From Octopus sinensis (taxonomy: Eukaryota), in assembly GCF_006345805.1 (NCBI RefSeq), contig NC_043006.1, positions 62,124,001 to 62,188,000 on the forward strand: a stretch of 64,000 nucleotides of DNA, read 5' to 3'. Both the position numbers and the translations under genes were made by a program. Shown here piece after piece: positions 1 through 64,000 of this stretch; position 1 is the stretch's first letter; every line of letters starts with the position of its first letter. The notes below the pieces were generated by a model that saw only the letters and a program-made list of their open reading frames with translations, was not told the DNA's origin and did not search any database.

Positions 1-58
1 TGACTCCCTTGTTTGCACTTGTGTGACCCCGAACACACAAGTGCAAACAAGGGAGTCA
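1..58. repeat. Perfect 25-bp inverted repeat, probable fold-back junction
   Basis: tgactcccttgtttgcacttgtgtg (1..25) is the exact reverse complement of 34..58, with an 8-nt loop. Confidence 0.95.
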
Positions 59-159
59 GAGAAAGGCAGAATGCTACTTATATCTGAACACTACAATAGA
101 AATATTCTTTTAAAAAAACTTTTCTTCTAATTTTTCTAAATTTAATTATTTAATCGTTA

Positions 160-197
160 CAGTTGAAAAGGTCTCAAAATGACCGAAACCGGTACTG
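160..197 (+). ncRNA. Minimal type I hammerhead ribozyme, U3-A8 core variant
   Basis: cag-TTGAAAA-ggtc(tcaaaat)gacc-GAAA-ccgg-TA-ctg: stem I cag/ctg, stem II ggtc/gacc, palindromic ACCGGT stem III. Confidence 0.75.
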
Positions 198-282
198 AAA
201 GATTCACTATAAAATTATCTTAGCATTTTCTATTTTTGACTTGTTTTTACGTATATATCAACTCGTGTGTTCCTTTCCACCC

Positions 283-353
283 TTATATATATATTATATA
301 TATTATATATATACATATATGTATAATATTTTCAGTGAAGTATATATACATGC

Positions 354-421
<68 letters not shown>

Positions 422-436
422 TTATATATATATATA
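283..436. repeat. Interrupted (TA)n microsatellite
   Basis: Direct reading. Confidence 0.95.
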
Positions 437-654
437 ATTATGTGAAATAGAAAGATGAATAATCTTGTAGTAGATTAATCAAAAGTTTAACCGATACCTT
501 AGTAGCAAAAATCACAGCAGTAAACAGCACGGTTGGAGGTACAACCATCTGGCGTTGCAACCGTGCGTTGGTGCGGATAATTGAAATTAAAACATTATTG
601 GTGAATTGAAGAAATGGAGCTGAACGCAGATTGAACAGAAATCGTTTTATTTCA

Positions 655-734
655 TTCTACACGTGTTTCGAAAGGCACAAATTACCAAAATCCGATTGAA
701 TAATGGGACCATATTGTGTCTTTCTCTTCAGGAA
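655..734 (-). ncRNA. Type I hammerhead ribozyme with intact core, in pLTR
   Basis: ttc-CTGAAGA-gaaagacacaa...ttgtgcctttc-GAAA-cacgtg-TA-gaa. Long stem II, palindromic ACACGTGT stem III, predicted cleavage after GUA (658/657). Confidence 0.85.
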
Positions 735-1409
735 GAAAAAAGGAAATCCGTTGGAAAAACAAACAGAACAGAGGGCGAGCAAAAACAAATCGAACTATGC
801 TCCTAAGAGCCCATGGCGAAACTGATTATCAGTGTATGTTGAGAACCGGTGGCTGAAGAATTCAACGGTCAGGCATCGGTCAATCATGTGGGTGAGGGTG
901 TATAGATGTTCTTTGTGACCGAGATAAAGTTCTGACTATTTAAGGAATATTGGATGTTTTATAAGGGGCGAGAAAAAATCTACTTAGAGACGTGTGTGTG
1001 TGTATACTGTTCTATATATGTGTGTGTTGGCGTAGGGGTAGAAAACATTTTTTGTGTACGTGTGTGCGTTTGATCGTTCGGCTGTCAGTGGCTACTGCCG
1101 TGATAACCGTTGGGTGGCAGAAAAAAAATATATATATATTATGTTTTATGTGTGTGTGTGTTCATCTAAGCCTGCCTTGTCAAGGAAACCCCCCGCTGTG
1201 AAAAAACCAAGCCCCGTTTGTCTTACAGGAGTAATTCCCCTTGCAGTGGTTAATCGTAGATATCTTAAAGGCTATTTCAGAATTTGTTACCAAGGGCTAT
1301 GGGTGCCGGTATTATTTATAAACGCTATTTAAAAGCCAGATAAGTGTAACGCCGCCAATGGGGGCATCGAAAAGCCGACTGTAAGAGCCCGTTTACCATC
1401 CGGCCTCTG

Positions 1410-1700
1410 GCAAACAAAATATGGAAGAGTTCGGAGACACAAAGGTTGCACTGTCTTCTGCCCCTATCAAATGGGAGGGCCACCGACAAAATTGACCATT
1501 CAGCCTATAGCTTAAGTTCGTATCCTTCAGTCGCCATATAGCTTACTGAGTCCCGTGGTCTGGCGCTTGTTCACGTCCCGAAAAGTTGCGTAATGGTTGG
1601 AGACACGCAAAGACAATCTTGAGGATGAGGCCCCTACATAAGTGAAGACATCTGAGTCCGTGTAAACCTTGCATTGGTAGACGGCGTTTTTGATCTTGGA
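1410..1700 (-). pseudogene. PLE GIY-YIG endonuclease remnant (frameshifted)
   Basis: KNAVYQCKV..TYVGASS..RVSNHYATF..LSK..W.LK..WSIL..A.PF..CNLC pattern. Confidence 0.85.
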
Positions 1701-2119
1701 GTTCGCCGACGTGAATCTTAATCTGCTAGGATTAGTTTCTGAAATTAGAACTGCGTTCCTGTCACTATATTCGTTCCGAGACTGCAGCCGCTTACTACTC
1801 TATTTTCCACTACGTCACTATTAACTATAGGAATAACCCCTGATTCTCCACTATCTATCAGAGTGCTGTCATTGCTACTGCCCGTGGTGCTGCTATTGCG
1901 GGAAATGATGCTGGGGATGCTATTGGGGCTCTCTACCCTACTCCCATTGTTACCGTCAACCACAACACCCCTATTTATAACTATACCCCTAGTGGGTACT
2001 CCCTGGCTGGAGCTGAGATTATGTGTCACTGTACTGGCTCTCATATCATTATTACTACTATAATTATTCCTACTGAGCATTAGACCGGGAGCGGAAGAGG
2101 CTGTGCCTCCGGAAAAAGG

Positions 2120-3101
2120 TGATAGGGTCTTAGTAAGTAGCCTATTATTATGGGAGGCGATTATCTGGGCGAGGTTTTAGTGTTGGAGAAAGCTATCCTA
2201 ACTTATGTGAGTTAACCGTGGAGTAATATTTGGAATTTCTGGGGAAGTTATTGGCGATGGCTTGTCTAAACATGAGGGGGAGGTTAGTTCTAATCTGCTT
2301 ACCAAAGGGGATTACAAACCATATATGCTTATTCCTATCAGTGTGATGGGTCGGGACGCCAGCTCTCGCATTCGGGTGGGTGATTCTCGGATGAATAACG
2401 GGTCTTGGGTTAGTGTAAGACCTCCCGGACCGATAATTATCCTTGTTCGCTAATTAAATGCGGGAGCGACTACCACGCATCCGCCGCGCTCCCGTCCTTA
2501 CTTAAAATGTTAATGTTATTATATACGGCCCTATCCTGATGACCGAATGATGGCATCGGAAGGCCGGATCAATTTAAATTGCCTTCTGCCTATAACCGGC
2601 CTTGGATAGTGCGGCGTTATAAAATTCCGCTTTCTGCATAAAAATATCGGCACTGGCGGACAAGCCAGACAATCTTAGAGAGATGTTTTAACCAAATTGT
2701 CTGTTACGGTTTTGGCATGATTTGAGAAGACACTGACATACTTCAAATTAGTGGAAGGCTTATGGTAAGGGCAGTATGAGTCGCTATTAAGGTAGTGTAA
2801 CGTCTAGGAAATTAGCCTTGGTGAGTTCATTATCAAAAACTATACTCATGCCCATTCTATTAAAAAACTAGCTAACCTGCTCTTAGTTTTCTGCACTATT
2901 CTGTTCGTGGTGTTTTGCAGGTAAAACAGACAATCGTCACGATACAGGCCGCCCGCGATCTCCGGGAATTGGTCGGACAATTCGTAGAGAATATATATTC
3001 CGACCAAATCGGCTATCTGCGCACTATCCGAACTACCCATAGGCACATCAAATTCATTGGGAGTATCTTTACGGATCCACAACTTATTATCAAACTTAAT
3101 A
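2120..3101 (-). pseudogene. PLE reverse transcriptase (motifs B', C) and thumb, disrupted
   Basis: FDVPMGSSDSAQIADLVG and GGLYRDDCL in ORF 2846..3169. Downstream FYNAALSKAGY and FPRNSKYY..IIASHN are frameshifted. Confidence 0.9.
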
Positions 3102-3159
3102 AACGCAGTTCTAATTTCAGAAACTAATCCTAGCAGATTAAGATTCACGTCGGCGAACT

Positions 3160-3450
3160 CCAAGATCAAAAACGCCGTCTACCAATGCAAGGTTTACACG
3201 GACTCAGATGTCTTCACTTATGTAGGGGCATCATCCTCAAGATTGTCTTTGCGTGTCTCCAACCATTACGCAACTTTTCGGGACGTGAACAAGCGCCAGA
3301 CCACCACGGACTCAGTAAGCTAATATGGCGACTGAAGGATACGAACTTAAGCTATAGGCTGGAATGGTCAATTTTGTCGGTGGCCCTCCCATTTGATAGG
3401 GGCAGAAGACAGTGCAACCTTGTGCATCCGAACTCTTCCATATTTTGTTT
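3160..3450 (+). pseudogene. Inverted duplicate of the GIY-YIG endonuclease region
   Basis: ORFs 3057..3323 and 3185..3469 together give the EN motifs; reverse complement of 1410..1700. Confidence 0.85.
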
Positions 3451-4136
3451 GCCAGAGGCCGGATGGTAAACGGGTTCTTACAGTCGGCTTTTCGATGCCC
3501 CCATTGGCGGCGTTGCACTTATCTGGCTTTTAAATAGCGTTTATAAATAATACCGGCACCCATAGCCCTCGGTAACAAATTCTGAAATAGCCTTTAAGAT
3601 ATCTACGATTAACCACTGCAAGGGGAATTACTCCTGTAAGACAAACGGGGCTTGGTTTTTTCACAGCGGGGGGTTTCCTTGACAAGGCAGGCTTAGATGA
3701 ACACACACACACATAAAACATAATATATATATATTTTGTTTCTTTCTGCCACCCAACGGTTATCACGGCAGTAGCCACTGACAGCCGAACGATCAAACGC
3801 ACACACGTACACAAAAAATGTTTTCTACCCCTACGCCAACACACACATATATAGAACAGTATACACACACACACGTCTCTAAGTAGATTTTTTCTCGCCC
3901 CTTATAAAACATCCAATATTCCTTAAATAGTCAGAACTTTATTCTCGGTCACAAAGAACATCTATACACCCTCACCCACATGATTGACCGATGCCTGACC
4001 CGTTGAATTCTTCAGCCACCGGTTCTCAACATACACTGATAATCAGTTTCGCCATGGGCTCTTAGGAGCATAGTTCGATTTGTTTTTTGCTCCGCCTCTG
4101 TTCTGTTTTTGTTTTTCCAACGGATTTCCTTTTTTC

Positions 4137-4216
4137 TTCCTAAAGAGAAAGACACAATATGGTCCCATTATTCAATCGGATTTTGGTAATTTGTGCCTTT
4201 CGAAACACGTGTAGAA
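4137..4216 (+). ncRNA. Hammerhead ribozyme copy with G5A core mutation (probably inactive)
   Basis: Same as 655..734 except CTAAAGA replaces CTGAAGA (position 4142). Confidence 0.75.
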
Positions 4217-4283
4217 TGAAATAAAACGATTTCTGTTCAATCTGCGTTCAGCTCATTTCTTCAATTCACCAATAAGTTTTATA

Positions 4284-4352
<69 letters not shown>

Positions 4353-4775
4353 CATACATACATACACACACACATACATATATGTATATTTATTGCAATT
4401 TCTGTCAGTCTGTTACCATCATAATGCCTAAACCAACAAACCAATATTCACGAAACCTTGCACACTTGTTACACTAAACACCAGTTCAATAATAGGCTAA
4501 CTGGATTTAAATAAAAATCTAAAATATGCCCTTATAGGGGCGTTTGGCGAATCATATGGTAAAATAAGGAGGTTGAAAAAAAAACAGCGGTGGGAACGGG
4601 ATGGTAACTTTTCTACAGCTGACATATATACGCAACGCTATATTCATACTCTCGTAAATACATAGATACAACACACACAGATAAAGGTGTGAGGAATACG
4701 TAATTTTAAGGAGAGAGTGTGTATGTGGCTTTTCCGCTGCCCACCACAAAGAAACACACACAGACAAAGACATAC

Positions 4776-4806
<31 letters not shown>

Positions 4807-5630
4807 CACAAACGTAAGTACGTAAATACATACATGTCTACTACACATTTTAAATTCATGAATACCGGCGTGTAAGATTGTAACTGTGTTTGTGTGTGTA
4901 TATTATATCCTATAATTGTCTGTCTCTCTACTGTGTAGGGTCTTCCCCATCGCTGTCACATATTGTGAGATATTAAAATTACGTAAAAATTTCCAAATTT
5001 GGCCTAGTGAAATAATTTTGCACGTTAAATCCGATTTTAGTATTTATTTGTTCCAAAAAGTTTGCAGTGAAATGTTACTGAGATTTGAAATGTAATCAAT
5101 TTTACTAAATAGAAACCAGGATTTGGAAGCTGGCATTATCTGCATGATAGCTGTCTATCACGAAATGAAAGCAAAATTATTTGGAGGATGAATTTTTATT
5201 ACAGAAATGAAAACAAAGCATTACGTTGACCAAAGTTGTAAAAACCTTCCTCAGCAAAGCTTTTTTGCAAAACATTGCACAAATTCCGTCTGTCGGGGAA
5301 AACATGTTCTGCCATGGAATGAATAAAGAATTATATAAACCATGCTATTTTTTAAAAATTGCCTGATACCCACGAGCAATTCATGAGATATATATATATA
5401 TATATCCTTCAGTGAAATATTGATTTCTGTAACTGTCAAAAACCTATGTCCTCATATCAATTAGCAAATTAATAAAACAGACTTAAGTTAGGTGAATGCA
5501 TATTTCACGTACCTAATGGTTTTTGTAGTATCTAATAAGAAATAGGCTAGATCATCGAGCTGAAACTACTCAAGTACATTTTGCAAAGTTCTTTAAGAAA
5601 ATAATTTGCACAATTTAAATTATTTATACT

Positions 5631-5770
5631 GGAGTCAAATTCCGCGGAGATCGACTTTTCCTTTAATCTTTTCGGCGTCGATAAATTAAGTACCAGATGG
5701 ATATTGGGGTCGATCTAATCGACTTCACTCACACGTAGAAAACTTCAGGCCTTGTGCCTAAAGCAGAAAA
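5631..5770 (+). mobile_element. tRNA-derived SINE family A, partial
   Basis: gagtcaaattccgcggagatcgactt..gtcgataaattaagtaccag..ggggtcgat is shared with the 31878 and 57537 copies. Confidence 0.8.
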
Positions 5771-5930
5771 ATATTTAATGCGGTTGTTTATTCTCTCTAT
5801 ACGAAGTGTTCGCCTAGTTGTAATTCTACGGTAGTACTATAATATATTAACCACAGAGAGTTTTGTCTGTTTTTATTTTAATTCTAAACTCTTTGAAGCA
5901 ATTTGCATTTTGGATAATGAACATATTCTT

Positions 5931-6095
5931 AGGGCGGTGAGCTGGCAGAATCGCTGGCACGTTGGGCGAAATGTTTTGTAGTATTTCATCTGTCTTTACA
6001 TTCTTAGTTCAAATTCCGCCGAGGTTGTATTTGCCTTTCGTCCTTTCGGGGTCGATTAAATATATATCGGTTATGCACAGGTGTCGATGCAATCT
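5931..6095 (+). mobile_element. tRNA-derived SINE family A
   Basis: ggcggtgagctggcagaatcg head, gttcaaattcc B-box, cctttcggggtcga core. Confidence 0.85.
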
Positions 6096-6869
6096 ATTCT
6101 TTTTTAAATATCCTCTTGGCTGTCATGCTTGTAATTAACGCGAACATGGGAAGTATGGAATAATGCCATTTAGCCACTAGATCAGGTTCGACCATAATGC
6201 GATGGAACTAAGTAGCGTACATGTTTTTGTTCAAATGATAATAAATATAATTTTGAATATTTATCTTGATTATATAACATGGTAAATCCACATCGCTGTA
6301 CTGCATTTCTATTTATTTTCTATGCTAATGCTAGGAAGGATGCTAATATCACACGAGGATTTGATTCCCGTGTTTGCAATGAGAATATGTGGTGTGTTTT
6401 AAATAGATTGTTGATTTTAGTTGCCGAATCTACACTTATCTGCATGTTTTTATTTCCATCACTTCCAAAGTTTGTATTATTATAGTGGAGTGCAGCAACG
6501 CTTGTTGCTATATTGCTCTAAAATATTTAACTGCGTATATTTCAAATAAGACCATCGTACCCCATTTCTATTTTGAAATGCATTCATCGATGGACAACAA
6601 AATGTTCTTGCTTCATTGTCGGTAGTAATTTCGAAAAGTGATTTTTTAAATATCTCATATTTTGAACACGAAATCAGATTTTAAAGAACGGCAGACCACA
6701 TTGTAAGTACAGAAATAATTTTTTTCAATGGCACAAACACGAAGAGGACTAGTGTTAAAAAATACAAACTAATTAAAACTTATTTGTCATCTCCAAGAAC
6801 AAAGATATCCATTATCAACAGTAAAAATAAATTTCGTATGACCAGCGTCAAATATTGTTTAACCTATAG

Positions 6870-7288
6870 ATCAAACATACTTCGATGATTTAGGGAATGA
6901 TTTATTCACCGGTGAATATCGTTTGGGGTTTGATTTGGTCGATAATTGCCAGCCGGTGTGCACCCTCGCAGTAGAATTGGGTGATAGAGGTATAAACTTG
7001 GAGAATAGATGTATTAACAAACTCCCAGACTTCTTGCACATCAAACCTGTTCTAAGGGAGATGCCTCGGTACATGACATATGTGATATAACTCACAGATA
7101 AAGACGTTAAAGAAAATGGTGTTACATATATTCCCAGTTTGGTTAGAGGGGACGATAAGTGTTCGTATATTTATTATCAGGAAAAGGGTTGAGTATATAG
7201 AATAGCATCGCATTCATTCTTCAAAGCTTAAGTAATATGTCGCCGGTTCCGTGAACTTAAGCTTATATTGAGAGACCAAAATACTTAG
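6870..7288 (+). pseudogene. Possible decayed fibrinogen-related domain (FReD) terminal exon
   Basis: After acceptor cctatag, one frame reads YFDDLGNDLFTGEYRLGFDLV..CTLAVELGD..DDKCSYIYYQEKG*VY..LKLILR, with three internal stops and AATAAA downstream. Confidence 0.35.
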
Positions 7289-9051
7289 ATGAGACCAAAC
7301 AAGAATAAAAAATAATGCATAGTCACACACAAATGTGGCAACAAGTCAGGCAATTAAGAAAAGTGTAAACCAGAATTGTTTCAAAGAGAATTCAAAAGCT
7401 GGATTCATGGATGGAAACACTGCTCTTCTAATAGAGACTGGTTTAGTAGTACATTATAAAAAGGAAGAGCTGCTTTAGAATCATATGAAAGTTAAAGTTG
7501 AGCGATTAACGCCAGTGAATGAAAAGGTTATGTCTATATTTGCTTTATTTTTGAAACTACTTTCGTATAATGTAGTAAATGAAAGATGTTATTTTTTTTC
7601 ATTACTTTCGGAACAAACTTGTTAGAACATTTTATATTCCGACAACTTTTTGTAAAAGATTTCTAACACGAGTAGTTAAGCACACAGGAGCTTTGATAGC
7701 ACTTTATAGCATGGATCTTTGACTTTGGTTCCCTAATAAGTTAGACCACGGACTTCATGTAAACGTATATAAATACTAGTAATTTATTTCTGTATCTAGC
7801 AGACACTAGTTTACAGTTTTCGTTCCATTGACAAGTGTATATTTATTCTCTTAAAAGTGTATATAAATAGTTGATGTCATTTGTCCAGAGTTTAAAAAAT
7901 CCTATGGCGTAATAAACTAACGCCAATGTTTTCACACACACACGACCCACGCACGCAAACACACGCACTCGCGCGCAGACATACATGTATACATACATAA
8001 ATGCAAATTATTGCAATGACTTGGTTACATTAATGGCATTAATAACATGCTTATATGAACTAATGTTTGATAATAGTTGCAACTTGAAATAGAGAACAGA
8101 GATCAAAATATAAGTAACAACAGCAATAAATCACTTCTATCTACATTAGTAACGAAAATAGCATTTTAGTTCAAAGTTATTGATTGGGGAATAAAATGAC
8201 CCGATTCTTAAGTTGGTCAACGTAATTAAGCCATTAGTCTGAGATTCCAAAAGAACAGATCGATAATATTTGACAGTACTAATTGACATGCTCATCTTTA
8301 ACTCTATATATTCAGCTTAACATTTTTCTATTGATTCGGATACCTGAAGTTAACTAACGAAAATAGAAATAATACTGCATTTAAAATATATCAAGAACCG
8401 ATGTACTGAAGGATGAATTTTGCTTACCAGATTATGTAGAGTGTGTTGGTTGATATATAAGTTATATTTTGGAGAAATTTTCCCTGAGTAAATAATAAGA
8501 TAAAAGAGTCAAAGGAAAGTAATAAGAACACAAAGGGTTTTTGAATAAACGAAATATTCCTTTTCAATCGATGCTGTAAATATATAAGGAGTGCACGTTT
8601 ATTATATGTTTGTTGTTTAACTGGCATATTTAGAATTTAGTTTCTTCTTCACGATCAAAATACACTGTGTTTCGGTCAATGACGTGTTCTGATCATGTTC
8701 AGAAAGGAAATACCAGTTAGAATACAGTATCTGCATTTCAGAAATATATTGATTTCCTTCTATTCATATATTTTCCTAAAGGAAAATATAAACATTTATT
8801 TCAGATCCACGCTAGTACTCATGTTTCAAAGAAAGAAACCCATGCAAATATTCTGAAAAAAAAAGAACATTTCAGCATTACTTGAATGAAATATATGCTT
8901 TTGTATAAATTATAGGTACTGCTCAGTCCCCAGAAACGAAAGCCAAGTATATTTCCAGAGACGAAAATATATATACGAAACGTTAAATCTGTAAACGACA
9001 CATTAAAGATCAGTGAGGCATATTTACGTCAAAAATTATGGCAGAAAGCGA

Positions 9052-9175
9052 CTGATAGAATAAGTACTAGGCTTACAAAGAAGTCCTGGGGTCGATTTGT
9101 TCGAGTAAAGGCGGTGCTCCAGCGTGAGCAGAGTTACATGACTAAAACAGGTAAACGAATAAAAGACTTAAAGAA
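9052..9175 (+). mobile_element. SINE family B, 3' part
   Basis: gatagaataagtactaggcttacaaag..ggggtcgatttg..ggcggtgctccagc, reverse complement of the 18077 copy. Confidence 0.8.
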
Positions 9176-11143
9176 TTCATGTGTCGTGTTGTGCCCTATA
9201 AATATTGTTGGTAATGCACTGCGCTGAAACATCGATATTTTTTTTATCGTAGTGTTTTATGGGAAAATAGAAAATCAGTTGAAGCTTACTGCTAACGTTA
9301 TGTGTACCATTAGAAACTACTCCAGACTGAAATGAAAATGCAATAAAGAATGCTATAATATAGTATGAGTGTGTGTATATGTATATATATATATACACAC
9401 AAATAATTTATTCTGAAACGCAGGATAATGCTAATACAATAGCATGGATAGTTTCATTGCTATTGTATTAGCATAACGTTTTCTGAAATCCTGTTTGTTT
9501 AAGACTGTGTGTGCGTGTCTGTGTGCCTGGATGTGTATGTGTCTGTGTCTCAGTATGTGAACATCCATGCTTATGCATATTAGTCTAAACCGGAGTAAAT
9601 TAGCTCGCCTTGATATGAATTCACTAACTGAGCGAACTCTGTTAGCGAACACTGAGTGTAATATGCTATCATACGAGTGTTGCAATAGATTTGATTAGTT
9701 GAAGAATAATATTAACGCTCAAATATTCAAAACTAGATGGTGTAACTGCATGTCTCTCAGACTGGAGGATACAGGCCATCTTTTTCTGGTAATAGAGGCA
9801 TTCAAAATACAGATATACCACTTCAACAACATATGAATGCTACAAGACGTTTCAAAATGTTTGTTCTACATAATTATGTACGCTTGGTGTTTGTGTAATG
9901 AACCTAAGCAATGAAGATTATTCTTCTGAATTTCAAATTACATTTTGCATTAAATATCGGATATGTTTTTACCATACCTATCAAACACTTTTAAAACTAA
10001 CGTAATTGTTTACCGTATATTAAGATAAAAGTATTACTGTTGTGTTGTCAGGTAGTCAGTAGATTCATTTTCATTCATTAATTCATTCAGATATATTAGT
10101 TTACACCAGATATTCACGTTATGCTTTGGTTCAAATAATTATTGTTAACACATAGATCTGTAAATTCCTCCGATATCTTGATGGCCCGTAAATTGTAAAT
10201 ATTTTTGTAAGTAATAATTACCAATATTTCACGTACACCTCATATTTACTTTAATATCTTCTGTAACACCTTGAGTGAGTATTAATGTTTAAAAGTAATT
10301 TTTTACTCATCTAATACCAATAACACTTGATATTTGTAACAGTTACTCATAGAAAATACCCAATAATAACCACATGGTGATACATAAGACATCAAATTTA
10401 TATACATGAATGATCTAACTTCATATGCCACTAACAGTCTACGTTACCAGACTATTTATTTTTCTATCATTTTTTACATCTAACTGCGTATCAATCGTAG
10501 TCAGACTACAAACGGTAGACGTTAATTTCGTATTATTAACTACAAAAATATTGTTACGTAACAAACCTGAAATGTTAAAATAACACATAAAAGTAGTCAA
10601 AATTGACATTTATTTCCCTTCGTTATTTGAATTTTACTATATCAGTATAACATTTTTCTTTTCGTTTATCAATAACGCGAATCAATATATTTTTCAGACG
10701 ATATTAATTACTAAAATATGAAATTGTCTTAAGACTTTAATGATCCATTTGTGAATCTGTTAAAAAAAGAAGGAAAAAACATTCACAGATAATTGTCTGT
10801 AATACGTCTCTTTGAATGCAATTTAGAGTTCGAAAGTTGAAAAAATATCCACAGCAAAAAAGTTTCTTTTGCTAATTCGTCTACTTTTTCAACGTTCATA
10901 GTTTGAATATAAAAGGAAACGTTACATTATACGTTCAAGCAAACTCGTATTCAGAGAAATATGCACAAATATATTCAATAATGTTTTAGAAGCTGCGCTA
11001 GTGTTGTAAACCTTATCGACTGCATATAATCAATGTATGTGTTTTGCATGCTCGCCAGCACGCTGTAGTATATCGCCTAAAAGATGACACTCTCATTATG
11101 CTGGATGTAGCGATATCACTCCATTTCCGGTGGCTTTGTAATA

Positions 11144-11208
11144 TCACGTGCCTGAATCGAACCGGGGACGAATAGCGAAATATCGGTATCTAACACCTCC
11201 AAATGGGA
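11144..11208 (-). pseudogene. tRNA-like relic (tRNA-Glu-like or SINE head)
   Basis: tcccatttgg..gttag..tttcgc..ggttcgattc B-box; cloverleaf pairing is poor. Confidence 0.25.
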
Positions 11209-11494
11209 TCGCACCTCAGATGATAGAACGCCGCGAGGCGACGAACAGACTAAACACAGTATGTGCCATCGATGATGCAAACACGCATATACACAAGCGT
11301 ACACACTCTCACACACACACGCATATATGTGTGTGTACACACTGGTGTTTGTGTTGTAGATATGTGTGTGTGTGTGTATCTATACACTAGCTACAGTAGC
11401 ATCGACCCTTAAGGTTTAGCCACATTTATGTGGAAAATATACTTCACGATGTCCTGCTGCTACTCTTCATGCCTCGCTAACAGATTAATATATA

Positions 11495-11540
<46 letters not shown>

Positions 11541-11678
11541 TATATATATATTTAAAACTATAAAGTAGGGTATCTGAGACATACCACCATGATGAAATAG
11601 CAGTCAAAGCCCTGACCTTAAAACCACCTTAAATGATCATATCGCGCCATGAGAGAAGACAGAGAGACAAAATAAACT

Positions 11679-11725
<47 letters not shown>

Positions 11726-11799
11726 AAACATACATTATATTTACATATACGAACGTTCATACATACATATATATGCACGTATGTGCAAGACCAGATTAA

Positions 11800-12690
11800 A
11801 TTGCCCACCAAACATCTCTAAGCGCGATATGGTCAAAATAAACACCGCAGTGAATACAATTAAGAATTATATAAATTTATAAATAAAGATAATATCGATA
11901 TTTAAATATCGATCTTATCAAGTGGCCAGCATGGGAATGAATACCATACAAAGGTAATAATTAACTAAAACTATAAATTAGGCTGCCCCATGAATATCGG
12001 ATAATGGATTTTGAACAGTGTAACGAAACTGATTGTAGTGATCGTAGTTTTGAGATGATTGTGGTGAAAACAGATACAGTGTTGATGATGACGACGGTCG
12101 AGATCAGTATGAGAGGAGGATAAAATACTATCGGTGTTTATAATGGTGACAGGAGCTGTGTGAACTGTGATGCTGAGATGATTGTGGAAATACTGGTGTT
12201 GATGAAAGTGTTAGTTGTGTGATGGTGGTATTGTAGTGGTTATACTGCTTGTTTTCGAGAAAGTGACTGTGTAATTTTTCCCTCCGCTAAGGACATTATT
12301 TAGTTGCCGGCGTTGGTGTGGGAAATTGAACGATTTTGAGCATACGTGTATATGGATGGAAATGATCTGCTTGGCGGAGGTCTGCAATCTCTGAGTGCTT
12401 TTCTAGTTTTCTCTTTGTTTTCTTCACAAATGCACACGTTCATCCGTATAACGTTTCTCTCAAAGACAGTTAAACCGTCTTCTTTGTTGGATAAATTGAC
12501 ACCTATCAGTACGTGAGCATGAGCATGCGTTTGCGAGCCATGTGTATATGGCAGGGCATGTGTGTACGAGCGTACGTGTCTGTGTTTGCGTGTACTTGAG
12601 TGTGTGAGTGTCTGTCTGTGTCTCAGTGTGTTATTAGGTATGTGTTTGTTTGTATGTATGCGTTTGCATTCATATGTGTGTGAGTTCCTG
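11800..12690 (-). mobile_element. PLE 3' UTR fragment
   Basis: 12415..12640 is an inverted homologue of about 26270..26550, which lies downstream of the PLE ORF remnant at 24990..26080. Confidence 0.6.
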
Positions 12691-12734
12691 TGTGTGCGTA
12701 TGCATATATGTTTATATATACATAAAAAAATATA

Positions 12735-13360
12735 TATAACACCCAACCTCAAAATACTTCCATACATTTCCACCCAAAACCCCAAACACATCGAAGCATA
12801 CACCACAATCATACAAAACCTCCCCTTACTCTCCACATACCCCAAAAGAATGATATTATCAATACAACTAAAATTCCTAAATGCAAAAGGCAACATAAAT
12901 CATTGAAAAAAACTCCTAACAAATACCAAACTTCACACACCACATCCACCCCATCAGTTAGAAAATGTGCACGTCCTAACTGTGATACCTGTCGCTTTCT
13001 AACTGAAGGCTCTGAATATACTTTCAAACAAGGAACAAAGTTTAAAATCAAGACCAACTTCTCTTGCTACTCAGAGAACTTCATTTATGTTCTTACATGC
13101 GCCGGTTGCCAACACAATTATATCGGACAAACGAGCCTTCCTTTACGTAGAAGAGTAACAGTCCATAAAGAACAGATAAATCTCCCACAATACCGCCAAA
13201 TTCTACTCAGTAGCCACATAAACCCTTGCGCTAGAAATAAAAATCCCAAATTGCATATATTCCCTTTCTATGAATGTAAAGACAGAATCTATACACAAAA
13301 AGAATCAGCAAGGAGAATCTTTTTATTGAAAAATTCCAAACGCTTCTTAATATGACCGTA
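12735..13360 (+). pseudogene. Neptune-like PLE C-terminus: Cys-rich linker and GIY-YIG endonuclease
   Basis: KCARPNCDTC..FSCYSENFIYVLTCAGCQHNYIGQT..LRRRVTVH..SSHI..PFY in ORF 12903..13355. Confidence 0.9.
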
Positions 13361-13849
13361 TTCCTTTTTGTGGCATCCTGTCTGACAAAAATAGATATAA
13401 GCATCCTGTTTGAGAAACAATCTAGCATTCCAATTAAAGAATATAAAATCCACAGAAGTGCCTCCCCTACTTAAAGGAACTGTATATCTCCTACCCCATT
13501 TCCTGTTTTGACACATCAACATCCAACAAAACACTACACCAAAATACATGCACCTTAATCCTCCAAATAAGTTTTTCCATGGACTAATATTGAACTCTAA
13601 AAGCATAAAGATACTACGATGTATTGAAATACTTACTTATTAAGTTTTGTATATATTTATTATTTTTTTGAAAAATCATTGTAAATTTAGTTTTTCCCCT
13701 TCCTCAATTTAAAAAAAAATCTCTTCCAATCATTGAAAATTCGCCTTGCAATGGTAAGCCGATTTGATTTCTCTTTTTAATTTTTCATACACCCATTTTT
13801 ATTAAAATTTACTTTCAGTTTAGCGTTCACCCTTATTATTTTTTCCTCT

Positions 13850-13999
<150 letters not shown>

Positions 14000-14100
14000 C
14001 GAGTAAGCACATAAATGTGAAACAAGGTGGAAAAAAGAGTACTCGAATACCAGAGGTAGAGTAATATGCTTTAATTTAAAGCAGCAAAAATGTAACAAAG

Positions 14101-14140
14101 ACTGTTCCTCGGAGTTTCACGGTCCCGTTCGTCGGACAGT
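14101..14140 (-). ncRNA. Hammerhead-like motif with U4C core and mutated U16.1, in a PLE-type end (13997..14160) abutting (TA)n
   Basis: actgt-CCGACGA-acgg(ga)ccgt-GAAA-ctccgag-GA-acagt; perfect 5-bp stem I. Confidence 0.6.
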
Positions 14141-14240
14141 TTTGTTAAAATAGAACCAAAATGACAACGTGATCAAAACTAGCTAAACGATACACCTTTA
14201 AAAATGGATTTGTTTCATTGGTCCTTTCAAATAACGGTCA

Positions 14241-14391
14241 TAGGCAAGCGATAAACAAAACAAAATAAATGAGTTCAATATAAATTAATAACAATATGGA
14301 TTTGAATCAACTCTTCGATTTAAAGTTTTCCTCGATTTTTATAATTTATATTGAACTCATTTATTTTGTATTGTTTACTTTTCCTTGCCTA
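14241..14391. mobile_element. Small MITE-like element with about 47-bp TIRs
   Basis: taggcaag..caaaataaatgagttcaatataaatta (14241..14287) versus its reverse complement at 14342..14391. Confidence 0.7.
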
Positions 14392-14769
14392 AGGGGAAAT
14401 TTAAACTGATACAGAACATTTACATACGTCATGCAATACATTATCACCTGCGAACAACAGAATACTACAAAATAAGTTGAAGTTGGGTACATTGTGCGCC
14501 GTATTACACTGACAAGCCCAATCTTCGTTACTCCATTTGGGTGTCGGCGAGATGTATGCTGTCCGCTGCAGGCACATATCTATAGAATAAGCGCTGATGT
14601 GTATAATCGTATGGTTTCGGCTCAGTTCCACCATGTGCAAACTAGGGCAAGTATCTTCTGCTATGCCTTCTGGCCAACCAAAGCCATCGGTGTGGATCTG
14701 GTATACTGAAATTGAAAGAGACGCATCGTATATATGTGTATGCGAGGGCAGTGTTACCTATGAAGAGAG

Positions 14770-14980
14770 ACTGAAAGATAAAATCTGATAGTATAAAATT
14801 ACAAGAGAATAATGTTTGATCGCTGAGGAGTAATGAGTGTTACACATACCTTGGGGTTTTGCAAACCGATACGATAACTGGAAAGAAAAATGAGGGAGGA
14901 AATCTCAAAAGGGTATCAGGGATTTAGAAAGGCTCGCGAAATAAAATTATATGGAGAGAATATTATGAAAGAAATAATTA
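14770..14980 (+). pseudogene. R4/Dong-like non-LTR RT thumb fragment
   Basis: ECYTYLGVLQTDTI..MREEISKGY..KLYGENIMKEII pattern. Confidence 0.5.
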
Positions 14981-16010
14981 TATAATTATATGTCAATATA
15001 AATACATTCTGATTCCTCTCCGAAATGGATATAGATCGAGATATAGAACTTAACTGCCTCAGAGCAGGAAAGGGATTTTAATATTTCCCCAAGCTAATGA
15101 GCCAAAGGATGATGAATGCGGCGAGTAAAAAGAAGTCATCACGTTACAGACAAAACGATGTAAACAGCAGCAACAACGATCAACATTATACACTCACTAG
15201 ACAAGATTGAATATCTCAAGGATAAGTTATAATTAACTGCCTACTGGAAAAGACATCTGAATATAAGAAAATGTAATGTAAATCATCTGACGAGTAAATA
15301 TTATATAAATTTATTAAGGAAATCAAACAGTCTGTAAACACATGCCTTCTAAAGAACGCATGCCCATCGTTTCTCAGAAACACGATAAACATAAAGTATT
15401 GAACAGCATCTATAAGAGCTACAGTGCAATAACAGTATTGCATCACTGGAATAAGCACTATGTTTATTAGACACTACACAGCTAACCAAGACTAACCCAC
15501 ATTAAGTGTTAATATGTATTCATATAATTAATTGCATGTATAAAAATCATGAACTCGTCGAGAACTGTGTTATTCAAGAACAGCAAAATACTGACTAAAT
15601 ATATTACACTGTACATTATGTATTTAACCGATACTACAAAGAAAGTGGTATTCTTATTCTGGAGAAGGCATCACTTCTATATTGTTCTTCGTTCATTCTT
15701 AGTGAATATGTAAGTACTTAATTAAAAACCAAAACACAATATCAAATTATGTGGCATCTATCTGTCTTAACTCACTCAGTTCAATTTTTTTAAGGATTTC
15801 AGTAAAATATACTATACATAATTGGTAAATATAACACCGGCTAAAATTAATAAAATTGGAGGAAAGAATTTACCAGGAATATACTGTAAATACGCCACCT
15901 AGTGCTGCTCCGAAAAGAATAGTAAGAAAACACGCACGCACACATAGACACACATATAAAATACACATACAGAAATACCCATGCACATATAGATATGTGT
16001 GCATATGTAT

Positions 16011-16056
<46 letters not shown>

Positions 16057-16080
16057 ATGTATATATATGCATATATATAA

Positions 16081-16167
16081 AATACAAAATGGGACATAAT
16101 ATTTTGTTGTACCTTTTTATATCACTTAGTTGTACGAATGTTTTGGATTCTTGTCCCATTTTGTATT
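16081..16167. repeat. Mini fold-back with perfect 16-bp inverted ends inside (TA)n
   Basis: aatacaaaatgggaca (16081..16096) and tgtcccattttgtatt (16152..16167). Confidence 0.85.
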
Positions 16168-16171
16168 ATAT

Positions 16172-16222
<51 letters not shown>

Positions 16223-16249
16223 TACATATATATATATATATGCGTTAAT

Positions 16250-17680
16250 GAACAAGCAATTCAGAATAATTCTAATGAAAATATCGCCGACCATGACAAC
16301 GATATTGGAAATGAAGTTTCCTGTCTATTTTGACAACGTTTTGAATATCTAATTAAAAGGAATATTTGCAACGATACCTTAAAATACGCCGTCAACAACT
16401 GCAAAATTAGATTATAGAACTTATGAAATAATTTATTCTGAATCAAATGAGCGATGATATTCGTGATGACATTCGATACGCCTATCTTTAGAGTTGAATG
16501 CCATAGAACTCGTTCATCTACTAATAGTGACAATATTTCAATAAGTGTGAGGTTTGTAAAATCAGAAAGTATCAGAAAGTCTTGTCGCTTAACTATGAAC
16601 AAAAGCTCAAAGGCTGAAAGTTTAGCTAATGCTATTATTCAGAGTATTAAAACATCTGGATGAAAGTCGGAGAGCATTTTTCTTAGTGCTATGATGTTAC
16701 CTCAGCAATGTCTGGTTGTCCCGTTGGTGTTCAGAAGGTAATGCAACAGAAAACTGGAAATGAAATACTTTATGAGCACTGTTTCAATCCTCGGATACAT
16801 TTGGTGGTAGTTCACGCGATTGAAAAGTTTGGGGATGTAAGATTGCATTGGAAGACTTGTAAAGTGCTTTATAATTTTCTGCATAGACCAAGGTTATTTT
16901 TTACTGCATACAAAGATACACATTCAAAGCGCTTACTAGAACAACGACGATCAAGGGATCTAACAAGTTTATCGCTAAACGTACAAATCATAAACATATA
17001 GTGGAATTACTTCGAGATGCAGAACACAGCAGTTCTTACATTTAACATCAGAATTGAAGCAGCGAATGTCTTGAATAAGATTTATTCTTGATGATACTCT
17101 AGATACACCAAACAAATTGGTGCAAAGTGGCTTATTTGAAGGAATGCTTCTAATAAATACTGTACTGGATATTTTGAAAGAAATGAAAACAGGCAAGGGA
17201 AAATTGCATAGCACCTTTTCTCAGGCTAAGAAATGTATTACGCGACGCACACATATTAGAGTTTCAGAGTATATTGCACAATTGTCAGTAATAATGTCAA
17301 CGCTGTGTCATGGCGATTCTGACAACAAGTATGTACTACATTTTAAATAGTATACACAGCGTTGCTTTGGATAACTTTATTGGAAATATTGAAAGTCACT
17401 TTAATGAACGCAGCGCTAAAATATTCTCAGCTTTGCCTTGTGAATCAGAAGCATTCTTAGAAGTTTTGAAGATTAACTCGTAAGGTTAAATACTTTGGGC
17501 AGCTCATTTTACAACGAACTACGCGTTGCTAATCGTTACATTTTAGAAACTATTACTTCTAAGAAGCGGTCAGATATCTGTTCTGTTCTATATTCATTTT
17601 AGGCTGCTTTTCAAGATATCTACAAATTGTTCGCTGCATCACGTTTGCTGCAAGCTATGATTCTTAATTCCACATGGCTT
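16250..17680 (+). pseudogene. Decayed hAT transposase (ZMYM1/DUF4371-like)
   Basis: DNISISVRFV..KAESLANAII and MSGCPVGVQ..YEHCFNPRIHLVV match the hAT 'MSG..GVQ..Y.HC..H.L.L' motif. Confidence 0.75.
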
Positions 17681-18076
17681 CATATCCTTTCGCCTTACTA
17701 TGCTACATCAACTAAAAAACTATCTTGTTATACATGCATTCATGGACAGCTACACACACACACACGCACACACACAAAAGTATATTGAAATGTTTTTCAA
17801 CATTTATGTTCTAAATCACGAAAATTATAAATATTTTAATGAATGCTTGATAACTATATTTGCTTAATTTACAATACTTTTATAAATTTTGTACATTTTC
17901 AGTATTAGCACAATCTTCAGAAGTTGTGATATATTTGGTTTAAATAGAGGACAGGTCTAATAATCTGATTATATGATGATTAAAAGGATCCTATTTAATT
18001 TGCTAAATTTCATAAAATAATGTGTATTAATAAAAACGAATATACTGTAAATGTTTTAGAATCATCATAGTTCATA

Positions 18077-18307
18077 TTCTCTTTACTCTTTACTCTTTTA
18101 CTCTTTTATTTGTTTCAGTCATTTGACTGCGGCCATACTGGAGCACCGCCTTTAGTCGAGCAAATCGACCCCGGGACTTATTCTTTGTAAGCCCAGTACT
18201 TATTTTATCGGTCTGTTTTGCCGAACCGCTATGTGACGGGGACGTAAACACACCAGCATAGGTTGTCAAGCAATGCTAGAGGGACAAACACCTACACACA
18301 AACATAT

Positions 18308-18365
<58 letters not shown>

Positions 18366-18510
18366 CATATATACGACAGGCTTCTTTCAGTTTCCATCTA
18401 CCAAATCCACTCACAAGGCTTTGGTCGGCCCGAGGCTATAGAAGAAGACACTTGCCCAAGATGCCACGCAGTGGGACTGAATCCGGAACCATGTGGTTGG
18501 TAGTCAAGCT
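18077..18510 (-). mobile_element. SINE family B, near full-length with internal microsatellite
   Basis: tRNA-like head (reverse complement of gcagtgggactgaatccgg) and (ttactct)n tail; homologous to the 20185 and 37088 copies. Confidence 0.9.
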
Positions 18511-20059
18511 TAAACCGCACATCTGAACAAGTTACAGCTTGATGCATCCTTCGGAAAAGTGTAGAGTTGAGAAAGCACCCAGTATATTCTGAAGTACCTA
18601 AAAGCTCTAAAGCCTGGTGACGGGCATTTCACGTAGGCTGCTATTTCCGCTGTAACGTCTGTAAACATTAATCAGAATTTTCGCCTTATTTACTATTATC
18701 AAGTGTCATTTTTGCCTGTTTAATATGCACAAAATATCTCCCGTCAAATGGGAAAGTCGAGGTTATTCTTGATGTACGGTTTTACTGCAGGATAGTAATG
18801 GATTGCGAATATTTTGTATATTGGAAGTATTGCTGGTAGCAATAGGATATCCATTCTAATATTTCGAAATCGACCTGTAGATATTTCTGCCATGAATTGT
18901 TTATCCCCGATACATATTCCACAATGGAACCCTTCCCTTTCTCTTCGGAGAACAGCGTTAAATGAATGTATTCTGTTTTGAGACTTGTGATTTTATTTAG
19001 AGTTACTAATGCATATACTACTGGGTATTAAATAGCAACTTCCCAGATTACGTAGAATATTTAGTTTGAAAAACTGCTGGTTTCTTGTTTTAAGTATTTT
19101 TACATTTAAAATTATATATACATTTACAATTATTCTGTTCGTGATGAATGGCTAAAATGTGAAACAATGCAGAAATATAAGTCTCAAATATTATAATTCC
19201 ACTTAGAATAATACGAATTTAATATAATTCGCGTTTAAGCTCCGTGGACATGCACGTGTGTGTGTGTATGTGTGTGTGTGTGCGTGTGTGTGTGTGTGTG
19301 TATGTGTGTGTGTGTGTGTTTGTGTGTCTATATGCGTGATATATTAAAACCATTCATATATTCCAGTTCACTCAATTTGCTTGCGATCTTGGTATTTTTC
19401 GAATTTTCTTTTTGTATGAAAAATACATACAACATTAATCTTTTCTCGACTTTCCCAGATTCTTTCAAGATTATGAAATGCTTTTCGCTTCTATACTGTC
19501 TGTTTTATTGTGGACGAATGTTATTTAGGCATTTTCTCCCTGTTTCATATCTGCGACATATTTAATAGTCTCTGTTAATTTTAGTCGTGTTTCCTGCGAC
19601 GAGTATTTTGTGGGGAATTCAGAAAAATATGCGCCAATGGTCTATGAATATTTTTGTATTTTGCTTTGCCTCACGATGTGGGATGCAGTTTGTTAAAATT
19701 TGTTTTTCTTGTAAACGAATGGACCAAGAAGTTTTACCATCACACTTACTTCTATAAATTATAGCTTAGTTGCTAGAGGTTTTCTTAGAATTGTATTATT
19801 TTGTAGTGCTGTTAATAATGAAAATGTTGTTTTAATGTTATAACGATTTTAGCGTCAGTTCTCGGATTGCTTAAACTTATGGGACTTTGACCTCACATAT
19901 TTTTCTACGAAACCAAATTATTGATTTTGTAGCTCAAAATGTAGCTTGGGATATGAACAATCTAAAAATGTGTATATATATTTTTAGATGTGTATATAAA
20001 TGTGTATATTTTCATATATTTATATAAATGTGAAATTTACAGTTGAAATTTATACAATT

Positions 20060-20180
20060 GAAAATTATAGAAAAGTAAAAGACAAAGAAGATGGATGTAT
20101 AAACGACAAGCAGCTGTATTAGTTTAACGCTAGGGAAGGTGAGAAAGTCTTTTAAGTTTCGAGCCTACGCTCTTCAACAT
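20060..20180 (-). mobile_element. PLE-type 3' end with truncated HHR (gagc-gtag-gctc family)
   Basis: tgttgaa-gagcgtaggctc-GAAA-cttaaaag; homologous to the 38500 and 55345 copies. Confidence 0.6.
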
Positions 20181-20184
20181 ATAT

Positions 20185-20437
20185 ATTCTTTTATTCTTCT
20201 ATTTGTTTCAGTCATTTTACTGTTGCCATGCTGGAGCACCGCTTTTAGTCGAGCCAGCTGGATCCAGGACTTATTCTTTGCAAGCCCAGTACTTATTCTA
20301 TCAGTCTTTTTTACGGTTTTCCATCTACCAAATTCACTCCCAAGAATTTGGTCGGCTCATGGTGTCCAAGATGCCACGGAGTGGGACTGAAATCGGAACC
20401 ATGTGGTTGATAAGCGAGCTACTTACTACACAGCCGC
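20185..20437 (-). mobile_element. SINE family B, internally deleted
   Basis: Homologous to both ends of 18077..18510. Confidence 0.85.
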
Positions 20438-21233
20438 TGCTGTATATATATATATACTTATTATTATTTTCTTATTATTATTGTTTAAATATATCTCGTA
20501 GGCACTTCCTGGAGAGACGTTCCAATAGTGAGTGTACAGTGAAAATTATTATAAATTTCAGTTTAACTATCTTCTTTTTCAATTAGAGGTTGGAAAATTC
20601 AGTAGACGATATTCAGATCTTAGCTTGAAATTTGTAAGATAAAAAAACTATAGGTTTAGTATAGGAATCAAAATGATAAAGTTGTAGCATTTATATATCA
20701 CTATGAATATCAATGTTACTGAAGATCTTCCTGATTTGGAAAACCATTACTCTGCATGGATACTGCGATCTGTATATATATATACATCGTAATTTTGTTG
20801 GGTATTTTCCTTAGAAACAGTATGTGTTTATAGATTATTGTAATTGCTTTCTTAACTATGCTATATAAATATTTTTTTCCGATTAACGCAATTGAATTCA
20901 CCTGTCTATAATTTTCTGGAAAGTTCTAAATGATAAATGACAGATTAAAATTACAGATACAGATTGAATACTAATCGGATATAACCATCATATAACCATC
21001 CACGTGTACATACTGATGCTTATGAGTTTATGCGTGTGTGTGTCTGTATGTGTATGTGTATGTGTGTGTTGGAAGTTATGTATTCGTTTTGAAATATTTG
21101 TACCTCTGTTAATACACTGATAAAAGGAAGTAATTGTGCACCTACATGCATTCATACTTACATAGATATGCACATACACACACACACACACACACCCATA
21201 TACACACACACATATATATATATAATATATATA

Positions 21234-21266
<33 letters not shown>

Positions 21267-21360
21267 AATACATATTGATTGTTTGGTTGATAGATATATA
21301 CATACATAGATAGATTCGCTCACATACATGCAAATATATATACATTTCATTTCTTATCTA

Positions 21361-22539
21361 GGATCTTTTCAAATTTGTGGCCAGGACCCCAGATCTTTCT
21401 AGTTAACTAAATAATTTGAAACTTTGTGTACTCATAGAGTGGAACTAGTTTATTCGCCAGTAGGAACTAGTTTATTTGAGAAAAATCTATTTTATGACTT
21501 TAATCGTAGATTAAAACTGCGAATTTTAACCAATGAGATTGCTTGTTTTCATATCTAAAACGTTACTGCGATCTGTTAGTGTGACGTTGAAAGCAGTTTT
21601 GTGACGTCTGCTATTTCTAAAAAGCTTTGTGTGTGGTAAAGTAATTTTTTTACTTTACCATATTTTTATAAATTATATCGGAGAGTCCATATTTTTATAA
21701 CATATATCGGAGAATCCATGTGATTTTTCGTTGTTTTTTCTCTTATACGTATGTGAATTATTTCTGAGTATGCATTGTCTGGGAGACTTTTTCTTGCAGT
21801 TGAGAAATTTTTGGCTGCTATTTCTAAAAAGCTCGGTGTGTGGTTAAGTAATTTTTTTACTTTACCATATTTTTATAAATTAATATATATATATATTATA
21901 TATATATATATATATATAATTTTTTACTCGGTGTATGTGTATATGTATGTCTGCATGTGTGTGTGTATGTATGTGTGTGTGTGTGTAAGTATGTGTAAAA
22001 AATTACATTGAATCGGCCATACATACATACATACACATACACAGATACATACACACATACATTCAGGCATATACACATACACCGAGTAAAAAATTTCAGT
22101 TATCTCTCTCTTTCACACATTACTCTCTCTGTCTCTTCACACACACTAACAGAAGCACTTCACTTACACAACATACTGTCTCCCACACCCCATCAAACAC
22201 ACACACACACACATGTACATCAATGCTTCCCCTAGACGGTAACTTCAAAGACAAACTTTTGTTATTAGAAGGTGGCTGACTATAGCTTGTTTACATTGTT
22301 TAATACGTCACGAAATTGGTGGTCGAGACGGAGTAAATAAAATAAAGCCGAATGACGGAATATCATTGGTTAAAATTCTAATTATTAAACAACGTTAAAC
22401 TTAGAAGTTACAATTCCGTTTTCATTCTGGTTGACAATTAAGTTTACTTTTGACACATTCTACCAGTATACGAAGTTTCAAATTGTTTGGTTCAGTAGGA
22501 AAAATTTGAAAAAACTGGCTTCAGAATAGAAAAGATCCC
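21361..22539. mobile_element. Old non-autonomous DNA transposon with long diverged TIRs (Harbinger-like ends)
   Basis: ggatctttt / aaaagatccc termini. Internal inverted blocks: aatttgaaactt..tact and aattttaaccaatga.att. Confidence 0.6.
21608..21882 (+). mobile_element. Tandem direct-repeat copy of the fold-back family 3' end
   Basis: 21608..21678 is repeated at 21815..21882. 21720..21845 aligns with 62773..62905. Ends at (TA)n. Confidence 0.7.
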
Positions 22540-22748
22540 TTATCTATGTTTTAACAGTCACCTCATTTGGGTACTTGTAGGAATAAAAGATCTTCAGTGT
22601 GCCGTTTCCACATATTTCCAACCGAAACGATGTTTTAACAACAAACAAGATGAGGACAAATACCCGTCAAATGTAAATAAGGTAAATAATATAGTCTATT
22701 CCATTATCCGTGAAGGACTCCGTGTATTGCTAAATTGATGTTCTAATA

Positions 22749-22967
22749 TTATGCATTATTACTTTTTTCTGGATTTCTTATTTCTTCCTTAGAATTAATT
22801 TGATTTATCGTTTGTTCAAAGATTTTGTCGTTATAATAGCCCCGGTTCATAATCACGGTCACGCCATCCTTATCGGCTTCTTTTAGGATAACTGAGTTGT
22901 CGTACTTCAGTGTTAGTAAAGCTTCCGTTTCTTCTGCAACGAGGTTTTTGTTTGCATTTATGGTCAT
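22749..22967 (-). pseudogene. PLE RT N-terminal (DKG) region fragment
   Basis: NLVAEETEALLTLKYDNSVILKEADKDGVTVIMNRGYY. Confidence 0.85.
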
Positions 22968-23594
22968 TGAGAAGGAATTTGGATATTGTGTGTATATAGG
23001 TATCTAAATGTTTGTCGAGAACATTTTAGAATGTGTTTCACTTCGAATAGCAGAGCAATTTCATAAACGAAGAGCATAAGTAATTTGGATACATTTATGT
23101 GATGCATATAACAACCGTACTTTTTTCTCAAACCAGTAAAGTTTTATTGAGATGACTTGATAGGAAAACTTCAGAGCTAAGACTTCAGAAGATGTTGCCA
23201 TTGCACTATATCATTTCTGTGCGTATTTGCGCGCGCGCGCATGTGTGGGTGTGTGATTGTTTGGTTATAAGTCGTAGTAATAAGAAATCGTATTGCAGCA
23301 TAGGTAGACAGGTTTGCTGTTATAGATATGTTTCTGTATTAATATTTATCTATATTTACTTCTACGAAACGGCTATCATAGCTGTATCCGCCATTATCGT
23401 TTCTTTGATTAATTTGCAACTTATTAACCATTAATTAGTTATAGTGGACGACTTTACAATAATGAATTTTACATCTTATCAATATGATTACTTTCACTCA
23501 TTACTAACCTTATCATGCTGAGAGAGAGACGAGCACAATTATAGCGAGATAACGTTGGCAACGTATATACACAAATTCATTCATATAGAACCAA

Positions 23595-23627
<33 letters not shown>

Positions 23628-24074
23628 TACACACACATGCACACACACACACAAACATACAGACACACACACACAAATACACACAGAAATGATTTACTGA
23701 GTGCAATAATAACTTTTTTTCAAGTCTTTCCAATCAAGTTTTTCCAGTGTATAAGAATAGCAAGGATATTTAGTCTAGCGAACAAAAATGTCGCTGCACA
23801 TTATTAAAAAAGATCATTTTTGATGAAAAAAATCAAGCCCGTGATACAAATGCTATTTTGGTTTTTCACTGTTATCACGTTTTTATTTCAGCCAATCTTA
23901 GATCATTTATGTAGTCTCAAATAAAGATATACGAAACTAATCAAAATTTACTTCATAGACTTCCCTTAAGTTTTTGCCAACAGTTTCGCTTCAACTGAGC
24001 ATAGTGCTCTTGTTTACATTTTGCTTCTTACATCTCTGAATCTTTTGCTTCAAGAATACCGATCCACCTGTCGT

Positions 24075-24192
24075 ACTTCTTGCATCGCATTAAATTTTCG
24101 GGATACAACCAGAAAGATAGAATCCGAGTATATACGGGGGCAAAGAAATTTGAAGAGATTGTGAATAAGGATGCCCATGGAACACAATCTAA
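24075..24192 (+). repeat. Isolated duplicate of PLE thumb segment 25315..25435
   Basis: ttttcgggatacaaccagaaagatagaatccgag..gaagagattgtgaataaggatgcccatggaacacaa occurs at both sites. Confidence 0.9.
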
Positions 24193-24989
24193 ATTTATTT
24201 TTGGTGATTTCAAAACAAGAAATAACTGAATCTGCGGGTGAAAAAGAAATAGGTGCATTACGTGCTTTTCTTCTCTTCCTCCTTTTATTAAAGCTCACAA
24301 AATACAAGTTTTCTTTATCAATTTGTTAGGTTCATTATATTCCCGTATTCGGATATATAATTTCACATTCTCAAGACGAATGCGCAAAATGGACTCTGGT
24401 TGGTGTTTTAAAATAAGACCCCACATGCTAATGTGGCATTTTACCCTGTGCCCAAAATAATGCTCGATCACTATCGAATTTTTGAAAGGTTAAGTTCGTA
24501 AAGCTTTTATCTACAGTTGCAACATGGTAAAATAATAGAAAACGCATTTTTGTTTGCAATTCTTGTTATCTCTGACACAGAAAAAAGAAAACACAGTGAA
24601 ATTTTGAATATATCAATCATTAATATTATTATGTAGTATTACAATCTTCCATATGGACTAATGTAATTGAAATTTTTCTACGGATATGGAAGTTATTGGA
24701 GATTATTCAAAAGACAATTTCATATGTTTTTATTTTATTTTATGTTAAAGCAAATGCTTTACATTTAATCAAACAACGTCCTCAATTCATTAACAGTTAC
24801 TTGCATTTCGAGTATGTTAAAAAATATGAGCATGTCTAGGGCGCAGACATCGGTGTCAGTGTGACTGGGGACGTGACGGGCCTCTTCATGACCTGGCGAG
24901 ACAGAAAACTGAAACAAGCTCTCGAGGAACACTCGGGAGCAATCAGACATCAACATCATAGTCAACACACCATCGAACTCTCAGACTCA

Positions 24990-26080
24990 AGAGAACAAGA
25001 GGATCATGATGAAAAGCATCCATCGTATAGCTAATTCCACGCACCAAAGAATCAGGTTAACTACAGATTAACCAACAAAGCACTCAAACAAGAGATTTCC
25101 GGTTCTTGACACAGAACTTTGGTTAAAGTCCATTAATAGCAAAGTTCAAATCCTCCGCTCACACTATATGAAACTTATGTCTTCGAAATATATGATCCAT
25201 AAGTTTTCGGCTCTATTACACAATGTGAAAAATCAATATATTAATAGCCGACTTAGAATAATGAAACATATAACACCCCTGTGCAAAACCGGGAGAAACA
25301 GAAACACACACAAGACTTCTTGCATCGCTTGCAATTTTCGGGATACAACCAGAAAGATAGAATCCGAGTGTATAGGGGATCAAGCAAGAAATTTGAAGAG
25401 ATTGTGAATAAGGATGCCCATGGAACACAACCTAAGTACCGTAGTAAGCAAGTGGAATAAAATACGGAGAATTTATGATAAAAGAAATAAAAAGAATACG
25501 TTGTACAATGCCAACAATTTCCGAGGGGTGATGTTTACAGAAGCCACACCAAATGAAGAACTAGCCTCCAGATTTCGAAGAATCCTAAAGGATATTAATT
25601 TGAACATAAAAGTCAGGGAAAGACTAGTGAAATCCATCAGGTCATTAAAAGGCAAAAAAAAAACAATTCAGAAAGAGCACGTGTGTAGAGGAGAACTACG
25701 TGGTTTCTATATACATCCCCCCTTGGAACTTGTCGGCATAGTACCACGCGTTCTTTTGGCCCTGGTGTCAACTGGAAAAGAAAACAAATGTGGTTTACTG
25801 AATGAACTGTATGGATGGTGATTGTAAACTCCGGAAGACTGCATACAAAGGTGAAACGGTGAGAAGTTTGGCTGAGCGTATAAATGACATTGGAGGGAAT
25901 ACAGGGATCGAAGACAAACCTCGATAATCTACTAGCATGTCAAAGAGCAGCATGCTGGTGTCGTGAACGGGATTAGCGTAGAAATTCTGTCTGGACACCC
26001 GGACGATGCATCGCTACGACAAATAGAGAGTCATTCTTGATAAGCGAAACTCGAACGGTTTTGAATAGTAAATACTCTCA
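24990..26080 (+). pseudogene. PLE RT C-terminus, thumb and GIY-YIG, frameshifted
   Basis: FPVLDTELW..HYMKLMSSK..FSGYNQKDR; YKGETVRSLAERI..HVKEQH..LNSK. Confidence 0.8.
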
Positions 26081-27834
26081 TTAGACAGAGGGCTTACAAA
26101 GATCTATGGACGCACACACACTTACACACATACGCACACTCACAGATTCAAGGACAAACAAAGGCACAGTCATGGCCTCAATCTCACACGGACACACACA
26201 TGTACGCATACGCACACACACAGAAACATGCATACAGAAATTCAAACGTACACACAAACACACAGGAATTCACACACATTTGAATGCACACACATACATA
26301 CAAACACTCACACATAAAGTTACACTGACACACAGACACACACTCACACACACATACAGGCAAACACAGGCAAGCACGCTCGTACACATACCCTCCCATA
26401 TATACAGGAAGACGTGCACGCCCACGCATGCTCATGCTCACATACAGATAGGTATCAATTTATTCAACGTTTATCAAACAAAGAAGACGATTTAACTGTC
26501 TCTGAGAGAAACGTTATATGGATGAACGTGTGCGTTTTCGAAGAAAACACAGAGGAAACCAAAACCGCAATCTTATGTATATGAAAAATGACATAGTATT
26601 TAAAACACACACACACACATACGGATGCACACATTTACGCATAAACACACGCATGCAGACATACACACACCCAGTTACTCATCACTCGGATGAATCCCAA
26701 GTTCAAAGAAATGGAAGTAGAGAGACTTCTCACTGAAGGGATTGCAACAATGCGATGAAATAATTATTTGACAAAAGAAAAAACAAGAAATGACAACACG
26801 AACAATACTGAACATTTGAACGATTAAATGTTTGACCAAAGTGGTTAACAAATGAGTTTGAAAAACTAGTAAAAAAACGGCTGATCGCCAAATATGCTAG
26901 CGGAGTAACTAACCCATTTACTAACATTGCAATTAAAGGACCAAACCAGTGCGTGTGTTTATCATTACATGCATAATGCCCCTTCCAAGTACAAAAATAT
27001 CACAAATTCTCATGAAATCTCCCTGAAATCAATTTGTGCAGATTTATACCAAGGGAAGAGAAATGCATTCATAAAATAACCTTGAATTCAGCTTCTCTGC
27101 TTTAGAAAAAGTAGTTGGTTAATGCTCTATCTCCTTTGTTTGATGTATCGAGGGAGATAAGAAGCTAAAAAGAAAACTAACAACATTAATACTCAGTTGA
27201 AAATAGTAACTACAGTAGAAAATCTTTTGCGATAATTTTTTTACATTTGCAGTTCAAATAACACTAAGCTGAAATTTGCGTTTATTTTTTCCAGGGTTGG
27301 CAAGAAATTATTACCATTACAATATATTTGCAATATCATTCTTACACCTAAAACTTTTCATTTTCTCAATATCGGAGACAATTATTAAAACCAGTTTTAA
27401 ATTTAAGCACAAGACTAGCAATTGTAAATGTAGGGGACTATGTGAATTTATCAGTACCAGTTCCTGAGTGGTAGTTAATATACCAATTTCGAAGTGAGCA
27501 TCAAGGCTTAGAACTTGAGGTATTTTTTTTTCCCAACGCTCTAAAAGTTCTGCTAAACCACTATCTTGAAACTATTACAAATAACAAACAGTAATATATA
27601 CTGTAAGTTAATATATCAAAATAGACGTTTTATTAAAATTAAGGCCTTATAATAATAATGACAAGCTTGAATATTAATATTAGCTTTCAGATGTTTAAAT
27701 TAAAAGGCAGGACTTCAAGCATTGATTATTATGAATCTCAACGAAGAAAATCCGAAATTTCCTAATCTGAATTCTCTCTAAATTACATTATAGTTTATAT
27801 TCGTGTCTAAATCAATCCCATCTTAGATTAGTAT

Positions 27835-27982
27835 AATGATGATGATGATGATGTTGATGATGATGAGAGTACAGCAACATTTATCATCGTCATCCTTTTC
27901 GTTATTTATTAATATTATTATTATTATTATTATTATTCTTATTCTTCTTCTTCTTCTTATTATTATTATTATTATTATTGTT

Positions 27983-28050
<68 letters not shown>

Positions 28051-28072
28051 TATTATTATTATTATTATTGTT

Positions 28073-28131
<59 letters not shown>

Positions 28132-28136
28132 TATTA

Positions 28137-28174
<38 letters not shown>

Positions 28175-28180
28175 ATTATA

Positions 28181-28221
<41 letters not shown>
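27835..28221. repeat. (GAT)n and long (ATT)n microsatellite
   Basis: Direct reading. Confidence 0.97.
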
Positions 28222-28222
<1 letters not shown>

Positions 28223-29577
28223 ACTTCAATGTGAAGCTGCATTATTAATCCTCCAGTGCTTCAATCAAAGCAATATTTGCAGCACTAATGTCTAAAGCCC
28301 ACACTCGTGGGGAAGATCCAAATTTCCTATATCCGAATATTTCATTCCAAATAAATCATAATCATAATTGAAGTTTATATCTGAATCAATCGATATTTTA
28401 TTTATTAGAACCATGTCCATTTCAATAAAACGTCCAGGATTTTACAATTTGATCTCATGACATCACTGAAGTGTGTTATATACAAGTTTGTAGAGATGCT
28501 GCCTATCTTAATGATATTAATGACATAATTGAAGTGACTTATATAGTGCTAACATGTATAATCAGAGGTTAATGTATGATCGATGCTTACCTTTTATTTT
28601 ACGGAGCTTTCATTCAAACGAGCTAATGTAATATTTCGCTAGTATTAAACCACATAATTACGAGATAACAGTGTAGTATAATTAATTCACTCGTACACAT
28701 GAATGACATGCTTAACAAGTATAATCTAACGATAACCCTGGAGTTATAACTGTTGAAAAACTTAGATAACTTAAGTCAAATAAACTTTTGTTCAAACATC
28801 TTCTAACCCTAACCCCTACTGCGTTTCTCGGGGAGATTTCATCATTACGTAAGATAATGCATTTTCTGTTTTAAATTCCGGCATATATAAAGTTCAGGTG
28901 ATTACTTTGTTGTCGGCGGTAAATACAGGAACTTGTGAGGAATTCTCCCAGCAAAATGAATCTTAATAACTACGGGGATTCGCAATTCAAAGGCGATAAG
29001 CTTATTTTTTAAAAATCTCAAATGAATCAGGAAACGTTCCTATCGACAAGCTATTGAAAGGTACAAATTACATATATTTCCTTTTTGTTTTCACAGTATT
29101 GGCCTATCCCTGTATAAGATCTCTACATATATAATTCTGTTACTAGTATGTTGTCTTATATTAGTACTAATTCCGCACCAACATAACATACAATAGAGAG
29201 TTACATTTTTAACGTTAAAGAAGCAGCAATAGACATCGAGAAGGAGGGCGACACTTATTGATATACAAACGCAGGGAGTGAGAGAAAGCGATAAACAGCC
29301 TGCTGGGAACCACCAGAAACAAACAAGGAAACTATAGAATAGTACAAGACATACTGCAGAGTTAATAAGATTTAGACCTGTTTTTCTGTGTATTTATGCA
29401 AGTTATCGATATTATACTTTTATATCTCTAGAAGTAACTTCACCAGTTACGTAGGGACAACTTATCCGTTTCTACAATACAAACGCGTTTTATTCTTTTC
29501 AAATATTTTTATTTTATTTTGCTTTCTTTGAATCTGCATGTTTGATGCAACTACTTCCCAGGACACACCCAGTGCCC

Positions 29578-30119
29578 GAGGGCAAATGAAGTTCGTCTTA
29601 ACTTTCAAGAAATTGGATATTTTTTTAATGAAATTCTTTACAAATATACTTCGGACGATTGGATTCTGAGGACAGGAATTTGGGGGTAAAACAATTGGAG
29701 CTTATTTTCGAGAACCGTTCCATACTCGGGAGTGTTTCGGAACAAGTGGTCTATATTTGTTTCATTTTCTCCGTTTTGTACGTTTGTGCCTCTGTAGATT
29801 TCTACTGAAGCAACAAACTGGCAATGAAGGCAAATAAATTCCTCACCAGAAATCCCGTTATGCTAAAAAATAACAGCTAAATGTCTGATACACAGAAATA
29901 TGTTATTAAGACGACTTATCTGTTGCAAATGATCTTTTTTCACTTTAAGTAAATTCCCAGGAAACGTTTCCAATAGAAAAACAGAAGACACCAGAAGCAA
30001 AAGTAAGTAATATACACGCACAGGTAAATATATAAGTATAAATATAATTTGTTACCTAATTTCTATAATAAACCTGATATTGAATGAAATAATTTCCCGT
30101 TTGAACCTTTTTAATTACA

Positions 30120-30163
<44 letters not shown>

Positions 30164-30454
30164 GTGCGTGTGTCTATATGCGTGCGCGTGTGTGTGTGTG
30201 TGTGTATATATGTGTGTGTGATGTGTAGAAATCTACGTATGCTCAAACGCACTAAGCGGAGAAAATGAAACAAATATGAACGACACATTCCGAATCACCC
30301 CCGAGTAGGGAATGGTTTTCAGAAATAAACCTCAATTGTTTTTACCCAAATATTGCTATGTCCTCTGATTCTACATAGTCCGAGGTATATTTGTTGATAG
30401 TTTCAATTAAAAATATCCATTTTCTTGAAAGTTAACATGAATTGAATTTGACTC
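29578..30454. mobile_element. Non-autonomous TIR element with about 225-bp diverged TIRs
   Basis: 29578..29805 versus 30225..30454, e.g. ttaactttcaagaaa/tttcttgaaagttaa, atatttgtttcattttctccg, gtagatttctac. Confidence 0.75.
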
Positions 30455-30779
30455 CAGTGAATTTTCTGAGATTCTCCACCCCACCCTTTTTCGTTCAAAA
30501 ATATTCATTTTTCCGGAGGTTATGATCATCCAAAACGGGTGTGCAAAAATCTGTAGTTATGCCTTGGTAGTGTTCCCCTTACATCATAAACGCGGTAATG
30601 TCATTTGGTGAAAATGGCTTATTGATGTGTTTTGTTCCTTTTTTACCCTGAAGAGATTAATGCATTCATATACGTCATTTTATTCCCTCTGGAATAATCG
30701 CAATATGTTGGAAATATAAATGATTGGAATAACACCTGCGTATGACTCTATTTCTTAATTTATCCATGTTATACAAAAA

Positions 30780-31200
30780 CATATCACTAACTCTGGAACT
30801 TCTACTTCGTGCCACAAAACCACAATGACAGGTATAGTTTCTATTTAGAGGAGCAGCGTTTTGCTAGCATGACTTCATGCTTGCACGAAATTGGTCCCAA
30901 AGGTGGAGTCGACTTTGCTTAAATCTTTCAATTGAAGAGAAGTAGGACTGGCGCCAGATCCTGCGTTCTAATTCTTTGTATTCCCAAGAAGAACAGGGAT
31001 TGTTGTTTCGCTTCAGAGTCTTTGAGTTTCTCTTTGAAGCGTAAGCGTGGTCTTCCAGCTGACCTTCCTGTTGAGAATTGGCCACAGAGAAGTTACTTCA
31101 GAATTCTGATATCACTCATACGTGAGATTTGACCTCACCGCCTAAGCTTTATTTTGATGAGGATGGCTTCGATACCTGATACGTTGCATTTTGTCAGTAC
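30780..31200 (-). pseudogene. RTE-clade LINE C-terminal fragment
   Basis: GRSAGRPRLRFKEKLK..LKRNN..WEYKELERRIWR. Confidence 0.75.
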
Positions 31201-31877
31201 CTCACTCTTATGGATATGGTCAATTGTTTTATGTTGGAAATCGTATGCAAGCATCGCATATGAAAGTTACCAGAAATATCATTCAAATATCAGTTTATTA
31301 CTTCATATATCATATGAATTTTAAACATGTTTGTGTGGGGCCAAAATCTACAGAGAAAATACAAGAATAGTGAACTTTCGCTTTCAAAATCAAACTGACA
31401 TTATTCGATTTCAAATGTTGATAGAGACTTGCCTGTCCAAATTAGTAACACTAATAATACTTTTAATGATAACCATAATAGCATCTAAGGGAGGATTTTG
31501 GTTTTGTCCTCGTATATTAGCATTCGCAATTAGCTAATTTATTCACAGATCAAAATAAATTACTGTTCAAAATCATATTACATCAATTGAATATGGATTT
31601 GAAACTCGTGTATTTGGTATATTCAAAACATTGCGGTCATGGAAGTTGAAAAGAATTTTGAGCAGCATAAATATACATCTGCCACAATAGATATTTTTGT
31701 TTTGCAAAGACTACTATCAATCGTTAACAATCACCATAGATCTAAAAGTATTCCTGAGCTCATGCTACTTCGGACTTTCTATCGATCTATAACTTGTTCT
31801 TCATTGATCGTGCCCGTTTCTCTGGCTCATAATAAAAAAAGTACTTCATTGTTTGCATTTGTAGTAAAACTTTAGTT

Positions 31878-32097
31878 GGTGCAGAATCGTTAGCACGCAG
31901 GGCGAAATGCGTAGCAGTATTTCGTCTGCCGTTACGTTCTGAGTTCAAATTCCGCCGAGGTCGACTTTGCCTTTCATCCTTTCGGGGTCGATAAATAAAG
32001 TACCAGTCACGCACTGGGGTCGATGTAATCGACTTAATTCCTTTGTCTGTCTTTGTTTGCCCCCTCTATGTTTAGCCCCTGTGGGTAGTAAAGAAAT
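31878..32097 (+). mobile_element. SINE family A, well preserved
   Basis: gcagaatcgttagcacg..gagttcaaattccgccgaggtcgactttgcc..ggggtcgatgtaatcgactta..agtaaagaaata. Confidence 0.92.
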
Positions 32098-34149
32098 ATA
32101 TTCTAATTCTTTGGGTTACAGTGGAAAAATTTAGACGCAAACAAATATAGGTAAAATACTTTTAAAACCTGAGGGGAAACTATTTTTAAATGATAAATTG
32201 ACTGTAACACGACATGGATACTATAGTTTTATGAGGCCCGGATTGTATTTTAAATACTGATATTTAACAGTTAAATGCTAATTGTCGATAGTGGCAATCT
32301 GCCACAGCATCTGCCACTTCAGCTAAAACTTGTCATTTCAGTGATCAATATTTTGGACACCGTTGTGTTTTCTTACAAGCTGTAGTATTTGAAGAGGAAT
32401 TATTTAAGAGGAAACATTAAATAGAAAATTAAATAATACAACAGCTTTGGTACAGCGTTTCAATTTTTGTTCTCATTCACACATGACAAAGTTACAGTGC
32501 TTTGAATATAACATGCACAATAATTAAAAAGCTGGGAGGAATTTGAAATAATGTATTTCAGGATTCACATGGCTGGCTCCGTTTTGCGCCTCAGATGAAA
32601 ACAATACAAAACAAAAATTTGAGGTTAGCCTACCGTGACTAAATACTTATCATATTTTCAAAATCGTAGGAGTGTGTAGTGAAACAACTAAATCCAAGCT
32701 CAGATAACAACAGTAATAATTTTGAAAATAAATAGTTGCGACATAAAATACGGACGATTAAATTTCAATAAGGTAAAATGCGGACACGACAAAATGGCAC
32801 GACAAAATAATGTAGTCACATTACTAACATCAAAAACGAAAGCTATAATTGTTTTTAGCAAACACATTATGAAACATAATGCATTTTTAAACTTAAACAA
32901 TATAATAAAAGAGGCAGGTTGCCAAAAAGAAGGACACGTTTTAATTTTAATATCAATAGAAAAAGAGGTCTACAAAAAATGAAAATCATTTTCAAATGAA
33001 AGTAGTTCATTTAAAGGCAAGAAACAGGAATTTTATGAAAGCACGGAGATTGGCATAAAAGTCGATTTTTATTGGAGTGTTTCTCAAGGTAACATACAGT
33101 TTTACTCATCAAATTGGAAACAAAATATGTTTATTCATGAAGTACTTCTGAGCAAGTTTGCTTGAGTTGGATTTATCAAAAGTGTTTAAATATTGTCGAT
33201 TAATTTATCAAAATACTTTCTATTGAAGGCAAGGACTCCCCTAGAGGGTATTTTTTCTCCTACGTGCATGAGATTTAATTTGGCTGTCTAGAAATCATAG
33301 TTTCATTTCACATGTTAGGGACGTTTTATAACCCAGCTTAATAATTCTGAACAGTGTTCATTCAAAATATTCAGCAATCTTCATCGTAGTACTCTTTTGG
33401 TTCGTCCTCTAGAGAGTACACAGGGTCGTGATATACACGCACTTTGTAATGGAAAAAACATAAAGCTACTGGTATTTTGACAAAACATCCTTTATAAATT
33501 TGTTTCTCAAACAGCAGTGTGTTTAATTTCTATTCTTCAGCCCAAACAAGAGCACAATTCAAATTACATTTACTTACAGTTGAAGACTTGGTGAAAATTG
33601 CATGAACATATTATACAGAACCAATTCTCGACTCGAATATCAGAGTCTAAGTTAAGCACTGTATAAATTCGTAGACAGGAAAGTTGATATTCATCTACTT
33701 AGCCATCCTCTCCTTAGCTTATCTTAGCTGTAATGGAACAAATTGTATGAACACTCTCGGAGGAGAATTACCACCTTTCGCTGAAGCATGCCAAATCATA
33801 ACTGCAAAAATAATGACTAAATGAAGAGTTTCGAATGTAATCGTAGAGAAGGGGTATATTCAAATTAACAATTACTGAAAAATGCACGAGTCTCCGGTCA
33901 GAAAAAACTCTAACCCTTATATCTTAATAACTCCGCAATTCGAACCAGTACTAGACCATTCGCCAGAGCAGGACACTTCAGTAAATTTAACTTTCAATTC
34001 CTAAGACAAAAGAACAACTTTCATCCATCATCACATAAAATAATCATGAGAAATCTGACTGCCCATTAACTACATGCAGTCCATTCACTTTTCCCTTGAT
34101 GATAAGAAGATACATGCATGCCGTACTGCCTTACCACCCCGAAAAGAAT

Positions 34150-35200
34150 TGCATTACTTTGTTGCGATCTGTGCAAGAACATCTCTATAACCACGCAAAC
34201 CAAACACGCGCACAAAACCTTGCTCATTATATCACTTCTACACATTGTACATTTTCTGCTATTAAATATACGTGTTATTTTTAGGAACAACAAAAATTAT
34301 ATGTATCATTTTGAACAATAGAAACGGAGGGGCAAGTCTTATATATACTCAAGCTTTGAATCACACACCTGCCAACAATGTTAGGTGGTAGTTCTCAACC
34401 AATAACACTGTTCCGGAAACATTCCTAAGTGTTTCTAATAGATAACAGATACACCTTTGCATAGATGGGAATCAAGATAATTGAAACATCATTCTGTAGT
34501 TAAGCAGTGCTAACATGTACTTCCCATACGAAAGTATAATTTGCCAAACAATCCGGCAGTTATACGTTGGCAGGAAGACTAGTGAAATTGTAATAACTTT
34601 ACGATATAAAGCGAAGGTTTCAGCAATTTAAGAGCCCCTCAGCATTCTATACCACGGATACTGTACGCCTCCATTTGCTAATTTATTACACATATGAAGC
34701 CCAAGAAATTTACGACAATTATAACAAGCATTAATGTTATACTGAGCATAAAAGTAATGAAGATCACGGCATCGTTCCCTTCAGGATATACTGAAATTTT
34801 CTACCATAAAACTGGAAATATTACAAGCGAAATAAATCGCATTTTACATATCCAAATAAAATGCAGTAGCACGATTTTTCCAGAGCAATTTCGACTCTTC
34901 TTGTGCGGCTAACGAGTATTACCCATAAGATACTAAGGAGAACAAAATCTCATTGATTATAAAACATAGCCACATATATATTAATCGAATAAGTAGAACT
35001 GCATCATCCTCCCTACTGCACGAACTGAGACATTTATGAATGGTTTTAGAAAGTTTAAGCTTTCTGTCGAAGTAACACTGGAAGACAAACCTCAGATAGA
35101 CCACTCATGTAGCTACAGTAACTTATGAGTCGAATAGCCTTTCAGAAATAAAATGAAATTGGACAATTTGAAAAATATGCTTTTATGCAATGAGTAGAAG
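34150..35200 (-). pseudogene. Possible highly decayed piggyBac-like transposase
   Basis: Terminal Cys cluster RKCTMC..C..C; upstream weak echoes of YFGRH and GGVD motifs across frameshifts. Confidence 0.3.
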
Positions 35201-36228
35201 CATCATTGAAATCATACTAGGTTATTAACTGATCCAAATACTTTACAATAATTGGCTACATTCCATTGCATTCCGTATACAAATTTCATGGTTTATGCCG
35301 TATATTGCATCATCCTAGTTAGTCGATTTCAACGCTCATGAAGAAATGTGATATTAGTAAAGGCGATGTTTGGTAGAATAGATGATAGAATAGTGTATTC
35401 TGAGTTTGGTTTCTACCGTGAAAACAACGTCTATTATCCTTACCGGGATCAATAAATGAATTTCTTGAGTTGTTTTCATTCACTACACCTTTTTTTTTCT
35501 GATTAGTATAGATTAGCTTCTGTTACACTGTATAAAATAAATATAATAATCTATTACTGTTTCGGAAAATACTATTTTGTATCAGCTTGAATAACTGGGA
35601 CAACGAAATTTTAAATCATTTGCAAGAATTTGAACTTAGAGTTTATAGAATTAAAACAAAACAAAGCAACCCATTTCATCTAGCTAACATTAACTAACTT
35701 CCTTTTGCAGAAGAAATAATGAACATGGATAACTAAATTTAGTAACATATTGTAGTAATGCGCAACTTGTCTGATCGTTGTTCAAATTTGTTCATGTCAA
35801 ATTCTTATTTACTGTTTTATTTGAATCAATGACAGCATGACTTAAGTTCCAGTTATTGCCAATATATTTACATATTACCATTCTAAGATTGTAGGAGAGA
35901 TGTTGTAGAGGAAATTACTATGTCAAACCTTTCTGTACATAGTGATATTTGAACTAGTATTGAATGAGTGACATATTTATATCTCAAACAAAATTGCAAT
36001 GTTTCCAGTGACATTAAGTCAAATAGTGGATTCTAGACGTCAATCACATAGTAATTTCGTTTCTTATGTCTGAAATCCCGCAATATAAGACACGTTAATA
36101 AAATATATCACATGCGTCTGGTTTCATTTAGTCCCTAAATACTTTCGGCTATTCAGAAGACAGACGGTATCAGTGGATCGGTGGAAGAGACGGCGTTCTC
36201 CTTTACTGTCTACCCACCCTATATATAT

Positions 36229-36311
<83 letters not shown>

Positions 36312-36375
36312 TGTGTGTGTGTGTGTGCGTGTGTTTGTGTATGGTATTTCTCTATTTCTCACTCTATCTCTCGCG

Positions 36376-36426
<51 letters not shown>

Positions 36427-37087
36427 AGTAAGTCTAGTAACCAGTTGATCTAGCAAGCAGGGCCTCATGACAGTGCACGATTATATTACTGAGAAAGCGG
36501 CTCGGAAAATCCAAAACAGTGCACATACTCTCATTATGACTCAATAAGCCGAATAGTGGCCGCTTTGCGGAACTTTCAGTTGGTAGCACCTGCAACTACA
36601 AGTCGTTTGCGAACTGGCAGGTAAATCAATCAGTACAGAGTCAGAGCAGAGATTATGCAGATTATGTAAAAGGAAGAGCCAGGAACGACAGTCAATCCTC
36701 GCAAATATCGTACGTATTGCAACAACAAATGAACAGATTGACTGATAAACACGCACACAGGCACACACACACTCATACACACACACTCACACATACTCAC
36801 ACACATACACATACATGCAATAATTAAAATAAAAGAGAATATAGAAACTGGTTCATGCGAAATTTATTTCCTTTTATTTTACGATGTCATACAGCATATT
36901 CTTTATGGCTACGACGACCTCCACATGCTTCCGCTGCACAGAGTATGTGCAGTTGTATATGCAACCGGATATACATTTATGTGTAACTTCATTCAGGGTC
37001 AATAGCCGACACACAGATAGGTGGGAATAGAAACCTAGAGACCTATGTTCTTAACATCCAGACAATGCCCTATCTTTACCTAATCTA

Positions 37088-37482
37088 TTTTACTCTTTTA
37101 CTTTTTTCAGTCATTTTGACTGCGGCCATGCTGGATCACCGCCTTTAGTCGAGCAAATCGACCCCAGGACTTAACCTTTGTAAGCATAGTACTTATTCTA
37201 TCGGTCTCTTTTGCCGAACCGCTATGTTACGGGGACGTAAACACACCATCATCAGTTGTGAAGCAATGTTGTGGGCACAAACACAGACACACAAACACAC
37301 ACACATATGTATACATATATACAACGGGATTCTTTCAGTTTCCGTCTATCAAATTCACTCAGAAAGACTTGGTCGGCCCGAGGCTATAATAGAAAGCACT
37401 TGACCAAGGTGCCACGTAGTGGGACTGAACCCGGAACCATGTGCTTGGTAAGCAAGCTACTTACCTCAAAGCAACTCCTGCT
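37088..37482 (-). mobile_element. SINE family B
   Basis: Colinear with 18077..18510. Confidence 0.9.
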
Positions 37483-37898
37483 CCTATAATCTGCTAAATA
37501 TTCTTTTACTTTTCATTACAAAACATACTATATACCACAAATACCTGAATAACTAAAAGCTTAGAGTGAACCACTCTAAGATAAAATATATTACAAGAAA
37601 TATACTTGAAAGTAAGTTTATGAATTACCAATCTGCTACAATACACAAAGAAACCCGCTAAAACAGTAACATAATTTTGACCTGATTAGACTCCGAGCCG
37701 CAACTGCTGTGAAGCTGAGGTCAACCATACTAGTTTACAGCAAGATCAAATTTCAAATTCAAAGCAACTTTCACTCGCTTTCCCCTGAACATTAACCAGT
37801 AAAGAAGTAATTGCTAGCTTCCATGATATCCGTCCGGATAGTATATCCCTCTAAACTCTCTCTCTCTCCCTCTCCCTCTCTCGTACACACATACACAC

Positions 37899-37934
<36 letters not shown>

Positions 37935-37942
<8 letters not shown>

Positions 37943-38368
37943 GTCAAGATAGAAAATGCTAAAACAATTTTATAAAGAACATTTCAGTACCGGTTTCGGT
38001 CATTTTGAGACATTTTCAACTGTAACGATTAAATAATCAAATTTAGAAAAATTAAAAGAAAAGTTTTTTAAAGAATATTTGTATAGTGTTCAAATATAAG
38101 TGGCATTTTCCTTCTTTCTGCCTTTCTCTGTCTCTCTTCTTTGCACTTGTGTGTTCGAGGTCATTGTGAATTCTTGGTAGGGTAGAAGTAGAAGAAGAAG
38201 AAGGTTGATGAGAAGAAGGGGTGGAAAAATTTGGGAGTGCCTTGATTGTCGTATTTTGAATGGTCAGTGAGGGCTAGCAGTTGCAGTTCAATTCAGGAGA
38301 ATATTTCTATTGAAAAGTTTGTTTATGGAATTTGTGTAGGTGTTATACTAAAAGCATTAGTGATAAAG

Positions 38369-38370
<2 letters not shown>
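37935..38370 (-). mobile_element. PLE 3' fragment between (TA)n tracts, same family as 1..250
   Basis: EN terminus KYSPELN followed by a UTR and an HHR. Confidence 0.75.
37985..38022 (-). ncRNA. Minimal hammerhead ribozyme, U3-A8 variant, second copy
   Basis: cag-TTGAAAA-tgtc(tcaaaat)gacc-GAAA-ccgg-TA-ctg; first stem II pair is broken. Confidence 0.65.
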
Positions 38371-38436
<66 letters not shown>

Positions 38437-38460
38437 TCATATATATATATATATATATAT

Positions 38461-38498
<38 letters not shown>

Positions 38499-38535
38499 AA
38501 GAGAGTTTACGAAAAAACAAAACAATAGAAAAAGT

Positions 38536-38571
38536 ATTTTACGTTTCGAGCCTACGCTCTTCTACAGAAAG
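38536..38571 (-). ncRNA. Hammerhead-like motif with CUGUAGA+A core, in PLE-type end 38500..38640
   Basis: cttt-CTGTAGA-a-gagc(gtag)gctc-GAAA-cg-TA-aaat. Confidence 0.55.
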
Positions 38572-38656
38572 GGACACAGAAAACAAGGAGAGAAACAAGG
38601 AGAGAAAAAAATGTGTGTAGTGGCTAACGATTTATCATGGCGTCTGATATATATAT

Positions 38657-41600
38657 ACAAGCTGACGTACCCGGTAAATCCCGAAATAGCATGGTTAATC
38701 CCTTAGTTCTGCTCTCATAAATGTTTCACTAATCTAATAACAACAATACAATGTATATAGCCCTTAAAACGGTTTTTGTGCATTTATAGAGAATACAGAA
38801 CTGTCTTACATAGGACCTTGTTTTTAGGAAATCCCAATAAATTATTAATTAGCCAAATTCTGAAGTCAGTTACGTAATAACATGAAATTACTTACCCGAT
38901 AGTAAGAATTCAAATAAAGTAGCCCCGAAAAGGGCTTTAATGAGTGACATAGGAGGAAATATTAATGAGGTATGTACACCACAATCGTGAAGCATGTTTC
39001 GTAATAACAGGCTAGTCAGATATGAGATAATAATGATTCAAATTAAATCACTTTGAAAAGTGCTATTGTGCGTCCCCAAAGAATATTACCCTCAGAGGCA
39101 CTAGTGTTGAAATAGATTCACAATCAATGTAGAAAAGACTAACATTTAGTTTTACAGTAGACATACAAATGAATCTGCATATAGATTTAAGAATATAATA
39201 ACATGTAGATTATCAATACATTTACAACACTTACTAATATTACAGTAAAATAATAAATATCTGATTTGGTGAATCGTATTGTTTGCAGGGCTTGATAAAC
39301 AACAGCTTTGTCCTTTCCTTGTGGAGCATGAATAAACAAATCATTACGAATTCCTCCTCTTGAGCATACCACATAATGTTGGCCATAGTAGAAAACCGGT
39401 TCCCCAAAGTTCAGAGCTACCGCATCCAAGGACCGCTCCTGAACATTGTTAATACTCATTTCAAAGCTCGCTTGCAACCGGAATTCCAGGCGCTTGTACT
39501 GGAAAGGCATATACGAGGGAATAAGCGGGATTCTAGGAATGAATACAGGTTCACCGCTTGTTTTACCAGTGAAATTGTTTGTCTCCAAGACTCTTGGCAT
39601 CATCTTCTTTATGATAATTCGTGTGCCATTGCAAAGCTTTGGTGGATCGAAACGTAGTAGAACAGGTGTCCCAATCTTGAGGTGTAGGTTGTGAGGTGGG
39701 AGACCAGGTGGTGTTATACGATTCAAGAAATCAACTGGATAATTCACAGCTTCAACGATGTTGAGTACAGCGTCAATAGAACTGTAGAATTTAAAGTTCA
39801 AATCTCAACTGCCACCTTCTTTGGAGCGAAACTGGCAAGGGTTCCAGCCAGGTGTGGTCTGTAAACTGATTCATTGGGTTAGAAATCACCTTATCCATTA
39901 GTTCTTTTAAATCAGATATCGTATGTCCAAAAGGCTAGCTTGCCTGGCCATCCTTCTGGGCAACCGACGTACGATTAACAACATCCAACAATTGCTTTGA
40001 AAAGGTTCCGACTGCATCATTATCACTGAGCTGCACTGTCATGTTGGTTGTGAGTCTTAGCTTTCGCACACAGCTCCATAGGTAGGACGACTTTATGCTG
40101 GCATTTATTTCACTAGCTCTTGTCTCCTTTGGAACCACAGAAGTAGTTTGTCTAAAGTCTTGTGCAAGCAAGATTGTGGCACTTCCCATGAGCAACATCT
40201 ATCAATACAAATTAAGGTGTTCCTACATGTAAATATGGTATGACATCTGTGATAACAGTGCATTTGTTTAAAAGCAGTTATTCATGCAACGGCTGTCAGT
40301 TGGCTGATGTGACATGATAGATTATCGTCATTCATGATATATTCGTGAATAGGTCACTAACCGAAATAGGTGAATCTATTATTGATTTTTTTTAAAGAAA
40401 GTGACCTTTATGACAGTGCAAATGACCGGTTGGTGGAAAAGAAAAATAAGGGATTTTACATGGGTTATTTCCCCTTGGCCGTTAAAAATAAGTAAAGTGT
40501 ATATCGTAAAGAAAATATCACAGCTATCAATATGAATTACGAAAATGTTCCTAAATGTAAACAGCGTGTGAACTATATAAGAACAGTGTAGATTGCAATA
40601 TTATTGATAGACAAATGGCGATTTCTGTCTGTTTGTGTGGTTGGTTGTTAAAAACATTAGCACCTCTATCAATATAAATTAAGGTGTTCCTATATGTAAA
40701 TAGGGTGTGACCTTTGTGCTGACTGCATTTGTCGAAAAACGGAACAGTTCTTCACGCAGCGCTTGTCAGTTGGCTGAAGTGACAAGAAAAGCATTGCCAT
40801 TCATGGTATATTCATGAATAAGTCACTAACCGAAATAAATAGATGTATTGTTAAGGAAAATACTATTTACTTGTTTAAGGGTTGTACTGGGTAAATTGCG
40901 AAAATAATCTAACATTTCAAATACTAAGAAATAAACATACTCAACTTGATCACTGAGCATGTTTGACAATTTTTTGTAAGAAAGTCCATGTGATGTACAT
41001 GTACACGTATTTATACAAGGTAACCACTTGCAGCTTGTCACTCTGACAATTTCTCGTAAGAACGTGCAGGCAATGTAGAATGTACACGCATTTATACAAC
41101 GTAACCACTTGCAACCTGTCAGTGTAACATTGCTTGCTTTGGAAATAGCTTGACTATATATAGGAAATTTCGCAGATATACAAATAGCTATATTTTGCTG
41201 TTTATGAGAAAGAAATGTCAGGATGAGTCAAGCTTGTTTTACAGGTGAATTCTGCTTAAGTGAGGTTAAATGTCAAGTGGCGATACAATACATCACTAAG
41301 GACAGTAATTGTTCTGGCTGTCAACTTGCGAGTTCTTAACTGTTTTTGAATAAGAACCATCTTATTTGCAAGCTAATAGGAAAATTAAAGATTTAATTTC
41401 GATTCTAGTACTAGCTAGTTTCCAAACGAAAATGTCTTCCTATATATAGGAAAATGAATGTTATTTCCCTTGCCTGTTGAAGGAAAATGTATTGATTATA
41501 TATGTGGATCCCTTCTAGGGACCCTAGTCATCCAATTATAGCTTTTTATTAAATTTCAATGGGCGTAGTTACAAACGTGATGTTACTTTAGCATGTTTGC

Positions 41601-41670
41601 AAATTTCACGAAAATTCACGAACGGGTGTAGACGGCAAATTGATACAAACAGACAACTTGCTTTTATATA
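38657..41670 (-). mobile_element. Defective Helitron
   Basis: Helicase remnants inside; CTRR-like 3' end with GC-rich subterminal motif at 38657. Internal direct repeats 40197..40368 and 40664..40837. Boundaries approximate. Confidence 0.65.
39290..40198 (-). pseudogene. Helitron PIF1-family helicase C-terminal remnant
   Basis: QDFRQT..L.LTTNM; YPVDFLN..PPGLPPHNLHLKIG.P; LCNGTR; VFIPRIPL; F.MSIN..Q..SL; GQ.YV.CSR. Confidence 0.95.
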
Positions 41671-43439
41671 TGCATAAGACAAGATATCCAAATTGAGGAA
41701 ACAGCTAAAGTGCTCACTACACTTATGTCGTTGCTCAACGAGCCAAGCCGTTCTTTGTAATATTGTAGATGAAATTCATAAAACAATCCTAATTTTTTTA
41801 GAAACCGAACGTTTTAGAAATTTATAGAGGTGCCAATTCAATTAAAATCAATTTGCATATTTGATGATTCCCTATCGTTGTTGTTCATTAACGTATTCGC
41901 AGATGCTTTATCTCTTGCGACCTAACATTCAGAGGCTACTTCAACTATACCTTTCATAATTGGGTAAAATATTTCCCATTAATACTACACCTGATTTTTA
42001 ACGTATGTTATACGAAGCACTTGATTACTACATCTCTATTCATTTGAGTGAACTTCTTATATTATCACGAGTGGAAGTATTTATGTATCATATTACCACC
42101 AAAATAAACTGGAAGTAATGTTTGGATTACCTTAGATAGGCAGACTAAGATATACCAGGTTTTCTTCGTGAAATGCAATACAGGATAATCCTCGATAACC
42201 ATAGGCGTTTAAGCGTACGCATATTTCCTGTCCGATATGTCATTGTTTAGCTCTAGGCCAGTCCCTATTGAAGACACTCAAGATCAAATTTTACCTAATA
42301 GTGAACTCATCGTCTACTTTTTATTATCAACTACTTCATTCTCTAATCTGTCGCTCGTTTTTTCAAAACTTCTTTCATATCATTTGAAGTAATTTAGCTT
42401 CAGTTTCTAGCACATGGAGCAACCACATACCAGATGATGGGGAAGGGATCTCCCGGTGTCATAGTAAGAAAGTTTGCCGATATATGTATATCTTATTCTA
42501 ATTAATTATTTTCTGAAACGGAAATTGTATGAGATATTTAAATTCTCTGAATATTAACATTGATTATGTTAAATTGACCAATAAAGAGAGGAACTATCAA
42601 ATATGCTTTAAAATAGCATTATTTACACTGCATCAATTGTGGTGAGTGAATGTCCAGATTTCCACTTACATGAACACTTGTAAATACATCACCTTTTACA
42701 GTTGAAGTTGAATCAGTAGAACCATTAGTTTATAAAAATGCCTTGTTTTACAACTATGCGCTATCAGAAATCATTACTTGTGGAAATGATAAAGTAGGAA
42801 ATAAATGTAACATAAACAATTATATTTGAATGTAGAAGTATGCCTTCCCAGCAGAAAACGTTCCTAAACTGAACTATGTATTTGTGTGTAATGAAGAGGT
42901 TTTTACCAATTCCAATATATCAAAATTGATTATCAATTTTAGGAAAATGTAAAACGAATAGATATCAATCTGCGATTGAATGAAAGCGTATAAGTGGTAC
43001 ATAAGTGACAGTTGTGCGACGCATAAGTACAGCTTAATAACTATCGATGTTTATATAAAATCATTTGCTTTTAAACAGCAGCAGAGTGAATAATAGATTC
43101 ACTTAATGTCGCTAACTGAATGAGAGTCATTTTCTATTCTGTAATCTTCTTGCTTTTCTAATAATATATTTATATTTTCTCGGCTAATATCCGCTCAGTA
43201 TAAACGTGAAAAACGTGATTACAATGTTTGACGGAGGAGGGAAGGACTTCAAAAACAAACAAAGAAAGCAACAACGAAACATTATAGTTATTAGGTTTTT
43301 TTATGAACGTGTTTAACGGTTAGACATTGTGATTCTTACATACATACGGCTTTCTGCGTTCTCATTTTAAACAAAAATGGAAGAAAAGGAGTTTCTAACA
43401 TATGTTTCTTTAAAATATCTCAGACAACATGGTCGTTGT

Positions 43440-44239
43440 CTAGTACAGGGAGATAAACATGGTGACGCGGTAGTAGGATGGCGAGACGAGGTGCTATACT
43501 AAGATACGTAAAGCTGAGCTAGGAGGGAAAAAATGGTGGTGGTGATACTTGGGGGATCAACGGTTTATCAATAGGGAAAACGAAGGCTAAAAGTGAAATA
43601 TGGTAGAATTGAGCAATGAAAAACAACCTGTGGAGAACTGACAAAATGAAAACTTGAAACATTGATAAGTGAAGAATGAAAGACGAAAGAAAAATATTAA
43701 AAATTAGGAAATGAAATTAAAATTGAAAAGATGGCGAGAAGCTGAGGTATTAATATAAATATATTATATGAACAGTGAACAGTGAGGAGCTTTTGGAAAT
43801 GGATGCAAGAATTGAATAATGTAGAGAAAACCCTGGAGACCTGACAAAATGAAAAATACCTCTTCCCTGTTCATATAATATATTTGTATTAATACCATAG
43901 CTTCTCGTCATCTTTTCATTTTCATTTCATTTTCTTATTTTTTACGATAGTTTTTTTTTCTAATATTTTTCTCTTTTCGTTTTTCATTCTTCATTTTTCA
44001 ATTTTTGAATTCTTCATTTTTTTTTCAGTTCTCCACGGTATTCACTTCATTGCTCAATTCTGCTATCTTTCAATCTTAGCCTTTGGTTTTTCCCTATCGA
44101 TAAACCGCTAAACCCCACAAGTATCAACTTCGCCTTCTACTTGTTCATTCTTTCCGCTTAGCTCAGCTTTAGTTATTTCAGCAAAGCACCCCACTGTCAC
44201 CATTTTATTACTGTGTCACCTTTTATTTCCCGGTACTAG
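43440..44239. repeat. 800-bp imperfect fold-back (arms 43440..43775 and 43867..44239)
   Basis: ctagtacagggagataaa/tttatttcccggtactag ends; colinear blocks aaagctgagcta, cggtttatc, agaattgagcaatgaa, aaatatattatatgaacag. Confidence 0.85.
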
Positions 44240-44374
44240 CATCATAAAAATATTATGGTTAATGACAAAGAATGGCCCGGGGACGAAATTTGCTTAGGGG
44301 CTGCAAAACCCAGGTCCAATATTTGTTTATGAACATGGTGTATTTTCTCAATTTTAATATGAAAACAAACAGGT

Positions 44375-44386
44375 ATAATAATAATA

Positions 44387-44449
<63 letters not shown>

Positions 44450-44487
44450 GAACAAGAACAAGAACAACAACAACAACAACAACAATG

Positions 44488-44572
<85 letters not shown>

Positions 44573-44600
44573 GAACAAGAACAAGAACAACAACAACAAC

Positions 44601-44649
<49 letters not shown>

Positions 44650-44650
44650 T
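44375..44650. repeat. (TAA)n microsatellite with duplicated (AACAAG)3(AAC)n interruption
   Basis: Direct reading. Confidence 0.95.
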
Positions 44651-45868
44651 CATTAGGATCGCCTGAGAAGTTCATAGGCTGGCAAAGCTATTCTCCTGGA
44701 ATGTGACCAAATAAAATTCATTTTATAGCATAGTCCCCGTTACGATCCATACATGATCTTTTTCTACTTGCCTTCAATTTCTGAAATAATTTAGAAAAAT
44801 GTTACAGTGATTTAAAATTTGTTAATTTTAGCTCAGTCAGAAAACAATATTTGGAAGTTGGTATTTTGTGCGTAACGACAACATTACAGCGACTAATGGC
44901 AACATTACAACGACAAAACATTCAGCGATGAAAGATTTAATAAGATTTAATAAATAAAATTTTGTTAAATATTGGAACAAGCAATGCAAAAACCACCAGA
45001 ATCTTAATTTACGTAAAAAGATACAGTAGTTTAGTTCATGCAAAAAATACATATTTTGCAGCGAGAACGTTAAATGACACAAAAGAACTGTACAGAAAAG
45101 TTCCTCCACACGCTTATCGGTGTTGCGGTGCTTCGATCGCATTGGTGATGAAGGATTTCAACAGCAAATAAGACACTCATTCGAAGGGTTTTTCTGGTGT
45201 GGATGAAAATTTGAGAATGTATTGGTAGTATTTGTGGATAGGTGGGGGGAGATGTGTATGTTTAGAATGAAGAGATAGGTCAAATTGAAGAGAGGAAGGG
45301 AAATGAGAGGAAATGAGAAAAAAGAAAAAGGTTTAAAGAGTAATGATAATAAAAAGAGAAAAACAAAGAGTGAGAGACAAGAAAAAATATGAAGGCCGAC
45401 AGAGGTGAGAAACGGAGTGTTAGTTGGGGGTCAAGATAATGTGGGGAAGATGGGAGAAGAGTGAGAGAGGAGTGGATAAGTAGAGATGAGAAGTTAAGGA
45501 GTGAATAAGTGTGGGATATGTGGGTAGGGATGATATGATAGGGATGTATTAAGGGATGGGTAGAGAAAAAGTATGGGTGGCGTGATACCAAAGTAAGTAG
45601 TCGTTTTAGTAGTAAAATTTATTGTGGAGGAAGGAAGATTATAAGGATGTTAAAATTTTTATAAATAGACTGTGATAGGTTGGTGTGACAGGCAGGAACC
45701 AGAGAGGATGGTATAATGACAGGCGTACGCTCGTACATACGTACATACACATATGTGTATATACATACATATATACAAAAAGATACTCATGTATACGAGT
45801 GACCTCGTGTGTACCGTTGGCGATTTTTTTCCTCTGCATTCCCTTCTCGGGATCTTTTCTTCTCATAT

Positions 45869-45903
45869 GTTTCCGACAAAGAGCTCCGCTCGAAACGTCA
45901 AAC
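45869..45903 (+). ncRNA. Degenerate minimal hammerhead in PLE-type end 45810..45990, followed by (TA)n
   Basis: gttt-CCGACAA-a-gagc(tcc)gctc-GAAA-cg-TC-aaac. Confidence 0.6.
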
Positions 45904-46499
45904 CCTCCTTCTTCCCTTCTTTCCTGAGCGTCCAATAATACTATATTTGTTCCACGTCCTCGCGTTGTTGTTTTTTGGCGTTTTCTCGTTTGGATTAGCT
46001 ATATATATATACATACATATATATATATATATGCGCACGCACATACACATATACATACATGTATTCATGCTCACACGAATCCATAATGTATTCATACACG
46101 CATATGCGTGCGCATACAGGTTCATACGTATACTTATATACACATGCACACACTCATAATTATATTTGTATATACATATGCATGTATATATGCATACACA
46201 CACACGCACACACACACACATATATATATATACATGTACCCACAAACATATATATATACGTACATAAAAATACATGCACACGCATATATCAGCTTGTATG
46301 TCCAAATATGTAGTATCTTAAAGTAAGATAGGGGATTTAAAAAATTAAAGATTAAAGATTAAAATGGAGTTAAGGGAAAGTTAAGTAGAGTTGTTGGGGA
46401 TTACCTAAGGGATGTTGTGGTTATATGCTTTGTGGTTATGTAGATTACATTTAGATTTGTGGTAAAGTTTGTAGGTATGATAAAAACAACAATGCTTGC

Positions 46500-48010
46500 A
46501 TGTACCTAGTGCTTCATTATATTTATTTAGCTGTGTCGAGGAGTTTTGTTTTAATATGTGAAATGCCTCTTCTAAGCATAACTTGGTACGGTAGCCCTGA
46601 ATCTACTATGGGCTATGCGAAAATATAGGGAATATTTCTAATTTTGTGATGATGTATATGGCTGGCAAGTGTTGTGGATTTACCGTGTTTCTCGTATCTA
46701 AAAGAACTGAGATGAGCGGCCTATCGTTGTTTAAAATCTATGGTTGAATCTATGTATATAGCTGTAGAATAGTGTAATGTGTTGAGGACGGTGCATTTAT
46801 AAATTACATTAGATCTTCTACAATGGGTTGGCAGAGGTTAGATGGACACAGGACGGCAGTTACAAGTGAGTGTATTTTGGGGGTTATTTTCAGGAATGGA
46901 AGAGGTAATACTGCCCAACGGGAGGTTGGGGATGGGGATAGAAAGATCCAAGTTATTATTATTATAATTATTATTATTATCATTATTAATTTTTATTATT
47001 GTTATTATTATTATTATTATTATAATTATTATTATTATTACTATAATGATAATTATTGCTATCGTTGTTGTTAATTATTCTATCTCTAACGGTAGTAGAA
47101 GTTGTGGTAGTATTTTGGATAGTGTTCAATCTTGGAGCTGTGTACATGTTGGGCGCTCGTGTATTCAGCGTTGTTATAATGTGAGTTTTGATAGTAGAGA
47201 GAAAGCATTTGTTTATTAGAGGCTGTTATGATAGACTCGAAGTTAGGTGGGGTGGAATAGGGTAGTATCAGGGTAGATCTATTAAAAACTAGAGTAATAT
47301 TTATATTGGCGAGGGAAGTTGGAATAGCCTATTAAAGAAGGATTTAGCTTAGCTCTTAATGTTTAGCGAGAAGCGTGTTGTATACCATAGAATAGAGCTT
47401 ATACCACTTTTGGGGGTGCTTAGGGGTAGTACTATCAATATATTTGGAAAATGGAGAGGGTAGCATGGCTCATTGTTGTCAGGAGTTTTAGGTGTTTTAG
47501 CTTTTGACTTAGTTTTATATGTGTGCTTGGGGGGTCTGGGTTGTCTTAATAGGGTTCTTCCGGCGTTCTAGCATAGTGTATGCGTGGTGTGTTATGATTC
47601 TGATATTCGGTGTGTCGTTGCGATGTGAGTTGAAATATATGTTGCTTGAGCCTAGTATTAGGGATGTATATAATTTGTTGGGAGAAGCCACTGGCAGCGA
47701 GCGCTTGGTTGTAATATGGTGCGTGTTTATTAAATACTTCCTCAGTAGAAGATATGTCAGATACACGGATCGAGATACCCTTGACTATGTTATCAAAGGT
47801 GGATTTGTGGTGATTGGAAAGGATGTTTAAATATTTAAGGTATTGGTTAGGTTTGTGATAAGGAGAGCATGGGGAGGTTTCTAAATTTAAAGTTACGTCT
47901 AAAAAGTAGTAGATTTGTGGCAATTTTAGAAGGTAAAATACAGGTTAATGCTAGAGAAAAGCTCGTGTAGATCTTTGTGTAGACTGATGACATCTTGTCT
48001 TCTCTTACAC
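46500..48010 (-). pseudogene. Second, older Hydra-like PLE: thumb, CxC linker and GIY-YIG
   Basis: FLDVTLNL..PYHKPN..SNH..IS.R.S..SS.EE.F....YN.AL..SG; CNCR..PL..C..NVIYKCTV. Confidence 0.85.
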
Positions 48011-48455
48011 AGATATATGGTGGGTGCAACGCAAAACCATAACTTGGCTTTGGCGCAGATCAGTTCAGAGCGTTCGCCAGTATGATGTGGAGTGAACGCA
48101 GATCTGTTGTTAGCAACAGCGTCAAAACGAGGGAAGCATAGAGAAGAGAGCTGCATTTGATCCGATGTATTAAACAAGGACAGATGACGAGATGGGAAGA
48201 ACATGTTGAGAGGAAAATAAGTTGGGATGAGATATGGAAGTGGACCACATCTCGGCTGAGGTTCTGATTCATTCATCCTACGAGGTTTTGCCATCACCTA
48301 CAAATCTAATAAGATGGAACGTCTCAGAGAAAAACATATGCAAATGCGGAAAGGTCGGAACACCGAAACATATTCTTTCCAACTGTTCATTAGCATTGGA
48401 CAGGTATACATGGAGAAATAATCTGATCCTGAAGGTTATCTTCAATGCTATTAGA
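48011..48455 (+). pseudogene. RLE-type (HERO-like) non-LTR fragment with CCHC knuckle
   Basis: DMVGATQ..; QGQMTRWE..ISWDEIW; YEVLPSPTNLIRW..CKCG..HILSNC..ALDRYTWR. Confidence 0.85.
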
Positions 48456-48459
48456 GAGT

Positions 48460-49600
48460 CAAGCTGGTTATATGTAGAAGAGTCTTGTTTATCAAAGTGG
48501 AAAAGGAAATTAAGAATAGATTTTATATTTTCCACTGCTTGTTGTTCCTTTACAGAAGTTTCTTTTTCATGAGATAGTTTTAGCTCGAGTCCAATGTTAT
48601 TTATTTTCTTATATTTTATCTCAATTTCATTTGTTGAGAGAGTTTGGATTTTTAGGTGTTTATATAGGGCAGGCTTTCGGCATATCCTGCTTCGCTCTTC
48701 GTACAGAAACCTCATTCATTCTTTAATATTGGCGTTCCTAATATGTTGAGACCAGTTTGTTTTCATGATTACTCATACTTGTTTCCATATCCTGCTGTCA
48801 TTTCCATGTAGTGCATATGTCCTTCCAATCAGATATATTCCACTAAGCGCCACACATATTATCTTTACTTTTGGTGTAAAGTCTTTAAGATATGATATTT
48901 TGTGTAAGAGAACTTATATATTCATCATTATTACTGGGTTGAATTTGTCGGTTAATGACAGAAATGGTGTGTGGTTGTGCAATGGGTTAACAGCAGTGGT
49001 TCGTGCAGTGTGAGAGCTAGAAGGTTGCTTTTGAATTCTTTAGCCAGATTCATCATGGCTAAAAAGGAATTGTCTTGTTTTGGAAGGGGCTGTTCTATGG
49101 AGTTGTTCTGGTTGCACTTTTGGAAATGGTTATGGTTATGATTTGCGAGTGTTGATTTTACTATTGCAGCCGGTGGATTTCTGGGCGACATCTGGAATGC
49201 GATGAAAGTTTGGACCAACATTATTATTGTAAAGGTTGTTTCTACTGTAGACGTAGTGGTCGCCTGGCGTCATACCATTAATAGAGTGTTGAGTCCCTGA
49301 AATATTAGTGAAAGGACAGTCATGCTTCAGAAATAATCTTTCGCATTGGGAATAGCTGGAAATTTTAGGATTACCAGTTACACGTGTGGAAGTTATTGAG
49401 TCTGATTTAGCATTTAGTGGTGCTGATTGTGGTGTTATAAGATGTGTGCTTTGGCGTTAGCTGGTGTTGCTTGTACAAGCTGTGCATCTTGTCTCAGCCA
49501 AATGTGTGAAGTTGCAGTCACTGCGTAAGTATAGTCTCTTGTGTTGAGAATACCAACATATTTTGGGGTTTTATATGTTCATAGATTTTAATTTATTTAC
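48460..49600 (-). pseudogene. Decayed CR1/L2-like LINE (APE and linker region)
   Basis: EQQAVENIKS..FLF resembles the 'AI..IK.NPK.F' linker; upstream APE-like motifs are weak. Confidence 0.4.
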
Positions 49601-50394
49601 AGTTGGCACATTTATCAAAGAGCTGTGAGGTATACATTCATATTAGGCTGGACATTGTGGTGAAAGAAAAGCATGATGATTCTTCACTAATTGAAGCAGT
49701 AGTGGTGTTTAAGATAGTAGCAGTGGTATATGATGACAATGGAGGTGATGGATCTCTTGTGTTATTCTGAGAGAGTGAGGAATATTTAGTTGTGGTAAGG
49801 ATATTAACAGTAGAACACGATGGCAATGATGATGATGATGTGTCAGTTTTAGTATTAAGAAGACATGAAGAATGTGATAGCTGACTGTGAAGAGCTGTTG
49901 AATGTGGAGTTTAATTGGTCATCAATTGCACTCGTATCTGAGAAGTGGCCGTGGCTGCTGGACATGTCGTTGTTGTTGTTATATATTTTTATGTTGACGC
50001 TGCTTTAGTTCAGTAATATATCGTTGTAGGAAAATTTCATGACCATTGGAAATTTTATGACCATTAGTAAACATTCCTGGCTTTTTTATTTTATTTATCT
50101 GTTCCCTTTTGAGACTTTAAGCAGATCAATTTTTAGACAAATGTATGTTGGGAGAGGCAAATTTTGAATTTGCTTCGCCACAAAAATTCTAGGGAGTAGA
50201 AGCGAATCACCTTCAACCACAGTTCCGGGCCCTTGATGACAAAACAAGAAAATTGGGTCAAAACTTTTATATGTTTGTTTTGCAATATTCTTGATATGAA
50301 ATCGTGTGTTGAGACAGATATTATATTTAGGGACGGTCATTTTGCAAATAAACACACGCACTATTTATGTAATCTCTTTAGCTTAATCAATATT

Positions 50395-50552
50395 ATTTTC
50401 TACTCTAGGCACAAGGCCCGAAATTATTGGAGAGGTGGCTAGTCAATTAGATCGATCCCAGTGCGCAACTGGGTCTTAATTTATTGACCCCGAAAGAATG
50501 AAAGCCAAAGATGACATGGCCGGAATTTCAAATCAGACTTAAAGACGGACGA
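50395..50552 (-). mobile_element. SINE family A, partial
   Basis: aggcacaaggcccgaaat..atcgatcccagtgcgcaactgg..gaccccgaaagaatgaaag. Confidence 0.8.
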
Positions 50553-50569
50553 TTAGCTTTAGTAATATT

Positions 50570-50986
50570 ATTAGTTAATTTGTAAGTGTTCTTTCGTCAA
50601 ACACTTTGTTATCTATCCACTGACTAAATCTTTCTTTTCTCTGTGTCTCTCGTTCTCTCTGACCGTGTCCAGTCTCTTCCATCTTGTATTTCTGTGTCAT
50701 GTATCCCTCTCTGAAGACTGAAGGCAGAATAGTGAAAAAAAAGAGATAATGGTACAAGCAGTATAATACACAAACCCATGCAAGCGTACACAAAGCTTGC
50801 AAATAACAAACACTTAAACACACATACAGGAACACACGCAAAGTGTGTGTAGATAGGCACACATGCTACTGAAAGACACGATGGAACACATAGAACAAAA
50901 CCAGAGTAAAGATGAGACACGGAAAAGAACAGATACTGACTGAACGGGTCGCAAAATGTGTGACGAAAGACCTTTAAGATATAAAC

Positions 50987-50990
<4 letters not shown>
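50570..50990. mobile_element. Old fold-back element with about 90-bp inverted ends next to (TAA)n
   Basis: attagtt..tctttcgtcaaacactttg..tcttttc..gtgtctc versus its reverse complement at 50900..50990. Confidence 0.55.
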
Positions 50991-51017
<27 letters not shown>

Positions 51018-52149
51018 GCTAAAATAAATAGTGCCTTTGTTTAAGGGCTAAATGCCCGCCCCAAAATATAATAATAATTCCATATTCTATACCATAACAT
51101 TGTAAAATATACTTTTATAATGTTTCACTTGACATACCAGAAATTTCATAACCAAATCTTGTCCAACTTACAAAAGGGATACAGAAAAGTAATAATATAT
51201 TCAAAATATTACGAGACGGGCTATTGCACGCAAAATATGTAAGGAGTTTAGAATTGTATATGGCATATAGTGAAATTCTTTGTTGTATAAAGATTTTACG
51301 TCACAGCGCATGCCATCTTCAAGATTTAATAGCGAGATTAAATTACAATAAATGTTAGAGAAAATAAGATTATATATATGGTAAGATATTCTACATCGAC
51401 GTCGATTTTCATTCGAGGAACATTAATACGAAACACTGACTTAGGTCTCTTTACAGATTTAATGTCTAATTGTACATTTTATGGCATTATATGACTATAT
51501 ATAGACGCCGAGATGTATTTGTACATACATTCAAACCTATAGTGAAACACAAACTACACGTAGGCACGTACTTGTTTTCTCTGTTTTATCTGTTCTCTCC
51601 CTGCTTACACACACACACTATCACGCACGCACACACACATGCACGCACACATACGCATATAATTATCTACAAAAATATTTAGCTTAAACAAATATGTATC
51701 ACATATGTACACACATACTCACAGACATGGTGTGCTACACATATCTGTGATCTAATGGACATGAATAAAAGGTGTTTGCATTCACTCATATGCAGACAAC
51801 TAACAAGAATCATCCTATTCGGTAGCTAGAATGAATGGCAGACGAATATTGGAAGAGTAAAACAAGAACAATAGAACAATGGAAACCTAACAATTTTGGA
51901 TCAATTTCGCGAAGGCGTACTTAAACAGAATCAACTACTTTCAAATGTAAAGGAATTAATACATCTTCCCCAGATAATTCTACAGCAATATTTGCAGACA
52001 TTCAGCCACCCTGTTCGTTAAAACTGCAAATCTAGAACATTATAGAATTTTTTCTGAAGCTATGAAAATATTGTAGTCCATGTGTGAATATGATGTAATG
52101 TCCACTAATTGAGACTTCGGACTTTCCCGGTTGGTACAGTATTATACTT

Positions 52150-52460
52150 GCGTGGTTGTGTGGTAAGAAGTGTGCTTCTCAACGATAGAGTCCTATGTTC
52201 AGTTCTACTGCCTGGCTCATTGGGCAAGTGTTTTCTGCTATAACCTCGGGCTGATCAAAGTCTTGTGAGTAGATTCGCTAGATATCGCATATGTATCTGT
52301 GTGAGTCTGTGCGTGTATACGCCTCTATGTGTGTGTGTGTGTGTGTGTGTATGTGCGTGTGTGTGCGTAGAATCCACCGCCACTTTACAACCAGTGTTGG
52401 TTTGTTATGTCCCTGTAATATAGAGGTTCATGAAAGAGAAAGAAAAAGTAATAGAGTCAA
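52150..52460 (+). mobile_element. SINE family B-like, diverged
   Basis: gcgtggttgtgtggtaagaag head, ttgggcaagtg..ctata..ctcggg core. Confidence 0.75.
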
Positions 52461-53140
52461 GAATCTATTATTTAATAACAGCAATTTCCAGTATTACGCG
52501 ATTTGAAACTTAAAATTAAAATATTTGAAAGTATAAAGAACGGTCAATTTCTACCAGTTAGATAATGACACGCACGTTACTATTTCATAAGCGTCCACAT
52601 TACTATCTGCAGAATGTGACATGCTTTACTGTGTGTTATTGAACATGACTAAGATATTCGAAAAGCTAGACAAGTTATTTAAGACTACAGATCAGAGACG
52701 TATGGCGAGACACCGGTGCCATTTTAAACTGAATATTGTGAAACTGATACATAGATAAAAATTCGAAAGACACGTGGAAAGCAAAGACAAAAATGTCTAC
52801 TTAAATTGCGAAATGGCTTGCAGAAAAGAGAATATAATATTCTGAACCAAGTGGTAGGAAAAGAAAGAGCCATGGTCTTGAAATCGGCTGAAAAAGGTGA
52901 AGCTGTGATTGTGTGAAGTACAGAAATTTGCTCCGTCTGGAGCTGGATTTAATTTACTCTCCATACTTCTGTTGATCAGGGTTTCAATTCTTCAACTCCT
53001 TTCATTTAACCACATTCGCATACATTTAAACACAACACAGGTCTCCTAGCTTCCTACTCCACACACACTAGCACCCTAAATTATTACATATCCCAAAATT
53101 TCCTATTTTTGTCACATCTTCTTAAACGCTTTTGTCTAAT

Positions 53141-54340
53141 ACTAGCAGGGAACTTGGCGTTGCCTGTGTCACATGGAATTGAAGAATTATATATTATATA
53201 TTTTATATTTCCTCTAATGAACTCGAATACCTATGATTCGAATTTCATCAAAATTGCAGTATAATGAGGGTTCTTTCCCTCTTTACACACCCTAACAAAA
53301 ATTCTAAACATGACATATTTATCCCATAATACTCAACTTTGTGCCCAGATTCCAAAATCTGAATCTTATAAATCCCGTTCAAAGGTGTTTTCTCCTGGAA
53401 AACGGAGCACATGAAGCTCAAAAATGTGGAGGTTAGGGGCAGGGTCTTAAAGTCAATCAGAGATGTTAAGTTGTTGGGAATCTTTTTTAATTTGTGTCAT
53501 ATCTATTGTTCAAATTTATTTGAAATCGGAAATACATGAATGTTCACTGGGTGTGTAAAAGCGAGAAAGCTAGATGAAACCAAAAGACGAATGATCACAA
53601 TAAGCAGTCTGCTACCGTACCCTAGTCACCACCATTCCCCAATGTAGGATTCATCACCATACAGATGACCGGCACAGCCGTAAGATGCATTACGGATCTA
53701 TAGACCCAACTCAAATAAACATTAACAACTTTTTGACGTGAGGGTTAAAGGGAAATGAAAGTGTCACCTCTGGCGTTTGCCAATAATCACTATGCTGAAA
53801 GATACCTGAACAGAATAAATTTGCAATCTATAAATATCTATGGATGGCCAATTACATATCTGGAAAGGTTTGAAATCAATGTTAACATCAGGGGACTATC
53901 TCTGATCCAGTGCTAATAAGAAGACTCAAAGGAGGTCTGAAACCTAATAACTTTACCCAAACTAACACTTTGCAACTGAATCAGTGGAAGCAAAGATGCT
54001 TCTCCCTTACTCGACAATTTATGCATCACATTTCAAAACTCACAACCTAAATATATCTCAAAGCAAACTTTTACACTGTTGTACCATTGAATTACTAATA
54101 ACGCTCAACATGTATCCTCGTGTGACTCTACAGCTTCCAAGACTTCAACTGTATTCGTCTTAGCTTAGGAAAACTGACTCAATTGTGGGGGTTAAGCACC
54201 AATAATGAGTCTCACTAACTCCTAAGAATTTGAAATTTCAGGAATATAATTTCATTTCTGTCTAATATCTATGGTTAACATTTCATCAACAGCAAGATGG
54301 GGAAACATAGACGCAAAAACACGCATATACTTTTAGATAT
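53141..54340 (-). mobile_element. Possible non-autonomous Helitron-type element
   Basis: Begins actagcag..ggcgttgcc (CTAG end plus GC motif on the minus strand); far end approximate. Confidence 0.4.
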
Positions 54341-54355
54341 ATACATATACATATT

Positions 54356-54405
<50 letters not shown>

Positions 54406-54408
<3 letters not shown>

Positions 54409-54563
54409 GATGGGTTTTTGTCAGCTTCTGCCTACCAACGTCACAAGACTGATTGATTTGAGGAGGCTATAGCAGAAGACATATCATGCAAAGTTACCAC
54501 ACATTGCGACTGATACACACGACCAAATGCTTTGGAACCAAGTTTATTACCAAGCAGCCACAT
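54406..54563 (-). mobile_element. SINE family B, 5' half, between (TA)n tracts
   Basis: acgatggg..gaggctatagcagaagaca..cagccac. Confidence 0.7.
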
Positions 54564-54564
54564 C

Positions 54565-54620
<56 letters not shown>

Positions 54621-54622
<2 letters not shown>

Positions 54623-55146
54623 AATATTTTATGATTATAAACATATAAACAAAAGTATAATTAGGTTTCAGCTAATTAATTCACCACATACCGAATTTAG
54701 AAATAGGACTTAAAAATTTATTTTCTACTACTGTAAGAATCTCATGACAGTAACATATTTTTTTTACGTAGGCAAAGAGAAAAACAGTGGATCAACACGA
54801 CCAAGATTAACTACATACGCGTTTCGAGATTAAAGGGTTTGAAAATTTACTTACTTCTCTCTTCAGTGTAGTATTTTCAATTATAAAGTTTGGAAGTGCT
54901 AGGGTTAAATATGCACACGATCGAACGACATCATGTAAAATATATCCAACCCACACTTCCAAAATTGAAGAGCCGAATGTGAATACACTATCCATCTCCT
55001 ATACACACGTATATGCTACCAGCAGTACCGCAGAAAACTGCAGTATTCTATCATGGAATTTTTAACTTTTATTTCTAAATTCGGTATGTGGTGAAGCAAT
55101 TAGCTGAACCCTAATTATAATTATCTTTGAAATTATAAAATATTTG
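54621..55146 (-). mobile_element. HHR-bearing fold-back element (arms 54621..54705 and 55070..55146)
   Basis: Inverted arms share ttcaccacataccgaatttagaaata; homologous to 62373..62961; abuts (TA)n. Confidence 0.85.
54810..54872 (-). ncRNA. Type I hammerhead ribozyme, canonical core
   Basis: actaca-CTGAAGA-gaga...tctc-GAAA-cgcg-TA-tgtagt. Confidence 0.9.
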
Positions 55147-55393
55147 TATAATTTTACCTATGAATGTTATTTTAACGTAACGATCTACTTGGTAAAATTA
55201 TTAATTAATTGATTGATTAATTAATTTAATTGATAAATGTTACCCTTTTATTATTAATTTAAAGTTATATATATATATATGTACATACATACATATATAC
55301 ATATACACATACATATATATATATGAGAGAGATACATACATATATATGCAGCCACTACATACATATTTTTCTCTCCTTGTTTTTTCTGGGTAC

Positions 55394-55429
55394 CTTTCTG
55401 TAGAAGAGCGTAGGCTCTAAACGTAAAAG
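55394..55429 (+). ncRNA. Hammerhead-like motif (CUGUAGA+A, G12U mutant) in PLE-type end 55345..55522
   Basis: cttt-CTGTAGA-a-gagc(gtag)gctc-TAAA-cg-TA-aaag. Confidence 0.5.
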
Positions 55430-55519
55430 ACTTTTTCTATTTCTGAGCGCTATACTAATACATCTGTTTGTTTTGTACACCACCTGTCTTCATCTTTTGT
55501 TTATTTTCGTAAACTCTCC

Positions 55520-55570
<51 letters not shown>

Positions 55571-55794
55571 TTCGTAGGCACAGCTGGTGTATTACCTTGC
55601 TCTGTATAGGCTTTGCGATAAGGGTAACAGTAGTTGGTAATTAAACTAGAAGAAGCGTGATTTAATATATTCAGATAAGAAATGAAATGGAGCAACAATT
55701 CACAATTAAATGTCGATCATTGGTATTAAAATGTCATAGTTTATTTCTAGTTCAAGAACATTTACAACTGCTTCAGTTTGAAATTTCATAGTAA

Positions 55795-56119
55795 ATTTGC
55801 ATCTATCTCGTTCCATTTAACACACATCGTCAGAATGATTTAAAGTTTATCGGAGGAATAAAGAGAGGAGAAAAAGGAAAGTGAAAAGAAAAAGGAAGAA
55901 GTTCGTTAAGTTTTTAGGCTTACATTTTTGTGCCCTTATAGGTTTCTCGTCCGTGTACGCTTCTTCAATTAGATGAATAGAGCAATAAGTGGGGAAAATG
56001 ACTAGTTGACCGGCGGTGTTAGTCGAAGGAGTTTTACCTGGTGGTAATATCCGGTGCTGTAATAATTGTAATAAATAACGCTGACAATGTTTGTCAAATG
56101 GAACGAGATAAATGCGAAT
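55795..56119. repeat. About 39-bp inverted repeats enclosing about 250 bp (MITE-like)
   Basis: atttgcatctatctcgttccatttaaca..gtcag and ctgaca..tgtcaaatggaacgagataaatgcgaat. Confidence 0.65.
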
Positions 56120-56169
56120 GCTTATACTACTTCTATGTACAATCCCAAAAATTACTCTAATAAGATACG

Positions 56170-57310
56170 ATCTCGAAGAACTGATGCTCTTTGCTTATGT
56201 ACATACTGGTGTGTTCCGAGAATCCAGTGGGAACCTGTCAGTCAGTTGGAAGTGACTGAGTAGTCACTTACCTTGAGCAAGTGTAGCCGCCGTTTGTCAA
56301 ACGGGATTTATCTGCTCGTCCTATTGACGGAGTTACAGTCATGGATCAAGAATATACCGAGAAAAGGTGCTGGGCATCTAAAGTGTCCAGACGTGCTCAC
56401 CACTCCCTACCAATCGGTGAATATAGCCGGAGGAAGTTCCATATCGGAGCTGTAGTATGGATTAGTGACGGACAAGAGTGATAACGCCCTCGGGGAAACT
56501 TTGGGCGTCGGGAAGGAACAAATAACTGATCTTACCGGGGGATTTTCGGGCCGAGGCCTATGGATAATTTTCATGAATCACTCGCTTTGCAATGCTACCG
56601 GGAGATTTCTGCCGGTCCGAGAAAAGCTCAACAGACACGTAAGTTTTGTCTGACTGACCTGTTCGAGATGCACCCATGGCGGTGAAAGTGTTCTTCATGC
56701 ACTCGTCCAGTGCTCGAAAATTGCCGACTTCTGGAGCTCTGTGGAACAACTGCTGATGTGTGTAGGACCGACCCGTCTATCAGCCGAGTGAGAATCGCTG
56801 CACGACCTTATTTTAGCTGAGAAATGTACACTGATTTCTTTGGTTTAGAGAGAGATATCGTGAATGAGGATTAAAGATCTGAAGACAGAGCCTCTCCTCT
56901 TCGGCGAAGTCCTTATTGGCTTACAAGTTCCACTTGTAATGGAGAGTGAGAGGGAGAGAAAAGTCTTGCCGCCACCCCAGTTTTTTGTTAGAACGTGGTT
57001 GAATGTTGCGAGGATAGCCCATGTGAATGGGTCTGCTCTGAACATACACTTGTAAACCGGAGGAGTTTAGGAGGAGAAAAATAACTGTCGGAGATATCCT
57101 TGGCATTCGGTATGGCCAGTACGTGTGGAGTTTCTTACTTGCACCAGGGTGGAAATTCTGATTTTGCTAAATTTTCATGTTTAAATTTTGGTTTTAATGT
57201 ATACACATGTTCTTGTGCTAAAGCCCACCTGTTCCTTGTTTTGTATTGCCCCTTATTGATTTGTATTCAGCTCTTGTTGCCAATAAACAAAAGACTATTA
57301 TTATTATTAG
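56170..57310 (+). pseudogene. Tx1/L1-like LINE 3' end
   Basis: CSRC..ESVLHALVQC..ADFWSSVEQLL knuckle; TWLNVA terminus; AATAAA and (TTA)n tail. Confidence 0.75.
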
Positions 57311-57536
57311 TCTTTATTTATTCCACAATATTCATGTAGACTGTTCACTTTCATCAAATTTAGCAGCATTATCATGTACAAGAAGCTACGGCATAGCGCT
57401 ATAGTTAATTCAAATGTAAATTGATACAGTCTATAGTCGATTAAAGCAACATGAACGATAATTTTGTAATTGAAGGATAACAAATTGTGGATTGTGCTTT
57501 AGTTGTGTAAAACACTGACAATGGAGCTTTATATAT

Positions 57537-57768
57537 ATTTCTTTACTACCCACAAGGGACTAAACACAGAAGGGACAAACGCGGACAGACAAAGGGAATA
57601 AGTCGATTACATCGACCCCAGTGCGTAACTGGTTCTTAATTTATCGACCCCGAAAGGATGAAAGGCAAAGTCGACCTCGGCGGAATTCGAACTCGGAACG
57701 TAACGACAGACGAAATACGGCTACGCATTTCGCCCGCCGTGCTAACGTTGCTGTCAGCTCGCCGCCTT
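57537..57768 (-). mobile_element. Full-length SINE family A with 16-bp target-site duplication
   Basis: atggagctttatatat at 57521..57536 and 57769..57784. Confidence 0.95.
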
Positions 57769-59390
57769 ATGGAGCTTTATATATCAACGAGAAAAACTGA
57801 AATCTAAAGTCTCAGAGTCGATTATTGCTAGATGTGTAAACTTATCTAATAGGAACCAAAGGAATACTTTAAGTCATTCTTTTCAACGCTCTAAAATGAT
57901 GCCCCTTAAGAGCCAACTTTTATGATGATTATGTGATGGTAACTATATTAGATTTGTATAGGAATTAACTACGCTGCAATGATTACACGCAAAGGATTAG
58001 TAAATATTTAAAATACAGACTCAATAAAAATTATTGAAGAAAGTCTATAGTTGATTAAAGCAACTTTAACGTTTCCATTTGGGAATGCTAATGACATGGC
58101 AAAGATGAAATGCATGGTTGTCCTCGAATATGATTTCAATAAACGCTTGAAATAGATATCGCGAAACATTTTGTAGTTCGCTTTAATATTTTTTGTTACT
58201 CTTTAAAGATTAATTTGAATATCACGGTGTGGAATCCAATTTTATTAGCCACCATTTTTTTTAAGCCTTTGGCCGTATATTTCCACTATTTTACTACGAT
58301 TTATTGAAATTCACAGTATTGAAGCAATTTCAGAAAGCTGAGTAAAAGTAAATAAATCAGACATAAAATGTCTTGAACATATGTTATTAGATTCTCTACT
58401 ATTGGATACTTTACCCCAAAGCTATGGAATATTTCAAAATTTTAAAACAAATTATCAATGATAGATCGATGACAAATAGCTAATACTTATATATCTAAAT
58501 GTTTTTTACATTTTTTAAGAGAGAGAAAGAGATTGAGAGAGAATGTGTGTGAGAGTGTGTGTGTTTGTGTTATTTTTTCTGCTTGGTGTCTGATTATTTG
58601 AATCCAAATGAAAACATATTGATCTTCGAGTCATACAGAATGAAAGTGAAGTAAGTCAAAGAATATTCAAATGAAAGTCGTGCAAAGAAACAATATATTG
58701 AAGGACACTTGGAAGAACATAATATTGATAAGAATTATAATCAATCGATATTTTAATATTTGCATTTGAATCTAACCTCTGTGTAGAATCGAAAGATATG
58801 AAAAAAAAAGTCTGACATACAAATGACATACAAATAATGTGATATATTCAGACTTCAACGTCAGAAAAAAAAAATTCGAAAATATTTGTGTTGTGTTGTA
58901 TATTTTTATTCTGATTTTCGTTTTTATTTATTAAAACATGAAGATCAACATTAATCATTTTCATCACCATCGTAATCATCAACATCGTCCTGCTGATCAT
59001 CATCAACATTATCAATATCATCGAAAGAAAAAATCACACAAATATCATCGGTGTCATTGACACCAACATTTTTATTCTTTTTGCTGTTTTGATTTTCTCA
59101 ATATCATATCTACATTTAAAACTGCCGTTTTTTACTACTTCTGTTCATACGATAACTAATACTACAATTAATACTAATACCTGTTAAAGCACAGATATTT
59201 AGAGGCGGTGACTTTTAGTTTGTAGTCTCATTTACATCCTGTTTCATCTGGTACCAGTTAGCTATTGATTGCAAAGAAATATAATGTGTAATGTCCGAGA
59301 GGAAGAAGTCTGTGCTAATATACGAAAACATCATCATCATCTTCATCATTATTATTATTATTATTTGATATGATATGTTGTTTTCTACAG

Positions 59391-59493
59391 TTATAATGTG
59401 TGACCACTGCTGTGACTGTAGCTGTTGTATCTACTCTGGTAGCAATGATTTTTTTTGGTATTGGATACTGCATATATATTCTATACCGGAATG
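59391..59493 (+). pseudogene. Transmembrane-helix pseudo-exon
   Basis: ttttctacag acceptor, L*CVTTAVTVAVVSTLVAMIFFGIGYCIYILYRN, gtaata donor. Confidence 0.5.
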
Positions 59494-60429
59494 GTAATAA
59501 ACCGCTTCGTCTATCATGCTATCGCTGATAGCTCAGCAAGACACCGAATTTAAACTACCTTGATTCTGACCCGAGGTGGAATATAACATGCAACTGACTC
59601 TTAACTCTAATTGAGACCCGTACAATGACTGATACACGACTCAATTTCTTTATGTGGCCACACAGGGCCTGACATAGAGGGGACAAAAAAGGAGAGACAA
59701 AGTAGGAAAGGCAAAGAGAAAACGAATGAAAAATATGGAACTGAAAAATGAAAAAGATGAATGCTACTCGACCCCATGACCGATTAGTTTCATTGATGTA
59801 TTTTTTACAACGCATTAAATTGCTTCTTCTTTTCTTTTTTCCTTCTAAAACCTCATCTACACAAAATACTATGATAATACAGTTCTATGTTGGATCTTGT
59901 TATACGCAATTACATACTCTTTTTTCCCCTTTTTGGGGGGATACAATTATAAAACATCACTTAAGCCGTTAAAACATTACTCTGTTAATCACTGTTCAAA
60001 ACTGAGGCAAAAATTTTTAAGTTTCAATTACCGTTCATTCCTATTGTCCCTGAGTAAACTTCACTCAAACATACATTAGGCTGTAACGTGTTCAGGTCGA
60101 CATCTCTTCCCGTGTAGTAGACATCTCTCCTCTACTTTTCTTTTAACTTATGATAATTCTCTTTCAACATGACGGAACACCATACACTTTGGCGTAACCC
60201 TTCACAATCTTTTGTGCCCACTTCTATATCAGAGTTCACCATCTCAAATTCTTTTCTCACTGAGACATTTACAATGTTGTATAAAACGGTAAGGTACGTT
60301 TCCCTGGGTGATGGGTTGGGATTTTGTGGCATTTGTGTATTTGCTTGCATTATTTGCGTTCCTATCTGGAGGGGTAAAGAGAGGGTTGGGCAGAGTGGGA
60401 GGAGAAGTACTGGATTAGGTTAGAGTTCT

Positions 60430-60913
60430 TCCTCACTGGTTTGCTGTTTTCTTATTTTCCTCTTCTTCTTGCCAATCTTTGTCCATTGTGTTGATTCTTT
60501 TGTTTGTACACCTCGTTTTTGTTTCCCATCCTTCTAAGTTGATGTTACGACTGTCGGGGACGCGGTCTCTACTGGAGCTACTTTTGGTCCTTCTACGAGG
60601 TGGAGAGGAAATCACTTGGCCTTTATGTGCCCCAACTGTCCACAGTTGTAGCACCTCGGCCTTCTAACTTCCATCAAAACCCTAAACCTCACCTCGCCTC
60701 CCTCCGTTATGGAGTTGACCATTTCTTCCATGTCCTCTAAGGTAGCCTGGATTATTATTATTTCCAATGTCTGCACTAGTCAATTCTTCGTTGGTATCTT
60801 TGTCGTCTGTAGGATTGTAATCCTTTCCTTGAGGTCCATTAAAATTGCCGCTATTATCCAGTTTACGTCCATCTCCGGAGTTATTCTTTCCACCCTTACC
60901 CTAGATGCACGTT
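60430..60913 (-). pseudogene. LINE ORF1-like fragment with zinc knuckle
   Basis: RVRVERITPEMDVNW..RPRCYNCGQLGH. Confidence 0.6.
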
Positions 60914-60992
60914 GTATACGATACCAAGAAAATATCGTGGCTGCTAGGGTAGATACAACAGCTACAGTAACAACAGTCGCCACACATTCTAA
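60914..60992 (-). pseudogene. Paralogous transmembrane pseudo-exon, truncated
   Basis: tttccacagttag then ECVATVVTVAVVSTLAATIF; inverted homologue of 59391..59468. Confidence 0.5.
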
Positions 60993-61149
60993 CTGTGGAA
61001 AGCACCACAACATAGCAGTGGTGACGAGAAAATAAGCGTTCAAAAAACATTCACGCGGAACAATTAAAAAAGAAATATTAGGCGTTGAGAAATTAACATC
61101 TCGACAGAGGAGTAACAAACGCTTTGTAGTACGTATTATACCAAAAATT

Positions 61150-61800
61150 ATGGTGAACATGTTGGCGGGTTTATTCGAGTTGCAAAAACAGCAACAATGA
61201 CAACTCAAAGACCAAAAGCAACAACAAATCTTACAACAAATGAACTTATGAAGTTGATAACCAACCTGGAAAATATGTTTTGGCCAGACCATGTAGCAAA
61301 TTCAATAAATCAATTTAAATATGACTCGGAAGAAGGAGTCACCTTCAAGGCATATTACTGAAATGAAAACACGTCTAATTTTGAGGGAGCTGGCAGCAAC
61401 TGAGCAGGAAAAGTTCAGTAACTTAATACAGTCTATAAAATCTTCTGATAAGTTTTATGGGCAGAATTGACATTTTATATAAGATGTTCAGTGAAAAAAC
61501 CTCGCTGTTCAACACTCGTTGGAAGTGTTTGAACATTGAGAAAAGCGATGACGAATAATTTTACTACGTATGCAGGTAGAGTGAACAGGGAATGCTAGAG
61601 TTTTAAACTGGATAAACTAACTACAGATTCGTTTAAATGCCTGAGTTTTGCACAGGGACTTACTGCTAAAAAGGATGCAGAAATCAGAACGAAATCTTAC
61701 AAAGCTGTAAATGAACTGAGATATAACACCACAGAAACTTCAGAACATTGCGACATGATATTAAAAGTAAGACATGACGTAGAAGAAATCTAATGCAGAG
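61150..61800 (+). pseudogene. Gypsy/Ty3 gag-like remnant
   Basis: ANSINQFKYDSEEGVTFKAYY; FSEKTSLFNTRWKCL; YAGRVNREC; FKCL.FAQGL...DAEIRT. Confidence 0.8.
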
Positions 61801-62372
61801 ATTGTTTCCAGGTAAAACCAACCGAAATTATTTAGATCAAATAAAACAGCATGTAGTGTTACTGGAAGGAAATTATATTTTATCGGTGAATGCATTTGCA
61901 ATGTAACTTTTCGAGGTAAAACGAAACGGGCAAATATTTATGTGTTGGAAAAAAATCATGAAGCGTATTTGGCAGAGAATGCATGGAGATATTTAAAATG
62001 TGGGATACCCACATAAGTGTTCACTGTGGACATGGACTTGGGGAGGGGCAAAGGCTCGACTGAAGACCTCGGGGCATCATGCGTACATAGTGTAACCTGT
62101 ACTTTTAAATATTTTCGAAAGTAGGACTTCATAGGTCTTGTGCTTGAACTGATTTTGATGGAAACTTAATTTCAATATTTTTAGTTTGGAAATTAATGTA
62201 CATTACATATATTACAATATAATAAAAGCTATATAGTATAGTTAGTTAGCGTGCTAAACAAAGTATATTTTCCATATGAATTTTTCTGCCTAGTTAATCA
62301 GATTTCATGATGGTTTTAGTAATTATTTTATTTATCCCTTTCTTAAAAGGACCATTTTTTGGTAAACTTAAA

Positions 62373-62961
62373 CAATATTTTATAATTACGAGAACAATTA
62401 TAATTAGAGTTCAGCAAGGGTTTGCTTTACCACATACCGAAGTTTAGAAATAGCAGCCAAAGAACCTTACATATTTCTTCTACTATAAAAAGAGACTACC
62501 GGACAAAACAAAATATTCAAAATAACCCATGCAGACAGAGAGGAAAAATAACGAAATTCACTCCGTATTTGATTACCTGTGGACGCGTTTCGGAATTAGA
62601 TCGGTATGAAGAATGTAAAAATCATACTTCACCCAAACATTTTCCTCTTCAGCACAGGATTCCACAATATTAAATTTCAGAGCGCCGGAAAAATTGAACA
62701 TACCTATCCAATTCAAAACAGTATCGGACAGATCATATTCAACGAAATGCGTCTACAGTTAATCAAATACCAAGTGAATTTCGTTATTTTTCCTCTCTGT
62801 CTGCGTGGGTTATTTCGAGTAATTTGTTTGTCCGGGAGTCTCTTCTTATAGTAGAAGAACTAGCTAAGGTTGTTTGGCTGCTATTTCTATACTTCGGTAT
62901 GTGGTAAAACAAATCTTTGCTGAACCCTAATTATAATTATACGCGTAATTATAAAATATTG
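62373..62961 (-). mobile_element. HHR-bearing fold-back element (arms 62373..62592 and 62743..62961)
   Basis: About 220-bp colinear inverted arms, non-coding spacer, abuts (TA)n. Confidence 0.92.
62576..62658 (-). ncRNA. Type I hammerhead ribozyme, canonical core, GUC cleavage site
   Basis: cctgtg-CTGAAGA-ggaa..gtatga..tcatac..ttcc-GAAA-cgcg-TC-cacagg. Confidence 0.92.
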
Positions 62962-63431
62962 TATATATATATATATATATGACTTCGGTGATACTCCGAT
63001 CACTTCGGCTAAAGCCAGAGATTTCTATATGTTAGTCTATCATTTGTGGATGATTCTTATGAAGGCAGTCGATTTCAGTCCTGTATTGAACTGGTGATTG
63101 CCTTGAAATACACAGTTGCGTCTGATCGGAAGTCGATTTAAATGATCTGATAACCGACCCGTTCACTTTTTCAGTCTGTCGAGGGAGTCCTCTCGCACAC
63201 CTTCTGTGCCTGCTACCTTGCCACTACATCGGAAACTGGTGTTCTTCAAGAGCATCATATTCGAACTGGGATGGGGAAGAGTTGAGTGTCACAATGGGTG
63301 AGGGTTACAAGAGTGACAATATTAAAGATTTAACTTGGATATAACCGCGCGAGATATAATTTGTAATCTCCGAGAGGAAGCGGCCTGTGCTAATATAAGA
63401 AACATATTATCATTATTATTATTACTATTAT

Positions 63432-63975
63432 TGAGTGAGAGAGCAGTGCATGCCATCAAAGTGACACTGGGGTAAAATATACGAAGCCCAATATACCCGT
63501 CCGATAAAGGTACACCAGGCACATGCATCACAACCATATGTGCGCGACATGGTGATATCATATCAAGATAAACAGCACATGACCTTGCAGGTGGGCCCAG
63601 TTAGAATTTTCTTCAGGTTGAGTAGCCCATCCCGCTCAAAATGTCCCTGAATAAGGGTTGTTTAAGGATGTTGAAAAAACCACCCATGTTTCCAGAGGTG
63701 AATTATTCAAACCCCAAAGAATCCCTCTCAATACATGGCTATGATGCTCCCCCACTACTTCTGCTCATGATCAGAGATGCACATATCGTCAGCCACTAAG
63801 GGACATGCTCAACTGGTTATGGTCAAACAACTGACAAGCAAATCTGTGGTATTGAGCAGAATATTTGCTGTAGACCATCTTTTATACCAAGACAAAACAA
63901 TGTACATGATAACACTTCCAATCAGTTAAGATCAGAAGCCATGAGAGCCACTGCCTTGTACTGCATCAGGGCATT
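63432..63975. mobile_element. About 545-bp non-coding interspersed element inserted in (ATT)n
   Basis: GC-richer block flanked on both sides by (ATT)n; resembles an abundant octopus repeat from memory. Confidence 0.55.
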
Positions 63976-64000
63976 TATTATTACTATCATTATTATTATT

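Follow-up and report, generated by a model that had tools for sequence, protein, structure and literature searches.

A decayed two-arm insertion with a covarying type I hammerhead in Octopus sinensis, and its probable origin as a Penelope-mobilised retrozyme

The window considered here, 64,000 nucleotides of Octopus sinensis contig NC_043006.1 (positions 62,124,001 to 62,188,000 of the forward strand), belongs to a 2.7-Gb genome that is rich in AT and microsatellites. A scan of both strands for canonical hammerhead cores, with a stem I of at least 4 bp and a stem II of at least 3 bp, finds two such motifs in the window, both on the minus strand, at 54810-54872 and 62576-62658. The first is the motif that a sequence-only reading of this DNA had reported, as part of a fold-back copy ending at 55146. 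The locus is not symmetric, however; it consists of two arms of a tandem-forming unit with unequal 3' ends, and the right arm continues to about 55268. The fold-back frame overlooked both the tandem unit and the Penelope-type marks of insertion.

The insertions and their hammerhead

The features of the locus and of its sister copy are as follows, with the basis of each in brackets.

54568..54620, unstranded: (TA)n target run adjoining the left 3' end (sequence)
54621..55057, RNA sense minus: left arm, 437 nt, a 5'-truncated copy of a ~562-nt unit (sequence comparison)
54664..54760, minus: most conserved 3' region, with the TTCGGTATGTGGT motif and predicted hairpins on either side (alignment, folding)
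54802..54880, minus: extended type I hammerhead (core scan, covariation, folding)
within 54802..54880, minus: outer stem Ia and then a 3x3 loop, outward of stem I (folding, covariation)
54867-54872/54810-54815, minus: stem I (scan, covariation)
54860-54866, minus: CUGAAGA core (scan)
54856-54859/54826-54829, minus: stem II (scan, covariation)
inside 54830-54855, minus: 3x3 loop and stem IIb (folding, covariation)
54822-54825, minus: GAAA core (scan)
54817-54822, minus: palindrome ACGCGU (scan)
54815..54816, minus: predicted cleavage site, after GUA (general hammerhead consensus applied to the sequence)
55055..55057, unstranded: arm junction, a 3-nt overlap GGA (left arm to 55057, right arm from 55055)
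55055..55268, plus: right arm, ~213 nt, a 5'-truncated inverted copy that ends at the long 3' site (sequence comparison)
55266..55279, unstranded: (TA)n run adjoining the right 3' end (sequence)
62345..62961, unstranded: second insertion, of a sister subfamily (scan, sequence comparison)
~62345-62744, minus: left arm of the second insertion, including part of the long tail
62576-62658 (extended 62568-62666), minus: hammerhead of the second insertion
~62743-62961, plus: right arm of the second insertion, with the short end and then (TA)n

The left arm is 86-87% identical to two other genomic copies, L004 and L006, and ends at a short 3' site, 43 nt past a GCTGAA(A/C)CC anchor. The right arm is 89-91% identical to the same copies and carries a tail some 110-120 nt longer than the left end (+154 against +43 past the anchor). 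The longest stop-free stretch in the insertion is 84 codons, and with its one ribozyme the window copy is a solo derivative of a tandem family. The conserved 3' region at 54664..54760 is likely to act as the recognition signal for a reverse transcriptase.

The relationship with the second insertion is clearest at the ends and at the ribozyme. The terminal 95 nt of the two copies align with a score of 77, against 23 +/- 4 for shuffled sequences (0/1000 as good), and the ribozyme segments with a score of 37 against 15.5 (0/1000); the middle segments align weakly (31/1000 and 69/1000 shuffles as good). The cleavage site lies 195 nt from the left end here and 209 nt from it in the other copy (62373 in the earlier reading). 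In the second copy the right arm starts, at 62743-62765 (plus), about 11 nt upstream of the predicted cleavage site, and UACAGU takes the place of the CACAGG stem I strand of the left arm, a difference that reflects either two mutations or a second template. A short, degenerate third fragment of the family, the end motif only and then (TA)n, is found at ~21800-21880 (plus).

The CUGANGA/GAAA/UH core and three helices, with helix I open, make this a type I hammerhead motif. Its 6-bp helix I, 4-bp helix II and short helix III with a palindromic loop are those of the canonical metazoan type I form, for which the sections consulted of Cervera & de la Pena (2014, PMC4209133) give the same helix lengths, a helix III of 1-2 bp with a palindromic loop, and the same core elements. 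Departing from that form, helix II here continues past a 3x3 internal loop, with an insert of 20-66 nt. Unconstrained folds of most representatives show stem Ia, a 3x3 loop (AAU/UAA-like), stem I, the core and stem II, beyond which come another 3x3 loop and a hairpin whose length varies. The extra stems covary in their turn (7/7 pairs with two-sided changes, 82.5% paired, 0/500 shuffles), with the outermost pair weak and paired in 27 of 61 rows. Both internal loops are conserved at the canonical spacing, with covarying stems outside them. Canonical metazoan type I hammerheads, in which loops 1 and 2 touch, have the same spacing of 6 bp and 4 bp (PMC4209133, sections consulted), so the two internal loops may contact each other here as well.

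Helix III is built from an insert of CGCG, CGUACG or CGCGCG, and the two common forms make perfect palindromes with the closing A-U. Stem III has a predicted pair probability of 0.0 in the monomer, and the computed self-duplex energies are -7.5 kcal/mol for ACGCGU and -9.8 kcal/mol for ACGUACGU. An unformed stem III together with self-duplexing palindromes would fit cleavage as dimers, as reported for axolotl retrozymes in the parts of PMC7229834 consulted, where the axolotl ribozyme HHR_Amex1 likewise has a stem III of one pair and a palindromic tetraloop. The window copy retains only 3 pairs of stem IIb, and its stem II forms with a predicted probability of 0.33, so this particular ribozyme may cleave poorly. 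The segment 54810..54872, earlier suggested for a cleavage assay, could by itself give a false negative, since stem III is predicted to be unformed in the monomer and the segment excludes the outer stem. No Rfam hammerhead model matches either window copy (E <=1 in the window and E <=10 at four loci), and the microRNA matches that Rfam returns in the window are microsatellite noise. The long-loop form suggests that such elements are undercounted.

Covariation and conservation of the ribozyme

Between the two window copies, four of the six stem I pairs have changed on both sides (ACUACA/UGUAGU against CCUGUG/CACAGG), as have two of the four stem II pairs (GAGA/UCUC against GGAA/UUCC), and none is broken, just as the sequence-only reading described. 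It had also called CUGAAGA, GAAA and CGCG invariant, which is true of these two copies; across the family, N7 and the stem III insert vary.

Copies for a larger alignment were gathered by DNA search, by ribozyme pattern and by an end motif that is independent of the ribozyme. Among 133 distinct candidate ribozyme rows, 122 passed and 11 failed a check of the flanks; the removal of 5 mis-parsed rows, 9 collapsed array units and 2 truncated copies left 106, of which 74 had not been picked by the core pattern. The row parser tolerated two mismatches per core half, a setting that fully degenerate lineages would escape. In an alignment of 61 hand-chosen rows (A1), two-sided changes occur in all 6 stem I pairs and in 3 of the 4 stem II pairs (9/10), and in none of helix III. 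Among the gathered candidates, all ten stem I haplotypes seen at least three times are fully paired, and broken stems are mostly single copies. In the 61 rows, cells of the three stems are paired in 95.1% of cases, against 80.2% in shuffled alignments (0/500) and 17-46% in slid controls. The number of two-sided cells is 154 against 52 (0/500), a count in which relatives figure many times; the number of pairs with a two-sided change (138/500) and that of further pair types (184/500) do not exceed the shuffles in the same rows.

Because relatives inflate such cell counts, a tree was built from the flanks only. On this tree of the 74 rows, partner columns change together on 9 internal branches, against 2.4 when permuted (2/20,000), and with all 106 rows the figures are 13 and 2.8. 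Of the stem changes on internal branches 29 of 30 keep the pairing, and of those on tips 28 of 61 do so (Fisher p 6e-7; 74 rows). The earlier proposal of covariation between subfamilies therefore survives both the larger alignment and a tree-aware test. The 11 catalytic positions show no internal change and 18 changes on tips in the 74 rows; in the flanks the mean is 1.0 internal change per column, with 46% of columns unchanged internally. N7 and H17, the tolerant positions, change internally 6 and 4 times among the 106 rows: N7 is found as A, U, G or C, and H17 varies and is never G. The core is fully canonical in 61 of the 74 rows not picked by the core pattern.

We hold with considerable confidence that the covariation of the stems is due to catalysis. 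Covariation by itself is expected for a mobile ribozyme. A core that is fixed in inherited lineages, while the tolerant N7 and H17 are free, argues for selection on catalysis in the source elements, and the alignment as a whole points to sources that are kept under selection for a working ribozyme and inserted copies that decay neutrally. Of the selection for self-cleavage proposed earlier, the part concerning catalysis is supported, and the step at which cleavage matters is not shown by covariation. There is also a subfamily (L160, L171, L178, L181, L186 and L216) in which the basal pair of stem II is mismatched (C-A or A-A) and the core beside it is intact.

The repeat unit, its arrays and its insertions

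First-look DNA searches, with 40 candidates scored in each, returned 1,435 and 2,164 family candidates. The end motif has 2,174 exact matches in the genome and the ribozyme of a young subfamily has 1,220, against 0 for the control of each (the reversed motif in the first case), counts in which arrays and two-arm insertions figure more than once; in viral contigs the end motif has no match. Self-comparison of 60 loci reveals direct repeats of about 545-600 nt in which the 5' end of the unit is joined to its own 3' end with no ORF between (L002, L004, L005, L006, L029, L040, L050, L056, L058 and L060). At L159, 14.6 units of about 599 nt, about 99% alike, lie between (TA)n runs, and 13 of 15 units contain an exact, intact ribozyme, so that the tandem hammerheads of a retrozyme are present at the level of the family. 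Over their 3' ~90 nt these units match the window copies at about 80% identity; the ribozyme is arranged in the same way, with different compensated stems (UCCACG/CGUGGA) and a palindrome that is longer. Arrays in the young subfamily reach about 15 units. The longest stop-free stretch in an array dimer is 80 aa, and coding capacity is absent, as in retrozymes. Folded as circles, natural monomers reach z -7.2 and -6.4 (30 shuffles for each), and the lowest-energy fold of an A-family circle (L006) is without an active ribozyme. Contigs from four sequencing runs, three of them presumed to be RNA, contain pieces of the family with joints that go back 555-565, which tandem DNA explains equally well.

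By sequence definition the family qualifies as a non-LTR retrozyme, known here from DNA alone. It resembles the metazoan non-LTR retrozymes, as the consulted parts of Cervera & de la Pena (2020, PMC7229834) and of 10.64898/2026.07.22.740005 present them, in its non-coding tandem units with one type I hammerhead each, a GC content below 50% (here 34.6%), its dispersed monomers and arrays, and co-existing Penelope-like elements. It differs in the size of the unit, 560-600 nt against 170-400 nt in invertebrate retrozymes (the preprint gives 51-972 bp over all families), and in a loop 2 that is here an internal loop with a long covarying hairpin. Nor do the sections consulted of these papers describe inverted two-arm insertions, two start sites or a haplotype for each insertion.

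The structure of the insertions was surveyed at 60 loci picked by the end motif only. Inverted pairs with 3' ends outward make up 27 of the 60, 20 loci reach at least 200 nt 5' of the end motif, and a microsatellite lies within 190 nt of 57. The 3' ends, which were assigned by a motif classifier, BLAST-based calling being confounded by AT-rich flanks, cluster at +10, at about +35 or at +105 to +140 past the GCTGAACCC anchor. The classifier left one of the 27 pairs unparsed and mis-called the window's left arm as tailed through a chance flank match. Of the 26 parsed pairs, 24 carry the long tail on exactly one arm and none carries it on both (p 5e-6 against 0.5); among single arms it is present in 10 of 33. 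There are thus two 3' start sites about 100 nt apart, one per arm, and the window copy obeys this rule. The inverted 5'-truncated copy, the one-sided tail and the microsatellite target of Penelope-type insertion are all found; target-site duplications are unreadable because of the (TA)n flanks.

The same inverted ends beside (TA)n, present in both window copies, might suggest a DNA transposon of the MITE or fold-back kind, with inverted repeats at its termini and TA as its target, in which the ribozyme-like sequence would be a passenger. The reading is hardly credible. Fixed, equivalent terminal inverted repeats are not what is found: an inverted arm is absent from 33 of the 60 motif-picked loci, the arms measure from tens to thousands of bases, head-to-tail arrays occur, and the two ends differ systematically (24/26). 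It is accordingly largely refuted.

Younger insertions repeat the pattern. We chose 20 among the first 100 matches listed, favouring arrays and inverted pairs, and 12 of this chosen set are inverted; all 11 inverted insertions in which both ends are visible pair a short end (+11 to +26) with a longer one (+63 to +126). In two of the young insertions each arm is an array (4+5 and ~11+~12 units). Over 27 informative columns, units differ by 0.51 within an arm, by 0.82 between arms and by 4.1-10.8 between insertions, and each young insertion has its own haplotype. The 5' ends are spread over the unit with no pile-up at the cleavage site (the two 5' values nearest to that site, both at L239, are alignment stops, and the sequence there continues across the site), and all ribozyme-containing insertions have been copied across an intact scissile bond. 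Copying of the uncut site and the missing pile-up suggest that cleavage most likely serves the excision of monomers for circles and not insertion.

Probable mobilisation by a Penelope-like enzyme

The marks of insertion closely recall the endonuclease-bearing (EN+) Penelope-like elements. According to the parts consulted of Craig et al. (2021, PMC8557442), these insert at microsatellites, leave inverted copies truncated at the 5' end and have a tail of 30-40 bp on one side only; according to those of Frangieh et al. (2024, PMC11167929), a purified Penelope-like protein, for which a dimer is predicted, makes nicks in both strands and extends them, two internal start sites define the tail, and ribozyme mutants still insert in vitro, cleavage being dispensable for insertion. 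The octopus family shares with the elements of both papers, as far as consulted, the partial tandems, the inverted 5'-truncated copy, the tail at one end, (TA)n or AT-rich targets, two internal start sites and extension from both target strands. It differs from them in having no ORF, in a tail of ~100 nt against 30-40 bp, in arrays that can reach ~15 units on either arm, and in that no homologous autonomous partner was found. In the retrozyme papers, as far as consulted, Penelope-type mobilisation rests on co-occurrence and pLTR homology (PMC7229834; 10.64898/2026.07.22.740005), and Li, Clavereau & Pollet (2026, 10.64898/2026.07.22.740005) regard animal retrozymes as non-autonomous Penelope derivatives, with cleavage observed in only 1 of 9 retrozyme dimers. 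That the octopus retrozyme is mobilised by Penelope-type machinery we consider very probable.

Candidate enzymes exist in the genome. One intact Penelope-like ORF of 782 aa has Pfam matches to both RT and GIY-YIG, and a second intact family of ~900 aa, found by its RT motif, has hammerheads flanking the ORF on both sides. An autonomous element with a homologous 3' end was not found among 60 Penelope-like loci (28 + 32, three queries). L065, L257 and L261 were considered as autonomous partners and rejected, the unit being present there only as separate-looking insertions.

The copies could instead be the 5'-truncated ends, or pseudo-LTRs, of an autonomous Penelope-like element whose ORF-bearing copies went unsampled; the insertion marks match those of autonomous elements (PMC8557442, sections consulted), and a hammerhead is likewise present in the intact ~900-aa family, where it has a long insert in stem II and a palindrome of 8 nt. 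This is improbable, as the 5' end of the unit joins its own 3' end with no ORF between and the window copy has nothing longer than its 84 stop-free codons. Moreover, the RT and GIY-YIG ORF of an autonomous EN+ element is not found in the family. Penelope-like protein matches occur at only 4 of 130 hammerhead loci (2 of them belonging to another family) and 1 of 60 motif loci, and the three near copies of this family start at residue 325-371, beyond a 3' end, and look like truncated neighbours.

We therefore regard the locus, on balance quite probably, as a decayed two-arm insertion of a non-coding retrozyme of ~560-600 nt that would pass through a circular RNA and be copied by a Penelope-like enzyme into (TA)n sites. 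The circular template and the steps of cleavage, ligation and transcription are proposed from DNA, and would run as follows. Arrays would be transcribed, and the hammerheads, aided by contact of one 3x3 internal loop with the other, would excise monomers; in the older ACGCGU subfamilies they would probably cleave as dimers by way of the palindrome. A host ligase would circularise the monomer. A Penelope-like protein could then bind the conserved 3' structure and nick both strands of a (TA)n run, priming two cDNAs, one per start site, each of which would circle the template for 0.2 to ~15 turns; joining of the two 5' ends at a few shared bases would give the inverted arrangement. The arrays and the two-arm structure fit such rolling-circle reverse transcription. 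More tentatively, and with slightly less than even confidence, the family may be read as a record of bidirectional rolling-circle reverse transcription by a dimeric Penelope-like enzyme, from the two strands of one (TA)n cut and two fixed sites ~100 nt apart, with up to ~15 turns per cDNA, with a hammerhead subtype whose tertiary contact would lie between two internal loops and which escapes the present Rfam models, and with the family probably still spreading.

That the template is a circle rather than an uncleaved multimer we think somewhat probable. The same family and the same type of enzyme could also have used a long, uncleaved linear array transcript, or the arrays could have grown by unequal crossing-over; a circle would then be unnecessary, and the ribozyme would serve another step, such as freeing the RNA from read-through transcripts. 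Such a template accounts for variants common to non-adjacent units of L159, where one substitution is common to units 1, 2 and 11 and another region to units 4, 6 and 8. These shared variants speak against a single circle read with independent errors, and the shared substitution points to a multimeric template, to template switching, to conversion at a later stage or to an error of assembly. That every ribozyme-containing copy crosses an uncut site is equally in keeping with a linear template, and unprocessed RNA is the main in vitro substrate of the anole Penelope-like protein (PMC11167929, parts consulted). One haplotype per insertion would also be expected from the transcript of a homogeneous source array, and DNA alone cannot separate a circle from such a transcript. 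We nevertheless consider a linear template or crossing-over unlikely. Both arms can be multi-unit and share the same private haplotype with exact standard 3' ends; growth after insertion predicts the opposite of what is seen, namely long arrays in the youngest subfamily and a second same-strand end motif within ~900 nt at only 3 of the 60 motif-picked loci; and retrozyme circles are on record from coral, mussel and axolotl (PMC7229834, as far as consulted).

How ribozyme circles of animals enter genomes is the subject of a proposed model, in which the circle borrows a Penelope-like enzyme. The octopus genome brings together the marks of the enzyme at base resolution, young near-identical arrays and intact candidate enzymes, and their presence in one genome makes that model of spread directly testable. 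The rule of one tail per insertion also bears on the origin of the inverted structures of Penelope-like elements. Set against the consulted parts of the papers cited, what appears to be new is a large-unit retrozyme, an internal-loop hammerhead and a two-site, two-arm signature of insertion. The literature searched holds no description that we found of the family or of a two-arm signature for retrozymes (Repbase, Dfam and the supplement of PMC7229834, which lay outside the search, may list the family), and the main text of the octopus repeat annotation (PMC13282606), as far as consulted, has no occurrence of 'ribozyme' or 'retrozyme'.

Several other elements lie in the window or share its motifs. 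An inverted two-arm Penelope-like insertion with RT remnants occupies ~590-4273, and both of its arms bear a hammerhead (at 731 on the minus and at 4140 on the plus strand) that has a long insert in stem II and the palindrome ACACGUGU; its intact ~900-aa relatives are at L269 and L278, where its hammerhead flanks the ORF on both sides. A hammerhead at 149-213 (plus) has a U3-A8 core variant, the palindrome ACCGGU and a weak Rfam match to HH9, and by visual inspection the 3' UTR of the young 782-aa family (L081-L085 and L088) contains a similar motif. The latter family has two 3' ends ~45 nt apart before (TA)n; by eye, its ends lie ~6-14 nt past an ACCC/CCC tract, as do both start sites of the retrozyme. 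At 12729-13352 (plus) is the GIY-YIG endonuclease end of a Penelope-like element, with a C-x4-C-x2-C linker, followed by microsatellites, and at 47546-47941 (minus) a fragment of a further, probably Penelope-like family with no Pfam match and 150 scored relatives. The fragment of a Pif1 helicase 2B domain at 39187-39801 (minus; Pfam E 1e-10) may come from a Helitron. Finally, another hammerhead family with long stem II inserts and the palindrome ACAUAUGU is found at L034, L036, L051 and L139-L158, and its pattern has 93 exact matches with inserts of <=50 nt, against 0 for the control.
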